Shown here: piece by piece, positions 1 through 33,766 of the stretch | Position numbering within the stretch: position 1 is the first letter of the stretch | How the letters are laid out: each line of letters opens with the position of its first letter | Source of the DNA: Escherichia phage PCM001 | Direction: 5' to 3' (one strand) | Sequence record: OR529306 | Length of the DNA: 33,766 bases | Notes under the pieces: model-generated | What the model saw: the letters and a program-made list of their open reading frames with translations, nothing else | Database searches by the model: none | What the model was told of the DNA's origin: nothing | Position numbers and translations under genes: made by a program

Positions 1-1
1 T

Positions 2-667
2 ATGGCCGATTTAAAAGCTGGTAGTACAACTGGCGGTGCTGTTATATGGCATCAAGGTAATTTCCCTTTAATGCCAGCAGGTGATGACGTCCTGTATAAA
101 ACGTTTAAACTCTATTCAGAATATAATAAACCACAAGCTGCTGATAACGATTTCGTTTCTAAAGCTAATGGTGGTACGTATGCCGCTCGAGTAACATTTA
201 ATAACGGTGTACAAGTACCTTATGCCGTAAATAACACAAATCAAAGCGGTATTTTCCCAGGCAACGGTGATAATGCTACTTTTGCTGTAGCAAATATCGA
301 TATTGTTTCGTGGAATGGTATTGGTTTTAAATCATCGCAAGGTTCAGCAGCTCGAACTGTTGTAATTAATGCACGTAATGGTGATATTAGTACAAAAGGC
401 GTTGTATCTGCTTCAGGACAAGTAAGAAGCGATATGACTGCTCCGGTTGCAGCAAATGATCTCACAAGAAAAGATTATGTTGATGGACGAATAAATATTG
501 TTACGGATAACGCAAATTCTCGTGTATTGCGTAAAGGCGATACCATGACTGGTACTTTAACAGCACCAAACTTTTTCTCACAGAATCCGGCATCCGAGGC
601 TAATCATGTTCCTCGTTTCGACCAGATTGTAATTAAAGATTCTGTTCAAGATTTCGGCTATTATTAA
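2..667 (+). CDS. 36: Long tail fiber protein gp36 (distal-half connector), complete 221 aa
   Basis: ORF track 2..667; N-term [12 protein letters not shown] and C-term [18 protein letters not shown] match recalled T4 gp36 over the full length; gp37 starts 8 nt downstream. Confidence 0.85.
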
Positions 668-675
668 GAGGACTT

Positions 676-3600
676 ATGGCTACATTAAAACAGATACAAT
701 TTAAAAGAAGCAAAGTGGCAGGAGTTAATCCTACTGCAGCTCAATTAGCCGAAGGCGAATTAGCGATAAACTTAAAAGATCGAACTCTTTTTACTAAAGA
801 TGACCTCGGTAATATTATTAGCCTAGGCTTTGCTAAGGGCGGGGATATTAACGGTAATGTAACTCAAAATGGTGATTATTTACAAAACGGCACATATAAT
901 CTTAATGGAACCCAGTTTGTTTATGCAGGAAAGTATATTGAATTCTTGCCAAAAACTGCTGGAAATGGCGCTTGGGCTAACCAACATCAGAATAAAGCCC
1001 CTATCTTTACAGATTTGAGTTCAACTACTTCAACTTCTGAATACCACCCTTTGATTAAGCAACGTTATAAAGATGGTACTTTTTCAGTAGGTACATTAGT
1101 AAGCGAAGGCTCATTTAGAGTTCATTATATTGATTCTACAGCTCCAGACAATTCTAAACACTGGGTCTTTAACCGTAACGGTAATTTTATTGTAGATTCT
1201 GGTAGTATTGAGGTCCGCACAGGTAATATTTCTGCGTCAGGCAATATTAACTCCGCTAATGGTATAGTTTCTGCTCCACAAGTTAATACGAAAACCATTG
1301 TTTTAGACACAAAAGCATTTGGACAATATGATTCGCAATCATTAGTTCAATATGTTTATCCTGGAACAGGCGAAGAAAATGGTGTAAACTATCTTCGTAA
1401 AGTTCGCGCTAAATCAGGCGGAACTATTTACCATGAAATCGCTTCAGCTCAAACTGGTAAGAATGATGAAATTTCTTGGTGGACTGGAAATACACTTACT
1501 ACTAAATTAATGGGTCTTCGTAATGATGGCGCAATGGTATTACGTCGTTCACTTGCTATTGGCACAATTACCACCGATGAAAATACTAACAACTATGGCT
1601 CTCCTACTCCAATGGGAGAAAGATATATTGCTTTAGGTGATGCTGCCACTGGTTTAAAATATATTAAGCAAGGCGTTTATGATTTAGTAGGTAATTGGAA
1701 TTCTGTTGCTTCTATTACTCCTGATAGTTTCCGTAGTACTCGTAAAGCATTATTTGGACGCTCAGAAGACCAAGGCGGAACCTGGACAATGCCTGGAACC
1801 AACGCTGCATTTTTATCAGCTCAAACTCAGGCTGATGGGAATACAGCTGGTGACGGTCAGACACATATTGGTTATAACTCTGCCGGTAAAATGAGTCATT
1901 ATTTCCGCGGTAAAGGAAAAACTAATATTAATACTCAGGAAGGTGTAGAAGTTAACCCTGGTATATTGAAGTTAATCACCGGTGCTAACAGTATTAGCTT
2001 TAACGCTGCAACAGGTAATATTGATTCTACATTAGCCTTTCGTCTTAATAAAGGCATAATTATTGATGGACCTGATAATCAGGGATTCCAATTTAATGCT
2101 CCGACGGCTGTAGATGGTACTAGAAGTATATACTGGAATAGTGGCACACGCCCAGGACAAAACAAAAGTCCTGTTACGGTTAAGGCATGGGGAAGTGCGT
2201 ACAGCACAGGAGATAAATCTCGTGAAACTGTATTTGAAGTTGGCGACGGCCAAGGTTATTATTTTTATGCGCAGCGTGTAGCTCCCGCTTCAGGATCTAC
2301 TGTCGGACCAATTCAATTTAGAATTGCTGGTGGTTTATTAACTTCAGGTAGTATTGTTGCTTCTGGTTCTATTACAACTGAATCTTCTTTAAATGTTAAT
2401 AATGGATTATCTGTAAACGGACAAGCTAAATTCGGTGGAACTGCTGATGCGTTAAGAATTTGGGATGCCGAATACGGTGCTATTTTCCGTCGTTCAGAAG
2501 CATCATTACATATTATCCCAACTCCTAAAGATGCTGGTGAAAGTGGTGGAATAAGTAATCTCCGTCCACTAAGTATTAGTCTTAATAATGGTATGGTTCA
2601 AATGCGCCATTCTGTTACGTTAGGTGATGATGGTGCTGGCGGTAATATGGTGACCGTTGATAATGATAATAAACTTGTTGTTATAACTAGCCATAGTCGC
2701 ATTTCTCCTAATTACCGTATGCAGTTAGGTCAGTCGGCATACATTGATGCAGAATGTACTGATGCTGCACGACCTGCTGGAGCCGGTTCTTTTGCTTCAC
2801 AAAATAATGAAAACGTTCGTGCTCCGTTCTATATGAATATTGATAGAACAGATACAAGCACTTATGTTCCTATTGTGAAACAAAGATACGTTCAAAATAA
2901 TAGTTGCTATTCTATTGGTACTTTAATTAATGGTGGTAACTTTAGAGTTCATTATCACGAAGGTGGTGACGGCGTTTCTACTGGTGCTGTTATAAAGGAT
3001 CTTGGATGGGAATTTAATAAAAACGGTGATTTTTATTCTCCTGGTAAATTAGGCGCTGGTAATGTTCGTATTGGTACTGATGGTAATATCACTGGCGGTT
3101 CTGGTAATTTTGCTAACTTGAATACCACAATAAATAACCTTAAGACGGATATTGTCTCAAGTTATCCAATTGGTGCTCCGATTCCTTGGCCTACTGATAC
3201 ACCTCCTGAAGGTTACGCCATAATGGAAGGTCAAACATTTGATGCTGAGTTGTATCCTAAGTTAGCTGCTGTGTATCCTTCCGGCTCTCTGCCTGATATG
3301 CGTGGTCAAACTATCAAGGGTAAACCATCTGGGCGTGCTGTATTAAGTACAGAAGCAGACGGTGTTAAGTCACATAGCCATAGTGCAAGTGCATCAAGCA
3401 CAGATTTGGGTACTAAAAATACGTCAAGTTTTGATTATGGTAGCAAAACGACTTCAAGCTTTGATTATGGTACTAAGACCAGTAATACCACTGGCAACCA
3501 TAGCCATACAGTGAGTGGTAATACTAGTTCCGCTGGTGCTCACCAACACGCGCGTTCAGGCCCTCAGATACAAGCCGGCATACCCAATAGCATATTCTAT

Positions 3601-3918
3601 GACGGATATAATAGTGTAGGTGCAAACGCCAACGCTAAATTCACTGGAACCGTGAATGGTGCTACTGCAGGGTCGAATATAGCCAAAACTTCTTCAGATG
3701 GTGCCCACACTCATAGTTGGTCAGGAACTACTAGCGCTACGGGTAACCATGCTCATACTGTGGGTATTGGTGCTCATACGCATACTGTGGGTATTGGTGC
3801 TCATTCTCATACTGTTGCAATTGGTTCCCATGGACATACAATAACTGTAAATGCCACAGGAAATACAGAAAACACGGTTAAAAACGTTGCTTTTAACTAT
3901 ATCGTTCGTTTAGCATAA
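676..3918 (+). CDS. 37: Long tail fiber distal subunit gp37 (receptor-recognising tip), 1080 aa
   Basis: N-term [20 protein letters not shown] as in T4 gp37; SD AAGAGGA upstream; C-terminal region carries repeated G-x-H-x-H motifs (GNHSHT, GAHQHA, GAHTHS, GNHAHT, GAHTHT, GAHSHT, GSHGHT) typical of the T4 gp37 metal-binding tip. Confidence 0.9.
3409..3480 (+). repeat. 30-bp tandem repeat (about 2.4 copies) inside gp37 coding sequence
   Basis: units ggtactaaaaatacgtcaagttttgattat and ggtagcaaaacgacttcaagctttgattat, encoding [10 protein letters not shown] / [10 protein letters not shown]. Confidence 0.8.
3754..3834 (+). repeat. 27-bp tandem repeat (about 3 copies) encoding His-x-His modules of gp37 tip
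   Basis: catactgtgggtattggtgctcatacg at 3754-3780 repeated at 3781-3807 with 3' divergence, third degenerate copy follows; encodes HTVGIGAHT. Confidence 0.8.
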
Positions 3919-3922
3919 GGAG

Positions 3923-3946
3923 AAGGGACTTCTGTCCCTTTTTATA
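3923..3946 (+). terminator. Putative intrinsic terminator/attenuator after gene 37
   Basis: hairpin aagggac-ttct-gtccctt followed by TTTTTAT, beginning 5 nt after gp37 stop; runs directly into the gene 38 ATG so likely only partial termination. Confidence 0.45.
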
Positions 3947-3948
3947 AT

Positions 3949-4500
3949 ATGAAACTCTATCACTATTATTTTGACACTAAAGAATTTTACAAAGAAGAAA
4001 ATTATAAACCATTAAAAGGCGTAGGATTTCCGGCTCACTCGACATCTAAAAAACCTTTAGACCCTAAAGAAGGCTATGCTGTTATATTTGACGAACGCGA
4101 GCAAGAATGGGTATATGTTGAAGACCATCGTGGAAAAACAGTATGGACTTATGATAAGCAAAAAATTGTTATTGACACTCCAGGTGCTCTTCAAAATGTT
4201 ACTACAGAAGAACCCGGTGAATTTGACATTTGGACCGGCGACGGGTGGAAGGAAGATGAAGCATATAAACGCGTAGTTCAACGTGATAAGAAAATTCATG
4301 AACTCTATAAATTATTCAGTGTTTTAAGTTCTCTTATTGACGCAGAGGTTGCTAATAGAGAAGAAAAACGAAAATTTAAAGAGCTCAAAAAATTCTTTGC
4401 CCTTTTAGAAAAACATGAACATCTTGGTGGTGAATTCCCTAAATTCCCTGACCTTGAAAACAAATCTATTATCAAAGCGATTATAAATATCTTTAAGTAA
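3949..4500 (+). CDS. 38: Tail fiber assembly protein gp38 (T4-type chaperone), 183 aa
   Basis: MKLYHYYFDTKEFYKEENYKP and HLGGEFP match recalled T4 gp38; same length as T4 gp38 (183 aa). Confidence 0.85.
   Translation: MKLYHYYFDTKEFYKEENYKPLKGVGFPAHSTSKKPLDPKEGYAVIFDEREQEWVYVEDHRGKTVWTYDKQKIVIDTPGALQNVTTEEPGEFDIWTGDGWKEDEAYKRVVQRDKKIHELYKLFSVLSSLIDAEVANREEKRKFKELKKFFALLEKHEHLGGEFPKFPDLENKSIIKAIINIFK
4482..4489 (+). promoter_or_regulatory. T4-type late promoter motif TATAAATA upstream of holin gene t
   Basis: exact TATAAATA 21 nt upstream of the t start codon, inside the 3' end of gene 38; followed by SD AAGGAGG. Confidence 0.55.
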
Positions 4501-4509
4501 GGAGGTATT

Positions 4510-5169
4510 ATGGCAACACCAAAAGTATCATTTTCACTTAGTGATATTCTATTTGGGTTGCTAGATCGTATTTTCAAAGATAACGCTACTGGAAAGGTTT
4601 TAATGTCCCGAGTAGCGGTAATTATTCTTTTGTTCCTAATGGCACTAATATGGTACAAAGGAAGTATTTTGCTGGATTATTATGTAAGAGCTAAGTATGA
4701 TACTTATACTGAAATAATCCAAAAAGAACGAGCTTTACGTTTTGAATCTGCGGCTCTAGAACAACTGCAAATAGTTCATATCTCATCTGGTGCAGATTTT
4801 AGTGCTGTGTATTCTTTCAGACCTAAAAACTTAAATTATTTTGTCGACCTTATAGCTTATGAAGGCAAACTACCTAGCACAATTTCTGAAAAGTCCCTTG
4901 GCGGATTCCCGGTGGATAAAACGGCCAATGAATATATAATTCATTTAAGTGGCCGTCATTTCTCATCTAAATCAGAATTTGCATTTTTGCCTACAAAATC
5001 TAAGACTGCCGAACTTTCTTATATGTATAGTTGTCCATACTTTAATTTGGATAACATCTATGCTGGAACTGTGACGATGTATTGGTATAAGGGGAGTAAT
5101 ATACTTGAGGAGGATCGCTTAGCGGCTATATGCAACCAAGCGATCCGAATACTAGGAAGGGCTAAATAA
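4510..5169 (+). CDS. t: Holin T, 219 aa
   Basis: near full-length match to recalled T4 holin (ATGKVLMSRVAVIILLF, ends ILGRAK); strong SD. Confidence 0.9.
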   Translation: MATPKVSFSLSDILFGLLDRIFKDNATGKVLMSRVAVIILLFLMALIWYKGSILLDYYVRAKYDTYTEIIQKERALRFESAALEQLQIVHISSGADFSAVYSFRPKNLNYFVDLIAYEGKLPSTISEKSLGGFPVDKTANEYIIHLSGRHFSSKSEFAFLPTKSKTAELSYMYSCPYFNLDNIYAGTVTMYWYKGSNILEEDRLAAICNQAIRILGRAK

Positions 5170-5442
5170 TTAGTTGTTAGAATACATCGCTAAATGACGA
5201 TAAATATTTTCAAAACCTTCATTGAATTCACTAATCAGTGTTTTCTTTTCTTCGGCAGTTAAATTTGTAATTAGTTTTCTGAACGAATTCTGATTTAGCT
5301 GCCGACCATCTTTTTTAATTCCAATCTCATTCAAGAATCCGATGAAACTTGCTCGGTCTTCAACAATATCTTCCCTAGAGAATTTAATCAAAATAGAAGC
5401 AATAGTAATAATTTCACGTACGATTTCAATGTCTTTATTCAT
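5170..5442 (-). CDS. asiA: Anti-sigma70 factor AsiA, 90 aa
   Basis: MNKDIEIVREIITIASILIKFSREDIVE closely matches recalled T4 AsiA; same length. Confidence 0.9.
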   Translation of the reverse strand: MNKDIEIVREIITIASILIKFSREDIVEDRASFIGFLNEIGIKKDGRQLNQNSFRKLITNLTAEEKKTLISEFNEGFENIYRHLAMYSNN

Positions 5443-5476
5443 ATCGTTTTATTCATTCCACTTAGTTGATATGGAT

Positions 5477-5506
5477 ATAGTACCAATATCAGTGTTGATT
5501 GTAAAC
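5477..5506 (-). promoter_or_regulatory. Early (sigma70-type) promoter upstream of asiA
   Basis: on - strand GTTTACA, 17-bp spacer, TACTAT; about 30 nt upstream of asiA ATG. Confidence 0.5.
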
Positions 5507-5650
5507 AGCTTTTTCTACGCTTTTAACGTAATTGGTATAGTCTTCCTGTTCGTACGAGTGTAAGGCCAAGAACTGAACTAATAGTTCATTATAGACTAAA
5601 GCCTCACGCTCACGTTCGGCCTCTACTACGTTCTGAAGATTATGACTCAT
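5489..5650 (-). CDS. Hypothetical small protein (53 aa)
   Basis: track ORF 5489..5704 trimmed to internal ATG at 5650 with AGGAA SD; start overlaps stop of upstream ORF. Confidence 0.35.
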   Translation of the reverse strand: MSHNLQNVVEAEREREALVYNELLVQFLALHSYEQEDYTNYVKSVEKAVYNQH

Positions 5651-5939
5651 ATCGTTCCTTATAACTATCAATGTAGTCCTGTATGTCGAAGAACGACATT
5701 TCATATTCTAGGGCATTAAGAGCCCGTTCTTCAGTATAGTCAGAACCAAATACAATAGTGATTTCACCAGGCTTCATGTGATTGAAATCAACACTAAAAG
5801 GAATACGAGAACATACTTCGTCCGCCATATCTGCAACAACACTACGATATACTTCTCGGTTAACCTGATAAAGCTCTGCAAGTTCTTCACAACGAATAAC
5901 AAGTTCAGTGGCAGGATTTTCTTTTATTTTAGTAAGCAT
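5640..5939 (-). CDS. Hypothetical acidic protein (99 aa); position corresponds to T4 arn region
   Basis: track ORF 5640..6026 trimmed to ATG at 5939 preceded by AAGGGT; acidic composition; Arn identity cannot be verified from memory. Confidence 0.4.
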   Translation of the reverse strand: MLTKIKENPATELVIRCEELAELYQVNREVYRSVVADMADEVCSRIPFSVDFNHMKPGEITIVFGSDYTEERALNALEYEMSFFDIQDYIDSYKERYES

Positions 5940-6022
5940 AGTCTTTACCCTTATGTTTTTGTTTGCGTTTAGATTGAAGTTCTGATTTCTTCTTGTCCTT
6001 ATGAACAGAAGCCTTATTGAAA

Positions 6023-6241
6023 TCATGTTTTGCTACAAGATTGTTCATAATGATTTATAACCTCATTTAAACATTTATCGGTAAAAGAAAACTTTTTAGC
6101 CACAGAACATTCGATAATGTGCTCTTTCAAATCTTTAGAGTCGGTATATCCCATCTCAGTAATAAAGTGGCGAATTAAAGCTTTATTCTTGTCATTAACA
6201 GAATTAAAATAATCTGCTTTAGAATCAATTATTCTCATCAT
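6023..6241 (-). CDS. Hypothetical protein (72 aa)
   Basis: ORF track; ATG with SD AAGGAA; 17-nt overlap with upstream ORF end. Confidence 0.4.
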   Translation of the reverse strand: MMRIIDSKADYFNSVNDKNKALIRHFITEMGYTDSKDLKEHIIECSVAKKFSFTDKCLNEVINHYEQSCSKT

Positions 6242-6506
6242 CTAATTTCCTTAATTGATATTGCAACGAGCTAATAATTTCTTCGTTCATTTTAATATAC
6301 ATGTCACGCAAGAAAGATTTTAACCCGTCACGAATAATTGCTAACGTATCACCTTTACATAAATTAACCAAATAAGGATGGTCTAAAGCGTCCCAACCAG
6401 GCTGATTAGCATACATACCATAGTTTTCTTCCATCATATGATTAAGACGTTTGATATCTTGGATACGTGATTCAATAGCATCTTTCTGGAGTTGTTTAAT
6501 ATTCAT
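6225..6506 (-). CDS. Hypothetical protein (93 aa)
   Basis: ORF track; TAATG stop-start overlap with upstream ORF. Confidence 0.45.
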   Translation of the reverse strand: MNIKQLQKDAIESRIQDIKRLNHMMEENYGMYANQPGWDALDHPYLVNLCKGDTLAIIRDGLKSFLRDMYIKMNEEIISSLQYQLRKLDDENN

Positions 6507-6967
6507 TAATAAAGGTCCTCTGAATAAAGTTCTTTCTCACTTCCACCGCGTTCAATACGTACCTGTCCAGCATACGTTGCAATAATCATTGCTTCTTCAC
6601 GAGTCCAGTAATTAGAGTATTGGTCGATAAAGCCTTGGTCGTCACCACAAACTTGTTGCGAGACTAATTGAGGACTAACTATATCAAGTACTTCAGCCAT
6701 ATCTTTAGAGTAATGACGAACTCCAGGAATAACTAGAGTTCCACCACTCTTCAATTTAAACCTATTAGCTGCACATACTATAACACGTTGAACTTTTTGG
6801 TCATTATTCCAATAGCACGTTTGCCAACAGATTTCAGGAACTTCATTCATTATATTATCAGCAGAATAATTATAACCATAGGACTGAAATTTTTCTGCTA
6901 GACTTTCAGGAGTCTCACGAGACAAGGCCAAATCTAATAGCTCTAAACGTTCTTTAAATGATTTCAT
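6506..6967 (-). CDS. Hypothetical protein (153 aa)
   Basis: ORF track; ATGA stop-start overlap with upstream ORF. Confidence 0.5.
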
Positions 6968-7293
6968 TTAAACCATTCCTTAATACGTTGCCAAATAGAT
7001 TTTTGTGCTTGTTTATTTACACCAATCGAACGAATAACCGGTTGTGACTGCTGATATTCTTTATAATCTTCTTTATAGATTTCGTAAGCCGCATCAACAA
7101 ATGAACTGATCGCTGCCATAAAGTTTTTACGAAGGCCAAATGGTGCGTCATTATTTTCACGAATAACCATATATTGGCCTGCTTTAATCTTCACAATTGT
7201 CCCTAAATAAGCCCCGTGGTACCAAATATCCCATCCTTCCTGAGTAGGTTCTGCACATTTACGAAGTTCGTTAATAATATTCAGCTTATTCAT
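6964..7293 (-). CDS. Hypothetical protein (109 aa)
   Basis: ORF track; SD GAGGA 7 nt upstream; 10 nt downstream of motA stop. Confidence 0.5.
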
Positions 7294-7303
7294 TATGTAT
7301 TCC

Positions 7304-7936
7304 TCACAGTACGTTAGTTACAAGGGTAATGATTTCTTTGGAAACATTAGGGAAGTCGATGTAGGTATATTTACCACCGATCTTAATCTTAACATCATTT
7401 TCAAGAGAAGTAAACAGCTTTGATTCAGTTTCTGTCATGTTGTATGCAAAGATTCTAAGAGCGCCATCTCGACGAATTTCGATCTGACGAATACCTAGAA
7501 CTCGTTTTGCAAATCGAACTTCCAAGTTACTACGGTTTTCACCAATTTCTTTAACTTCAACTTTATCTTTAATATTTTCAAAAACAAAGTTTGCTAATTC
7601 ATGCATTTCAGGAGTAACTCCACGTGCTTTTCTGGTGTTACGTTTCTGAAGAAGTTCTGGAGCATTTTCTTGAGCAAATAGGTCTGCAGCTTTTTGGATA
7701 ATATCCATTGCTTCACCTGTTGCTATAAGTCCATCACCAGATTTTTCGACTAAACCTTTCTTAATCAATACACCAATGTTAGAGTTAACAACCGATGCAT
7801 TGTATTCCGCTTCCAGAGCTTCACGGACATTGACAGCAGTGGTGAAGTTGTTCTTAATGATATAAACCATTATTGCAGCAGTTTTTTCATTCAGAGCGTT
7901 TTCAGAAGCTTTGATGATGTAAGTAACTTTAGACAT
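7304..7936 (-). CDS. motA: Middle-promoter transcription activator MotA, 210 aa
   Basis: MSKVTYIIKAS ... NSNIGVLIKKGLVEKSGDGLI matches recalled T4 MotA; length 210 vs 211 in T4. Confidence 0.9.
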   Translation of the reverse strand: MSKVTYIIKASENALNEKTAAIMVYIIKNNFTTAVNVREALEAEYNASVVNSNIGVLIKKGLVEKSGDGLIATGEAMDIIQKAADLFAQENAPELLQKRNTRKARGVTPEMHELANFVFENIKDKVEVKEIGENRSNLEVRFAKRVLGIRQIEIRRDGALRIFAYNMTETESKLFTSLENDVKIKIGGKYTYIDFPNVSKEIITLVTNVL

Positions 7937-8003
7937 TTTATTTCTCCAAATTAGTATTTGTTTTGATAGGTCTATAATATCATGTTTGAAGCAAAAGTAA
8001 ACT
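7928..8003 (-). repeat. Copy 1 of 76-bp direct repeat: early promoter, leader, RBS and start codon of motA
   Basis: identical to 8247..8322 except one base in the -10 element; contains GTTTAC, 17 bp, TATTAT and GGAGAAATAAAATG. Confidence 0.85.
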
Positions 8004-8039
8004 TTATTTTGGGCTCTTTTTCAAAAGCCCTGGTAAAAT

Positions 8040-8255
8040 TTACAAACTCATTTCTTTAATAAGGCTAATAAGTTTTGCCTTTTTAGAACGAAGCTTTTCT
8101 AAATGATGTCCATTTGAACCGCGAACCACTAAAGAATTGATTTCAACTTCTAAGAAATTTAATTCTTCAACAAGTGCTTTACGTGGAGCATTCATACCGG
8201 GTTTAACTTTACCGAAACGAGTAGTTGTGTTTTGGGTTAATTTCATTTTAGACAT
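8040..8255 (-). CDS. Hypothetical small basic protein (71 aa), MSKMKLTQNTTTRFGKVKPG
   Basis: track ORF 8040..8369 trimmed to the ATG inside repeat copy 2, which gives it the same RBS/start context as motA; the longer track ORF would run through a terminator hairpin and promoter. Confidence 0.5.
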   Translation of the reverse strand: MSKMKLTQNTTTRFGKVKPGMNAPRKALVEELNFLEVEINSLVVRGSNGHHLEKLRSKKAKLISLIKEMSL

Positions 8256-8322
8256 TTTATTTCTCCAAATTAGTATTTGTTTTGATAGGTCTATACTATC
8301 ATGTTTGAAGCAAAAGTAAACT
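8247..8322 (-). repeat. Copy 2 of 76-bp direct repeat: early promoter, leader, RBS and start codon of the small gene upstream of motA
   Basis: same sequence as 7928..8003 with -10 TAGTAT instead of TATTAT; spacing between copies 319 bp. Confidence 0.85.
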
Positions 8323-8337
8323 GTTTTGTGAGAAAAA

Positions 8338-8362
8338 TGCACAAAAGGGAGCCGAAGCTCCC
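8338..8362 (-). terminator. Intrinsic terminator downstream of gene 52
   Basis: - strand RNA hairpin GGGAGC-UUCG-GCUCCC followed by UUUUGUGCAUUUUU. Confidence 0.5.
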
Positions 8363-8438
8363 TAATCATGTTTGTCCAACCAATACAGCCAAATCACTAG
8401 TGCAGCTATTGCACCGAGAAATCCTAAGGCCAGGGCAC

Positions 8439-9764
8439 TCAAAGTGCCTCCAAGTCTTTAGTGTACTCTATAACAACATCAGTAGACTTCCAATACTCAT
8501 TTTCTTCTTTCTTAGCTTTAGCTTCTTCTGCCAGTTTACGTGCTTCGTCGGAAGTGATATGGAAGATGTTAAGACCTACCAGTTTATCGACATGTTCTTT
8601 ATACATTTCGATTTGTGCTAGCTCTTCAGTCAAAGCTTTACGAGTCTTGCCCTGAATCACAATTTCACCGTTGATAACTTTTTTGATGAAGTGTGCCTTA
8701 GCAAAAGCCAGTTTAAATGCTTTTTCAGATTCAAGGATTTTATTGTCAATACGTTTCTGAACGTAAGTCTTACGGACTTCAACAAAATCTTTGATTAAGT
8801 CAACTACGTTATCATAGACCGCTAATTTACCCTTTTCATTAATCACCGTGATGTTTTGTGAACGACGTTCGATGAGACTAAAATCTTTCATGATTTTTTC
8901 ATGACGTAGCTCTTCATCATCAGGAAGCGAGTACTCTTTACGGAACTTCACCTTAAACCCAAAGCCGTGTTCACCACAATCATCTTCCCATGAGATTAGA
9001 CCTTTGTCTTCCAACGGGTCAAGAACCTTACTCACATACGTTTCACGGTCGAATTTATATGGGATTTCAGTTATCTGCATTTGAGTGCGAGATGTGAACT
9101 TATATGTTCCGTGAATCTCATAACGCCCATCAACTTCATGTACTTCACCACGGAATTCCGGGAATTCAACTTTTGGCTTAGTGACATTTTTACCTTGAAG
9201 AGTTTGTAATACAGCCTTTTTGACTGATTTAAAACTATGAGGCAGAATATTTGTTGCGTAACCGGTTGCAATACCAGAGACGCCATTCAAAAGAACTGTC
9301 GGAATAATAGGAAGATAGAATTTTGGAGGAATGTGTTCTTTATCTTCATGGGCTGGAGCATATTCAGTATCTTTATATACGTTATAGAAATTTTTACTTA
9401 CACGAGCAAAAATATAACGAGATGCTGCAGCTTTTTGGACTGTTCGAGAACCAAAGTTGCCTTGGCCATCTAACAGTGGATAGTTGTTGTTCCATGTGTT
9501 AGCCATTAATGCACCTGCATCTTGTGCAGAAGATTCACCATGGTGATAACCTAAATCTGCAACACCGCCTGCAATTGACGCAAGTTTATGAAATTTTTCT
9601 TTATTACCACGAGCCAAATCTAATGCACGATGAACCACAAAACGTTGAACCGGCTTAAATCCATCAATCATGTTTGGGATTGCACGGTTTTCAACGGTGT
9701 ACATCGCATATGCCAAGGCTTCGTTATCAATAATACTTTTTAGATTACGAGAATTCAATTGCAT
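8439..9764 (-). CDS. 52: DNA topoisomerase II medium subunit gp52, 441 aa
   Basis: MQLNSRNLKSIIDNEALAYAMYTVENRAIPNMIDGFKPVQR matches recalled T4 gp52 (GyrA-like N-terminal region). Confidence 0.9.
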   Translation of the reverse strand: MQLNSRNLKSIIDNEALAYAMYTVENRAIPNMIDGFKPVQRFVVHRALDLARGNKEKFHKLASIAGGVADLGYHHGESSAQDAGALMANTWNNNYPLLDGQGNFGSRTVQKAAASRYIFARVSKNFYNVYKDTEYAPAHEDKEHIPPKFYLPIIPTVLLNGVSGIATGYATNILPHSFKSVKKAVLQTLQGKNVTKPKVEFPEFRGEVHEVDGRYEIHGTYKFTSRTQMQITEIPYKFDRETYVSKVLDPLEDKGLISWEDDCGEHGFGFKVKFRKEYSLPDDEELRHEKIMKDFSLIERRSQNITVINEKGKLAVYDNVVDLIKDFVEVRKTYVQKRIDNKILESEKAFKLAFAKAHFIKKVINGEIVIQGKTRKALTEELAQIEMYKEHVDKLVGLNIFHITSDEARKLAEEAKAKKEENEYWKSTDVVIEYTKDLEAL

Positions 9765-9768
9765 ATTT

Positions 9769-9909
9769 TCACCATATTAATGAACGAATAACCATTATAA
9801 CATCTGAAATGAAAAGCACTACTTGGATTAGTCCAAACATCACACCATAGTACAGAACCGTAAGCAACAACAAGAGCCCGAAGGCTCCTGCTAAGATTTT
9901 CTTAATCAT
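9769..9909 (-). CDS. Possible small hydrophobic protein (46 aa)
   Basis: MIKKILAGAFGLLLLLTVLYYGVMFGLIQVVLF; TAATG overlap with upstream micro-ORF; not in ORF track (<60 aa); overlaps hairpin/promoter-like signals so coding status uncertain. Confidence 0.3.
   Translation of the reverse strand: MIKKILAGAFGLLLLLTVLYYGVMFGLIQVVLFISDVIMVIRSLIW
9844..9867 (-). promoter_or_regulatory. Candidate MotA-dependent middle promoter for gene 52
   Basis: - strand TTGCTTA (MotA-box-like) 11 nt upstream of TATGGT; immediately 3' of a UUCG-loop hairpin at 9874..9887; lies inside micro-ORF 9769..9909. Confidence 0.3.
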
Positions 9910-10055
9910 TACTCGCCTTTTAATACGTTAAGAAGAGCTAAGACCGCTAAGGTACCTTGTGACACTGCCTGTTGAAATACTGTTGTTTCGCCTGTAACTA
10001 AAGTGTTAACGAATAAAAACGACCAACACAGCAATGCAATAATCCATGCTACCAT
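9909..10055 (-). CDS. Small hydrophobic protein (48 aa), position of T4 ac/stp region
   Basis: MVAWIIALLCWSFLFVNTLVTGETTVF; SD GAGGT 8 nt upstream; not in ORF track (<60 aa). Confidence 0.45.
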   Translation of the reverse strand: MVAWIIALLCWSFLFVNTLVTGETTVFQQAVSQGTLAVLALLNVLKGE

Positions 10056-10107
10056 TTTAATTACCTCAAAAATAAATTAGATGCATATTAAGCTAGGCCT
10101 GTATAAA

Positions 10108-10554
10108 TTAGTAACTCTGCAGAATGAATTTGAAATTATCTGCCAGAAGACGGTTCATTTCGGTGAGTGTTTGATATTCTGATGTATGATTGCGAGTGAA
10201 TGCCAGAGCCAATTGTCCTTTACCATAACCAGTAGTCAGGGGTTTCATGTTCTTAGCTGCAACAAAGATTACATCATATTCAATATTGTTAGTGCCCATA
10301 GTACGGGCTAGTTGCGAACGGCCTTGACGAATGTGAGAAAGAATTGCATCCAACCCTTGTTTAGAACGTTGACGTCCTACAAAGAATCGTGCTGCAACTT
10401 GACGCCAATCAGATGAACCTTTAACAAAGAAGTAAAAACCTTCACGAGAACGAAACTCTTTAGAAACTTCGGAACCGTATTCGCCATTACGAACTACTGC
10501 AACAACTTCACCGCCAACTGCCAGAAGGTCTTTACGAGTTAAATATTTGGACAT
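10108..10554 (-). CDS. ndd: Nucleoid disruption protein Ndd, 148 aa
   Basis: [29 protein letters not shown] and C-term [32 protein letters not shown] match recalled T4 Ndd. Confidence 0.85.
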
Positions 10555-10630
10555 GCTAATTTCCTCAATTGATTAATGTTTTTGTAATCCATGAGAGCAT
10601 TATACTCTGCTCTCAAGAGTTTGTACAATT

Positions 10631-10831
10631 TTATTCGGCTATATCAGAACGTTCAAAAAGCTCTTCAACAGTTAAACATTCTGTGTCATCCTCAATAAAG
10701 AATCGAGTCCAACATGTTGGGGCGATACAGTTATGAGTTTGTCCGGCGATAGAAGCTACACGAATAAGCTGCTGACCATTATCCAGAACAAATTTTTCAC
10801 CAATTTCAACATCTTTAAAAAGCTTAGCCAT
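10631..10831 (-). CDS. Hypothetical protein (66 aa)
   Basis: ORF track; own early promoter upstream. Confidence 0.45.
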   Translation of the reverse strand: MAKLFKDVEIGEKFVLDNGQQLIRVASIAGQTHNCIAPTCWTRFFIEDDTECLTVEELFERSDIAE

Positions 10832-10859
10832 TTTGTGTTCCTCATATTTTGATAGGACT

Positions 10860-10889
10860 ACTATACCATAATCCTACCTTGTTGTAAAC
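10860..10889 (-). promoter_or_regulatory. Early promoter
   Basis: - strand GTTTACA, 17 bp, TATAGT followed by AGTCCTATC. Confidence 0.5.
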
Positions 10890-10891
10890 AA

Positions 10892-10999
10892 TTAAATTAC
10901 ATTAAAATATGTTAAAGCCAACCATGTTCCAGTGAACGAACATGCGATGTAAAAACCCGTATCACAAATTGCTCTTAGTACAATAAGTGCATTTTTCAT
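10892..10999 (-). CDS. Micro-ORF, hydrophobic peptide (35 aa)
   Basis: MKNALIVLRAICDTGFYIACSFTGTWLALTYFNVI; ATGA overlap with upstream micro-ORF; SD GAGGT; not in ORF track. Confidence 0.35.
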   Translation of the reverse strand: MKNALIVLRAICDTGFYIACSFTGTWLALTYFNVI

Positions 11000-11082
11000 A
11001 AGTACCTCAATGCAATTGAAAATATTATACAAATCATAGGGATACTAAGCAACCATATTCCGATCCACATTTTAGAGCTCAT
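10996..11082 (-). CDS. Micro-ORF, hydrophobic peptide (28 aa)
   Basis: MSSKMWIGIWLLSIPMICIIFSIALRYL; ATGA overlap with stop of 11079..11342; not in ORF track. Confidence 0.35.
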   Translation of the reverse strand: MSSKMWIGIWLLSIPMICIIFSIALRYL

Positions 11083-11342
11083 ATCTCAACTTCCGCGAGT
11101 TCCATATATCCTTTGTTGATAACCTCTTTAAGGTCTTTAGAAAGAATAACACCGAAATGGTCGTTCATATGTCCATTAACCAGACGAGTTATTTCGGCTT
11201 CAGATGACATATAAGGCACGTCTGAGTCCCAATGAGATAGACCCAAATGGGTATAAATCATCCCTTCGTCATCTGCAGTGTTGTACATTGAAACAAATTC
11301 GCCTGTTACTTTATGTTTTGCGTAGAAAAATTTAAATTTCAT
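11079..11342 (-). CDS. Hypothetical protein (87 aa)
   Basis: ORF track; early promoter at about 11350-11400 upstream. Confidence 0.5.
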   Translation of the reverse strand: MKFKFFYAKHKVTGEFVSMYNTADDEGMIYTHLGLSHWDSDVPYMSSEAEITRLVNGHMNDHFGVILSKDLKEVINKGYMELAEVEI

Positions 11343-11410
11343 GATGTTATCCTCTTTTAGATAGGACTACTATATCATAGTCCTACTTAGTTGTAAACAC
11401 TTTTATGAAA

Positions 11411-11968
11411 TTAAAGTTGAAGATACCACCCGTTGTAGTTGCTCTTGCGGACGATTTTCTTTAGGTCTTCATGGTCTCCCACGAACTTTATAGAATAAGA
11501 GAAGACGTCAGGTGAGGTTTCTTTGGCATCTAATATAATAATGCAATCTGCGACTCGATGGTTCAAGAAGGGCCCTATATTGATTCCATTACCACCCGGA
11601 TAATCACCACTGTAACCTGTGGTAACCGAAATCCATTTAGAATCTATCTGGTGTGTCTTGACTTCTACACGAATTCCACAATACTTTGGATGGGCTAACA
11701 CGTCCCATGCATACGTGTACGGGTCTTCTACGTCTTCAATACCTTTATTAACATATCCGTCTAGCCAATTTGCTACTACATACTCTGCAAAGACCGCAAC
11801 CTTACAACGTCGAACTACATCTTCTTTGTTTTGGTCAGGATTTTGGCTCAGGGAATACCGAGCAGTGTCAGCAATCTTCACCTTCATTTCACTAGTCAAA
11901 AACTCATTCGACAGGATAAATGTCGGAAGATTCTTCAGTCTCAACAGTCCCAAGTTCGTCTTTACCAT
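11411..11968 (-). CDS. PD-(D/E)xK-like nuclease, denB-like by position (185 aa)
   Basis: track ORF 11411..12031 trimmed to ATG at 11968 with SD AGAGGT; D...EVK pattern (WDVLAHPKYCGIRVEVKT); lies between ndd cluster and rIIB where T4 has denB, and the trimmed length equals T4 DenB as I recall it. Confidence 0.4.
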   Translation of the reverse strand: MVKTNLGLLRLKNLPTFILSNEFLTSEMKVKIADTARYSLSQNPDQNKEDVVRRCKVAVFAEYVVANWLDGYVNKGIEDVEDPYTYAWDVLAHPKYCGIRVEVKTHQIDSKWISVTTGYSGDYPGGNGINIGPFLNHRVADCIIILDAKETSPDVFSYSIKFVGDHEDLKKIVRKSNYNGWYLQL

Positions 11969-12191
11969 AGATACCTCTGATGTGTAGTTCGCCAAAATAA
12001 ATGCGGTCTCCTTCTTCAAGATATTCTGCATCTACAGGCGGAATTTCAATAACAACTTCGTCACATTCTAACCAGCCGTAGTGTGCATCGCCAGGATGTT
12101 TTACCAATTTAGCACAATAAACTGATTTACACTTATGATGACCACGAAGATTAGCAATTTTGGATTCTGATACGTCAAATGGATGAATCAT
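11904..12191 (-). CDS. Hypothetical Cys/His-rich protein (95 aa)
   Basis: ORF track; GHHKCKSVYCAKLVKHPGDAHYGWLECDE; overlaps the denB-like ORF by 65 nt in another frame, so one of the two boundaries is uncertain. Confidence 0.3.
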   Translation of the reverse strand: MIHPFDVSESKIANLRGHHKCKSVYCAKLVKHPGDAHYGWLECDEVVIEIPPVDAEYLEEGDRIYFGELHIRGIYGKDELGTVETEESSDIYPVE

Positions 12192-12202
12192 AATTACCCC
12201 TA

Positions 12203-12227
12203 AAGAAAAAAGGGGACCGAAGTCCCC
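12203..12227 (-). terminator. Intrinsic terminator downstream of rIIB
   Basis: - strand RNA hairpin GGGGAC-UUCG-GUCCCC followed by UUUUUUCUUU; 6 nt after rIIB stop. Confidence 0.6.
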
Positions 12228-12232
12228 AATTA

Positions 12233-13180
12233 TTATTCTGCAAATAATTCAGTAACGTCTGAAATTACTTCATAACGACAAGTACGCATCTTAGCATCGC
12301 CATAGTCAACTGGGATGGACACAACATCACGTGGATGAACTTTAACCTTAACAACTTTATCTGAGCTTGAACCAAAGTGGCGAATATAAGATTTAGCACA
12401 AACGTGGAGACCGCGAGAACAGGTTTGTGTATCATCGTCGTTAACTCGAGTACGAGGCATTGAAACAACTTTACCTGGGGAGTTATCAAATGTGCCACTA
12501 TAGCAATCTAAATAGTCTTTACGAACTACTTTCCATGCATAGAAATACCCGTCTTCAGTGATTTCAATATCATTTGCAACCAAGAAGTCGAATAAACGTT
12601 GTACAGCTTTTTCGCTTGGGTTTTCTAACAGGTTTTCAAGGAACGGCAGATAGAATTTAAAGTCTTCACCTTTTTCCATGGAATCAATAATACGATTAAC
12701 CAGTCCTGAACGAATTTCTATACCTTGATAAAATAAACTACCACCTTCAATAGTAACATTACCGTCAACAAACTTACTAATAGCTTTCTTGATGTTAATA
12801 AGTTCGACAGCTTTACTAAGGTTTCCTGCGACCAGATTAGCTTTAATTTCTTCAAAATTTGCATGACTTGATGGGGTCGCATTGTATGCTACGCGTCCTT
12901 CAATAATTGAAATAAATTTAGATGACGCGTTCCATACGATTTCAGGACGATGTCCGCCGATAATAGGTTCATCATTTTCTGGAACTTCTTCGATTACATA
13001 AGAGGCATCGTTTGCTTCAGGGACAACGCCTTCTGCTTTAAAATTCTTAACAATCTTACGAAGAGTATCTGTTGAAATGTCGAAGTAATCGGCAATTTCT
13101 TTACGGGTCCATTTGCCTGATTCAACCAGGCCGTAAGCTTCTAACTGTTCTTCTTGGGACAAGCATTTGATATTGTACAT
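12233..13180 (-). CDS. rIIB: rIIB protein, 315 aa
   Basis: MYNIKCL N-term and long C-terminal block KVVSMPRTRVNDDDTQTCSRGLHVC..KVKVHPRDVVSIP matching recalled T4 rIIB. Confidence 0.9.
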   Translation of the reverse strand: MYNIKCLSQEEQLEAYGLVESGKWTRKEIADYFDISTDTLRKIVKNFKAEGVVPEANDASYVIEEVPENDEPIIGGHRPEIVWNASSKFISIIEGRVAYNATPSSHANFEEIKANLVAGNLSKAVELINIKKAISKFVDGNVTIEGGSLFYQGIEIRSGLVNRIIDSMEKGEDFKFYLPFLENLLENPSEKAVQRLFDFLVANDIEITEDGYFYAWKVVRKDYLDCYSGTFDNSPGKVVSMPRTRVNDDDTQTCSRGLHVCAKSYIRHFGSSSDKVVKVKVHPRDVVSIPVDYGDAKMRTCRYEVISDVTELFAE

Positions 13181-13189
13181 AATGTTTCC

Positions 13190-15403
13190 TTATTTGGCCG
13201 CTTCCACGGCCTTCATGAATTTAACGATTTGAGCGACCTGTTCTTTTGAAAGAGTACCACGTCGTCCCATGTAGTCTGACACAATATGATAATTGGTTTC
13301 GAATTCAATAACCATTTTATCATCATTATCGTAAGCATTATCTTTAAGCTTATCGAAAATTTTAGCACACAGTTCTAACTTCTTATTCATGTCTGTATTA
13401 GTAGCACCTGCGAATCGATTCCATCCCCAACGATTATTTACTGTTGAAAGTTTTGCAAAATCTTTACTGATTTCTTTGTTCTTAGAGCTAAAATACTTAC
13501 TAAGGAAGTTGAGCTCTTCATTACGAGTAATATGATTCAAATAAGGCTGTGCTCTACGACTCGGTGATACATACTCATCATAATCTACTTTATCGATTAG
13601 CATAATATAGTCATTAATTGATTTTTCGAACAAGCATTCTACTTCACCAAGTTTACGAACTTTCTTAGCAATCTGTGGACGGACTACAGTGAACTCTTTA
13701 ATACCTGACAAATCAGCAATACGGGTCAAGAAATTAGAGTCGTAGTTCAACCAACCTTTATCTGCGTCAAGACATTCAGCATTAGAACGATTACGAACTA
13801 TAGCATAACCTTGGATTTCATCAGCTTCACTCGCCGGAATAAAGAGATCTTCCGATACCCAAACATCGTTTTCATTCTTAAAGAACCGATGAGCACTTGG
13901 GGATTTAGGACGAGGCTCATTAGTTCGTTTCCTGACTTCAATCCATGGCTTAACGATTTGTAAAAGCTCTGAAGTCTTGTACATGTTAATGTTATCGCCA
14001 TCAAAGATAACTTTAAGGCGTTCCAGAAGTTTCATTGCATTTTCGTCTGTAGGGTCAACGAATAGTACGCTTTTACCAAAACCGCGTGGAACTTTACCAG
14101 TTAATTTAACCTCGTCTTTAGACATTTCAATTGAATTAAGAGCTCGCATTAATGGAACGCGTCCCTTAACGTCGTCAATAACAATTTCAACGTTTTTAAT
14201 GTTAATGCCAATCAGGCTGTTAATTGAAATGGTTGATGATGAGCTACCACTTTCACGAATACGACGAAGACGAGGGGATTCAACGATATCGTATACGATG
14301 CCAAGATTACACCACTCAGGTCCCATTTTAAAACGTTTGTACAACTCAGAATAAGTTAGTTGTTCTTTAGAGTATTTCAGTGATTCAATATTAGACCCGG
14401 CCTTTTCCATGTATTTACGAGCGGTATAGCCGAGAGAATCAATTTCACGGAATACATGACGTGGATATTCACAATCAATCCATTTCTTAGAATCTTCAGC
14501 GAACAATTTAGCATCGATTTCTGCAACGCGTTTATGGATATTTGCTACTGTGCGTTTATCAAATGACAATGCTTCGCGAGATGGGGCCACATCTAGTTCA
14601 CCCATAGGGAATTTAATATAAGCTGTAGTGCATCTCGTCATCATCCATGTTTGTTCTTTAATAACACTTCCGATTGGATATACAATACCACCATAAACAG
14701 CCATGATATTACCACGTTCACCCCATGGAGCTTCCTTGGCTAAATAAACATCATCGAATTCCGGGAAGTATTTGATATCTTTAACACCACGAACTTCTGC
14801 AATATCGCCGAGAGGACGCATAACATATGCAATTTCAGATGCGAACTTTTCAAAATCTTCTGGGTTAACCGGTACAACTACTTCTACACCAGTCCGGTCA
14901 TCAGGACCCATCTTATCCACGAAGGTTGGCTTAATCTGTGGACCACTGTCATCTTGGTAGATTACGTAACCACGAACTTCACCATTGTGATAAGACGTAA
15001 GGTTAAACGTATCGGTATATGCTAGTGGAGCTTTAGAGCCGAGTCCGAATCCACCAATGAAATCGTTACTCGATGTTTTAGTTGAAGCAAAATATGAGTT
15101 ATAGATTCCTGGCTCTTCGTCATTACCTCGAATGGTGAAATCACTCATACCAGGGCCAAAGTCTCGAACTACAAAACGCAGGTCTAAACGACCTGGAGCC
15201 TGAACAATAAACTTATCAGTGCAACCATTAAGAATTTGTCCATCGATACAGTTTGTGATTAATTCACGTACACAAGCCAATTCTTTGTTTGTATAAAGGT
15301 CATTAGACAAAATCTTATAAACTTTGCTATTGCCTTGAATAGTAAATGCCGTGCTCTTACCGCCTGAACCAATAATCGTTTCTTTAGCCGTTTCAATAAT
15401 CAT
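13190..15403 (-). CDS. rIIA: rIIA protein, 737 aa
   Basis: size and position upstream of rIIB (9-nt gap); N-terminal region has the ATPase-like pattern (ELITNCIDG ... DFGPGM) expected for rIIA. Confidence 0.85.
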   Translation of the reverse strand: MIIETAKETIIGSGGKSTAFTIQGNSKVYKILSNDLYTNKELACVRELITNCIDGQILNGCTDKFIVQAPGRLDLRFVVRDFGPGMSDFTIRGNDEEPGIYNSYFASTKTSSNDFIGGFGLGSKAPLAYTDTFNLTSYHNGEVRGYVIYQDDSGPQIKPTFVDKMGPDDRTGVEVVVPVNPEDFEKFASEIAYVMRPLGDIAEVRGVKDIKYFPEFDDVYLAKEAPWGERGNIMAVYGGIVYPIGSVIKEQTWMMTRCTTAYIKFPMGELDVAPSREALSFDKRTVANIHKRVAEIDAKLFAEDSKKWIDCEYPRHVFREIDSLGYTARKYMEKAGSNIESLKYSKEQLTYSELYKRFKMGPEWCNLGIVYDIVESPRLRRIRESGSSSSTISINSLIGINIKNVEIVIDDVKGRVPLMRALNSIEMSKDEVKLTGKVPRGFGKSVLFVDPTDENAMKLLERLKVIFDGDNINMYKTSELLQIVKPWIEVRKRTNEPRPKSPSAHRFFKNENDVWVSEDLFIPASEADEIQGYAIVRNRSNAECLDADKGWLNYDSNFLTRIADLSGIKEFTVVRPQIAKKVRKLGEVECLFEKSINDYIMLIDKVDYDEYVSPSRRAQPYLNHITRNEELNFLSKYFSSKNKEISKDFAKLSTVNNRWGWNRFAGATNTDMNKKLELCAKIFDKLKDNAYDNDDKMVIEFETNYHIVSDYMGRRGTLSKEQVAQIVKFMKAVEAAK

Positions 15404-15415
15404 ATTTTTCTCTCA

Positions 15416-15616
15416 TCACAAGTTACGTTTAAAAATTTCTGCTACTTCAAGAAGTTCTTCTTTAGTAGCTGTATCGGTTTGTATTTTATATCGAATTTCT
15501 TTAAAGCGTTCTTTAAAGGACTCTGCTGACTCAATATCAAAAAATCTTTGGATAAGCCGGAATTCCCGGAGCACTGCTTTATCAAAAAGTTCCAAGTCCA
15601 CGTTATATGTTCTCAT
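15416..15616 (-). CDS. rIIA.1: rIIA.1-like small protein (66 aa)
   Basis: ORF track; position immediately upstream of rIIA as in T4. Confidence 0.5.
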   Translation of the reverse strand: MRTYNVDLELFDKAVLREFRLIQRFFDIESAESFKERFKEIRYKIQTDTATKEELLEVAEIFKRNL

Positions 15617-15708
15617 AATATTCTCTTCAGTAGATTCCTAGGGCACTATTACTAAAGACCATATAATCTATCATCTTGTGTGTAATAGTGCCTCAGGCTA
15701 TTCAGGAT

Positions 15709-16809
15709 TTACGCTGTGAAGATTTTATCCCACATCGCAACAACTGCATCTCGATTATACTTCTTCCATACTGCTTCAGCACGTTTAACTCGAGCTTCGT
15801 ACGTGTCAGTGAATTCTAATACAGCTTTTGTGTAAAGCGCAACTACTTCTTTCTTAGGAGTAGAGGAATCAATTTCTACACGCACAGTATCTGGGTCGTA
15901 TTCGAATGTCGCATGAGGATAATCCTTAAAAACTAACTGGATTACAGGGACACCTTTAGAGATGGCTTCAATAGAACTATTCTCTACCGTACCTGTGTCA
16001 GGACACGTATTAATAAGTGCTTTAGCTGTTTTAAGACGTTCCATGATTTCACTGTGTGGAGCATCAATAATAACAGGATATTTAGCTGGTGGTGCCCATT
16101 TACTAGGACAGTATCCTACACCATTTTCGCCTAGTGCTTTAATCGCTTCAAGAGCAACATCAGTGCGACGCATTTTAGTGTCATAACGTTGTGCACTAAT
16201 AATCAAATCAGTCGCCGGAAGAACTTCAGGTTTTTCAGTCAAACAAATAACCGGATAATCTTCGGCTTCAAACAACGGATTTGCTCGCCAATAATCATAA
16301 TCAATTTTGTCAGTCAGACCTGAAGTCATATAACAATATTTGCGTTCAAATTCACGGAAGGCTTTAGTGGGAGCATAACTCTTACCACCATTCTTATGAA
16401 TTTGAATAGTCTGGTCCCAAATTTGAACAATGCCACGAGATACCGGTTCAAATGGTGTTGCCATAAAATTCTTATGAACTTTAGAGAGACCTGCGTCTTT
16501 AATTGCCTGAACGGTTAGTTTAGTCGGTTCCATAGTAACAACAAAATCGTATTCATGGATGCCGGCTAGTTCAACAATCTTACGAGCCATAGTATAACTC
16601 ATACCTAGACTGAATTTAGTCAGATGACCAACAGGATGGTGTGTAACTTTCCAGTCACCAAACGTGTCATTATCAAAGCCGATATAATCAATATCTGCAC
16701 CAATAGAAACTAAATATTTCAACACATTTAAATGTACTGCTTCAAGGCCACCTTGTACACGGTCAGGATTAAATGGGACTGCGCGAGATGGGATAAACAT
16801 AACTTTCAT
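15709..16809 (-). CDS. Putative GT-B fold glycosyltransferase (366 aa)
   Basis: N-term MKVMFIPSRAVPFNPDRVQGGLEAVHL resembles the glycogen-synthase/GT4-5 start signature; C-terminal TCPDTGTVENSSIEAISKGVPVI resembles the E-x7-E block; sits where T4 has gene 60/mobA. Confidence 0.55.
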   Translation of the reverse strand: MKVMFIPSRAVPFNPDRVQGGLEAVHLNVLKYLVSIGADIDYIGFDNDTFGDWKVTHHPVGHLTKFSLGMSYTMARKIVELAGIHEYDFVVTMEPTKLTVQAIKDAGLSKVHKNFMATPFEPVSRGIVQIWDQTIQIHKNGGKSYAPTKAFREFERKYCYMTSGLTDKIDYDYWRANPLFEAEDYPVICLTEKPEVLPATDLIISAQRYDTKMRRTDVALEAIKALGENGVGYCPSKWAPPAKYPVIIDAPHSEIMERLKTAKALINTCPDTGTVENSSIEAISKGVPVIQLVFKDYPHATFEYDPDTVRVEIDSSTPKKEVVALYTKAVLEFTDTYEARVKRAEAVWKKYNRDAVVAMWDKIFTA

Positions 16810-16821
16810 AATTAAGCCTTA

Positions 16822-16853
16822 TTAAAATTAAAATGAAGCTCCCAAAGGAGCTT
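16822..16853 (-). terminator. Intrinsic terminator overlapping gene 39 stop
   Basis: - strand RNA hairpin AAGCUCC-UUUG-GGAGCUU followed by U-rich CAUUUUAAUUUU. Confidence 0.5.
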
Positions 16854-18669
16854 AGGACATCCATTCTTTACGAAGTTCTGAATCATCACCCAACAACATT
16901 TCAAAGAGTTCTTTCCAATTTTCAGGAAGTTTAACTACGTCGTACACAGGGTTCTGAATCATTTCACGATATTCTGACTTTTCAAGGGAGCCTAATCCCT
17001 TGATGTATCTAATACTATGCTTAGGCAGTGTATCTTTAACTTCTTCATACTCAGCTACAGTATAAAACCATTTTTGAGTTTTGCCAATTTGTGCAATAAT
17101 TACAGGCGTTTTAACAAAGCGAATACGTCCTTGTTCAAACAATTCAGGCCAATTACTAAAGAAAGCAAGCAAAGCCGGGTAAATACTTCCAAGACCGTCA
17201 TGATCGGCATCGGTCATAATTGCAATATTACGATAGTTTGTATTCTCTGCCTTTTCACCAAGAATAAGACCTGTGATAGCACAGATATCAAAGAGCTCTT
17301 TGTTCTTCATCATATCAGCATATGACATACCCCAGCTATTCATCACCTTACCGCGTAATGGGAATCCACCGTGTAGTTCACGGTCACGAACATCAATGAG
17401 ATAACCAATTGCCGAATCACCTTCTGTTAAGAACAATGTCGTATCTGCGTCTTTACCGCATTGGTTAGCTTTAATATGCTTATGAACCTTAGCTTTAGTT
17501 GCCTTTTTAGCTGCTTTAGTTTCTGCAGCCTTTTCTGCCGCCAATTTACGAGCTAATGCTGCTTCAACAATAGGCATAATCAAGGCTTCGTTTTTAAGAA
17601 GTGCCTGAGCAATTTTCTTAGCATCCAATTGGATATGATTACGAATATCACCATACGTTGACGTTAAACGTTCTTTAGTCTGAGAATCAAAACGCATGTT
17701 GCTCATGTCTCTAATAAACATCAACATTGTGAGGCATTCTTTAACACGAGCTTTAGTGACTTCAATACCCTTATATTTCTTTTTAATGCCGGGCAAAAGA
17801 TGTTCGCAGATATCATCCATTACACATTCAACATGATGACCACCATTTTTAGTATGGATGTTATTCACATAAGTTAAATGACGGAAGCCATCTGGTGATG
17901 TTGTGAATGCTATAGAGACTTTATCATTTTCTTGAATGATGTTATCTTCGCCAAATTGTTTAGCAAATCGTTTAAAATTACCATCAACCTTTTTACCATT
18001 AAATGTGAACTTGATATCAGGATAAACGACTGCCAATGTTTGAAGTCGGTCTAAAGTAATATCTAAATAAATTTGAGATAAATTATGCTCTTCAAATGAA
18101 GAGAAATCAGGAGTGAAGATTACTTTAGTGCCTTTACCTTTAGATTTCTTAGAAGACCATGATTTGTTTTCCATTCCGTTTGAACAGTTAACAGTGATTT
18201 CATTTTCGCCATCTGACGTGATGCCTGTAAACAACGTAGAGAAGATATTAGTTAAACTACTCCCGACACCGTTCATACCACCAGTCTTGCGTTCAGAGTC
18301 ATCACCGAAGTTACCACCGGCCTTTGGAATAGTCCAGGCTGCTACAGGCCCAGGAATTTGTTCACCTGTTTGGTCGGTAACTAAACCTTGAGGAATACCA
18401 CGTCCGTTATCTTCCACCGAAACTTGATTATTTTTAATTTGCACATCAATTTTATTTGCAAACTTAAATGATGTACGAATAGCTTCATCAACCGAGTTGT
18501 CAATAATCTCATCGATTAATTTAACCAGACCAGGAACATATTCAACTTGTTGATATTTACCAAACAAAAAACGCTCGTGGGCTTCTTTAGCCGAAGAACC
18601 AATATACATACCACTACGTTTCTTAATATGTTCTACATCTGACAATACCTTAATTTCATTTTTAATCAT
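16852..18669 (-). CDS. 39: DNA topoisomerase II large (ATPase, GyrB-like) subunit gp39, unsplit 605 aa
   Basis: N-terminal GHKL ATPase pattern (IDEIIDNSVDEA, EDNGRGIP, GLNGVGSS) plus TOPRIM-like C-terminal part in one ORF; SD GAGGAG. Confidence 0.9.
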   Translation of the reverse strand: MIKNEIKVLSDVEHIKKRSGMYIGSSAKEAHERFLFGKYQQVEYVPGLVKLIDEIIDNSVDEAIRTSFKFANKIDVQIKNNQVSVEDNGRGIPQGLVTDQTGEQIPGPVAAWTIPKAGGNFGDDSERKTGGMNGVGSSLTNIFSTLFTGITSDGENEITVNCSNGMENKSWSSKKSKGKGTKVIFTPDFSSFEEHNLSQIYLDITLDRLQTLAVVYPDIKFTFNGKKVDGNFKRFAKQFGEDNIIQENDKVSIAFTTSPDGFRHLTYVNNIHTKNGGHHVECVMDDICEHLLPGIKKKYKGIEVTKARVKECLTMLMFIRDMSNMRFDSQTKERLTSTYGDIRNHIQLDAKKIAQALLKNEALIMPIVEAALARKLAAEKAAETKAAKKATKAKVHKHIKANQCGKDADTTLFLTEGDSAIGYLIDVRDRELHGGFPLRGKVMNSWGMSYADMMKNKELFDICAITGLILGEKAENTNYRNIAIMTDADHDGLGSIYPALLAFFSNWPELFEQGRIRFVKTPVIIAQIGKTQKWFYTVAEYEEVKDTLPKHSIRYIKGLGSLEKSEYREMIQNPVYDVVKLPENWKELFEMLLGDDSELRKEWMS

Positions 18670-18691
18670 GTTGTCTCCTCGTTATGAAGGT

Positions 18692-18716
18692 ATTCTATCA
18701 TCCGAAATCTAAAGCA
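18692..18716 (-). promoter_or_regulatory. Candidate MotA-dependent middle promoter for gene 39
   Basis: - strand TGCTTTA (MotA-box consensus) 12 nt upstream of TAGAAT; about 25 nt upstream of gene 39 ATG. Confidence 0.4.
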
Positions 18717-18734
18717 AAAAGGGCCGAAGCCCTT
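18711..18734 (-). terminator. Intrinsic terminator upstream of gene 39 (possibly bidirectional)
   Basis: - strand RNA hairpin AAGGGC-UUCG-GCCCUU followed by UUUUUGCUUU; T-rich on the + strand side too. Confidence 0.55.
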
Positions 18735-19155
18735 ATTTAAATTTAATTTTCTGAAGTGCATCAATTGCAGCCAAACGCCCTTGTTCACTTTTAACTGTAA
18801 TGACCACATCGCCCGATACGATCACCGAACCGTCAACAAATTCTATAGAGCCTTTTTTGAAATCGACAGCTGTATCTGGTTCCGGAACTTCTTCAAAGAA
18901 TTTAAATTCTGCACCATAAAGCAGAATATCACCTTGCATACTAATGATTGTACGCCCAGGTCCATCGGTTTCAGCGGCAATCATTGAAACACCGTAACCA
19001 ATCATCTCTTCTACAATAAAATCTCTTGATAATAAAACTGTATGCAGAGTAGTGTTAAGACGTTTACCAGTTGTATTAAGAAGTCTCAAGAAATTATCTT
19101 CCTGTCCTTTGATAATACGATATTTCTTACCAACTTCAAAACCTTTAAAAGCCAT
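18733..19155 (-). CDS. Hypothetical protein (140 aa)
   Basis: ORF track; TAATTATG junction with upstream zinc-ribbon micro-gene. Confidence 0.5.
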   Translation of the reverse strand: MAFKGFEVGKKYRIIKGQEDNFLRLLNTTGKRLNTTLHTVLLSRDFIVEEMIGYGVSMIAAETDGPGRTIISMQGDILLYGAEFKFFEEVPEPDTAVDFKKGSIEFVDGSVIVSGDVVITVKSEQGRLAAIDALQKIKFK

Positions 19156-19157
19156 AA

Positions 19158-19337
19158 TTAACCCTTCTTAAGTAAGTCGTAAAAACCACCGTTTACATGT
19201 TTAGGAGCAGAAACCCGACGAGTAGACAGACGATGACATTCAGGGCAAACATCGTTTTCTCGTTCAGAGATCCTTTTAATTTTTTCATATTCATGACCAC
19301 AATCTTCAGATTGACATTTATAGTCGTATAATGGCAT
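19158..19337 (-). CDS. Zinc-ribbon protein, FmdB-like CxxC...CxxC (59 aa)
   Basis: MPLYDYKCQSEDCGHEYEKIKRISERENDVCPECHRLSTRRVSAP; not in ORF track (<60 aa); packed between neighbours with 2-nt gaps. Confidence 0.55.
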   Translation of the reverse strand: MPLYDYKCQSEDCGHEYEKIKRISERENDVCPECHRLSTRRVSAPKHVNGGFYDLLKKG

Positions 19338-19339
19338 TA

Positions 19340-19750
19340 TTATTCCTTAAAATGTGCTTTCAACATTTGATAAAAAGACCATGCCTGGTCGTTATTTTCG
19401 ATAGTAATCGTCATCACCGGAAATTCAGACAATTCATCGAGTTCGCCAGAATCTTGCTCTTCAGACGCTTGATACGGATTTCCCACTTCATCAAAAAACT
19501 CTGCTTCATTCGTGGAGAGCCAGATAAAGTTTTCATCAAGGATATCACCGCCTGTTGCGTATCCAACCGTGCCAGTAGATGTTAAAATTTTAGTAGGACG
19601 ACTAAGATGGTCAACATCTAAAATTTTAAAAGGTTCCATGCCAAGACGTCGTGCATAAATCCCATTATCAGTGTGGTTTTTAATAAACTCTTCTTGGGCA
19701 CGTTTATCTTTAAATTGGTACCATGAGTTAACGCGGAATTTATTAGCCAT
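19340..19750 (-). CDS. Hypothetical protein (136 aa)
   Basis: track ORF 19340..19768 trimmed to ATG at 19750 ([10 protein letters not shown]), TAATG overlap with upstream ORF. Confidence 0.5.
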
Positions 19751-19977
19751 TAGTAAGTTTCCTTCCAATAAGTTGTACCATTTTCAGTGATTTCACGGAA
19801 GATGCCATAGATAGGCATTTCATCACCGAGTTTTTCGTAAACGTAAACCACTTCAGTGTAGCATAAAAATTCAGTCCAGTTTTTCTGTACAACAACTAAA
19901 TCAGGATTAAACAGAACATCTTCAAACTCATCGATGTTTGAATCAGTAGTTACGTTTTTAATGATTTGACGTTTCAT
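19750..19977 (-). CDS. Hypothetical protein (75 aa)
   Basis: track ORF 19750..20022 trimmed to ATG at 19977 with SD AGAGGAG; early promoter at about 19990-20030. Confidence 0.5.
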
Positions 19978-20034
19978 AATATTCTCCTCTTGTTTTGATA
20001 GGTCTATAGTATCATAGACCATAGTTGTTGTACA

Positions 20035-20559
20035 TCATTTTAGCAAAATAAAATCAACTTGTTCTGCCAATGAACGTCTGAACATTAATTGACAACTTCC
20101 AAGGATGAAATCAGGTGCTTCATAGACCGCGATGTAGTATCCTTTAGCTTTCAAGAGTTCAACATCCACCTGGTCATCAAACCATGCATAAACCGCGTCA
20201 ACACTTTCAAATCCAAAATAGAACCCTTTAGCCCAATCTTCACTCAATTCAAATGTGTGCTCAATTCTATAGTATCTTAAGATATTTTGTTCAAGGAGTT
20301 TGTCTTCATTTACTGTAGGACGATTAGGGACATTATAGTTGTCGCCATGATGGTAGAAGTTACCTGAGAGTATTCCATGCTTATCAAGGAACTCCCATGT
20401 TTCTTCAGAGTTGTCGGTGCCTGACCAACCGTATGGCGAGCGAGGTTCTTTATTCCAAGAGGTTTCCCAAATTCTGACGGCTTTACCGTCTTCGATAGCA
20501 ATTCCTGGTAATGATTCACGTTGAGTACAAAAACTACGTTCTATGCGGTAAACTAACAT
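20035..20559 (-). CDS. Hypothetical protein (174 aa)
   Basis: ORF track; SD AGAGGAG; early promoter at about 20570-20610. Confidence 0.5.
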   Translation of the reverse strand: MLVYRIERSFCTQRESLPGIAIEDGKAVRIWETSWNKEPRSPYGWSGTDNSEETWEFLDKHGILSGNFYHHGDNYNVPNRPTVNEDKLLEQNILRYYRIEHTFELSEDWAKGFYFGFESVDAVYAWFDDQVDVELLKAKGYYIAVYEAPDFILGSCQLMFRRSLAEQVDFILLK

Positions 20560-20618
20560 ATTATTCTCCTCTAGTTGATATGGTTATAATATCAAAACCA
20601 GAGGAGAAGTAAACAACT

Positions 20619-21038
20619 TTATGCGAAAGCAGCTGGGCTATATTTTTTAATTTGGAATTCAGGAACTACCATGAACTGTCCAGCGAAAACGATGTTATAA
20701 AGCTTGACACCATCTTCTACCCAACGGTCGCTAATAAATCCAGCGATTTGCTTAGTTTTCCACGGCGTTCCATCAGTTGCCGCAGCAATAGTGAATTCAT
20801 GGTCTTTTTCAACAGAAACTGATCTGCATAGTCCCCATTTGAACGCTTTTTCTTCTGGTTCAACGAATTGGCTTTTAACGTAGCCAATGTTACCATCGGC
20901 GTCACGAACTTTAACTTGGTTACGACCAAAAACCGGATCACTCACAGAAAGAACTTCAACCAACTTCCCGGCAACTTTAGAGCGAGAAGCAACAGATACA
21001 TATACGTAATCACCTGTAGAGAGATTTACAATATTCAT
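20619..21038 (-). CDS. Paralog family member A (139 aa), KOW-like N-terminal region plus conserved C-terminal module
   Basis: shares SVASRSKVAGKLVEV, FKWGLC and GFISDRWVEDGVKLYNIVFAGQFMVV with ORF 21048..21503; SD AAGGA. Confidence 0.55.
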   Translation of the reverse strand: MNIVNLSTGDYVYVSVASRSKVAGKLVEVLSVSDPVFGRNQVKVRDADGNIGYVKSQFVEPEEKAFKWGLCRSVSVEKDHEFTIAAATDGTPWKTKQIAGFISDRWVEDGVKLYNIVFAGQFMVVPEFQIKKYSPAAFA

Positions 21039-21047
21039 AATAATTCC

Positions 21048-21503
21048 TTAAGCTTTACGAGGAGACACATAGCGAGTGATTTCAGATTCTTTAACAACTC
21101 GGAAGTCACCTAAGAATACGATATTGTATAACTTTTCACCATCTTCAACCCATTGGTCACTAATGAAGCCACACATGGTATCAGTTGTGCTTGGATATCC
21201 GTATTCGTCGATGTAATCAAATTCTTTATCGGTCTGGAATTCAACGCCTTTGCAAAGGGCCCATTTGAACTGTACATTAGGTTCAGTAGAAGCAAAATGA
21301 GCACTCACACGAGTTTCCAGGAATTTAGGACTTACGTAAGCGTACTGAGTATCCTGACGTCCAAAACTAGGAATGATTCGAACTTTAACTTCTTTAATAC
21401 GTCCCATGCCATTTGTGCGAAGTCCGACAACTTCAACCAGACGACCTGCGGCTTTAGACCGGGATGCAGTTGATACACGCTTAATTTCACCAATAGTAAT
21501 CAT
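21048..21503 (-). CDS. Paralog family member B (151 aa)
   Basis: track ORF 21048..21566 trimmed to ATG at 21503 (MITIGEIKRV); STASRSKAAGRLVEV, FKWALC, GFISDQWVEDGEKLYNIVFLGDFRVV. Confidence 0.55.
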   Translation of the reverse strand: MITIGEIKRVSTASRSKAAGRLVEVVGLRTNGMGRIKEVKVRIIPSFGRQDTQYAYVSPKFLETRVSAHFASTEPNVQFKWALCKGVEFQTDKEFDYIDEYGYPSTTDTMCGFISDQWVEDGEKLYNIVFLGDFRVVKESEITRYVSPRKA

Positions 21504-21533
21504 AATTTTTCTCTCTTTGTTTAAGTTGAATTC

Positions 21534-21563
21534 ATTATACTCCATCCATCCTTGGATGTACAA
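21534..21563 (-). promoter_or_regulatory. Early promoter for paralog B
   Basis: - strand TTGTACA, 17 bp, TATAAT; about 45 bp region similar to the promoter at 22091..22120. Confidence 0.45.
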
Positions 21564-21565
21564 CA

Positions 21566-22060
21566 TTAATTTAGAATATTAACTACTGCACTACGTGGAA
21601 CCACACTAAAATCACCGGCATGAACAACGTTCAGAAGTTCAACCCCATCTTCAATCCACTGATCAGTTACCCATCCATTTACTGAACCAGCGAATGGGCG
21701 TCGAATTGAAACATATTTACACAATAAATCAGTAGGCTCAATAGGCTTAATCAGAGTACCGTACATACAAGCGATATCCATATCAAAGTGGAGACCATCT
21801 TTAACAGGTGCTTCTTCAATCAACAGTTCAAAGTCAGTGCTTGGAATGGCGGTAGTAGAAATTGTACCGTATGAATTTTTAATTTCTAAGAATAACCAAG
21901 GGCCTTCAGCCTGTTTGATGAAGTTAACAATAGTGAAACTACTACCTTGAGTGGCACCTAAAATTTCACAAAACTTTTCATAAGCTCGCACTGAAGCACC
22001 ATACCAGTTGATTTGTTTTTCGTCTTTCAGGATGTAAGTAGCCGTAGTATTGATATTCAT
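21566..22060 (-). CDS. Paralog family member C (164 aa), different N-terminal domain, same C-terminal module
   Basis: track ORF 21566..22102 (TTG start) trimmed to ATG at 22060; C-term GWVTDQWIEDGVELLNVVHAGDFSVVP aligns with A and B. Confidence 0.5.
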   Translation of the reverse strand: MNINTTATYILKDEKQINWYGASVRAYEKFCEILGATQGSSFTIVNFIKQAEGPWLFLEIKNSYGTISTTAIPSTDFELLIEEAPVKDGLHFDMDIACMYGTLIKPIEPTDLLCKYVSIRRPFAGSVNGWVTDQWIEDGVELLNVVHAGDFSVVPRSAVVNILN

Positions 22061-22090
22061 AATGGTTTCCCGTTTGGTTAAGATAGAAAG

Positions 22091-22120
22091 ATTATACTCC
22101 AACCATCCTTGGTTGTAAAC
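22091..22120 (-). promoter_or_regulatory. Early promoter for paralog C
   Basis: - strand GTTTACA, 17 bp, TATAAT. Confidence 0.5.
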
Positions 22121-22125
22121 TGGTT

Positions 22126-22803
22126 TTATCGCTGTTTTACACTTAACGGGTCAGGATTCTCAGGGACATCTTCAAGGCCAAGCGCATAACGCTGAGCATA
22201 TTTTAACATCAAAATATCTTTAGCACAATCATGAATACTATCATGGGCAACGAATCCTTTTAGCGTACCCATAGGTAATGGACATATACTTAATCCTCGT
22301 GTCAACGAGTAAGCTTCGATTGCCGTACGAATATCGCGTTGGGCCCAGAATTTAACCGGTTCTAATTTATCAGTATCAATCTCTGGTTCAAGAACACCTT
22401 CATCACGATAGAGGTCACGAATCAAATCGACCAAGATCGGGAAGTCAAAGCTCATACCACGGCACCACATCTGTGATTTCCATTGGTCAACTTTATTAGC
22501 TCGGCAATAGTCTAAAAAGATTTTAATGCCTTCAAGCGTAGTGACATCGTCTTCAGACGGAGCCAAGTTTTTACGCGCTTCAGCCGATTGTTCTTTCCAC
22601 CATTTCATAGTGGATTTAGCGAAAACTCGCTTCCCTTTCTGAGAAGCTAAATTAAATTTAATTCGCTTACCTCGTTGAACAAGTTCTTCAAATGATTCAA
22701 CAACTTCAGGGTCGGAATTATATGCAATAACCGCAAGGTCAATAACAGCCGCTTTTGATGTATTGCCGAATGTTTCAAAATCTATAATAACATCAGTGCT
22801 CAT
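22126..22803 (-). CDS. dexA: Exonuclease A (DnaQ-like 3'-5' exonuclease), 225 aa
   Basis: IIDFETFG ... MSFDFPILVDLIRD ... GFVAHDSIHDCAKDILMLKYA match recalled T4 DexA. Confidence 0.85.
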   Translation of the reverse strand: MSTDVIIDFETFGNTSKAAVIDLAVIAYNSDPEVVESFEELVQRGKRIKFNLASQKGKRVFAKSTMKWWKEQSAEARKNLAPSEDDVTTLEGIKIFLDYCRANKVDQWKSQMWCRGMSFDFPILVDLIRDLYRDEGVLEPEIDTDKLEPVKFWAQRDIRTAIEAYSLTRGLSICPLPMGTLKGFVAHDSIHDCAKDILMLKYAQRYALGLEDVPENPDPLSVKQR

Positions 22804-22812
22804 AATTTTCTC

Positions 22813-24126
22813 TCAAATAAAATGGACGTCAAACCGCCCACGAGTTGTGCCAACATACAATAACTGTTTAGCTAATTCTGAATCGGCATAATGGATACAC
22901 GGTGTATAAACAAAGGCCGTGTCAACAGACATACCCTGGGCCTTATGGAAGGTTGATACTGGTAGTGCCTTCACCTTAGTGAACATACGTTTAGCATCCC
23001 AGAATTCGCTCCATGGAGCTTTACCACCTTTATTCCAGAATTTGTATGTTTCTGCGGTCTTAGCCAAAAACAAATTGAATTTATAAAGCTCTTCTTCAGA
23101 AGAAATAACCTTTATATCTTCGCGGATGTATTCTTCATCATCCCCATATGTTTCTACTGTAAGATTCCAGTATCGTATCATATATTCGCCTGAAACACCA
23201 CGTGCTTTAACGAATGTAGACGTTTCTACAGCATCTCGAATACGAACGAATTGGCCGTTATTGAAAAGCATTTCGGTCATATTTTTACCATCTAACTTAT
23301 ATGTCTTGGTAAACGGCTCTTGTAGAACAATGACTTCATCTTTAATAAATGGCTTTTCTGTTTCGAGAAGTTTTCGGCGAATAATTGAATTTAACTTGTC
23401 TACTGACTTATTTGTGAATGCCATCATTCGATTTTCGAAAAGGTCTTCAGGAGTTTTAACGACGTTAAAATAATTCATCATATACGATTTAAGGTCTGTA
23501 TATCCGTGAACACCGTGCCCATCAACTACTTTATCGTAAATCCATTTGCCATTACGAATATCAGTCGCAACATCAATAATTGGTGCATTGCTACGTTTAA
23601 CTTCTGTAAGGTTGCATTGCACGAAGTCTTTGTGAGTGAAGAAAGGACTTAGATACGCGGTTGATTCGCCTGGGTCTACAGGACGAATCTGACATCGGTC
23701 GCCGATTCCAATTACTGTACACCATTTAGGGATACTAGCTAACATTATTTTAAACAGAGAACGGTCGCACATTGACGCTTCATCAAATAACAGTACACGG
23801 CACAAGGCTAAGTCGGGAACCTTTTTCTGTTCAAACAATACGTTTTCTTCGTATGTAGTTGGGTTGATTTTAAGAATGCTATGAATAGTCGATGCTTCTT
23901 GACCTGCGAGTTTGCTTAGAACCTTTTTAGCAGCATGTGTAGGGGCTGCTAAAATAATACCTGATTCTCCAGAAGAAATAAGGGCTTCAACGATGAATCT
24001 AGTAAGGGTTGTTTTACCTGTACCAGCAGGCCCATTAATAGTTACGTGATGTTTCTTTTCTTTAATAGCGTTCATAACAACGTTGAAGGCATTTTTCTGG
24101 CCTTCAGTCAAATCATCAAATGTCAT
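22813..24126 (-). CDS. dda: Dda DNA helicase (SF1), 437 aa
   Basis: MTFDDLTEGQKNAFNVVMNAIKEKKHHVTINGPAGTGKTT near-identical to recalled T4 Dda; Walker A present. Confidence 0.9.
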   Translation of the reverse strand: MTFDDLTEGQKNAFNVVMNAIKEKKHHVTINGPAGTGKTTLTRFIVEALISSGESGIILAAPTHAAKKVLSKLAGQEASTIHSILKINPTTYEENVLFEQKKVPDLALCRVLLFDEASMCDRSLFKIMLASIPKWCTVIGIGDRCQIRPVDPGESTAYLSPFFTHKDFVQCNLTEVKRSNAPIIDVATDIRNGKWIYDKVVDGHGVHGYTDLKSYMMNYFNVVKTPEDLFENRMMAFTNKSVDKLNSIIRRKLLETEKPFIKDEVIVLQEPFTKTYKLDGKNMTEMLFNNGQFVRIRDAVETSTFVKARGVSGEYMIRYWNLTVETYGDDEEYIREDIKVISSEEELYKFNLFLAKTAETYKFWNKGGKAPWSEFWDAKRMFTKVKALPVSTFHKAQGMSVDTAFVYTPCIHYADSELAKQLLYVGTTRGRFDVHFI

Positions 24127-24434
24127 CGTAAAGTCCCTGCAATTGGAATACTAACAATACGGCCTGTGTCCAGGATTCGTTGATATAATTTTTGCGTCTC
24201 CGCATCTAGTTTAATGTGTTTCATTTCAAGCTTATTAAACCAGAACTTACGCGGAGTTTCGACCATTCTTAGAACTCCCATTTTTAAATCTGTTTTATAC
24301 TGTGTTTTCAAAGTATCGAAAACTTTATCTGCAATATCCTTTCTAAAAAATACTGCAGGACGATGCTCATCAAGTGGAACCGGGACAGTAAATCCTTCCA
24401 TATCTCGATAAACTATTGCATATACATAAACCAT
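24123..24434 (-). CDS. Hypothetical protein (103 aa), dda.1 position
   Basis: ORF track; 4-nt overlap with dda start. Confidence 0.5.
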   Translation of the reverse strand: MVYVYAIVYRDMEGFTVPVPLDEHRPAVFFRKDIADKVFDTLKTQYKTDLKMGVLRMVETPRKFWFNKLEMKHIKLDAETQKLYQRILDTGRIVSIPIAGTLR

Positions 24435-24436
24435 AA

Positions 24437-25183
24437 TTAACCTTTAATCAGTTGGAATAATGATGCGCTAAGTGGTAGGCCACGTTTCAATTTTAATTTA
24501 CCAATGAAACCGATCTTTTCAAAACGTTGCAGACCTTGGATAACTTTATCATATGTATCGAAAAGCGATTCAGCATCAGTTAATTTAGTTTTAGTTTTCC
24601 AGTCAGAGCCTTTAAGAAGAACGTTGAGTTTAGTAAGTTCATGGCCTTCTGCTTGATGTGAGCCATTAATGCGTGCTTTCAAAGCAACAATTCTAAGTTT
24701 AGATTCGTTAGATAAAGGTTGATTTTTCATCATGTTCGCCATATGCTTAACACGATTTTCACGTTTTGCTCGGATTTTTAAAATAGTACCATAAACCTTT
24801 TTAATTTGGGCCCATTTCTTCTCGTCGAGATTAAGTTTCTCTACTTTACGGACAGAAGGATTAGCGATACGTCTTGCAATGGCATCACGTTTCTCAATAA
24901 GTTCTTCTAATGTTAAATCAGAACGAGCCGTGTTATATTTTTTCTTAACTGGGATAACATTACCTTTAATGTAGCCTATATCATTATTAAAACGTTCTAA
25001 GGATAATTTCTCACCTTCAACAGAGTTATTGAAAGATTCACCTGAGTAAGCGCAGACCTTTTGATCAAGGATGTTTTTAAGGTAATTAAAGTCTAAGTTA
25101 AAATCCTTAGAGCGTCTCTTCGCAGAAGCTCTGGTGTGGTCAAGACGACGATTGATTTTGTTAATTTTATTATTTGATAACAT
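24437..25183 (-). CDS. srd: Srd-like protein by synteny (248 aa)
   Basis: position between dda.1-like ORF and modA as in T4; basic protein; contains C.YSG...LSLERFNNDIGYIKGNV segment; identity not independently verifiable. Confidence 0.45.
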   Translation of the reverse strand: MLSNNKINKINRRLDHTRASAKRRSKDFNLDFNYLKNILDQKVCAYSGESFNNSVEGEKLSLERFNNDIGYIKGNVIPVKKKYNTARSDLTLEELIEKRDAIARRIANPSVRKVEKLNLDEKKWAQIKKVYGTILKIRAKRENRVKHMANMMKNQPLSNESKLRIVALKARINGSHQAEGHELTKLNVLLKGSDWKTKTKLTDAESLFDTYDKVIQGLQRFEKIGFIGKLKLKRGLPLSASLFQLIKG

Positions 25184-25335
25184 AATATTTTCCTCTGTCT
25201 TACGGACGTTAGGTCATTTAGCTGATGGGTCTATAATATCATGCCCTCAGGTAGTGTACACTCTTTTTTCGTAAAATGCTTTAATTTTTTATGTGTTATA
25301 ATGGTTCTGAGTTCCATCCGGTTATTCCAATCCAG

Positions 25336-25944
25336 TCAGTAACTGACAATAGACAGATTCCAGATTGTATAACGTCCATCTTGAATAATAGAATCTACAC
25401 GCAGTGTAGTCCCTATAGGGAGCATAAATTCACATTCGTCAGATATAAGTCTAGCATTAGACCGTCTTGTCGCTTCAGGGAAAGCTCCATTGAACTCACA
25501 AGATGGTGCAGCCAGAATCATGTTAAGCATATGTTCACGGAAGTTAAAAGCAAATGGTGCATCTTTGACGCAGAACATATTAAATGTTCCATAAAAATTA
25601 TATGAAGCGAAGTTACGTGCTACACCGAACACTGGACTAAAGCTCATTACTCTGTCAAATTTAATAATACTACCAACGCCTTTATCGTCGAGTGTGGCCA
25701 TAGTTTTCTTAGAGATTCCACGATACATTGTCTCAGGAACTGAAGAAGACCAATTTCTACGAACAATTGCACTTAAATCTTGTTGGATGCTGTCTGGCTT
25801 GTTTTCCATACATTGCCACAGTACACTTTGTTCAATGTCACTGAATTGCTCATCGATTTTGTACTGAAGTTGATCCTGATAGTCTGGGCATTGAGCACGA
25901 CGAACCATTTCTTCAATTTCACACTCGTTATACGGCATAAACAT
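25336..25944 (-). CDS. modA: ADP-ribosyltransferase ModA-like (202 aa)
   Basis: R..S-x-S..E-x-E arrangement (YRGIS, MSFSPVF, ECEFMLP) and position after srd as in T4. Confidence 0.7.
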   Translation of the reverse strand: MFMPYNECEIEEMVRRAQCPDYQDQLQYKIDEQFSDIEQSVLWQCMENKPDSIQQDLSAIVRRNWSSSVPETMYRGISKKTMATLDDKGVGSIIKFDRVMSFSPVFGVARNFASYNFYGTFNMFCVKDAPFAFNFREHMLNMILAAPSCEFNGAFPEATRRSNARLISDECEFMLPIGTTLRVDSIIQDGRYTIWNLSIVSY

Positions 25945-26001
25945 TTAGGTTTCTCCTATGGTTGATAAAAGTATAGTATCATCGTCAGTAGAGTTTGTAC
26001 A

Positions 26002-26583
26002 CTAAAAATTCAACATTTTCAAATGAATGATTTTGTATAACCGAGATAAAGGGTCATATTCTAAGTCTTCAATTTCCACAATCTCAAATCTAGAGATACC
26101 TGAGACCATGTACTCTTGTTCGGATTCAATCATATCTAGGACATCGATACGAGTTTCTTCCATAACATGCTTAGGGTTCTTTCCGGCAAGTACAATGTTA
26201 ACCATGTTTTGGTAGTAATCAAAAATGAATGGAGCATTCCTGAGACTAAGAATAGTGTACGTTTGATATTCCCATCTCCCGGAGAATTGACGAGCTGTAC
26301 TGAAATCAGTTGTGAACGATGTTACTCGTCCAGGAGACCAATGACATCCAACAGAAAGAAGTGAAAGACGTTCTACTTCTTCTGGAGTTACACCACGGTA
26401 GAGTTCTACTGGTACTGTAGAAGTCATATGCTTACGAACAAGATGGTCTAGTTCATAGTGGAAATCTGGGTCTTCCTTAGAATCAGTGCAAGCCCAGAGA
26501 ATGTTTTGTTCTTGGCGGGTGAATTTGCTATCAATCAGATTTGTTAGGTATTCACGTTCTTGAAGTTCAGATTGACATGTCAT
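26002..26583 (-). CDS. modB: ADP-ribosyltransferase ModB-like (193 aa)
   Basis: paralog of the preceding ORF with YRGVT, TSFTTDFS, ESEQEYMV; SD GGAGG; early promoter GTTTACA-17-TATGAT at 26611..26639. Confidence 0.7.
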   Translation of the reverse strand: MTCQSELQEREYLTNLIDSKFTRQEQNILWACTDSKEDPDFHYELDHLVRKHMTSTVPVELYRGVTPEEVERLSLLSVGCHWSPGRVTSFTTDFSTARQFSGRWEYQTYTILSLRNAPFIFDYYQNMVNIVLAGKNPKHVMEETRIDVLDMIESEQEYMVSGISRFEIVEIEDLEYDPLSRLYKIIHLKMLNF

Positions 26584-26638
26584 GATAGACCTCCATTTAA
26601 AGATAAGCCTATCATAACACGAGAGGAGGGAATGTAAA

Positions 26639-26803
26639 CTACTTTTTAAGCTTTCCTACTAAAGGACCATCAGGACCAGGTTGTTCTAACATGAATAAGG
26701 ATGCTTTAAAAAGCAATGTCAACCCTTTCACCATTCGATACCATGTCTCAAAGTCTTTTTCCTTGATTTCTAGTAAGAATTTCTCTTTAAATTTCTCTTT
26801 CAT
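26639..26803 (-). CDS. Micro-ORF (54 aa)
   Basis: MKEKFKEKFLLEIKEKDFETWYRMVKG; start overlaps stop of 26800..26988; not in ORF track. Confidence 0.35.
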   Translation of the reverse strand: MKEKFKEKFLLEIKEKDFETWYRMVKGLTLLFKASLFMLEQPGPDGPLVGKLKK

Positions 26804-26988
26804 TTCCAAGGACTCCATGGTGGGGGGTCGTCATAATAAGAGGCAAGGTCTTTCAGGGCTTCAACAGGTAAACTAAAGCCGTGACGTTGTATAATACTAT
26901 CTAGTTCATCAACAAGTTCACTACGATGCACTTTAGGAGCCTCAACTTCAGGCTCGTCAAACATACTCATCAAGTCCATATTATTCAC
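26800..26988 (-). CDS. Hypothetical acidic protein (62 aa)
   Basis: ORF track. Confidence 0.45.
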   Translation of the reverse strand: MNNMDLMSMFDEPEVEAPKVHRSELVDELDSIIQRHGFSLPVEALKDLASYYDDPPPWSPWK

Positions 26989-27445
26989 CGAGATAAAAAC
27001 TAGCAGGTTCAGAGAATGTTTCTAGTGCTACACCTTTTGTCTTAAAAAATTTCCAAATAGCTCGTTGCAAATGGGTTAAATCTGCTAATGATGTAATAAA
27101 GTATTTTTTGGCAAAATACTTATGGTCTCGCTTTTCAAACAGGTCTAAACGCTTTTCAGGATTCACATAAACTGCATTTTCCGTAGATTCATAACCTAAG
27201 TCCTTTATGCCTTCTTCAAGACTAAACGGAGAATTTTTAGAATGAGTAATAGCTCCAACTCGCTCTACTCGAATTTTGTAACCTTTAGGAATCTGCAATT
27301 TGCAGAATTCTTCTACGATATATTGCGGATTATTTAGACTTTTGTTAATGAGAATAGCTATTTCTAGTGGAGTCTTATCTTCTACTGGTATATGTTTAAA
27401 CGACTTGGCTTCAAGCAAATACATTTTAAATAACATAGCATCCAT
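26981..27445 (-). CDS. Hypothetical protein (154 aa)
   Basis: ORF track. Confidence 0.5.
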   Translation of the reverse strand: MDAMLFKMYLLEAKSFKHIPVEDKTPLEIAILINKSLNNPQYIVEEFCKLQIPKGYKIRVERVGAITHSKNSPFSLEEGIKDLGYESTENAVYVNPEKRLDLFEKRDHKYFAKKYFITSLADLTHLQRAIWKFFKTKGVALETFSEPASFYLGE

Positions 27446-27624
27446 TATAATTTCCTCGATGGTTCACCCATATAAAGTTTTACAATACGTTCGCCTTCAT
27501 CTTCGACGAGCTTCTCTTCATGTTTCTGGAATTCTTTAGCCATATTCTCTTCAAGAACATCCAGCCAATCTTCTGGACCGACACCATCGTCCCAGCTTTT
27601 AAACCATTTAACTATCTTGTTCAT
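27445..27624 (-). CDS. Hypothetical protein (59 aa)
   Basis: track ORF 27445..27651 trimmed to ATG at 27624 (MNKIVKWF), ATGA overlap with upstream ORF. Confidence 0.4.
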   Translation of the reverse strand: MNKIVKWFKSWDDGVGPEDWLDVLEENMAKEFQKHEEKLVEDEGERIVKLYMGEPSRKL

Positions 27625-27821
27625 TCGCAGCTCCCTGAGCTTGAACCACAATCAGAATAACTTGACCCAGAATCACCAGGCCAAGACGATACGTATGAAT
27701 GATTATAATAGGAAGAGCTTGAAGCACTAACCTGTTTTGTTTTTGGACGAATAACTTCTTCCATCATTCCGTCGCCGATATATTCCCAACTTTTTTCGTG
27801 TGTATCAAGAATAGGCATCAT
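27621..27821 (-). CDS. Hypothetical protein with Ser/Gly/Cys-rich C-terminal tail (66 aa)
   Basis: track ORF 27621..27944 trimmed to ATGATG at 27821 with SD GAAGGT; tail SASSSSYYNHSYVSSWPGDSGSSYSDCGSSSGSCE. Confidence 0.4.
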   Translation of the reverse strand: MMPILDTHEKSWEYIGDGMMEEVIRPKTKQVSASSSSYYNHSYVSSWPGDSGSSYSDCGSSSGSCE

Positions 27822-27834
27822 ACCTTCGCCTGGT

Positions 27835-28062
27835 TTAACAGCAAACAACTTCTTCAGCATCGTAAGCATTAATTGTTCCTCGAACAAAACGAACACCACC
27901 GTCATCCCAACGGATTTCGGCATTAAATTTGACGTCTTCACCATCCATCATGAATGAGTGTACGACTACATCATCGTAATATCCAAGACCATATTTCAAC
28001 GAAACTTCTTGAGCAATCAAAGCACCTAATGTGTTATTAGGTTTAATCCAACGATTTAACAT
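27835..28062 (-). CDS. Hypothetical protein (75 aa)
   Basis: track ORF 27835..28131 (TTG start) trimmed to ATG at 28062 with SD AGAGGAG; early promoter GTTTACA-17-TAAGAT at 28091..28120. Confidence 0.5.
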   Translation of the reverse strand: MLNRWIKPNNTLGALIAQEVSLKYGLGYYDDVVVHSFMMDGEDVKFNAEIRWDDGGVRFVRGTINAYDAEEVVCC

Positions 28063-28126
28063 ATTGTTCTCCTCTTGAGTAAGTAGGAATATCTTAACAC
28101 AGTTTTTAGTGGTTGTAAACTGTAGA

Positions 28127-28156
28127 AACAAAAAAAGGAATCCCGAAGGATTCCTT
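28127..28156 (-). terminator. Intrinsic terminator downstream of soc
   Basis: - strand RNA hairpin AAGGAAUCC-UUCG-GGAUUCCUU followed by UUUUUGUU; 8 nt after soc stop. Confidence 0.65.
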
Positions 28157-28163
28157 AAATTAT

Positions 28164-28400
28164 TTAACCACTTACTGGTGTAGGGGTAAACATTGCAGCA
28201 TTCTTAGTTTTCCAGTCAGCTGCATCAGAAACTACAGTAGAATAAGCTGCCTTTTCCGACGGAAAGATTTGATAATGAGAATCCGCAATCCGATGTTCGT
28301 TTGAATAAATCTCAAACGGTACAGAAACTTCCATACCTTTAACTTCTTTACCTTCACCAGCAGGATGCGTAAAGGTTTTGATGTTTACATAACCACCCAT
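28164..28400 (-). CDS. soc: Small outer capsid protein Soc, 78 aa
   Basis: GYVNIKTF ... HYQIFPSEKAAYSTV matches recalled T4 Soc; SD AAGGAG. Confidence 0.85.
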   Translation of the reverse strand: MGGYVNIKTFTHPAGEGKEVKGMEVSVPFEIYSNEHRIADSHYQIFPSEKAAYSTVVSDAADWKTKNAAMFTPTPVSG

Positions 28401-28402
28401 AA

Positions 28403-28627
28403 TTAACTCCTTTGTTGTTTAATTACAGGTGTATTTATAATGAATTTCTTCGGGACAATAAAATATCCGAATTTAGCTAATATAACAACATCACCGTTAA
28501 TTATTACCGGAGAATAATCATCTGGAGTATTAAATTTCCAGTGGAGTCTAGTATTATATCCATCAGAGCCGAATGCTTTATTAGCCGGTCTCCCGGCTTT
28601 TTGCCATGCATAAAAATCAAGTTTCAT
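28403..28627 (-). CDS. Hypothetical protein (74 aa)
   Basis: track ORF 28403..28741 (TTG start) trimmed to ATG at 28627 (MKLDFYAWQ). Confidence 0.4.
   Translation of the reverse strand: MKLDFYAWQKAGRPANKAFGSDGYNTRLHWKFNTPDDYSPVIINGDVVILAKFGYFIVPKKFIINTPVIKQQRS
28432..28439 (-). promoter_or_regulatory. T4-type late promoter motif TATAAATA upstream of soc
   Basis: exact TATAAATA on - strand about 32 nt upstream of soc ATG, inside the 3' end of the preceding ORF. Confidence 0.55.
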
Positions 28628-28790
28628 TTGCAACCCAATCAACCATATGTAGATGGTCTGATAATTGACTAACATGCTGAAGCTGATTAGACAAGAGCTT
28701 ACAAATAAGCTCACTGTTATCATTTTTAAATAGCTGGTCAATATGTTTCTTGTGGGCTTTCTTAAGCTGTCGTTTATTTAAACGAGCCAT
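28617..28790 (-). CDS. Micro-ORF, basic protein (57 aa)
   Basis: MARLNKRQLKKAHKKHIDQLFKNDN; TAATG overlap with gp56 stop; not in ORF track; alternative to the N-terminal extension of track ORF 28403..28741. Confidence 0.35.
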   Translation of the reverse strand: MARLNKRQLKKAHKKHIDQLFKNDNSELICKLLSNQLQHVSQLSDHLHMVDWVANET

Positions 28791-29311
28791 TAGTAACCTC
28801 GGTCTTGGCGAGCGAAGTTTTCAGCATTCTTCAAGTAATACAGTTTAAAGATTTCTTCAGCGGAAAGACCCAGACCTTGGAACATATTCAGAACAAAGTG
28901 GAGGATATCAATCATCTCGAATTTAATTTCAAGCTGGTCTTCAGGAGACAGTTCATCGATACGACGATTTCGATATTCAGCATGTTGTGCTTTCCATGGC
29001 TTCCATACAGAGCTAGCGGCTTTTTCACCATTGGACATACCACCAAGTGAAGTCAGCAGTTCACGGAATTCATCATCAATATAATCTTTCTGATTACGCA
29101 ACCAATCAACAACATCACCGGCAGTGGCCAATTCATCAGGATGTTTGTTATGTTCAGGCTTGTCATTTGCCAGACGAACCTGTAAAGATTTCTGCATATC
29201 AAGCATTACCTGCAGAGGGTCTTTATCTTCGTGAATCAGAGCATTAAAATAAGCTTCTTCTGCTTTATCAACACCAGAAATAAGTTGTGAACATTCGTTA
29301 AAGTGTGCCAT
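28790..29311 (-). CDS. 56: dCTP pyrophosphatase gp56 (MazG-like), 173 aa
   Basis: MAHFNEC ... DPLQVMLDMQ ... IDDEFRELLTSLG ... EEIFKLYYLKNAENFARQDRGY near-identical to recalled T4 gp56. Confidence 0.9.
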   Translation of the reverse strand: MAHFNECSQLISGVDKAEEAYFNALIHEDKDPLQVMLDMQKSLQVRLANDKPEHNKHPDELATAGDVVDWLRNQKDYIDDEFRELLTSLGGMSNGEKAASSVWKPWKAQHAEYRNRRIDELSPEDQLEIKFEMIDILHFVLNMFQGLGLSAEEIFKLYYLKNAENFARQDRGY

Positions 29312-29400
29312 TATTTTTTCCTTTCAATTCAGTATAAGAGAGTTAATTCTAACATTAATTTTATAAAGCGTAATAAATAATAGGTAACTAAGGAGATATT

Positions 29401-29598
29401 ATGTTTAAACTTCCATCGTTAATCAACGCTATTAAAGGCAATAAAAAGAAAACTGCTATCGCTGCAATAGTTGTAGGTGGCATTATTTCATGGAACTTCG
29501 GGATTGCACCATTGTTAGTTGCCCATGGTGTTATAGTTCCTTCTGTTCCATTGGATACTGTAGTTGATTTGGCCTTTGCTATTATAGGGCTTGTTTAA
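29401..29598 (+). CDS. Small two-segment hydrophobic membrane protein (65 aa), opposite strand to the early genes
   Basis: ORF track; strong SD AAGGAG 7 nt upstream; upstream AATAAATA resembles late promoter TATAAATA with one mismatch; convergent with gene 61. Confidence 0.5.
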   Translation: MFKLPSLINAIKGNKKKTAIAAIVVGGIISWNFGIAPLLVAHGVIVPSVPLDTVVDLAFAIIGLV

Positions 29599-29665
29599 AT
29601 CTTTGAATAACGAGATAATCTCATTTTAGCATGCAACCCACTTGAAATATTCTGTTTCATATATT

Positions 29666-30616
29666 CTAAAATTTCTTGTGTGTTGCATTTTCTTTCATTA
29701 CCATATCATTCACATCCTTTGATCTCCATGGAGCTCGGTCCCAGAACATGACACGTTCGCCTGCATCAACTAATCGCTTCATGCGAGCTATAGTATCCGG
29801 ATGCCTAGGTTCATTATCCATTACCCATACCCGACGTTCTTTAAATGGTACCACATCTAAATCTATTGAGCCGCCTGTAATAGCGATTGCATTGGGTATG
29901 AATAAACTATCAATAGGGCCTTCCATTACCCAGACGTCTCCTTCCTTAACACGTTCAACACCATAAATTTTTGTTGCAGACTCAAACGCTTTAATAGTGA
30001 TATATTTCTGAGGAGCATCTTTACGAAGTGCACGTCCTTGGAATGACTCAGCCTTCCCGTCTTTATTAAAAATAGGAATCACTAAACGCGGCTCAGGAAT
30101 CTCTTTCTTATACGTGCCTGGTTGAATCTTGTTGACCAATTTAGGCCATTCTAATGTGAACCATAATCTGTTCCATGATTCTTTAGGAATGCATCGAGAC
30201 TTAACATATTTCACAATAGGATGCTCTTCAGGCAGCTTGTCCAGACGAGAACAAGACGGCAAAGAATTTATAGTCTTTTTCTCTGGCTCTGGCTTAGCTT
30301 CAGGAACCTTTTCAATCTTTGGTTCCATTCTAGCTTTTTCTTTACGAACTTCCATTAGATATTCGCGATAAAGCTCTTCATCATACTCTTTTAAGTATCC
30401 GGAAATTGTATTGTGGTATTGACAATTATAACAATGTACATTACCAGGAGTACCGCCATAATACCATCCGCGAGCTTTCATTGCATCTGTCTGGGAGTCG
30501 CCACAAACTGGACATCGAAATGTTAATTTAAATGTGCTTGAATTATTGATTTGTCTAAAACGAGGTAGGTGAGAAAACGCACGATAAGCAAATTCATTAT
30601 CTATCCATTCAGCCAT
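29666..30616 (-). CDS. 61: DNA primase gp61 (zinc-binding plus TOPRIM), 316 aa
   Basis: WIDNEFAYRA..NNSSTFKL.FRCPVCGDS ... GWYYG ... CYNC and VERVKEGDVWVMEGPIDSLF match recalled T4 gp61; SD GGAG. Confidence 0.9.
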   Translation of the reverse strand: MAEWIDNEFAYRAFSHLPRFRQINNSSTFKLTFRCPVCGDSQTDAMKARGWYYGGTPGNVHCYNCQYHNTISGYLKEYDEELYREYLMEVRKEKARMEPKIEKVPEAKPEPEKKTINSLPSCSRLDKLPEEHPIVKYVKSRCIPKESWNRLWFTLEWPKLVNKIQPGTYKKEIPEPRLVIPIFNKDGKAESFQGRALRKDAPQKYITIKAFESATKIYGVERVKEGDVWVMEGPIDSLFIPNAIAITGGSIDLDVVPFKERRVWVMDNEPRHPDTIARMKRLVDAGERVMFWDRAPWRSKDVNDMVMKENATHKKF

Positions 30617-30655
30617 AGTATTCTCCAGAGGCCTTAAATTAATAAGGCCATCATA

Positions 30656-31123
30656 TCACAACTTATTAATATTTACTTTAATTCGCTTTCTTTTCTTGGA
30701 AGGAATTTGTTCTGGACCTTTATTTACGACTGCACCTGTAGTTGTTCCTGATGCAATAGCTTGAGGACTACCGCCTGAATCACCAGCAACCATATCCTCA
30801 AATAAAGGGAGTTCTTTAAATATTTCTTTCTGTTGTTCTTCCGTAATGTTATAGCGTGAAGCTACAGCACTCCAGGCAGACATCATTGAGGCCATTCCAT
30901 TAAGACCTGGAACAGTGCTCATCATTCGCTTCATTGAACGAACTGAAGCATGAAAAGGTGTATACGCCGCTTTCTCTTCGGGAGTAGAAGGACGTTTAAG
31001 AACACTTCCACGTTCATCGATGATTTTGGCTTCGTATGCTTTCCATTCGGTAAAAGGTTTTTGCATTAGTCGAATAAACTTATATGCGTAAACAGAATCT
31101 ATTGCAGTGTTAATAATACCCAT
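30656..31123 (-). CDS. Hypothetical protein (155 aa), 61.1 position
   Basis: track ORF 30656..31150 (TTG start) trimmed to ATG at 31123 with SD AGGAGG. Confidence 0.5.
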   Translation of the reverse strand: MGIINTAIDSVYAYKFIRLMQKPFTEWKAYEAKIIDERGSVLKRPSTPEEKAAYTPFHASVRSMKRMMSTVPGLNGMASMMSAWSAVASRYNITEEQQKEIFKELPLFEDMVAGDSGGSPQAIASGTTTGAVVNKGPEQIPSKKRKRIKVNINKL

Positions 31124-31142
31124 AGGTACCTCCTGAGTATAT

Positions 31143-31340
31143 TTAATCAATTACAAAGATCGCTTTGTCACCATTTATATCTGTGACTTCATATGTAGTG
31201 CCTTCATACTGTGGAATATTCCAAATTACACCATCATTAGCTTTTACACTAATATGGCATTGGTGTTTTGAAACAACTTCGTAATCTTCAAAACTTGTAA
31301 AAACACTAATTTTAGAACCAGTGCAAATTGCAGTAGTCAT
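31143..31340 (-). CDS. Hypothetical protein (65 aa)
   Basis: ORF track. Confidence 0.45.
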   Translation of the reverse strand: MTTAICTGSKISVFTSFEDYEVVSKHQCHISVKANDGVIWNIPQYEGTTYEVTDINGDKAIFVID

Positions 31341-31341
31341 T

Positions 31342-31992
31342 TTAACCTCGATTCATAAATGCATTAAATATTTGGTCGTCGACAGAAATTTCCAATTCGA
31401 CTTCAATTGCTTCAGCCTTTTCTTCAGGTGGTAATTCGTATCCACACACTACAATTTTTTCATCGATATCAAAATATACAGAAGCAATACGATTAATGTT
31501 ACTTTCAGTTAAGTCTAAATCAACATCAACATCTTTTTGACCTACACTTAAAGGATAACTAATACGGGTTATTTTATTATCTTTAACAAAGAGTCCACCA
31601 ACATACTCTGTACTACGTTTGAAGTTTACACGTTTCCGAATTGAAAGATATGATACATCTTTACCGTGAGCTCGGCTCATAGGACATAATGAATAACTAG
31701 AATAAGAGATGTCAAATCCTACACCTTCAATATGAGCCAACGTGTCATGAGTAAACCAATTATAATCATATGCCAAATCCATTATATTGTAATATGTGAA
31801 AGGCACAGGATTAACATCATATGTTGTACCTTTAAAATCTGCCCAGGCAACGATTTCGTTATCTTTAACAATTACAAAAATTACACCAATATGATATCCG
31901 TTATTATTTTCGTTCGGCGTTATATTATAACATTGTGCATTAGGAAATTTACCATATTTAAATGGCGCGTTTTTGTGCATATAATAAATCAT
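31342..31992 (-). CDS. Hypothetical protein (216 aa)
   Basis: track ORF 31342..32001 (GTG start) trimmed to ATG at 31992 located 1 nt after sp stop, SD AGGTGA. Confidence 0.5.
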   Translation of the reverse strand: MIYYMHKNAPFKYGKFPNAQCYNITPNENNNGYHIGVIFVIVKDNEIVAWADFKGTTYDVNPVPFTYYNIMDLAYDYNWFTHDTLAHIEGVGFDISYSSYSLCPMSRAHGKDVSYLSIRKRVNFKRSTEYVGGLFVKDNKITRISYPLSVGQKDVDVDLDLTESNINRIASVYFDIDEKIVVCGYELPPEEKAEAIEVELEISVDDQIFNAFMNRG

Positions 31993-31993
31993 A

Positions 31994-32287
31994 TTATTCA
32001 CCTGTGATTTCGGTTACGATATCTTTGTTATCGAAATTAGGGTCACAATACAAAACATAATTGTACTGCATGATACCGCCAGACTTAAGTTGTTCAACAA
32101 CTTTATTAACCATATTAGGACGGTCTCGTTTAGTGATGTTCATGATATCAGAGAAGATTTGTTGTTCAACATCTTCTTGATCTGCAGTCATTGACCACTC
32201 ACAGAGGTCTTTATCATAACCTGCCATAACTGGAGCTGGTGCACATGATACTGCAAATAAGATTGCTGCCAATGATAACTTTTTCAT
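31994..32287 (-). CDS. sp: Spackle (periplasmic superinfection-exclusion protein), 97 aa
   Basis: signal peptide MKKLSLAAILFAVSCAPAPVMA then GYDKDLCEWSMTADQ ... LKSGGIMQYNYVLYCD matching recalled T4 Sp; SD AAGGAG. Confidence 0.85.
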   Translation of the reverse strand: MKKLSLAAILFAVSCAPAPVMAGYDKDLCEWSMTADQEDVEQQIFSDIMNITKRDRPNMVNKVVEQLKSGGIMQYNYVLYCDPNFDNKDIVTEITGE

Positions 32288-32316
32288 TTTAACTCCTTAG
32301 TTGATTTGATAGGACT

Positions 32317-32346
32317 ACTATACTATAGTCCATCTATAATGTAAAC
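32317..32346 (-). promoter_or_regulatory. Early promoter upstream of sp
   Basis: - strand GTTTACA, 17 bp, TATAGT, flanked by inverted repeat GGACTA/TAGTCC. Confidence 0.5.
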
Positions 32347-32350
32347 AAGT

Positions 32351-32599
32351 TTATTCTTTTTCGCGAATAATAATTACTTGTTGAGGCTGCTGAGCAGATT
32401 TCTTTTCGGCAACGATAGACCAAATTAAAGTTCCAATCCAACCAACCATCGTCCAGTTAAAGAGTAAAGATACAAAGAAGATTGCTGTTGTGCTTTTTGT
32501 GCCACGAATAAGTGCGATTACCCAAGGCAACATGTAAATGATGATTGAACCAATACCTGCGATTAAAACTGCTACTGAACTAGCTACGAATAATTCCAT
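32351..32599 (-). CDS. Imm-like two-helix membrane protein (82 aa)
   Basis: LPWVIALIRGTKSTTAIFFVSLLFNWTMVGWIGTLIW resembles the superinfection-immunity (Imm) family pattern; SD AGAGGAA. Confidence 0.5.
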   Translation of the reverse strand: MELFVASSVAVLIAGIGSIIIYMLPWVIALIRGTKSTTAIFFVSLLFNWTMVGWIGTLIWSIVAEKKSAQQPQQVIIIREKE

Positions 32600-32660
32600 G
32601 TTAATTTCCTCTTGATTTGTTATGTTTATAATATCTTGTTTTAACTTTGGCGTAAACCAA

Positions 32661-33029
32661 TTAATTAAATTTGTTTAAACGTTCAATACACTGGACGTAG
32701 TTATTCGCGATTTGTTTCTGGGTAGGCTCTTTACCGGTTGTTTCAACATAGCGAATGAATGCGATTTCAGTAGCCTGTAGACAATGTTCTTTAACGCGTT
32801 GTTCTTTTGACATAGCTACAGTATCAGAATCACGATAACGTTGAGCATGGGCATCAGCTTGAATCATTCGATTACCTACAGTAACCGGGTCTTCCACTTC
32901 AACTTTAGGTTGGTCATACTGTTTAACATTCGGATTGTAAATCAGTTGGCCAACGTTATTAGGGATAAAGCCATGGGCACCACATCCGGTTAATCCAAAT
33001 ACCATTGCTAAAGCGATTAATTTTTTCAT
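32661..33029 (-). CDS. Predicted lipoprotein (122 aa)
   Basis: signal peptide with lipobox MKKLIALAMVFGLTGC; SD GAGGAA; own early promoter. Confidence 0.55.
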   Translation of the reverse strand: MKKLIALAMVFGLTGCGAHGFIPNNVGQLIYNPNVKQYDQPKVEVEDPVTVGNRMIQADAHAQRYRDSDTVAMSKEQRVKEHCLQATEIAFIRYVETTGKEPTQKQIANNYVQCIERLNKFN

Positions 33030-33057
33030 TTCAATTTCCTCTGTAGTTGATAGAAAG

Positions 33058-33087
33058 ATAGTAACACAGTATGCGATGCTTGTAAAC
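33058..33087 (-). promoter_or_regulatory. Early promoter upstream of lipoprotein gene
   Basis: - strand GTTTACA, 17 bp, TACTAT. Confidence 0.5.
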
Positions 33088-33089
33088 AG

Positions 33090-33302
33090 TTATTTTAAAC
33101 TTTTGCGAAATTTGCGTTTTTCTTGACGAATCTGTCGTTTAGTCGGACGTACAGCAAATTTAACGAAGTCCACTTTGCCGTGTGGAAACTTTTCAGATGC
33201 TTCACAGTCCATCATTAGTTCCCATCCTTCCAGAATAAGAGCTTTCCATTGTGTAGTTGATGCAAATTCGTATGTTGATGGTTTAAACACAGTTGAATAC
33301 AT
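33090..33302 (-). CDS. Hypothetical protein (70 aa)
   Basis: track ORF 33090..33347 trimmed to ATG at 33302 (MYSTVFKP) with SD AGAGGA, 1 nt after dmd-like stop. Confidence 0.45.
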   Translation of the reverse strand: MYSTVFKPSTYEFASTTQWKALILEGWELMMDCEASEKFPHGKVDFVKFAVRPTKRQIRQEKRKFRKSLK

Positions 33303-33303
33303 A

Positions 33304-33495
33304 TTATCCTCTGAAATCAGCTTCAAAAACTTTCTCGTCATTAACAAATGCTTTAACTAATGCTTTGTTCACTTCAGCAAGTTGTACCGTAACCCACTCG
33401 ATTTCTTCGCGATCACCTGATAACATGATATCTTTAGTGAACATCTCACCGCTTTTAAACCAACCAATAAAAGTAACTTTAGTTAATTTGCTCAT
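33304..33495 (-). CDS. dmd: Dmd-like antitoxin (63 aa)
   Basis: track ORF 33304..33516 trimmed to ATG at 33495 with SD GAGGA; about 60 aa, in the T4 dmd (61.5) position near sp; sequence identity recalled only loosely. Confidence 0.45.
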   Translation of the reverse strand: MSKLTKVTFIGWFKSGEMFTKDIMLSGDREEIEWVTVQLAEVNKALVKAFVNDEKVFEADFRG

Positions 33496-33766
33496 ATTTC
33501 CTCGCAAAATGCCCATTCAGCGTGATAAACTGTAGCACCTTTAGTATTATTCATTTGAACTACGTCTACCGGAGAAATTACTCGATAGAGACGTGGTTCA
33601 CCTCCATAAGAGCGTGCTGCTCGTCCTGCATAAATCTTTGCTAAACCGATATCTTCAGTAAAGAATACACGATCCAAGTTTTTCTTACGTCCAGTTTCAG
33701 ACAGAACTCCTGTTTCCTCAGGAGGACAAAGCATGTTTTCGATGTTAGCTGAACTACTTGAACCGT
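33492..33766 (-). CDS. 3' end of a gene continuing beyond the window (partial CDS)
   Basis: reading frame open from window edge to stop at 33492; stop overlaps dmd-like start (ATGA); T4 synteny would place gene 41 here but this C-terminus cannot be confirmed as helicase. Confidence 0.5.
   Translation of the reverse strand, partial: GSSSSANIENMLCPPEETGVLSETGRKKNLDRVFFTEDIGLAKIYAGRAARSYGGEPRLYRVISPVDVVQMNNTKGATVYHAEWAFCEEI

Follow-up and report, generated by a model that had tools for sequence, protein, structure and literature searches.

A direct repeat upstream of motA in Escherichia phage PCM001 as the probable homologous part of two recombining PeSL-type units around a small dispensable ORF

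In Escherichia phage PCM001, motA and the 71-aa open reading frame upstream of it (ORF71) are preceded by almost the same promoter, leader, ribosome-binding site (RBS) and start codon, which raises the question of how two genes came to share one control region. The window analysed was the whole stretch of 33,766 nucleotides of sequence record OR529306. The repeat is probably the homologous part of two units of the promoter-early stem-loop (PeSL) type that bracket the small, dispensable ORF71, with the copies recombining by conversion and by loss of a unit. PCM001 is an RB69-like T-even phage, a Mosigvirus. Gene shuffling of this kind is known from phages; the site, immediately ahead of motA, is new. 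The parts of the locus, with all genes on the minus strand, are listed in Table 1; the repeat copies before ORF71 and motA are called U and D, respectively.

Table 1. Features between motA and gene 52 in the window.
Feature	Positions	Strand	Description
Gene 52, DNA topoisomerase II medium subunit	8439..9764	-	Upstream border of slot; Pfam DNA_topoisoIV E=5e-78; phrog_551
Candidate 26-aa hydrophobic peptide	8362..8442	-	TTG start overlapping gene 52 stop; read from sequence
Stem-loop 1 (SL1)	8347..8362	-	GGGAGC-UUCG-GCUCCC, then UUUUGUGCAUUUUU; stem-loop half of upstream PeSL
Repeat copy U	8247..8322	-	Early promoter, leader, RBS and start for 71-aa ORF
Copy U elements		-	-35 GTTTAC 8316-8321; MotA-box-like TTTTGCTTCA 8306-8315; TGA + -10 TAGTAT 8293-8298
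Copy U translation signals		-	GGAG 8263-8266; ATG TCT AAA 8247-8255
ORF71, 71-aa ORFan	8040..8255	-	phrog_6200 E=3e-40
Stem-loop 2 (SL2)	8011..8030	-	GGGCUUUU-GAAA-AAGAGCCC, then AAAAUAAAG; without U-run; stem-loop half of downstream PeSL
Repeat copy D	7928..8003	-	Early promoter, leader, RBS and start for motA
Copy D elements		-	-35 GTTTAC 7997-8002; MotA-box-like TTTTGCTTCA 7987-7996; TGA + -10 TATTAT 7974-7979
Copy D translation signals		-	GGAG 7944-7947; ATG TCT AAA 7928-7936
motA, activator of middle transcription	7304..7936	-	Pfam MotA_activ E=6e-39, MotCF E=2e-8; phrog_1345
319-bp unit (ORF71 + SL2 + one repeat copy)	8004..8322	.	Missing from RB69-type genomes; register within repeat arbitrary

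A repeat search of the window delimited a direct repeat of 84 nt (7928-8011 vs 8247-8330; spacing 319 nt), of which the core, copies D and U, was identical at 75/76 positions. The sole core mismatch (7977 vs 8296) was the third base of the -10 hexamer. Read on the minus (coding) strand, it is T in the motA copy (TATTAT) and G in the ORF71 copy (TAGTAT). Homology began 1 nt ahead of the -35 and extended to codon 3, and MSK was all that the MotA and ORF71 proteins shared. The earlier note, which had described a 76-bp repeat with one -10 difference and a duplicated promoter, leader, RBS and start codon, was correct in this anatomy. Exactly these two copies were found by a pattern search allowing up to 3 mismatches (0 in 100 shuffles). 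The similarity between the copies exceeds promoter-consensus resemblance, because the next-nearest early promoters in the window were just 64-72% identical to the repeat promoter over 47 nt. An assembly artefact, which the note had named as one refuting case, was ruled out because the same layout was present in 76 independently assembled phage records; the repeat is able to mislead assemblers and whole-genome aligners.

The -35 and -10 were separated by 17 nt in both copies (16 nt with TTTACT taken as the -35), with a TGA ahead of the -10 forming an extended -10. Copy D, GTTTAC-17-TATTAT with TGA, fitted the T4-type early promoter (-35 (G)TTTAC(W), ~17-nt spacer, TGn, -10 TAYWAT). Copy U was otherwise the same, but the G of TAGTAT departed from the Y of the published -10 consensus TAYWAT and placed this copy below the threshold of a simple promoter scan. 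Each copy had a leader of ~31 nt with a GGAG RBS. A structured 5' UTR was rejected, as the leaders folded no better than shuffles (z = -0.5 and -0.8). Promoter and terminator calls were consensus-based, and the activities ascribed to them are putative. ORF71 and motA would each be expressed as early genes, from a promoter apiece; early activity of both promoters without phage proteins is presumed by analogy with T4, in which MotA is an early product (PMC2988021).

Each copy was preceded by a stem-loop. SL1 (-12.9 to -15.5 kcal/mol; z = -3.4) bears a rho-independent terminator annotation in NBG1 and SA79RD and resembles an intrinsic terminator that would end the gene 52 transcript; an equivalent hairpin precedes the motA promoter of T4. 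SL2 (-13.2 kcal/mol; z = -3.5), annotated as a terminator in SA79RD, was kept in Mosigvirus and Dhakavirus with one compensatory pair (G-C, A-T in JS98, G.T in VR5), and IME281 carried the same stem-loop and promoter downstream of a different ORF. With no U-run in SL2, motA is probably served by read-through from the upstream promoter as well. SL1 was followed by 25 nt and GTTTAC, and SL2 by AAAATAAA and GTTTAC; no sequence kinship was found between the two stem-loops or between their AT-rich tails. The upstream flank of copy U, CTCACAAAACA-GTTTAC, matched that of the T4 motA promoter, TTCACAAAACG-GTTTAC. Gene 52 is annotated under that name in RB69, JS98 and T4, and the window's MotA was 98.6% identical in amino acids to RB69 MotA. 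The candidate 26-aa peptide lies at the position of T4 motA.1 (49 aa, 'predicted periplasmic protein'), where JS98-type phages have a 34-aa hydrophobic ORF.

ORF71 matched no Pfam domain and no PADLOC or PDB sequence, and only 8 clusters were returned in a search of 5.8 billion proteins. With AlphaFold and two Foldseek searches added, these searches for a function returned only orthologues and generic helical hairpins, and a weak match to the uL23 sequence (E=0.44) was set aside as noise. The AlphaFold model (mean pLDDT 76; helices 23-44 and 50-70) predicted a basic, disordered N-terminal tail and, after it, a hairpin of two helices. An extended ORF of 109 aa (8040-8369) was rejected as a real gene: it crosses the terminator and the promoter, and all orthologues have 71 aa. 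ORF71 truly starts at the MSK codon, although some GenBank records annotate the 109-aa read-through ORF or nothing.

Orthologues of ORF71 were also present between gene 52 and motA in JS98, VR5 and ABTNLsp5. Nucleotide identity with the Dhakavirus orthologues was 71% for ORF71 (dS 1.0-1.4; dN/dS 0.16-0.27) and, with the same phages, 72% for motA (dS 0.9-1.0). By this comparison, ORF71 is under purifying selection and has been in place since before the Mosigvirus/Dhakavirus split. The earlier note had proposed a recent duplication; this did not hold, because ORF71 occupies the same place in Dhakavirus, within a two-copy layout common to both genera, and has diverged as much as motA. Neither a paralogous coding sequence in the unit nor absence from moderately distant relatives, both looked for as signs of a recent tandem segmental duplication, was seen.

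Alignment of the window with RB69 left one clean gap and kept a single copy, so that RB69 lacks exactly one 319-bp unit. Of 154 Mosigvirus records, 76 were filled and about 78 empty, empty sites being two-piece matches spanning 284-289 bp and filled sites being counted with a shorter query; an earlier figure of 153 full-length matches was misleading, because the repeat lifts empty sites to 80% coverage. These population counts rest on the GenBank phage collection, a pattern scan of IMG/VR having returned only 9 loci. The flanks of a filled and an empty genome, NBG1 and mar005P1, were identical at 279/280 and 374/380 positions, and empty and filled genomes interleaved in a tree of the flanks (479 nt, ~1% divergence, no support values). 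The single copies left in empty genomes were different chimeras. Reciprocal exchange between the copies would remove exactly one 319-bp unit and leave RB69-type genomes without ORF71. Gain would fit as well: copy D is nearly invariant and most empty genomes bear a U-type leader, as expected if a mobile block of ORF71, SL2 and D had inserted into an old empty allele. A second promoter pair in the window (10847/11356; 83% identical) showed no polymorphism, so promoter pairs do not always behave like the motA/ORF71 pair.

Across 13 cassette-carrying Mosigvirus loci, copy U was a mosaic that combined segments of its own type with motA-type ones, and it differed from copy D at 1-11 positions: 1 in the window, 2-3 in ST2, NHEP29 and phiEC1, and 6-11 in the other loci (14-17 in Dhakavirus). 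Its states in different genomes (spacer, -10 third base, leader) were (U,T,U), (D,T,U), (D,G,U), (U,T,D) and (D,G,D), and all four spacer/leader combinations were seen. The rare -10 G was in copy U of the window, JN02 and vB_EQ1, and in copy D of NHEP29. This switch between copies by genome, together with the mosaic copy U, indicates gene conversion. The window was the most homogenised case, with motA-type sequence over the whole of copy U vs 6-11 differences in most relatives, in agreement with the conversion event that the note had suggested; no other record had this copy U (best match 97.5% over 119 nt). Within the 41-nt promoter core, U and D did not differ in JS98 or in VR5, orthologous copies differed between genera at 3-7 sites, and genus-specific bases were common to both copies. 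The Dhakavirus ORF begins MNK, and its leader, RBS context and start codon are unrelated to those of Mosigvirus; because of that different start and leader, the MSK start of ORF71 appears to have been copied from motA.

The anatomy, the mosaic pattern, the exact presence/absence polymorphism, the age of ORF71 and the cassette transfer between genera are seen in the sequences; which way each event went, and by what recombination mechanism, is inferred. The two copies would recombine with each other, and non-reciprocal exchange (gene conversion) would paste motA-type sequence into copy U in patches. An old tract would have replaced the RBS and start of ORF71 (MNK to MSK) in all Mosigvirus genomes, and younger tracts the spacer and/or the leader in some lineages and the whole of copy U in the window. 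The window's copies would then be identical at 75/76 positions because conversion tracts cover copy U entirely. Recombination between co-infecting phages, and not repeated intragenomic conversion, could have produced some of the mosaicism, and strong purifying selection on the promoter alone accounts for some of the similarity between U and D.

The repeat might instead be a fresh integration scar, in which an RB69-type empty site recently regained the ORF71 cassette from a mini-circle or a co-infecting phage and the copies are the two halves of the junction. Empty sites are frequent and mixed among the filled ones, copy D, SL2 and ORF71 are nearly invariant over filled genomes, as expected of a moving block, and mini-circle integration is the published model for PeSL cassettes (PMC2839356; PMC4122927). 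Cross-genus transfer of a 75-aa cassette (see below) shows that insertion occurs. However, the nearest relatives (NHEP29, ST2, JN02 and vB_EQ1) are all filled and carry stepwise copy U intermediates that fit conversion in place, and ORF71 was already here before the two genera split. A single crossover, moreover, cannot by itself make the copies identical unless those of donor and recipient already were. A fresh scar is therefore judged unlikely, and recombination between resident copies remains the preferred reading.

A different explanation is functional coupling, with ORF71 and MotA needed simultaneously in matched amounts and selection keeping their control regions identical. A complete early promoter is kept in both copies in two genera, purifying selection acts on ORF71, a MotA-box-like motif lies in each spacer, and both leaders have GGAG and an A-rich tail, like the RegB-cleaved leader of T4 motA (PMC2988021; PMC3014915). 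The leader GGAGAAATAAA has GGAG plus 5/7 of the following positions, that is 9/11 of the RegB strong-site consensus GGAGRAYARAA, taken as a sequence match alone. Against coupling, ORF71 is missing from about half of the Mosigvirus records, RB69 included, the leaders differ at 6-11 positions in most filled genomes, and leader, RBS context and start codon are unrelated in Dhakavirus; identical control regions are thus not a conserved requirement. Unrelated ORFs also stand behind the same promoter copy in other phages, and the near-identity is private to the window. Coupling is accordingly quite improbable. Stoichiometric expression with MotA, which the note had put forward as possible, is not supported, given the same absences and leader differences; the co-regulation proposed with it is plausible for two early genes, but is typical of T-even early genes generally.

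In both copies, TTTTGCTTCA is a full match to the MotA box (a/t)(a/t)(a/t)TGCTT(t/c)A, and the Dhakavirus counterpart is TTCTGCTTTA. The window had 8 strict early-promoter matches, and only these two contained a MotA box. A middle promoter was rejected: the box lies 7 bp from the -10 and not 12 +/- 1, in the spacer of an intact -35/-10, and inspection of the sequence found no alternative TAnnnT at the correct distance. The box is 5 bp nearer the -10 than activation would allow. MotA might conceivably bind both the early promoter of motA and its counterpart before ORF71 and shut both off, an autoregulatory loop spread by the cassette into Tequatrovirus; this is a speculative suggestion and unlikely. 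If true, it would mean autoregulation of the activator of middle transcription, also in Tequatrovirus genomes with motA behind a Dhakavirus-type promoter. A reverse-strand TGCTTTG in the T4 motA promoter spacer was dropped as support, because the early promoter at 33058-33087 shares GCATACTGTG-TACTAT and the stretch may simply be recurrent early-promoter sequence.

Although 75/76 identity alone would suggest a young duplication, a recent tandem duplication of the motA 5' region, an assembly artefact and a chance resemblance of promoters are already refuted by the comparative data, namely an intervening ORF71 that is old, conserved in two genera and similar to MotA in MSK only, the 76 independent assemblies, and a match that other early promoters of the window (<=72% identical) do not approach and that no shuffle reproduced.

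Recombination between PeSL-type units also accords with the contents of the 52|motA slot elsewhere. Gene 52 and motA flank the variable slot in all T-even genomes examined, and other phages have ORFs of 75 aa, 73 aa, 217+51 aa or 211 aa between them. The 75-aa ORF was identical at 225/228 nt (98.7%) between a T4-type and a JS98-type phage, vs 271/410 (66%) for their motA genes, a clear sign in these sequences that the cassette was transferred between genera. HY126 switched from Dhakavirus-like to Mosigvirus-like sequence immediately after the hairpin. A cassette that arrives can take the place even of the motA promoter. For engineering, the 52|motA interval appears to offer an insertion site that is tolerated in nature. 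The locus shows, in natural genomes and with good resolution, how small early genes are gained, lost and swapped in T-even phages; in ~150 sequenced relatives, conversion intermediates can be read directly, together with several deletion chimeras and one inter-genus cassette transfer.

Among known systems, T4 provides the closest counterpart of the motA control region, with an early promoter and a RegB-cleaved leader (Uzan et al. 1990, as cited in PMC3014915; also described in the review of Hinton 2010, PMC2988021). The T4 motA promoter and the window share a hairpin, the ...CACAAAAC(A/G)GTTTAC flank, an early promoter, a GGAG Shine-Dalgarno and ATGTCTAAAGT(A/T)ACTTACATCATC. The hairpin-promoter-ATGTCTAAAGT layout of T4 is like that of the window, but in single copy and without ORF71, and the T4 spacer and leader are unrelated in sequence to the window's and have no forward MotA-box match.

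T4 deletions between short direct repeats (Singer et al. 1982; Mosig et al. 1998), as PMC2839356 cites them, are likewise exact losses of the DNA between direct repeats that leave one copy, with GGGC...GCCC hairpins near the endpoints. By the same account, they rely on the very active T4-type recombination, for which <50 bp of homology is sufficient. Those deletions were laboratory mutants, whereas the loss seen here is a natural polymorphism with ~50% frequency across the genus.

PeSL cassettes have been published for RB49/phi1 (Arbiol et al. 2010, PMC2839356) and for T4/PST and KVP40/nt-1 (Comeau et al. 2014, PMC4122927); motA, RB69 and JS98 are named in neither paper. As in those cassettes, a stable stem-loop stands directly before an A/T-rich stretch and a sigma-70-like early promoter, here twice, and the two motifs flank a small ORFan without assigned function. 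Copy D fits the T4/PST-type promoter consensus TTTACW-N17-TAYWAT. Close relatives have or lack the ORFan; the breakpoints fall within the repeated units, a single chimeric copy stays behind, and different ORFans are swapped at the same site. Unlike published PeSL units, the two hairpins here are unrelated, and the homology lies downstream of them, over promoter, leader, RBS and three codons, so that recombination also rewrites the translation start of the ORFan; in RB49/phi1, the mapped crossovers fell within the stem-loop or immediately behind it, ahead of the promoter. At the present locus, graded conversion tracts can be followed over many genomes. The slot lies between motA and gene 52, both conserved in the T-even genomes examined, and apparently not within a block of ORFans, which extends this shuffling from dispensable ORFan blocks to the DNA directly upstream of the activator of middle transcription.

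The repeat whose copies head ORF71 (copy U) and motA (copy D) is best explained as a cassette junction of the promoter-early stem-loop (PeSL) type, at which recombination keeps the copies homogeneous and sometimes collapses them. A repeat search of the window returned it as a direct repeat identical at 75 of 76 positions, with a period of 319 nt. A pattern search allowing up to 3 mismatches found these two copies only, and none in 100 shuffles. The remaining early promoters of the window were 64-72% alike to the repeat over 47 nt, so that the repeat far exceeds the common promoter consensus. On the minus strand both copies read GTTTAC, a 17-nt spacer, TGA and the -10, an approximately 31-nt leader containing the ribosome-binding site (RBS) GGAG, and ATG TCT AAA. 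Only the third -10 base differed (TATTAT for motA, TAGTAT for ORF71). Re-inspection of the sequence bore out the anatomy described in the earlier note, a duplicated promoter, leader, RBS and start codon with one differing -10 base.

Coordinates of the features in the window
Feature	Position	Strand
arn.4-like gene	6964-7293	-
motA	7304-7936	-
Repeat, copy D	7928-8003	-
MotA-box match in copy D	7987-7996	-
ORF71 (71 aa)	8040-8255	-
Repeat, copy U	8247-8322	-
MotA-box match in copy U	8306-8315	-
26-aa ORF	8362-8442	-
Gene 52 (topoisomerase II medium subunit)	8439-9764	-
Control promoter pair, first member	10847-10906	
87-aa ORF within the control pair	11079-11342	
Control promoter pair, second member	11356-11415	

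The phage is a Mosigvirus, an RB69-like T-even, and a hairpin stands before each copy. Stem-loop 1, before copy U (GGGAGC-UUCG-GCUCCC and a U-rich tail), looks like a terminator, and related records annotate one there. Stem-loop 2, before copy D (GGGCUUUU-GAAA-AAGAGCCC), has no U-run, was equally stable on folding, and is conserved in Dhakavirus apart from a single compensatory change of a base pair. The layout exists in single-copy form in T4 (hairpin, TTCACAAAACG-GTTTAC, early promoter, GGAG, then ATGTCTAAAGTAACTTACATC), which indicates that MSK is the native motA start and that the ancestral motA promoter position is the hairpin-proximal one. The 26-aa hydrophobic ORF, (M)SALALGFLGAIAALVIWLYWLDKHD, has a TTG start overlapping the gene 52 stop (TTGA) and lies where T4 has motA.1 (49 aa) and JS98-type phages a 34-aa hydrophobic ORF; across genera hydrophobicity and place are conserved and sequence is not.

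ORF71 matched phrog_6200, had no match in Pfam, PADLOC or PDB, and formed 8 clusters among 5.8 billion proteins, as a narrow ORFan. It occurred in Mosigvirus and Dhakavirus (JS98, VR5, ABTNLsp5 and others; 72-78% aa identity), between gene 52 and motA at equal spacing in all carriers found in these genera. Between the window and Dhakavirus, nucleotide identity was 71% for ORF71 (dS 1.0-1.4, dN/dS 0.16-0.27) and 72% for motA (dS 0.9-1.0, dN/dS 0.23-0.27). Divergence like that of motA, with purifying selection, marks ORF71 as a real gene and, on these sequence comparisons, a companion of motA from a time before the split of the two genera. The recent duplication proposed earlier is excluded by this divergence and by the shared position in two genera. 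The ORF71 model (mean pLDDT 76) had a disordered basic tail (1-22) and antiparallel helices (23-44 and 50-70); fold searches with it returned only the Bp7 orthologue and generic hairpins. Foldseek gave marginal matches (E ~0.1, 27-32% identity) to uncharacterised proteins of 66-68 aa from phage RB27 and Klebsiella phage P545, and phrog_4535 was matched weakly; all of these may represent distant homologues from other T-even genera. ORF71 is left without annotation in the JN02 and ATK47 records, and NHEP29 (L030, 482-811) has, in place of the 71-aa gene, an annotated 109-aa ORF that reads through terminator and promoter.

In Dhakavirus the repeat comprised the promoter only (about 41-49 nt), and ORF71 had a leader of its own and the start ATGAATAAG (MNK). 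In all Mosigvirus genomes examined ORF71 began with ATGTCTAAA after a motA-type RBS, which points to replacement of its translation start by an old motA-derived tract. Copy types within Mosigvirus were told by the spacer (U, A[TC]G[TC]; D, TTTT), the third -10 base (T or G) and the leader (U, AAAACAACCAAATT; D, AAATACTAATTT). Copy D was (D,T,D) in 12 of the 13 loci examined that carry the cassette (filled loci). Copy U was (U,T,U) in HX01, G53, NBG1, LF82-3, Mizar and ECCR664, (D,T,U) in SA79RD, (D,G,U) in JN02 and vB_EQ1, (U,T,D) in phiEC1, ST2 and NHEP29, and (D,G,D) in the window, so that all four spacer/leader combinations were found. The rare -10 G occurred in copy U of four genomes (among them the window, JN02 and vB_EQ1) and in copy D of NHEP29. 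Differences between U and D numbered 1 in the window, 2-3 or 6-11 elsewhere, and up to 14-17 in Dhakavirus. The 41-nt promoter core was identical between U and D within JS98 and within VR5, and JS98 and VR5 differed at a site altered in both copies; between genera, orthologous copies differed at 3-7 sites, with both copies sharing the bases specific to their genus. The window's copy U was absent from every other record of the collection (best match 97.5% over 119 nt). With these graded states of copy U, the near-perfect repeat appears to be the end point of patchy, repeated transfer of sequence from motA to ORF71, private to a narrow lineage. Gene conversion, also raised in the earlier note, therefore holds, given the mosaic U copies, the -10 G in either copy and the graded differences.

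The distance from gene 52 to motA was 185 nt in RB69 and 502 nt in the window, and their alignment had a single clean gap of 319 nt, RB69 retaining one copy. ORF71 was present in 76 of 154 Mosigvirus-level records (154 by MotA identity, and independently by a control region), and those lacking it matched as two pieces spanning 284-289 bp. Filled NBG1 and empty mar005P1 share a species assignment, with flanks identical at 279/280 and 374/380 positions. The single copies of empty genomes were differing chimeras: (U-like,T,D) in RB69, (D,T,U) in F2, (D,G,U) in mar005P1, and (U,T,U) in phiC120, JQD51, p000v and L011. Copy D was almost invariant, whereas the U-type leader predominated at empty sites. 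A neighbour-joining tree built from the flanks intermixed empty and filled genomes, which is suggestive (479 nt only). The empty allele more likely arose by deletion, through recombination between the copies, because ORF71 is ancestral to both genera; re-insertion of the cassette into empty sites is less likely. F2 is recorded as Tequatrovirus and ST2 as Kagunavirus, and both loci are Mosigvirus-like.

Among T-even phages the slot between gene 52 and motA held a 75-aa ORF in T4-type contigs and Dhakavirus IME281, one of 73 aa in another Dhakavirus-like contig, ORFs of 217 and 51 aa in Kanagawavirus IME523, and one of 211 aa in phiR1-RT. It was empty in T4, in RB69 and in a single Dhakavirus-like contig. 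The 75-aa ORF was present in 168 phage records. Compared over -480 to 0 relative to motA, this ORF was identical at 225 of 228 nt between a T4-type IMG/VR contig (L013) and IME281 (L017); motA of the same pair was identical at 271 of 410 (66%). The hairpin and promoter after it were identical at 93 of 105 positions in this comparison of a T4-type with a JS98-type phage, and in Dhakavirus the same hairpin-plus-promoter unit stands downstream of either ORF71 or the 75-aa ORF. In T4-type genomes with the 75-aa ORF, motA now lies downstream of a Dhakavirus-type promoter. HY126 (L029, 740-800), whose slot is empty, resembled Dhakavirus as far as the terminator stem (gene 52 and the small peptide included) and Mosigvirus from the first base past the stem-loop (promoter, leader and motA); its sequence reads as an inter-genus chimera. 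In L014 (IMG/VR; -364 to 0 relative to motA) the 73-aa ORF (MKTLNINS...) followed a JS98-type promoter copy, and no second promoter copy or stem-loop 2 was recognisable before motA.

T4 MotA is an early product whose mRNA is cleaved by RegB within the Shine-Dalgarno sequence (PMC2988021 section 13), and the consensus of strong RegB sites is GGAGRAYARAA (PMC3014915). The leader common to both copies, GGAGAAATAAA, matched 9 of its 11 positions, and it is reasonable to expect that ORF71 and motA would both be transcribed right after infection and silenced alike. Stoichiometric co-expression with MotA, raised earlier as a possibility, was unsupported as a purpose of the identical signals: near-identity is exceptional among relatives, ORF71 is dispensable, and unrelated ORFs occupy its position. 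A G in the -10 is tolerated by mar005P1 in its only motA promoter and by NHEP29 in the copy before motA. Within the spacer, both copies contained TTTTGCTTCA, which fits the MotA-box consensus in full; Dhakavirus copies had TTCTGCTTTA. A MotA box was present in U and D and in none of the other strict early-promoter matches in the window (8 in all); box matches in the whole window numbered 11, against 3.4 expected. The motif lay 7 bp from the -10 in both copies rather than the 12 +/- 1 of middle promoters, which rules out a middle-promoter reading. Through the predicted box MotA could conceivably act on its own promoter.

The region of the control promoter pair (83% identical) was kept whole in 152 of the 154 Mosigvirus records, so promoter pairs do not all behave like that of motA and ORF71. 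Further early-promoter-like repeat pairs around small ORFs lay at 21497/22054 and 32304/32615 (pairs 60-83% identical, including 10847/11356). PeSL cassettes were described first in RB49/phi1 and afterwards in T4/PST and KVP40/nt-1; their ORFans, bracketed by hairpin and early promoter, are deleted, inserted and exchanged through inter-unit recombination, and excised circles were detected (PMC2839356, PMC4122927). None of motA, RB69 and JS98 is mentioned in these two papers, and searching the literature further turned up no account of the present locus. The likeness lies in hairpin-plus-early-promoter units around an exchangeable ORFan, known here from sequence comparison. The original PeSLs share stem-loop sequence at the crossover, a defining detail, whereas the present hairpins are mutually unrelated and homology spans promoter, leader and first codons, so that recombination also rewrites the start of ORF71. 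Unlike in the published cases, motA, which activates middle transcription, is the gene downstream, and conversion tracts are traceable over many genomes. The locus is best filed as a further PeSL-type cassette or a mild variant of one.

Follow-up and report, generated by a model that had tools for sequence, protein, structure and literature searches.

Hairpins and MotA-type middle promoters at the topoisomerase genes 39 and 52 of an RB69-like phage: two probable junctions of T4 type, built differently

In phage T4, both topoisomerase genes discussed here have a listed middle transcription start: position 5349 for P39 (Guild et al., 1988, via Table 1 of Hinton, 2010) and position 165227 for P52, the only start listed for gene 52 (Stoskiene et al., 2007, via the same table, where it is printed as '65227', an evident misprint in an entry standing between 153011 and 166702). 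By the standard definition, a middle promoter consists of a MotA box, (a/t)(a/t)(a/t)TGCTT(t/c)A centred at -30, a spacer of 11-13 nt and a -10 element. The T4 sequence at 5349 reads AAAGGCC-UUCG-GGCCUUU, AGCTTTA, 12 nt and TATAAT, with +1 seven bases further on; at 165227, GCTT occupies -30 to -27 (within GTGCTTTTC) and TATTAT occupies -12 to -7. The RB69 orthologs were both predicted in 2006, as Pm:5538, which overlaps a TransTerm terminator at 5535-5546 with a score of 100 (Nolan et al., 2006), and as Pm:164206 (Nolan et al., 2006, supplement). Most of the biology of these two promoters is thus known, and the T4 GenBank records carry no promoter or terminator features in these regions.

Intrinsic terminators located inside open reading frames have also been described in T4, in mobE and segF (Edgell, Gibb and Belfort, 2010; PMC2988022). 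In mobE, whose terminator has only a weak U-tract, about 30% of transcripts are stopped, and nrdB is served by a middle promoter further downstream (PMC2988022).

The window analysed here is the whole stretch of 33,766 nucleotides from Escherichia phage PCM001 (sequence record OR529306). It shares 95-99% identity with the RB69/JS09/HX01/ATK47 type of Mosigvirus genome, and on sequence grounds the phage is a Mosigvirus, an RB69-like T-even. All relevant genes (ndd, ac, 52.1, 52, motA, asiA and 39) are located on the minus strand (Table 1). Both MotA and AsiA are encoded within the window according to Pfam matches, and of 38 related loci, 33 have motA downstream of gene 52. An Rfam covariance-model scan of the whole window returned no match at the gathering score.

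Table 1. Coordinates of the genes and regulatory elements considered, in window positions
Feature	Position	Strand	Basis or remark
ndd	10554..10108	-	Annotation of related records
ac (acridine resistance), last early gene ahead of the 52.1 hairpin	10055..9909	-	Annotation of related records
ORF 52.1, micro-gene, 46 aa, hydrophobic	9909..9769	-	Pfam DUF7396; gp52.1 in related records
RNA hairpin UAGCAGGAGCC-UUCG-GGCUCUUGUUG	9893..9868	-	nt 17-42 of ORF 52.1; folding
TTGCTTA, 11-nt spacer, TATGGT (rejected)	9867..9861 and 9849..9844	-	MotA box and -10 of the sequence-only reading
P52 ortholog, MotA box TGCTTTT (context GTGCTTTTC, 9819..9811)	9818..9812	-	Scan; T4 P52 alignment; RB69 Pm:164206
P52 ortholog, extended -10 TGtTATAAT (TG 9802-9801, TATAAT 9799-9794)	9802..9794	-	Scan; conservation
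Gene 52, topoisomerase II medium subunit, served by P52	9764..8439	-	PF00521; annotation of related records
motA, activator that both predicted middle promoters would need	7936..7304	-	PF09114 at 5.7e-39; PF09158
asiA, co-activator	5442..5170	-	PF09010 at 2.4e-32
Hairpin AAGGGC-UUCG-GCCCUU, overlapping the upstream-ORF stop codon (18735-18733)	18734..18719	-	Terminator scan, tail TTTGCTTTAG
P39 ortholog: TGCTTTA (18716-18710), 12 nt, TGaTAGAAT (18700-18692)	18716..18692	-	MotA-type scan; T4 P39 alignment
Gene 39, unsplit 39+60 topoisomerase large subunit, 605 aa	18669..16852	-	Related records

Upstream of gene 39, the window has the same elements as T4 P39 and RB69 Pm:5538 in the same position and order: stop codon, C(UUCG)G hairpin, T-run, GCTTTA, 12 nt, -10, a leader of about 16-20 nt and the ATG. 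Hairpin, box and -10 have the same sequence in RB69 as in the window, whereas T4 differs in its stem (GGCC/GGCC instead of GGGC/GCCC), its box (AGCTTTA instead of TGCTTTA) and its -10 (TATAAT instead of TAGAAT). The start is mapped in T4, while the Mosigvirus site is predicted from sequence: it matches the box at 7/7 positions, has a TGn-TAGAAT element, passes a MotA-type scan and would initiate at about 18685. The T-run of the hairpin extends into the MotA box at its A/T-rich 5' side, and the orthologous hairpin in phage ATK48 has been called a terminator by ARNold.

A survey of this junction in 38 sequences (the window, T4 and 36 IMG/VR loci), in which hairpins were tabulated directly as MAFFT columns misaligned stems of unequal length, found in 27 of them a GC-rich hairpin upstream of the GCTT core and separated from it by 1-6 nt. 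These hairpins have six covarying stems (AAGGGC, AAAGGCC, AAGGCC, (AAG)GGAGC, AGGAGCC and AAAAGAGCC) and five loops (UUCG, UUAG, UACG, UAAC and CUAGU). The hairpin is present but not adjacent to the box in a further three sequences and absent in eight, several of which (e.g., L072-74) still have a MotA-type promoter. The proposal made from the DNA letters alone, that the terminator U-tract doubles as part of the MotA box, is thereby borne out at gene 39 for the A/T-rich flank of the box, given the orthology with T4 P39 and the 27 of 38 sequences. At sequence level, the gene 39 junction is the known T4 P39 arrangement and has already been documented as such. Among the 54 of 58 listed T4 middle promoters that were examined, a C(UUCG)G hairpin abuts or overlaps the box in four (P39, P47, PmobB and P43), and the loop of the P43 hairpin consists of the GCTT; fusion of terminator and promoter is thus a recurrent minority design and not a general rule. 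Such a fusion is to be expected where a terminator and a promoter share a gap of 50-70 nt.

The same architecture had been claimed for gene 52, with TTGCTTA-11-TATGGT as the middle promoter directly behind the hairpin. All the strings listed in the sequence-only reading do occur on the minus strand at the coordinates it gave, but measured against the standard definition the stretch 9867..9844 has a 5/7 box (TGCTTAC), a spacer of 10 nt and a 4/6 match at the -10 (TATGGT), and it was not reported by the MotA-type scan of the window. For the loose pattern TGCTT-N12-15-TANNNT, the window contains 15 matches where 8.7 +/- 3.1 are expected. In addition, the GCTT of this candidate is displaced by 4 nt relative to the TGCTTTA found behind the T4 hairpin and is absent in most other lineages. 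With sites of this kind at chance frequency, no positional conservation and no mapped ortholog, we rejected 9867..9844 as a middle promoter and regard it as a chance resemblance arising from Leu, Tyr and Gly codons.

The MotA-type scan reports instead one site just upstream of each topoisomerase gene on the correct strand, 18716..18692 and 9818..9794. The latter is one of three occurrences of the stringent pattern TGCTTY-N-11..13-TATAAT in the window, against 0.09 expected, and its spacer, from TGCTTTT to TGtTATAAT, is 12 nt, with a predicted start at about 9787 +/- 2. It aligns with T4 at 165227 and with the stretch covered by RB69 Pm:164206: the window and T4 share GTGCTTTTC, the 12 nt, TGtTAT(A/T)AT and the same codons in the 3' half of 52.1, and they differ in that the window has a perfect -10 (TATAAT) where T4 has TATTAT. 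In the record of Yersinia phage fPS-2, the P52 codons likewise carry the annotation 'predicted middle promoter'. Since the mapped T4 P52 and the RB69 and fPS-2 predictions all fall about 50 nt downstream of the hairpin, we conclude that the predicted middle promoter of gene 52 is 9818..9794, which corrects its position in RB69-like phages, and that hairpin and promoter are not fused at this gene. Of the two fusions originally proposed, the one at gene 39 therefore stands and the one at gene 52 does not.

The P52 ortholog is located inside the coding sequence of 52.1, where its MotA box overlaps Val-Leu-Phe codons. In a codon alignment of 12 lineages, taken from fetched loci whose gp52 is 47-99% identical to that of the window, a G precedes CTT throughout, whether the codon it ends specifies V, L, T or M, and the P52 leucine is encoded by CTT in 11 of 12 (CTG in L016). 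Similarly, GTT is preceded by a T in every lineage, even as the codon containing this T varies between D, R, N and C, and the valine itself is always GTT. Together, these bases preserve GCTTT and TGnTAT of P52. Because they stay constant through amino-acid changes, the alignment indicates that the P52 bases are selected at the DNA level and not through the protein; no earlier demonstration of such fixity was found in the literature searched.

The 52.1 frame itself is a genuine conserved micro-gene. Its product matches Pfam DUF7396 over residues 1-46 of 46 (E 1.6e-22, 79.9 bits against a cutoff of 27), and gp52.1 is annotated in T4, RB69 and ATK47. A 52.1 ORF of 44-46 aa was found in 30 sequences, and in 11 representative lineages the frame is open for 44-46 codons while the +1 frame has 4-7 stops. 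Compared with T4, the window shows 16 synonymous and 13 non-synonymous codon differences. The AUG overlaps the stop codon of ac (TAATG), and the conserved TGG-stop ending suggests that the end of 52.1 possibly also holds the ribosome binding site of gene 52. The conflict between coding and regulatory readings that had been suspected here thus takes another form: the overlap is real and wider than thought, with both hairpin and P52 inside 52.1, yet the readings coexist. Within 141 nt, the micro-gene would layer a membrane peptide, an RNA hairpin, a MotA box and an extended -10, and it offers a clean natural example of dual coding in which promoter bases are constant while amino acids vary. Termination inside a translated 52.1 would be costly, as it would yield non-stop 52.1 messages.

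The gene 52 hairpin is present as proposed in its core (GAGCC 9887-9883, UUCG 9882-9879 and GGCUC 9878-9874), but it is larger than had been described, extending over 9893..9868 with 11 pairs, five of them G-C. Its predicted dG is -16.5 kcal/mol (z -3.85), only 1 of 200 shuffles folded as well, and it is retained when a 131-nt context is folded, in both the MFE and the centroid structure. Three of its pairs are G-U, with a dG of -15.0 for the sense strand against -8.6 for the antisense, and in most variants from other lineages G-U pairs likewise make the sense fold the steadier one.

Hairpins of this kind recur in 28 of the 30 52.1 ORFs, GC-rich in each case, as 16 sequence variants with at least six unrelated stems; the 52.1 of L020 and L040 has no hairpin. 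Examples are GGGCUA-UUCAU-UAGCCC in T4, GGGCUAC-UCG-GUGGCCC in L012, GCGGUC-CUAGU-GGCCGC in L014, CUCCGGC-GCUUUG-GCCGGAG in L017, UGGCCGUC-AUUGC-GAUGGCCA in L019 and GUGGCAGC-UAUU-GCUGCCGC in L025. The loop is UUAG in RB69 and unrelated in other lineages, so that, as far as this comparison indicates, a UUCG loop is inessential to the 52.1 hairpin. The position floats as well, over ORF nt 17 to 61 and at distances of 25 to 58 nt from P52; as the register differs between lineages, column-based pair counting was not applied.

Synonymous recoding sets these folds apart from what the protein sequence demands. In the window, none of 1000 recodings of 52.1 was as stable as the natural hairpin and only 1 of 1000 codon permutations was; the corresponding numbers of recodings per 1000 were 0 in L019 and L023, 1 in L021, 2 in L017, 6 in L025, 14 in T4 and 24 in L012, and about 80-110 in L014, L016 and L024 (marginal, p about 0.1). 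Within families, stem changes keep the pairing (U-A to U-G in L012, U-G to C-G in L043). Furthermore, no part of 52.1 is less conserved than the hairpin segment, which has 41% identity between window and T4 where most of the rest has 81-100%, and yet folds in both. Because the hairpins beat synonymous recodings, change in ways that keep the pairing and fold despite the lowest identity, there is good evidence that the 52.1 hairpin is a sense-strand RNA structure under selection beyond coding needs. We found no earlier demonstration in the literature searched that this hairpin is kept up by structure and not by sequence across T4-like lineages. Together with the fixity of P52, this represents a modest addition to a known arrangement and no new kind of regulatory system.

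Terminator features are less uniform. The tract 3' of the hairpin is UUGUUGUUGCUU, which is interrupted and has U at 6 of 8 positions after the 5-bp core and at 4 of 8 after the extended stem. A generic terminator scan of the window did not have the 52.1 hairpin among the sites listed. An approximate d'Aubenton-Carafa score is -11 to -20 for the 52.1 hairpin, compared with +34 and +18 for the clear terminators at 12227..12212 and 28156..28135 and with -31 for T4 mobE. T-richness 3' of the hairpin does not exceed the synonymous null in most lineages, and this measure lends no support to a selected U-tract. On the other hand, ARNold terminators are annotated on the orthologous hairpin in ATK47 and on that of the T4-type phage D5505, which represent two genera. 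The literature searched yielded no described 52.1 terminator and no transcript ends at the gene 39 or gene 52 hairpins for this phage or T4.

Published T4 RNA-seq at 5 min, comparing a motA amber mutant with the wild type (PMC6024815, Table S1), gives fold changes of 1.28 for gene 39 and 0.98 for gene 52, along with 1.61 and 1.45 for the upstream genes 39.1 and ac and 0.30 for dda, which is known to be MotA-dependent. Only fold changes between conditions were used from this table. Read density as a measure of termination was discarded, given that the reads are 100-bp paired-end and that featureCounts undercounts genes below about 200 nt; stp (81 nt), for instance, has about three reads. A module that stops early read-through and restarts transcription from a middle promoter, as had been envisaged, would make genes 39 and 52 depend on MotA, and in T4 this dependence is partly contradicted, total RNA of both genes being unreduced at 5 min. 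Since it is unreduced without MotA, both hairpins must be leaky. P39 and P52 would accordingly supplement read-through instead of gating expression, with a minority share that a crude ratio estimate puts at 20-35%. This agrees with the picture in Hinton (2010), where such genes receive early transcripts that extend into them as well as transcripts begun at middle promoters.

These findings allow us to propose, as a reading that we hold on balance to be probable, that the window contains two T4-type junctions of terminator and middle promoter that are built differently, the gene 52 junction being overprinted by 52.1 and its termination apparently leaky. The 52.1 hairpin would most likely stop part of the early ndd-ac transcripts, as a leaky terminator, or form their 3' ends, in the manner of the terminators of mobE and segF. 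It shares with them a GC-rich hairpin, a weak U-tract, a location near the start of a small coding region and a downstream middle promoter for an essential gene; it differs in that the 52.1 ORF holds the promoter too, encodes a conserved membrane micro-protein and not a homing endonuclease, and has a predicted termination. In such a model, early sigma-70 transcripts running through ndd and ac would partly end at the 52.1 hairpin, or be trimmed to it, and the remaining ones would continue past it into gene 52. As MotA and AsiA accumulate, P52 would add transcripts starting about 20 nt before the 52.1 stop, which would carry gene 52 but not 52.1.

The main rival to leaky termination is a pure role in RNA stability or processing, in which the hairpin would block 3' exonucleases and so shield a cleaved ndd-ac message, or would hinder 5'-end-dependent RNase E, and no termination would take place. 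This would account for the selection of the stem and not of the U-tract, and the floating position of the hairpin, both in the ORF and relative to P52, suits an element that only needs to be placed after ac; the undiminished gene 52 RNA of T4 without MotA, which implies high read-through, is also in its favor. The ARNold calls in two genera argue against it, as does mobE, whose ORF-internal hairpin terminates with an even weaker U-tract, and the two roles are not exclusive; we consider stability without termination unlikely. A device linked to translation is less likely again, and in our view distinctly improbable: the hairpin would throttle translation of 52.1, or would be an attenuator prevented from forming by ribosomes that trail the polymerase closely, in which case read-through into gene 52 would hinge on translation. 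The TAATG overlap implies coupling of 52.1 to ac, the hairpin starts 17-22 nt past the AUG in five lineages, and delayed-early T4 RNA classically requires protein synthesis (Hinton, 2010). In other lineages, however, 32-42 nt of the ORF precede the hairpin, too many for an effect on initiation, it covers no ribosome binding site, and the 131-nt fold contains no anti-terminator pairing. In its most elaborate version, DUF7396 would be overprinted on a junction of terminator, promoter and ribosome binding site, with a hairpin acting as a translation-sensing attenuator whose stem is melted by ac-coupled ribosomes and at which uncoupled polymerases terminate. We regard this as a long shot; if true, it would trace the 'delayed early' expression of a T-even gene, with its classical sensitivity to chloramphenicol, to an intrinsic terminator and would explain the upkeep of the hairpin inside a translated frame in many lineages.

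Two further explanations concern the 52.1 hairpin and the strings next to it. According to one, the hairpin is a functionless by-product of a Gly/Ala/Leu-rich transmembrane helix, whose GCN and GGN codons favor GC-rich palindromes; the two lineages without a hairpin and the three with marginal values would fit. This view is scarcely credible given that synonymous nulls are beaten in eight representatives, with at least five unrelated stem families, and that substitutions within families keep the pairing. The other, a fused unit at 9887..9844 in which the U-tract of the hairpin would itself be a functional MotA box (TTGCTTA) and TATGGT the -10 that goes with it, can point to the presence of these strings, to TGCTTTA-12-TATTAT at the equivalent place in L012, L013, L034 and L044 and TACTTTA-12-TATTAT in L035, and to the tolerance of MotA for deviant boxes (Hinton, 2010). 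Middle promoters nevertheless need an excellent -10 (Hinton, 2010), whereas this candidate falls short in -10, in box and, by one base, in spacer; sites of such quality occur at chance frequency, its GCTT is displaced from that of T4 and missing in other lineages, 165227 stands alone as the T4 gene 52 start, and Nolan et al. (2006) and the fPS-2 annotators both chose the downstream site. We therefore rate the fused unit as very improbable.

Under the preferred reading of a leaky terminator followed by P52, 52.1 provides a handy test bed for how the expression of an essential replication gene is divided between leaky terminators inside ORFs and middle promoters. Cleavage by RegB at GGAG was considered as a purpose of the hairpin and dropped, the GGAG of the 5' arm in the window being absent in T4 and other lineages.

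C(UUCG)G tetraloop hairpins are classical features of T4 transcripts, reportedly from work by Tuerk and colleagues in 1988, and the window shares with T4 the UUCG loop closed by C-G. Across the window, GC-rich hairpins of this type number five on the minus strand and none on the plus strand.

In the more distant T4-like phages compared with the window (loci L028-L032 and L036), gene 52 is found without 52.1, the hydrophobic micro-gene that holds the hairpin in the window, and a GC-rich hairpin (about 1100..1200) adjoins or overlaps a TGCTT...TATAAT-type promoter within the intergenic gap preceding gene 52. In L031, for instance, the hairpin AACTGGTTAAG-TTTCAT-GCTTAACCAGTT is followed by TTGTGTTTATAAT, while in L028 the hairpin is placed 3' of the -10 element, within the 5' leader. 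A different arrangement is present in another related locus, L038 (IMGVR_UViG_2974741249_000001, about 1100..1200), where the 5' two thirds of 52.1 are deleted together with the hairpin and the MotA box, leaving upstream of gene 52 the TGTTATTAT -10 element alone.

In RB69 (164149..164289) the loop of the 52.1 hairpin is UUAG instead of UUCG, with a codon change from Phe to Leu, and therefore the identity of the 52.1 tetraloop is not conserved even inside Mosigvirus. At the T4 middle promoter P43 (NC_000866, about 29954..29967), the hairpin GGGGC-UUCG-GCCCC lies at -34 to -21, and the closing pair and loop of this hairpin provide the core GCTT of the promoter's MotA box. Hairpins of the C(UUCG)G kind are thus themselves able to furnish a MotA box.

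Regarding expression, in T4 motA amber infection the reads of 52.1 (NC_000866, 165209..165349) drop with a fold change of 0.77 (adjusted p 0.004), and those of ac, adjacent upstream, increase with a fold change of 1.45 (RNA-seq Table S1, PMC6024815). The T4 52.1/ac ratio is therefore sensitive to MotA; read length strongly biases the counts of genes this short.

The - strand accounts for all five GC-rich UUCG hairpins of the window, the + strand for none. One of the two strong terminator hairpins listed in the table is located directly 3' of rIIB, with only an RBS after it. A further hairpin follows a small hydrophobic ORF, motA.1-like and overlapping the end of gene 52; together with the early-type promoter behind it, this hairpin forms one more terminator/promoter junction, located ahead of the motA region.

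Hairpins and promoter-type matches in the window
Feature	Position	Strand	Remarks
Strong C(UUCG)G terminator hairpin	28156..28135	-	long U-tract
Strong C(UUCG)G terminator hairpin	12227..12212	-	long U-tract
Hairpin AGGGAGC-UUCG-GCUCCCU	8363..8346	-	directly 3' of small hydrophobic ORF
Early-type promoter GTTTAC-17-TGaTAGTAT	8321..8293	-	~24 nt after hairpin 8363..8346
MotA-type match TGCTTTA-13-TGtTATAAT	25277..25302	+	pattern scan, top quality
Early-type promoter TGTACA-16-TATTAT		-	in the gap holding the MotA-type match

The + strand MotA-type match sits in a 152-nt gap whose two flanking genes are both on the - strand. This site may represent a middle promoter, divergent or antisense, or else one of the rare chance matches.

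What the first reader, a model, noticed from the sequence alone, without database searches (positions are those of the whole stretch)
20619..22120. Tandem triplet of paralogous early genes sharing a conserved C-terminal module
ORFs 20619..21038, 21048..21503 and 21566..22060 all end in a module (F/W)(I/V)(S/T)D(R/Q)W(V/I)EDG.(K/E)L(Y/L)N(I/V)V..G.F.VV. The first two also share an N-terminal KOW-like block (S.ASRSK.AG.LVEV, FKW.LC); the third has an unrelated N-terminal domain. The promoter-leader regions of B and C are themselves duplicated. This looks like duplication plus domain shuffling directly upstream of dexA, where T4 has motB-region genes.
Basis: seen in the sequence. Interest (0 to 1): 0.55.

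Follow-up and report, generated by a model that had tools for sequence, protein, structure and literature searches.

The report
MotB-family early gene trio
These three neighbouring genes of an RB69-like T-even phage are its motB.1, motB and second motB genes. They are real paralogs that share a C-terminal small beta-barrel, but the family and this three-gene layout were already published in 2021, so the finding is correct and ordinary.

Summary
ORFs C (21566-22060), B (21048-21503) and A (20619-21038), all on the minus strand, pass Pfam's cut-off for motB (PF17613). A and B are full-length paralogs (43% identical). C shares only the C-terminal domain (CTD), and its N-terminal domain shows no detectable homology to theirs. 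A 64-nt promoter-leader repeat precedes B and C.

The window is a Mosigvirus. B matches T4 MotB best (47%) and C matches T4 MotB.1 (37%). A is an extra MotB copy, co-transcribed with B. Patterson-West et al. 2021 already reported the shared MotB/MotB.1 CTD, the different N-termini, a probable duplication, and RB69 carrying two motB plus one motB.1. Novelty: already known.

- The CTD occurs with at least five N-terminal architectures, and the family is tiny.
- Natural recombinants join the B and A types at three conserved motifs.
- All three genes are under purifying selection.
- The 119-aa T4 reference MotB.1 comes from an extra G found only in AF158101/NC_000866. Thirteen other near-identical (T4-type) records lack that base, which gives 143 aa.

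The mechanism (nonspecific DNA binding that remodels H-NS-DNA complexes) is inferred from T4 MotB.

The parts
21566..22060 (-). Gene C, 164 aa: full-length MotB.1-type protein. It has an LSm-like N-terminal barrel (about residues 1-84), a disordered linker carrying the DMDIACMYGTLIKP motif, and the MotB-family C-terminal barrel (about residues 105-164).
   Evidence: PHROG 2333 at 6.4e-81 over the full length. Pfam motB 37 bits on residues 88-159. 37% identity to T4 MotB.1. AF2 mean pLDDT 79.8 with two beta domains.
21569..21748 (-). C-terminal shared module of C (residues 105-164): PTDLLCK..GWVTDQWIEDGVELLNVVHAGDFSVVPRS.
   Evidence: Alignment A4. AF2 strands 116-119, 127-137, 140-147, 150-155, a 3-10 turn, then 159-163.
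21048..21503 (-). Gene B, 151 aa: closest T4 match is MotB. It has a basic KOW-like N-terminal barrel (residues 1-62, net charge +8), a disordered linker (about 63-76), and the C-terminal barrel (residues 77-151, net charge -5).
   Evidence: Pfam motB 126.6 bits covering profile positions 2-157 of 162. 47% identity to T4 MotB. AF2 mean pLDDT 84.4, CTD blocks mostly above 90. Charges.
21051..21275 (-). C-terminal shared module of B (residues 77-151). It carries a beta-hairpin extension of about 19 aa that is absent from C.
20619..21038 (-). Gene A, 139 aa: second, shorter MotB paralog. It starts 9 nt after the stop of B with its own AAGGAA Shine-Dalgarno and has no promoter-like site of its own, so it is presumably co-transcribed with B.
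   Evidence: Pfam motB 76 bits. 43% identity to B and 38% to T4 MotB. At least 80% identical copies in 207 phage records. dN/dS 0.05-0.15. Upstream sequence.
20622..20846 (-). C-terminal shared module of A (residues 65-139).
22061..22125 (-). Promoter-leader of C: sigma-70/T4-early-like site TTTACA-17-TATAAT (22119 to 22091), then a leader of about 30 nt up to the ATG.
   Evidence: 11 of 12 consensus matches, the best in the region. One copy of the 64-nt repeat.
21504..21565 (-). Promoter-leader of B: TGTACA-17-TATAAT (21562 to 21534). It is the second copy of the repeat.
   Evidence: 10 of 12 consensus matches. 45/61 identical to the C leader.

Best explanation
The triplet is the motB.1 - motB - second-motB cluster of an RB69-like (Mosigvirus) T-even phage. 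It encodes small early proteins, each built from two small beta-barrels joined by a flexible linker.

Shown here:
- All three carry one homologous C-terminal barrel with an invariant D.W.E.G..L.N.V..G...V core.
- A and B add a basic KOW-like N-terminal barrel. C adds an unrelated LSm-like barrel.
- B and C each have their own early-type promoter-like site inside a duplicated 64-nt cassette. A has none and follows B directly.
- All three are under purifying selection.
- The locus evolves by tandem duplication, unequal crossing-over at the conserved motifs and N-domain replacement.

Inferred from T4 MotB experiments (PMC6070864, PMC7827196): B, and probably A, are abundant sequence-nonspecific DNA-binding proteins. 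They coat host and phage DNA soon after infection, alter how H-NS/StpA sit on DNA, derepress part of the H-NS regulon and modestly raise burst size.

My own inference from charge and conservation: DNA binding sits mainly in the basic KOW-like barrel. The shared barrel, acidic in B and C but not in A or T4 MotB, would then be a common interaction or oligomerisation module. If so, the wholly acidic C (pI 4.65) would attach a different, possibly RNA-facing, barrel to the same partner rather than bind DNA itself.

The confidence of 0.85 applies to the identity and the evolutionary reading. The DNA/H-NS mechanism for B and A I put at about 0.6, and the division of labour between the domains at about 0.35.
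For: Identity:
- Pfam motB above cut-off for all three. PHROG MotB-like and phrog_2333.
- 96-97% DNA identity to Mosigvirus genomes annotated as MotB-like.
- RB69 has the same gene order and names. Best T4 matches.

Structure:
- AF2 models have two beta domains and a linker with pLDDT below 50.
- Distant family members carry a true Pfam KOW motif plus the motB CTD.

Regulation:
- The two best promoter-like sites in the region precede C and B. The cassette repeat is shown.

Evolution:
- A branches next to the B clade on a long branch.
- B/A hybrids have junctions at SRSK (Kelasse), FKW.LC (P0155) and GFISDQWVEDG (P0149). A T4-type N-domain carries an A-type CTD in P0223.
- The CTD occurs in at least five architectures.
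- dN/dS is 0.05-0.18.

Function:
- T4 MotB binds DNA nonspecifically, co-purifies with H-NS/StpA, is toxic and doubles burst size (PMC6070864 abstract; PMC7827196 sections 3.1-3.2 and discussion).
- Charges: B N-domain +8, B CTD -5, C acidic throughout.
Against: - No experiment exists for any Mosigvirus copy, for the A-type protein or for a full-length MotB.1.
- In T4, a motB knockdown barely changes the phage transcriptome, and deleting motB.1 has no phenotype under laboratory conditions (PMC6070864; PMC12152347 section 2.2).
- Which domain binds DNA is untested. The authors assign the CTD to a DNA-binding OB-fold. The CTD is near neutral or slightly basic in T4 MotB (+1) and in A (+1), so the charge argument is not uniform.
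- Promoter calls are consensus matches only.
Confidence: 0.85

Rival explanations
1. The shared C-terminal module is the DNA-binding domain, a cold-shock-like OB-fold as proposed by Patterson-West et al. 2021. All three proteins, C included, would then be DNA binders that differ only in an accessory N-terminal domain.
For: HHpred assignment of the MotB CTD to SCOPe b.40.4.5 (PMC7827196 section 3.1). The CTD is the most conserved part of the family. T4 MotB's CTD is not acidic (+1).
Against: - The AF2 models place the only helical turn between strands 4 and 5, which is SH3-like, rather than between strands 3 and 4 as in an OB-fold.
- The invariant residues are acidic or aromatic (D, W, E, G), not basic.
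- C is acidic overall, pI 4.65.
Confidence: 0.25
2. A is a redundant, decaying duplicate of B with no function of its own.
For: A is shorter, lacks its own promoter, sits on a long branch, and is lost or fused with B in some phages.
Against: - It is intact in 207 phage records at 80-99% identity.
- dN/dS is 0.05-0.15, including against the divergent GiZh copy with dS 0.56.
- All invariant family positions are kept.
- A-type CTDs have been recruited into T4-type MotB proteins (P0223).
Confidence: 0.1
3. The B/C upstream similarity is only the shared T4 early-promoter consensus, or a mobile promoter-stem-loop (PeSL) cassette, and not a trace of gene duplication.
For: T4-type phages carry conserved promoter cassettes that mediate modular shuffling (PMC2839356, PMC4122927). 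The motB.2 promoter-leader cassette travels with its gene between genera (47/58 identical).
Against: - The similarity covers the spacer and the whole leader down to the ATG (45/61). The third early-type promoter nearby shares only the hexamers.
- The 22-mer occurs nowhere else in 33.8 kb.
- Neither copy folds better than shuffled sequence (z 0.2 and 0.0), so the stem-loop that defines a PeSL is missing.
Confidence: 0.15
4. The C-terminal resemblance is chance or compositional.
Against: The E-values and curated-threshold hits. A profile of the module finds only about 28 small MotB-family-like proteins among 1.84 billion cluster representatives.
Confidence: 0.01

Closest known systems
Bacteriophage T4 MotB (Pfam PF17613; NP_049626)
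   Same: B is 47% and A 38% identical over the full length. They share the two-domain layout, the same position next to dexA and cef, and an early-type promoter. B's leader resembles that of T4 motB.
   Different: There are two copies in tandem here instead of one. A lacks about 12 N-domain residues and most of the linker. There are no functional data for either copy.
T4 MotB.1 (PHROG 2333), the 'Category 2' MotB relatives of Patterson-West et al. 2021 and the LSm-like family of Kim et al. 2025
   Same: C is 37% identical to T4 MotB.1. It has the same N-terminal domain type, the same CTD, and lies next to motB.
   Different: C is full length (164 aa), with an extra DMDIACMYGTLIKP linker segment. 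The reference T4 protein (119 aa) stops inside the CTD. Here C has its own promoter and directly follows dexA, whereas T4 motB.1 follows motB.2 with no promoter.
RB69 locus RB69p010-p013 (motB-like, motB, 29-aa ORF, motB.1)
   Same: Same genus, same gene order and near-identical proteins. It is explicitly described as two motB plus one motB.1 in PMC7827196 section 3.2.
   Different: In the RB69 reference, two single-base insertions split motB.1 into 132-aa and 29-aa ORFs. The window's gene is intact.
Tandem SH3-like barrel readers: 53BP1 tandem Tudor, Spt5 KOW6-KOW7, NusG/RfaH KOW
   Same: Best structural matches to both models, with 50-60 residues superposed at 1.4-2.2 A.

Membership tests
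MotB family (Pfam PF17613) | Whole-protein score above Pfam's gathering threshold (25 bits) | tested here: met
   A 76, B 126.6, C 37 bits.
MotB family (Pfam PF17613) | Full two-domain architecture: KOW-like N-terminal domain plus CTD | tested here: met
   Met for B (profile positions 2-157 of 162) and for A (two matched stretches, plus 43% full-length identity to B). Not met for C, which matches profile positions 82-153 only.
MotB family (Pfam PF17613) | Tight sequence-nonspecific DNA binding, co-purification with H-NS/StpA, toxicity on expression | not testable with these tools
   Known only for T4 MotB (PMC6070864, PMC7827196).
MotB.1 subfamily (PHROG 2333) | Full-length match including the N-terminal LSm-like domain | tested here: met
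   C hits phrog_2333 at 6.4e-81 over residues 1-164. blastp to T4 MotB.1 gives 2e-22 from residue 3. The AF2 N-domain is beta-rich with one helix. The LSm-like label itself is taken from PMC12152347 and was not re-derived.
OB-fold, cold-shock DNA-binding domain (published assignment of the MotB CTD) | Five-strand barrel with the helix between strands 3 and 4, and OB-fold structural neighbours | tested here: not met
KOW motif (Pfam PF00467) | Score above the gathering threshold in the N-terminal domain | tested here: inconclusive
Tudor / 'Royal' family | Aromatic cage that binds methylated Lys or Arg | not tested
   Only a fold resemblance was seen.
PeSL mobile promoter-stem-loop cassettes of T4-type phages | Conserved early promoter combined with a stable stem-loop | tested here: not met
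   Promoter-like sites are present, but the B and C upstream regions fold no better than shuffles (z 0.22 and 0.01).

The most novel reading that the evidence does not exclude
The shared C-terminal module is not an OB-fold DNA binder. It would instead be a Tudor/SH3-like docking barrel with an invariant acidic-aromatic core. It would tether interchangeable nucleic-acid-binding N-terminal barrels (KOW-like or LSm-like, single or doubled) to one common partner: each other, or H-NS/StpA-DNA filaments. MotB, the second MotB and MotB.1 would then act as one hetero-oligomeric set. A corollary is that experiments on the 119-aa 'T4 MotB.1' used a protein lacking the last three strands of this barrel, so the function of MotB.1 has not yet been tested.
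Probability: 0.2. Interest if true: 0.45.

Novelty: already known. Interest (0 to 1): 0.2.

Why it matters
MotB is one of the few T4 host-takeover proteins linked to the nucleoid protein H-NS, and its paralogs are uncharacterised. The finding itself adds nothing to Patterson-West et al. 2021.

The follow-up gives practical corrections for people working on the family:
- The true T4 MotB.1 is most likely 143 aa, not 119 aa.
- The CTD is better described as an SH3/Tudor-like barrel than as an OB-fold.
- RB69-type phages offer an intact three-gene set, and natural hybrids mark the domain boundaries for construct design.

Tried and rejected
- Sequence searches of the PDB with B, with C and with a CTD profile found nothing usable.
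- I tested whether the KOW-like and LSm-like N-domains are distant homologs, which would make C a whole-gene paralog. hhalign gave probability 0.3%, so this was rejected at the sequence level, although both are small beta-barrels.
- I suspected a compensatory hairpin in the promoter spacers (CAACC..GGTTG in C, CATCC..GGATG in B) and a PeSL-type cassette. RNA folding is no better than for shuffled sequence, so I dropped this.
- I first concluded that A is specific to Mosigvirus. This was rejected after finding the B-type plus A-type tandem in GiZh and a B/A fusion in Kelasse, both classified as Tequatrovirus.
- Long proteins (567-921 aa) in the exhaustive search match only about 20-25 profile positions, repeatedly. 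The three I checked carry other Pfam domains: P0242 a phage tail repeat, P0245 a phage tail-tip domain, P0247 Ig domains. I did not count any of these long proteins as family members.
Assigning the Tudor-like hits to the CTD rests on the same PDB chains appearing for both B and C.

Full report
**1. What is there**

The window is 96-97% identical over this region to many RB69-like coliphages. Phage NHEP10 was the top hit, and three records were confirmed as genus Mosigvirus: O157 typing phage 3, TU01 and RB69.

All genes here are on the minus strand. In the direction of transcription the order is:
- dda (22813-24126)
- dexA (22126-22803)
- C (21566-22060, 164 aa)
- B (21048-21503, 151 aa)
- A (20619-21038, 139 aa)
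- orf174 (20035-20559)
- cef (most likely starting at 19977)

So the triplet lies downstream of dexA, not upstream.

**2. Checking the observation**

The similarity is significant by several independent measures:
- Pfam motB (PF17613, cut-off 25 bits) scores 76 bits for A, 126.6 for B and 37 for C. C matches only on residues 88-159.
- A and B fall in PHROG 1671 ('MotB-like') and C in PHROG 2333, with cross-hits between them of 4e-15 to 6e-8.
- blastp gives A-B 43% identity over the full length (8e-28). A-C and B-C are similar only in the last 29-36 residues, about 1e-6 at a database size of 1e6.
- A profile-profile comparison of the A/B N-domain family with the C N-domain family finds nothing (probability 0.3%).

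The promoter-leader duplication is also real:
- It is a 64-nt direct repeat at 75% identity. With one gap, 45 of 61 positions match, about 17 SD above shuffles.
- A 22-mer spanning the spacer and the -10 element occurs only at these two sites in the window.
- These two sites are also the best sigma-70/T4-early-like matches in the region, at 11/12 and 10/12.
- A starts 9 nt after the stop of B and has no promoter-like site of its own.

**3. Identity**

Compared with T4, the best matches are:

| Window gene | T4 gene | Identity |
|---|---|---|
| B | MotB | 47% |
| A | MotB | 38% |
| C | MotB.1 | 37% |
| orf174 | MotB.2 | 34% |

(all). T4 has the order dexA, motB.2, motB.1, motB, cef. The window and RB69 have dexA, motB.1, motB, second motB, motB.2, cef.

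**4. Prior knowledge**

Patterson-West et al. 2021 (PMC7827196, sections 3.1-3.2 and discussion) already report the following:
- MotB and MotB.1 share a conserved CTD and have different N-terminal domains.
- One gene probably arose by duplication of the other.
- Several architectural categories exist.
- RB69 has two motB copies, one motB.1 and a 29-aa peptide.

Kim et al. 2025 (PMC12152347, section 2.2) describe the MotB.1 N-domain as an LSm-like barrel related to GoF and Frd.2. The finding is therefore correct but already known.

**5. Structure**

AlphaFold2 with family alignments gave a mean pLDDT of 79.8 for C and 84.4 for B. Each model has two beta domains joined by a linker with pLDDT below 50.

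In both models the shared CTD has five strands, with a single 3-10 turn between strands 4 and 5. That is the SH3-like order, not the OB order. MotB-type CTDs carry a beta-hairpin extension of about 19 residues that MotB.1-type CTDs lack.

- for B, KOW domains (Spt5, NusG, RfaH) and Tudor domains (53BP1, PHF19);
- for C, Tudor, PWWP and BAH domains.

I read this as two SH3-like barrels in tandem, which disagrees with the published OB-fold assignment for the CTD. The scores are moderate. Attributing the Tudor-like hits to the CTD is an inference, because the outputs do not report which domain was aligned.

**6. Family breadth and shuffling**

Among 225 relatives retrieved, plus the three window proteins (228 in all), every one carries the CTD. 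The N-terminal parts fall into at least five architectures:
- KOW-like domain;
- LSm-like domain;
- a 'mid' domain that is a remote homolog of the LSm-like domain (hhalign E 7e-5);
- another N-terminal domain plus the mid domain;
- two mid domains in tandem.

An exhaustive HMM search with a CTD-only profile against 1.84 billion cluster representatives found only 36 hits. About 28 of them are small MotB-family-like proteins. The most distant ones combine a bona fide Pfam KOW motif with the CTD, which suggests that KOW plus CTD is the ancestral form.

Copy number varies between phages. tblastn with the C module finds three places in the Mosigvirus-like records listed, two in most Tequatrovirus-type records, and one in several Klebsiella phages and in T2.

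A-type genes at 80% identity or more occur in 207 phage records. These include GiZh, which is classified as Tequatrovirus and has a B-type plus A-type tandem in the T4 gene order.

Natural recombinants mark the exchange points:

| Protein | Composition | Junction |
|---|---|---|
| Kelasse gp7 | B start joined to A | SRSK |
| P0155 | B N-domain + A CTD | FKW.LC |
| P0149 | B up to the junction, then A | GFISDQWVEDG |
| P0223 | T4 MotB N-domain + A-type CTD, in a T4-like context | FKWKL |

. This is what unequal crossing-over between tandem paralogs and inter-phage recombination at conserved motifs would produce.

A, B and C are all under purifying selection, with dN/dS of 0.05-0.18. On a rough neighbour-joining tree, A sits next to the B clade on a long branch.

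**7. Mechanism**

Nothing is measured for these particular proteins. From T4 MotB (PMC6070864, PMC7827196):
- it is an abundant early protein;
- it binds DNA tightly and without sequence specificity, both unmodified and glucosyl-hmC DNA;
- it up-regulates 75 host genes, about one third of them in the H-NS regulon;
- it is toxic when expressed alone and doubles burst size.

I infer the same for B, and probably for A.

Domain charges:

| Protein | N-domain | CTD |
|---|---|---|
| B | +8 | -5 |
| T4 MotB | +5 | +1 |
| A | +2 | +1 |
| C | -4 | -3 (whole protein pI 4.65) |

The invariant CTD residues are D, W, E, G, L, N, V, G and V. I therefore favour DNA binding by the KOW-like barrel and a common interaction or oligomerisation role for the CTD. 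This is inference and could be wrong. The rival reading, a DNA-binding CTD, is kept at 0.25.

**8. By-products**

(a) The T4 reference motB.1 (119 aa) ends just after WVTDQWI because of one extra G (ATTGGAAGATGG instead of ATTGAAGATGG). The rest of the CTD follows in the next reading frame.
- Only AF158101.6 and its RefSeq copy NC_000866.4 carry this base.
- Thirteen other near-identical records lack one base over the same stretch, including T4T, RB55 and RB59. One resequenced T4, OZ209023.1, was read directly and has an intact 143-aa ORF.
- The 143-aa protein P0011 is recorded on 256 contigs.
- Kim et al. 2025 describe MotB.1 as 13.8 kDa, which is the size of the 119-aa form.

(b) In the RB69 reference, two single-base insertions split motB.1 into 132-aa and 29-aa ORFs. 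This explains the 'Category 3' peptide of the 2021 paper.

(c) orf174 (the motB.2 homolog) has an early-type promoter whose spacer pairs with the gene's own Shine-Dalgarno sequence (-22.3 kcal/mol, z -4.4). The cassette is conserved with T4 motB.2 (47/58 identical) even though the gene sits in a different position. The Shine-Dalgarno would be masked only in read-through transcripts.

**9. Verdict**

The novelty is 'already known', and interest is low at 0.2. The corrections to the T4 and RB69 references and the fold re-assignment are modest but useful.

Noticed in passing
L003 (T4 NC_000866) 2700-3151, minus strand; compared with L005 (OZ209023.1) 1234-1665: The T4 reference motB.1 (119 aa) is truncated inside the shared C-terminal domain by a single extra G. 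That base is present only in AF158101/NC_000866. Thirteen other near-identical (T4-type) records lack it, which gives a 143-aa protein. Published MotB.1 work describes the 13.8-kDa (119-aa) form.
   Followed up: yes
L004 (RB69 NC_004928) 3877-4373, minus strand: The RB69 reference motB.1 is split into 132-aa and 29-aa ORFs (RB69p013 and RB69p012) by two single-base insertions relative to the window and to O157 typing phage 3. This explains the orphan 29-aa 'Category 3' peptide of Patterson-West 2021.
   Followed up: yes
window 20545-20625, minus strand (upstream of orf174, 20035-20559): The early-type promoter of the motB.2 homolog has a spacer (TTCTCCTCTGG) that pairs with the gene's own Shine-Dalgarno (CTAGAGGAGAA): -22.3 kcal/mol, z -4.4. 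Read-through transcripts would mask the ribosome-binding site, and transcripts from the gene's own promoter would not. The cassette is conserved with T4 motB.2 (47/58 identical) although the gene sits at a different place in the locus.
   Followed up: partly
window 20035-20559 compared with L003 3162-3662: Gene order differs between genera. The motB.2 homolog lies after the motB genes, next to cef, in the window and in RB69. In T4 it lies directly after dexA.
   Followed up: partly
L010 (Kelasse) 1959-2411; L006 1373-1894; L007 3001-3492; proteins P0149, P0155, P0223: Natural hybrid motB genes show crossovers at three conserved motifs (SRSK, FKW.LC, GFISDQWVEDG). One T4-type MotB carries an A-type C-terminal domain.
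   Followed up: yes
protein P0243 (43 aa): A 43-aa ORF joins the first 16 or so residues of MotB.2 (MKIYRVESSFSILDYED) to the last 27 residues of MotB.1 (GVELLNVVHAGDFSVVPRSAVVAILN). It looks like a deletion between the two genes at an EDG microhomology.
   Followed up: no
window 19750-20022, minus strand: The mechanical ORF for cef (90 aa) probably starts at the internal ATG at 19977 (75 aa, preceded by GAGGAG), as annotated in RB69 and O157 typing phage 3. The sequence around this start is 90% identical over 20 nt to the orf174 start region (repeat D8).
   Followed up: no
window 21504-21566, minus strand: Several database records annotate B as 165-175 aa from an upstream ATG (MLYIQGWMEYNEF...). 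That extension runs through B's own promoter-like site and abuts C's stop codon. The 151-aa start (MITIGEIK) matches T4 MotB.
   Followed up: partly

Follow-up and report, generated by a model that had tools for sequence, protein, structure and literature searches.

Location of the small ORF and its neighbours

What is encoded by the 65-aa ORF that lies on the plus strand between gene 56 and the DNA primase gene 61 of Escherichia phage PCM001 (sequence record OR529306), and does it take the place of the dam methyltransferase gene of phage T4? In the initial annotation, it was described as a small membrane protein gene with a strong Shine-Dalgarno (SD) sequence and an upstream late-promoter-like sequence, standing where T4 carries dam. 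The window analysed here, the whole stretch of 33,766 nucleotides, derives from the genome of a Mosigvirus (an RB69-like T-even phage), and its region 28700–30700 shares 97–98% identity with phages such as moskry, phage 55, and Ec3-ASingh. As first described, the 65-aa ORF is the sole substantial ORF between genes 56 and 61. The features discussed below are listed in Table 1.

Table 1. Coordinates, strands, and basis of assignment of features in the window
Feature	Position	Strand	Basis or remark
Holin T gene, 219 aa	4510–5169	+	PF11031 Phage_holin_T, E 1e-90
Gene 56 (dCTPase / NTP pyrophosphohydrolase), divergent neighbour of the ORF	28790–29311	−	phrog_173, E 1e-45
Putative MotA-type middle promoter for gene 56 (GCTTTA, 12 nt, TAGAAT)	29346–29369	−	Read from sequence
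Late-promoter-like −10 box AATAAATA	29372–29379	+	21 nt upstream of ATG
Shine-Dalgarno sequence AAGGAG	29390–29395	+	5 nt upstream of ATG
65-aa ORF (RB69ORF029w-type; phrog_2024), small predicted inner-membrane protein gene	29401–29598	+	ATG start, TAA stop
Residues 1–17, basic, partly amphipathic N-terminus (K3, K12, K15–17)	29401–29451	+	Charge, hydropathy; AlphaFold2 helix 4–13
Residues 18–41, predicted transmembrane helix with invariant W31-N32 and P37	29452–29523	+	Alignments, hydropathy, AlphaFold2
Residues 42–50, conserved turn (A)HG-x3-P-x-V-P	29524–29550	+	Alignments A2–A4
Residues 51–65, short hydrophobic C-terminal helix with D52 and D56	29551–29595	+	Hydropathy, AlphaFold2
TTAA, overlap of ORF stop and gene 61 stop in relatives (convergent genes)	29595–29598		Annotations of relatives
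Gene 61 (DNA primase) as read here, 316 aa	29666–30616	−	phrog_47, E 4e-93

Gene 61 is shorter in this record (316 versus 340 aa) because a single G is missing between positions 29679 and 29680. Its frame is broken upstream, so the gene 61 ORF ends here at 29666. This deletion was found in none of the 154 matching phage records. On the other side of the ORF, the putative MotA-type promoter would serve gene 56 and stand back-to-back with the late box. The T4 equivalent of this site, upstream of gene 69/56, is the mot-box promoter P(M)16.53 (1984 T4 record X01416).

The ORF is a conserved protein-coding gene

The ORF protein is a full-length member of phrog_2024, a family of small hypothetical membrane proteins of T-even phages with no assigned function (E 2.1e-27, 95.7 bits, residues 1–65 on profile positions 1–65 of 65). 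It was found by tblastn in 858 phage records, and Shigella phage phi25-307 encodes an identical protein, annotated as hypothetical. When 1.84 billion representative proteins were searched exhaustively with HMMER, just 20 matched, all of 45–100 aa, and a locus search with the ORF protein alone retrieved two IMG/VR loci. Pfam and NCBIfam hold no family for this protein, word-indexed protein searches returned T4-like members only and no PF11351-annotated protein, and Foldseek against viral structures matched only the protein's own family. Automatic names, "holin" or "putative holin", occur in two records, that of phage KP1079 and the UniRef name for OE5505. A literature search found nothing on this ORF.

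The dN/dS values of the ORF are 0.13, 0.14, and 0.10 against relatives with 94%, 86%, and 80% amino acid identity, respectively. Variable columns in the ORF alignment number 46, 22, and 62 for the first, second, and third codon positions, the third position being the most variable. All T-even genera in alignment A3 (the T-even set), whose DNA is fully diverged, keep W31, N32, P37, and G43 unchanged, and in the six-genus alignment A2 residues P47 and L51 are invariant as well. By these comparative measures, the ORF is shown to be a genuine, vertically conserved protein-coding gene of the Tevenvirinae under purifying selection.

The initial annotation had allowed for a conserved non-coding region in related phages. 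Such a region, or a chance ORF, would fit the short length, the AT-rich DNA, and the lack of annotation in the T4 reference, but it is countered by the family-wide conservation, the conserved SD and start codon, and the low dN/dS. We therefore regard this explanation as extremely improbable.

Gene order across genera and relation to dam

A small plus-strand ORF convergent with the primase gene was found in at least eight Tevenvirinae genera, T4 included. Syntenic loci are present in Mosigvirus, in T4 and T2, in phages SP18 (Gaprivervirus), KM16 (Moonvirus), KP1079 (Jiaodavirus), and Marfa (Slopekvirus), in Proteus phage ABTNLPp2 (Gelderlandvirus), and in T4-like contigs including L015. In most of these ORF and primase gene pairs, TTAA is common to both stop codons; this 4-nt overlap is found, for example, in phage 55, moskry, T4/T2, KM16, ABTNLPp2, and Marfa. 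Between the ORF and gene 56, some genomes have no further gene, whereas others have dam, homing endonucleases, or other small ORFs.

In T4, gene 56 is followed by dam (16846–17625, minus strand), a 309-nt unannotated gap, and gene 61 (17935–18963, minus strand), so dam had been placed correctly between genes 56 and 61 of T4. The T4 gap holds a 66-aa plus-strand ORF (NC_000866, 17738–17938) that shares 55% amino acid identity with the ORF protein of the window and has its own AGGAGG SD, with a GATAAATA box located 21 nt upstream of the ATG. Neither RefSeq NC_000866 nor record X01416 of 1984 annotates this T4 ORF. In the protein collection, the exact T4 protein occurs in raw-read assemblies only and in no annotated T4 record. 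In T2, the copy of the ORF is annotated as "similar to RB69ORF029w; RB32030w". The order in both T4 and T2 is thus gene 56, dam, the plus-strand ORF, and gene 61.

These two loci bear directly on the proposal that the ORF is a lineage-specific replacement in the dam slot, a reading prompted by the presence of dam between genes 56 and 61 in T4 and its absence there in Mosigvirus. Because T4 and T2 carry both dam and a homolog of the ORF, the replacement is ruled out and, judging from gene order, dam is an extra passenger inserted in some Tequatroviruses rather than the counterpart of the ORF. The ORF is moreover present with or without dam, and with or without other inserts toward gene 56, and the replacement reading is almost certainly wrong. 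Across the window, tblastn of T4 Dam detected no homolog (best E 0.3). No Mosigvirus name occurs among 60 of the 760 phage records with a T4 Dam homolog, the 60 being spread over the ranking.

Upstream signals and transcription

The upstream box AATAAATA equals the T4 late consensus TATAAATA with A at position −13. In T4 late genes, a box of this type stands about one helical turn ahead of the transcription start and depends on gp55. Among 50 listed T4 late sites, 32 have a perfect TATAAATA and nine have A for T at −13; the latter, identical to AATAAATA, is the commonest variant (PMC2988020). The more general pattern WATAAATA occurs five times in the window, against 9.2 ± 3.1 copies expected, and these copies are located upstream of gene 37, of the holin gene t, of soc, and of the ORF, with the fifth inside gene 37. 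Gene 37, t, and soc are late genes. A NNTAAATA box is found 12–22 nt upstream of the ATG in 12 of the 13 loci, which come from at least eight genera, and a perfect TATAAATA precedes the ORF homolog in Marfa and in contig L013. An (A)GGAGG-type SD is kept at all homologous loci examined. Both upstream signals named in the initial annotation thus stand up to comparison across genera. Since the box is retained in 12 of 13 loci despite diverged surroundings, we infer that the ORF is transcribed late by gp55-RNA polymerase.

No terminator was predicted between the ORF and gene 61. Together with the overlapping stop codons in relatives, this makes the suggested antisense overlap with the gene 61 transcript plausible, and late RNA from the ORF probably runs on into gene 61 in antisense orientation, as a by-product. 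Phage KP1079 and contig L014 have a hairpin between the two genes, and antisense read-through is therefore not a conserved feature.

If RNA were the main product of the locus, late antisense RNA from AATAAATA into gene 61 would oppose read-through toward gene 56 and shut down early and middle mRNAs, with the ORF being secondary. This would suit the convergent arrangement, the overlapping stops, the lack of a predicted terminator, and the position against gene 61, which is kept in all genera examined. Late T4 transcripts of either polarity are also on record, with two-strand transcription documented at several sites (PMC2988020). However, the purifying selection on the protein, seen both in the dN/dS of 0.10–0.14 and in the excess of third-position changes, leads us to reject antisense RNA as the main function. 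The strong and conserved SD and the residues that are invariant across genera with fully diverged DNA also speak against it, and homologs in unrelated phages have no adjoining primase gene. The hairpin in KP1079 and L014 would stop such an RNA, and no Rfam family was matched within 29100–29900. We consider this possibility very unlikely.

Features of the predicted protein

AlphaFold2, with a 28-sequence alignment, predicted helices at residues 4–13, 15–41, and 51–62 (mean pLDDT 79). The first 20 residues contain five K/R and no D/E, and by the positive-inside rule the N-terminus would be cytoplasmic. The turn at residues 42–50 reads HGVIVPSVP and corresponds to LPPxPL(D/E) in relatives, a motif that is also found in GTA_holin_3TM-type proteins. 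Topology prediction thus gives one long transmembrane helix, a proline-rich loop, and a short C-terminal helix. The earlier description as a two-segment hydrophobic protein is a fair one, except that the second segment, at about 13–15 residues, falls short of the length of a standard transmembrane span. The C-terminus (...DLAFAIIGLV) is hydrophobic and lacks the charged hydrophilic tail typical of holins, the charge being at the N-terminus instead. By hydropathy and AlphaFold2, the product is predicted to be small with at least one transmembrane domain, as would be expected of a holin.

Probable relationship to the GTA_holin_3TM family

The ORF protein itself gave no hit to PF11351 (GTA_holin_3TM, named after the release holin of the gene transfer agent; gathering threshold 24.8 bits). 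PF11351 was nevertheless the top-ranked family, with sub-threshold hits from 4 of 24 members of the ORF family (best E 0.03), and the member P0092 matched the holin family phrog_3427 with an E value of 5e-4. A weak tblastn match pointed to a protein of 170 aa in Rhodobacter phage RC1; this protein is encoded directly after the endolysin gene and scores 24.2 bits on PF11351, against the threshold of 24.8. The C-terminal part of the RC1 protein contains WRPGLMYLIGLLWLWNVIILHVLNAIFKTALPPMPFDQLIQL, a motif string common to the ORF family.

A holin set (A5) was assembled from six proteins, those of RC1, RcWaterboi, StopSmel, POI1126, phiM5, and vB_OspP_OH; the RC1 protein alone was scored on PF11351, and the remaining five were included on the strength of tblastn matches to the RC1 protein. 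In all six cases an endolysin or lysozyme gene is located immediately upstream, and two of the six proteins are annotated as holin. This set was compared by hhalign with the T-even set (A3), the whole family (A4), and a 99-aa intermediate group (A6). The T-even set aligned to the intermediates with 98.3% probability (score 73.3), and the intermediates to the holin set with 94.7% probability (score 49.1). The whole family reached the holin set with 88.6% probability (score 37.5) and the T-even set alone with 49.9% probability (score 28.4). Composition-keeping column-shuffle controls had mean scores of 10–13 and maxima of 17.3–22.7, and none of 21 further hydrophobic ORFs from the window exceeded 14.3 against the holin set.

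The ORF protein alone scored 50.5 against the intermediates and 15.8 against the holin set, the latter being noise (best ORF control 14.3). The homology is therefore transitive and depends on the intermediates. The match spans only about the last 45–49 columns, which form the hydrophobic region, and the motifs common to the ORF family and the holin set are WR...WN-x4-(P/H)...(F)G...LPPxP-x-(D/E). From this chain of profile comparisons, the core of the ORF product is likely, with reasonable confidence, to share ancestry with the membrane core at the C-terminus of the PF11351 GTA_holin_3TM-type holins. Direct biochemical evidence for the prototype GTA holin is limited (PMC3423380).

Genomic context of distant homologs

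Distant homologs were found outside the T4-like phages, and in the siphophage-like contigs the family member is outside the canonical first "holin" slot. In L017 and L028, members of 99–100 aa end a late operon in which a Phage_lysozyme gene lies about 1.3–1.6 kb upstream. In L016, L018, and L027, members close the structural operon behind tail-tip or tail-fibre genes, and the 179-aa ORF downstream in L016 resembles a minor tail protein, not an endolysin. The neighbours of the distant homologs are mostly without PHROG function. Weak matches among them include a 101-aa protein similar to the holin family phrog_1296 and several proteins similar to DUF2730-like families; these matches are no more than suggestive. 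Taken as a whole, the context would suit a lysis-cassette role but does not single one out. A DUF2730 protein also follows the holin-type gene of RC1. The context of a further locus, L029, is uninformative.

Possible function and comparison with known lysis proteins

Our best explanation is that the ORF encodes a conserved late small membrane protein with a minimal GTA-type holin core that acts as an accessory in lysis or permeabilisation beside holin T; we give it slightly less than an even chance. An accessory role is the best guess because holin T is also encoded in the window. The ORF would be transcribed by gp55-RNA polymerase late in infection, and its product would insert in the inner membrane with the basic N-terminus in the cytoplasm. 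A single transmembrane helix with the W-N...P motif would then be followed by a proline-rich turn in the periplasm, and the short hydrophobic C-terminal helix would lie in, or re-enter, the outer leaflet. The protein would oligomerise in the inner membrane late in infection and, as an accessory factor rather than the primary holin, may permeabilise the membrane or tune lysis timing alongside T.

Compared with GTA_holin_3TM-type proteins, the ORF product has the same basic or WR anchor, transmembrane helix with W-N, (F)G...LPPxP-x-(D/E) turn, and following hydrophobic helix. Both are small membrane proteins of phages, and the ORF product would, like the GTA_holin_3TM-type proteins, belong to the late programme. 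The two types differ in size (about 170 aa versus about 65 aa in T-even phages), and two parts of the 170-aa proteins are missing from the T-even version, a domain of about 100 residues at the N-terminus and the YMGGHTxKD motif at the C-terminus. GTA_holin_3TM nominally has three transmembrane segments, whereas the ORF product is predicted to have one clear helix plus a short one. The GTA_holin_3TM-type genes of alphaproteobacterial phages stand directly after endolysin genes; the T-even ORF does not, its neighbours in the window being genes 56 and 61, and no endolysin gene adjoins it in T-even phages. It also coexists with a different dedicated holin, T.

The holin gene t has the same layout as the ORF, namely plus strand, late box, about 20 nt including AAGGAG, and ATG; upstream of t, TATAAATA is followed by 20 nt and then by the ATG at 4510. 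Like T, the ORF product would be an inner-membrane protein with a single transmembrane helix near the N-terminus. T carries a large domain in the periplasm, whereas hardly any of the ORF product would project from the membrane, and the two show no sequence similarity. T4 t-null mutants fail to lyse, and the ORF product therefore cannot replace T as the main holin.

Class II holins or pinholins, e.g. S21 68, are about 70 aa in size with two transmembrane domains. By analogy, the ORF product resembles them in size, in having two hydrophobic segments with acidic residues in the second, and in its probable late expression. Pinholins have a charged C-terminus, in contrast to the hydrophobic one of the ORF product, whose second segment also does not reach the length of a normal span.

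The lack of a holin-type charged C-terminus, and the presence of T, which already serves as holin, could also point to a late small membrane protein with a role outside lysis, such as a block of superinfection or DNA entry, envelope protection, or membrane-bound assembly. The similarity to the holin core would then represent a shared membrane-insertion or oligomerisation module only. Siphophages often carry exclusion genes after tail-tip or tail-fibre genes, and homologs stand directly after such genes in L016, L018, and L027; the T-even ORF itself is located in the early-region block of imm and sp, which are membrane or periplasmic exclusion genes. On these grounds, an exclusion-type function is a fair rival to a lysis role. 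The late-promoter box, however, speaks against early exclusion of a superinfecting phage, other distant homologs are in operons with a lysozyme gene, and the profile link leads to proteins encoded directly after endolysin genes. A role outside lysis is therefore possible but, in our estimate, rather unlikely, and the accessory lysis or membrane-permeabilising role remains the reading we prefer.

Implications for the T4 annotation

The T4 lysis system (T, RI, RIII, E, and spanins) is a textbook system considered essentially complete. The ORF is absent from the T4 reference annotation and would therefore also be missing from any study relying on that gene list. It may be, tentatively and with considerable doubt on our side, that every T-even phage, T4 among them, encodes a second holin-superfamily protein that has gone unnoticed, is reduced to a GTA-type holin core, is expressed late, and takes part in lysis timing or lysis inhibition. 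Such a protein might depolarise the membrane or modulate T/RI, and classical T4 genetics as well as the reference annotation would then have missed it. The ORF product is a testable candidate for an additional T4 lysis player and, at about 65 aa, could serve as a minimal model of the conserved GTA-holin family core. Should it have no part in lysis, it would join the conserved small membrane proteins that T-even genomes ordinarily carry. The gap at 17626–17934 of the T4 RefSeq merits annotation.

The ORF is already a "hypothetical protein" in hundreds of genomes and, with the two automatic holin names mentioned above, the novelty is modest. New are the annotation gap in T4, the homology chain as documented here, and the promoter comparison across genera.

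Tandem paralogs in Mosigvirus-like genomes

In the Mosigvirus-like ESCO47, L012, and L013, two members of the family are encoded in tandem behind a single late box, which suggests that they form one late operon. The DNA upstream of these paralogs is homologous to the promoter region of the ORF in the window. Tandem small membrane proteins are reminiscent of holin/antiholin pairs, a resemblance that is only an analogy.

Promoter signals upstream of the small membrane protein ORF

The WATAAATA pattern of the late-promoter-like box ahead of the 65-aa plus-strand ORF, which encodes a small predicted inner-membrane protein, is under-represented in the window, with five copies observed where 9.2 would be expected. 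All but one of these copies are located on the correct strand ahead of a gene, namely gene 37, holin gene t, soc, and the 65-aa ORF. The arrangement of box, Shine-Dalgarno sequence and ATG in holin gene t is nearly identical to that of the 65-aa ORF. Back-to-back with the late box of the ORF lies a putative MotA-dependent middle promoter for gene 56, and T4 has the mot-box promoter P(M)16.53 at the equivalent place. The origin note in the T4 RefSeq record identifies the oriA primer RNA with the transcript that covers gene 56 and the genes downstream of it.

Features identified in the window and in comparison loci (L-numbers)
Feature	Sequence	Coordinates	Strand	Details
Putative gene 56 middle promoter	window	29346-29369	minus	GCTTTA, 12 nt, TAGAAT
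WATAAATA copies	window	490, 3129, 4482, 29372	plus	
WATAAATA copy	window	28432	minus	
Upstream paralog	L011	2305-2508		
Upstream paralog	L012	2305-2508		
Upstream paralog	L013	2285-2491		
DUF2730 or DUF2730-like gene	L019	4207-4608		
DUF2730 or DUF2730-like gene	L017	2647-2910		
DUF2730 or DUF2730-like gene	L018	4287-4592		
DUF2730 or DUF2730-like gene	L016	4260-4544		
Conserved 66-aa ORF	T4 NC_000866	17738-17938	plus	L003 3239-3439

The ORF and its neighborhood in other phages

T4 itself carries a conserved 66-aa counterpart in the 309-nt gap from dam to gene 61, which has no annotation in the reference genome. The exact T4 protein is absent from every annotated T4 record and was found only in raw-read assemblies. 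A tblastn search of the phage collection retrieved only approximately 180 records whose Dam shares 90% or more identity with T4 Dam, far fewer than the Tequatrovirus records with the small ORF; therefore, dam seems to be variably present even inside Tequatrovirus.

In some Mosigvirus-like relatives, a second family member of 67 to 68 aa is located directly upstream of the ORF, and a single CATAAATA or TATAAATA box precedes both paralogous genes (L011, L012, and L013). The window contains the downstream paralog alone, with promoter DNA homologous to that of the two-copy relatives. Small DUF2730 or DUF2730-like proteins (phrog_736 / phrog_1009) are repeatedly encoded near family members or a GTA_holin_3TM-type gene in unrelated phages, suggesting a conserved gene pair in lysis regions.

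Termination between the ORF and the convergent primase gene is not conserved, since a short GC-rich hairpin separates the two in KP1079 (L007 2609-2626) and in locus L014 (just after 2698), whereas their stop codons overlap instead in the window, T4, KM16, Proteus phage ABTNLPp2, and Marfa.

Reading frame of primase gene 61

Compared with the close relatives phage 55 and moskry, one G is missing in the minus-strand gene 61 of the window at 29679/29680 (GTGGTG to GTGTG), so the frame ends early at 29666 and encodes 316 aa, versus 340 aa in the intact frame, which ends at approximately 29595. The same deletion occurs in none of the 154 matching phage records; thus, the missing G is explained either by an error of sequencing or assembly or by a private frameshift altering the primase C-terminus. 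In the leader of gene 56, the run of T at 29314-29319 contains six T in the window versus five in phage 55 and moskry, a second homopolymer-length difference less than 400 nt from the primase frameshift. Two such differences so near each other hint at sequencing error.

Follow-up and report, generated by a model that had tools for sequence, protein, structure and literature searches.

The stretch of DNA that we analysed, referred to here as the window, comprises 33,766 nucleotides of Escherichia phage PCM001 (sequence record OR529306). Three consecutive open reading frames lie on the minus strand within positions 31994-33087, at the coordinates given by a first-pass annotation that had been made from the letters of the DNA. 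In order of increasing coordinates, sp (gene 61.3; 31994..32287) encodes the 97-aa Spackle protein (PF25676, phrog_1586), imm (32351..32599) encodes an 82-aa protein (PF14373, phrog_1039), and imm.1 (32661..33029) encodes a 122-aa predicted lipoprotein (DUF5481, PF17578; phrog_1754). The gap between sp and imm is 63 nt long, that between imm and imm.1 is 61 nt long, and 60 nt separate imm.1 from the next gene. Each of these gaps holds an early-promoter-like site, also on the minus strand: GTTTACA-N17-TATAGT 5′ of sp (32317..32346), GTTTACG-N17-TATTAT between imm.1 and imm (32628..32657), and a TG-extended GTTTACA-N17-TACTAT 5′ of imm.1 (33058..33087). Position 33087, where the annotated interval ends, is the first base of the last of these motifs. 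No tRNAs were found in the region 30000-33766, an Rfam search of the entire window gave no match, and neither NCBIfam nor PADLOC returned a match for Sp, Imm or Imm.1.

The presence of Spackle, as proposed in the first-pass annotation, was confirmed by a profile search in which Sp matched PF25676 (T4_Spackle) over its full length (profile positions 1-96 of 96; 147.7 bits, cut-off 27; E 1.5e-43); it also matched phrog_1586 (4e-43). The protein is an ortholog of T4 Sp, with which it aligns without gaps over all 97 residues at 68% identity. This alignment includes a 22-aa signal peptide, MKKLSLAAILFAVSCAPAPVMA, for which cleavage is predicted in front of GYDKD; the mature form of T4 Spackle is the periplasmic, 75-residue segment Gly23-Glu97 (PMC7677548). 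The paper describing the crystal structure of T4 Spackle with the gp5 lysozyme names the disulfide Cys29/Cys81 and the contact residues (PMC7677548), and we observed that both cysteines and the gp5-contact residues S32, M33, T34, A35, Q37 and N76 are all kept in PCM001 Sp at the same positions as in T4. As T4 studies cited in PMC7677548 and PMC6832632 report, Sp and Imm of T4 are early proteins that keep later T-even phages from entering once these have adsorbed, and the target that Sp inhibits in the periplasm is the gp5 tail lysozyme. Since the contact and disulfide residues are conserved, there is every reason to expect that PCM001 Sp would act as T4 Sp does. By analogy, it would be exported, lose its 22-residue signal peptide and bind the gp5 lysozyme domain that a superinfecting T-even phage carries at its tail tip, and with gp5 in this bound state the tail would be unable to cut the peptidoglycan.

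The 82-aa protein had been likened to the Imm family, and its score against PF14373 (Imm_superinfect) lies above the cut-off, at 56.9 bits versus 27.9, and covers profile positions 1-42 of 42; T4 Imm scores 58.3 bits against the same profile. A match to phrog_1039 ('immunity to superinfection') was also obtained (1.2e-30). The relationship is moreover closer than family membership: PCM001 Imm is 64% identical to T4 Imm from end to end (82-83 residues), both hydrophobic segments and the C-terminal QVIIIREKE are common to the two proteins, and tblastn found imm as a single copy, with 1040 matching places in 1040 records. Because of this end-to-end identity and the one copy per genome, the protein is the ortholog of T4 Imm and the sole Imm of the genome, not an 'Imm-like' extra. 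The hydrophobic segments span approximately residues 1-34 and 40-59 (Kyte-Doolittle, 19-residue windows at or above 1.6), and a pattern check of the 82-aa protein detected neither a lipobox nor a basic N-terminus, in keeping with the absence of a cleavable signal peptide. Imm, with its two hydrophobic segments, is thus predicted to be a superinfection immunity protein of the inner membrane. In T4, Imm acts at the inner membrane, and incoming DNA is kept from the cytoplasm (T4 work cited in PMC7677548 and PMC6832632). Judging from the sequence, there is every reason to expect the same of PCM001 Imm, which would insert in the inner membrane and stop the DNA from crossing it, leaving this DNA in the periplasm. 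RB69 has been reported to be without lysis inhibition (PMC6832632), so Sp and Imm may have other downstream phenotypes there than they have in T4. Although imm was cloned more than 30 years ago, how Imm works is still poorly understood.

The product of the third gene, Imm.1, matched PF17578 (DUF5481) with 37.4 bits (cut-off 27) and phrog_1754 ('unknown function') at 8.8e-29 over residues 1-120. It is 32% identical (E 1e-18) to T4 Imm.1, which is ORF 42.2 of M37159 and belongs to the same DUF5481 and phrog_1754 families. The lipobox (LTGC in PCM001, LAGC in T4) and two C-terminal cysteines are aligned, the motifs YNPN and YR.S are common to both proteins, and imm lies immediately downstream in both phages. 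In contrast, a segment after the lipobox cysteine, G-VV-(A/Q)S-VGK, and two extra cysteines are found in T4 Imm.1 only and are absent from the PCM001 protein. The identity of 32% compares with 57-75% for the T4 counterparts of primase, 61.2, sp, imm, 61.4 and dmd; Imm.1 is the fastest-diverging gene of the neighbourhood, about twice as far from T4 as these six neighbours.

The N-terminus of Imm.1, MKKLIALAMVFGLTGC, fits both a PROSITE-type lipobox pattern and a strict one (a basic N-region, a hydrophobic region, and [LVI][ASTVI][GAS]C within the first 15-35 residues), which agrees with the LTGC lipobox noted in the first-pass annotation. It has the layout of a lipoprotein, MKK-LIALAMVFG-LTGC, with the cysteine at position 16 and a glycine at +2. 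The strict pattern occurs in just 2 of the 122 open reading frames of at least 50 aa in the window. In the other one, 28403-28741, the motif comes from N-terminal sequence spuriously added to a 70-aa head protein. From this layout we infer that Imm.1 would be lipidated at Cys16 and its periplasmic domain tethered in this way. As the residue at +2 is glycine and not aspartate, the E. coli +2 rule predicts sorting to the outer membrane, the inner leaflet of which is probably the destination of the protein.

In the AlphaFold2 model of Imm.1 (mean pLDDT 62.8), residues 17-47 were modelled with low confidence and are probably flexible; they are followed by helices at residues 48-67, 75-98 and 104-120, of which the last two reached a pLDDT of about 90. 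These two helices carry Cys83 and Cys114, which would probably form a disulfide. Fold searches gave no informative match and no structural analogue, and a comparison of Imm.1 with Spackle revealed no similarity. A word-indexed search returned 3 matches to Imm.1, and an exhaustive HMMER profile search returned 9 among 1.84 billion representatives; the family is tiny and appears to be confined to phages. Lipidation is not universal in it, given that the lipobox cysteine is absent from one metagenomic homolog (P0002).

The claim that each of the three genes has its own early promoter was upheld in so far as every one of the three genes has such a motif in the gap upstream of it. On the coding strand, all three gaps contain GTTTAC(A/G)-N17-TA(T/C)(A/T)(G/A)T and a Shine-Dalgarno sequence before the ATG; that of sp, AAGGAG, is located between the −10 element and the start codon. 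The distance from the end of the −10 element to the ATG is 30 nt for sp, 29 nt for imm and 29 nt for imm.1. In the whole window, GTTTAC-N17-19-TANNNT occurs at 14 sites, 13 of them on the minus strand, against 1.64 expected from dinucleotide-preserving shuffles. The three sites fit or nearly fit the early-promoter consensus of T4 and PST, TTTACW-N17-TAYWAT (PMC4122927), and are predicted to be T4-type early promoters. By analogy with T4, the unmodified RNA polymerase of the host would transcribe sp, imm and imm.1 in the first minutes of infection. A matching motif is also present upstream of imm.1 in T4, but the gap between imm.1 and imm is only 11 nt long in that phage and has no promoter motif, so that the motif located in the 61-nt gap of PCM001 has no counterpart there.

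No terminator-like site turned up when the three gaps were scanned with a simple consensus, and for this reason the promoters probably add to read-through transcription and do not delimit isolated units. RNA folding of the gaps yielded z values of −1.76, −0.55 and +2.05, none of which is significant. We also considered the promoter-stem-loop (PeSL) cassette, reportedly described by Arbiol et al. in 2010 as a mobile cassette in which an early promoter and a conserved stem-loop or terminator flank a shuffled gene. This possibility was rejected, as the gaps contain neither a terminator-like site nor a significant fold. When the five early-promoter gaps (three from PCM001 and two from T4) were compared pairwise, they were 62-75% alike, and a travelling promoter is not distinguishable at this level of resemblance.

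A 2.5-kb query around the locus showed 99.2% nucleotide identity to Escherichia phage JN02 and 98.4% to RB69. Collinearity with at least 80% of this query was observed in 154 phage records, and every match listed was a Mosigvirus. The gene order in the RB69 record AY303349 is 61.2 – sp – imm – imm.1 – 61.4 – dmd, and its sp-imm-imm.1 segment (AAP75937-AAP75939), as well as that of other Mosigvirus phages, has identical genes, order, spacing and strand, with point differences only. Over about 154 records, Imm and Imm.1 are 97-100% identical. The identities and the order of sp, imm and imm.1 have been public since 2003 via the RB69 GenBank record, and the locus itself is nothing new. A full-text literature search found no paper on the function of Imm.1 or on the adjacency of sp and imm. 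Taken together with the comparisons to the T4 proteins, these results show that the PCM001 locus has the RB69-type arrangement, typical of Mosigvirus, of the T-even genes for superinfection exclusion, and that its members are the orthologs of sp, imm and imm.1 of T4. We consider this explanation as a whole, with the modes of action expected of the three proteins, to be probable, at roughly 85%.

This arrangement involves a change of position with respect to T4, in which 43 – imm.1 – imm – 42 form one site and 61.2 – sp – 61.4 – dmd lie about 6 kb away. The first-pass annotation had stated that imm is located elsewhere in T4 and that no lipoprotein gene sits beside T4 sp, and the T4 gene order agrees on both points. 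In PCM001 and other Mosigvirus phages, the imm.1–imm pair is found between 61.4 and sp in the same order and orientation as in T4, and the distance from sp to imm is 63 nt instead of about 6 kb. The interval of RB69 between gene 43 and the dCMP-hydroxymethylase homolog (42) contains ORF055c to ORF049c, and imm is absent from it. Some of these open reading frames have been proposed as UDP-arabinose synthesis genes for arabinosyl-hmC DNA (PMC6024577). Another, ORF054c, aligns with the small T4 open reading frame located between imm and 42, and this remnant marks the old site of imm. The other genera examined (Gaprivervirus VR20, Dhakavirus Bp7, Gelderlandvirus and Jiaodavirus) all have imm directly downstream of gene 43, which makes the Mosigvirus position the derived one. 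Of 80 Imm-encoding loci from IMG/VR, the two that belong to Mosigvirus were the only ones with sp at a distance of 2.5 kb or less from imm.

All open reading frames of these 80 loci were searched with an HMM built from seven members of the Imm.1 family. In the 21 loci that are T4-like (contigs of 51-172 kb), a gene of this family adjoins imm on the same strand without exception (21/21). It lies upstream of imm in 13 of them, with gaps of 7-61 nt, and downstream in the other 8 (VR20-like and Bp7-like phages), with gaps of 9-146 nt. The strict lipobox is present in all 21 of the imm-adjacent proteins, and aspartate occupies the +2 position in none (0/21). The same search detected no Imm.1-family gene in the 59 Imm-family loci that are not T4-like. 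Examples of imm/imm.1 adjacency are also found in GenBank, in Tequatrovirus, Gelderlandvirus, Jiaodavirus, Gaprivervirus and Dhakavirus. When the Imm.1 family was aligned to the lipoproteins of Gelderlandvirus and Jiaodavirus by hhalign, only the signal peptide and the motif after the cysteine were aligned. However, phrog_1754 was matched essentially over its full length by each of the four Imm.1 proteins tested, from Mosigvirus (PCM001), Tequatrovirus (T4), Gelderlandvirus and Jiaodavirus, and these full-length matches settle the homology of the last two to Imm.1. The pairing of imm and imm.1 survives both the inversion of gene order and the change of position, which suggests a functional link between the two genes; shared descent within one subfamily is the alternative to such coupling.

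Because the imm.1 gene is always beside imm in T4-like phages and occupies the new position together with it, we regard its most likely role as that of an accessory to the Imm entry block. In such a role, the protein would be held by its lipidated Cys16 and would present the helical domain on a flexible tether. It is possible, and we propose it tentatively, that Imm.1 is a third exclusion component, anchored in the outer membrane and fast-evolving, which would work with the inner-membrane Imm, for example as a bridge across the periplasm where injection takes place, or as the determinant of which incoming phages are excluded. If true, this would explain both the adjacency of imm and imm.1 in every sampled T4-like genome and their joint move in Mosigvirus, and in the latter the three exclusion genes would thereby have been joined into a single block expressed early. 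Given that imm and imm.1 are strictly adjacent in all T4-like genera sampled and moved jointly, Imm.1 is an inexpensive and specific candidate for exclusion, lysis-from-without and DNA-ejection assays.

A plausible rival, although we give it less than an even chance, is that Imm.1 is unrelated to exclusion and represents an independent early envelope protein, concerned with lysis timing, outer-membrane stability or host physiology. The two genes would then be neighbours because both are small, non-essential early genes that share one promoter region downstream of gene 43. The databases searched assign no function to the family, which is listed as DUF5481 and as phrog_1754 of 'unknown function', and the outcome of the fold searches, which found no structural analogue, fits this idea equally. 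In PCM001, imm has its own promoter motif, so that imm and imm.1 need not be co-expressed. In addition, Lu and Henning reportedly found in 1989 that plasmid-borne imm excludes T4 by itself; if so, Imm.1 is not strictly required. Against an independent role stands the adjacency in all of the T4-like loci despite the flip in gene order and the Mosigvirus move, which would be unexpected of chance neighbours in a variable region. The absence of imm.1 from the 59 other Imm loci indicates that the association is lineage-specific, and it fits shared function and shared descent alike.

It is improbable, in our estimation, that Imm.1 instead acts as a blocker of a receptor or other outer-membrane target in the manner of Llp or Cor, masking the receptor at its periplasmic face and thereby sparing later phages, or progeny set free at lysis, from being wasted on the infected cell. 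T5 Llp provides a precedent (PMC9586334), and Llp and Cor are, like Imm.1, small lipoproteins of phages that block superinfection. Imm.1 is likewise a small early lipoprotein without aspartate at +2, predicted to reach the outer membrane, and its low identity to the T4 counterpart relative to its neighbours is as would be seen for a protein that tracks a variable partner such as a receptor. Nevertheless, it is the receptor that T5 Llp blocks, and such a role fits poorly with T-even exclusion, which takes effect after adsorption and leaves adsorption itself intact. Neither profile nor fold searches detected similarity of sequence or fold between Imm.1 and T5 Llp or Cor, and any correspondence would be one of analogy.

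Compared with these readings of Imm.1, the expanded entry-exclusion cluster envisaged in the first-pass annotation, in which sp would have gained an additional Imm-like paralog and a novel lipoprotein as neighbours, is very improbable: the three envelope genes are indeed contiguous here and not in T4, and the proximity of sp to imm is peculiar to the two Mosigvirus loci among the 80, but the gene content is that of T4, the lipoprotein is Imm.1, whose gene lies immediately upstream of imm in that phage, the ancestral gene-43 locus of RB69 is devoid of imm, and the arrangement is annotated in RB69 and common to about 154 genomes, so that the single copy number and the orthology to T4 imm and imm.1 refute it. 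The arrangement had seemed surprising because PCM001 was compared with the gene order of T4. In later records, the labels used at this locus include 'spackle periplasmic protein', 'immunity to superinfection membrane protein' and 'immunity protein', and RefSeq mislabels Imm.1 as 'iduronate sulfatase'.

The exclusion genes lie between two counter-defence genes. On one side, the product of gene 61.2 (31342-32001, minus strand) matched the Pfam family AdfA, anti-DarT factor A (3.2e-118), and on the other, dmd (33304-33516, minus strand) encodes the antitoxin-like 'discriminator of mRNA degradation' (PF17587, 8.9e-22). Therefore, a stretch of about 2.2 kb in Mosigvirus combines two anti-defence genes with the exclusion genes.

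The ancestral imm site corresponds in RB69 to the region between genes 43 and uvsX, at 24-31 kb of that genome (4257-8599 of the extracted region, L009). We observed that this site is occupied by a block of genes without a T4 counterpart, which includes the GutQ-like ORF055c as well as ORF053c and ORF052c, and that it retains ORF054c, which is homologous to the small hydrophobic ORF found between imm and 42 in T4. This arrangement suggests that imm.1-imm may have moved in connection with the arrival of the non-T4 genes.

The RefSeq name of Imm.1 in T4 (NP_049661.1; 3637-4014 in the T4 imm region sequence, L003) and in phage HX01 (NC_018855) is 'iduronate sulfatase'. Support for this name was obtained from none of the Pfam, PHROGs or fold searches, and the label looks like a propagated annotation error. 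P0002, a metagenomic homolog of 122 aa with 45% identity to the window protein, carries LAGFSAHA where the lipobox Cys would stand. Signal peptidase I probably processes this protein to a soluble periplasmic form, so not every member of the Imm.1 family is lipid-anchored. In P0003, a predicted ENA protein of 198 aa, a family-A DNA polymerase domain (PF00476) is joined to a segment 100% identical to the C-terminal 28 residues of Imm.1, and this product is most likely a chimera arising from assembly or gene calling.

The permissive PROSITE lipobox pattern was also matched within the signal peptide of Sp, by ...LFAVSC15 (residues 1-15; 32243-32287, minus strand); T4 Sp, with LASC15, conforms even to the strict pattern. 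Despite this lipobox-like match, the accepted mature N-terminus of Spackle is Gly23, produced by signal peptidase I cleavage (PMC7677548).

Upstream of sp, a 10-bp hairpin (GGACUAUAG...; 32305-32330, minus strand) overlaps the spacer and the -10 element of the promoter motif; the folding energy of this hairpin was not significant (z = -1.76). Elsewhere in the window, two pairs of near-identical early-promoter motifs were found on the minus strand, one at 7974-8002 and 8293-8321 (319 nt apart) and the other at 10860-10889 and 11369-11398 (509 nt apart). These pairs could represent duplicated promoter cassettes around small ORFs in a variable region.

Finally, the mechanically assigned ORF starts are too far upstream in two minus-strand genes. 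For gene 61.4 (33090-33347), the family match begins at residue 16, and the RB69 annotation places the start codon at the ATG at 33302, for a product of 70 aa. For the ORF at 28403-28741, the match to a head-protein family of 70 aa begins only at residue 39.
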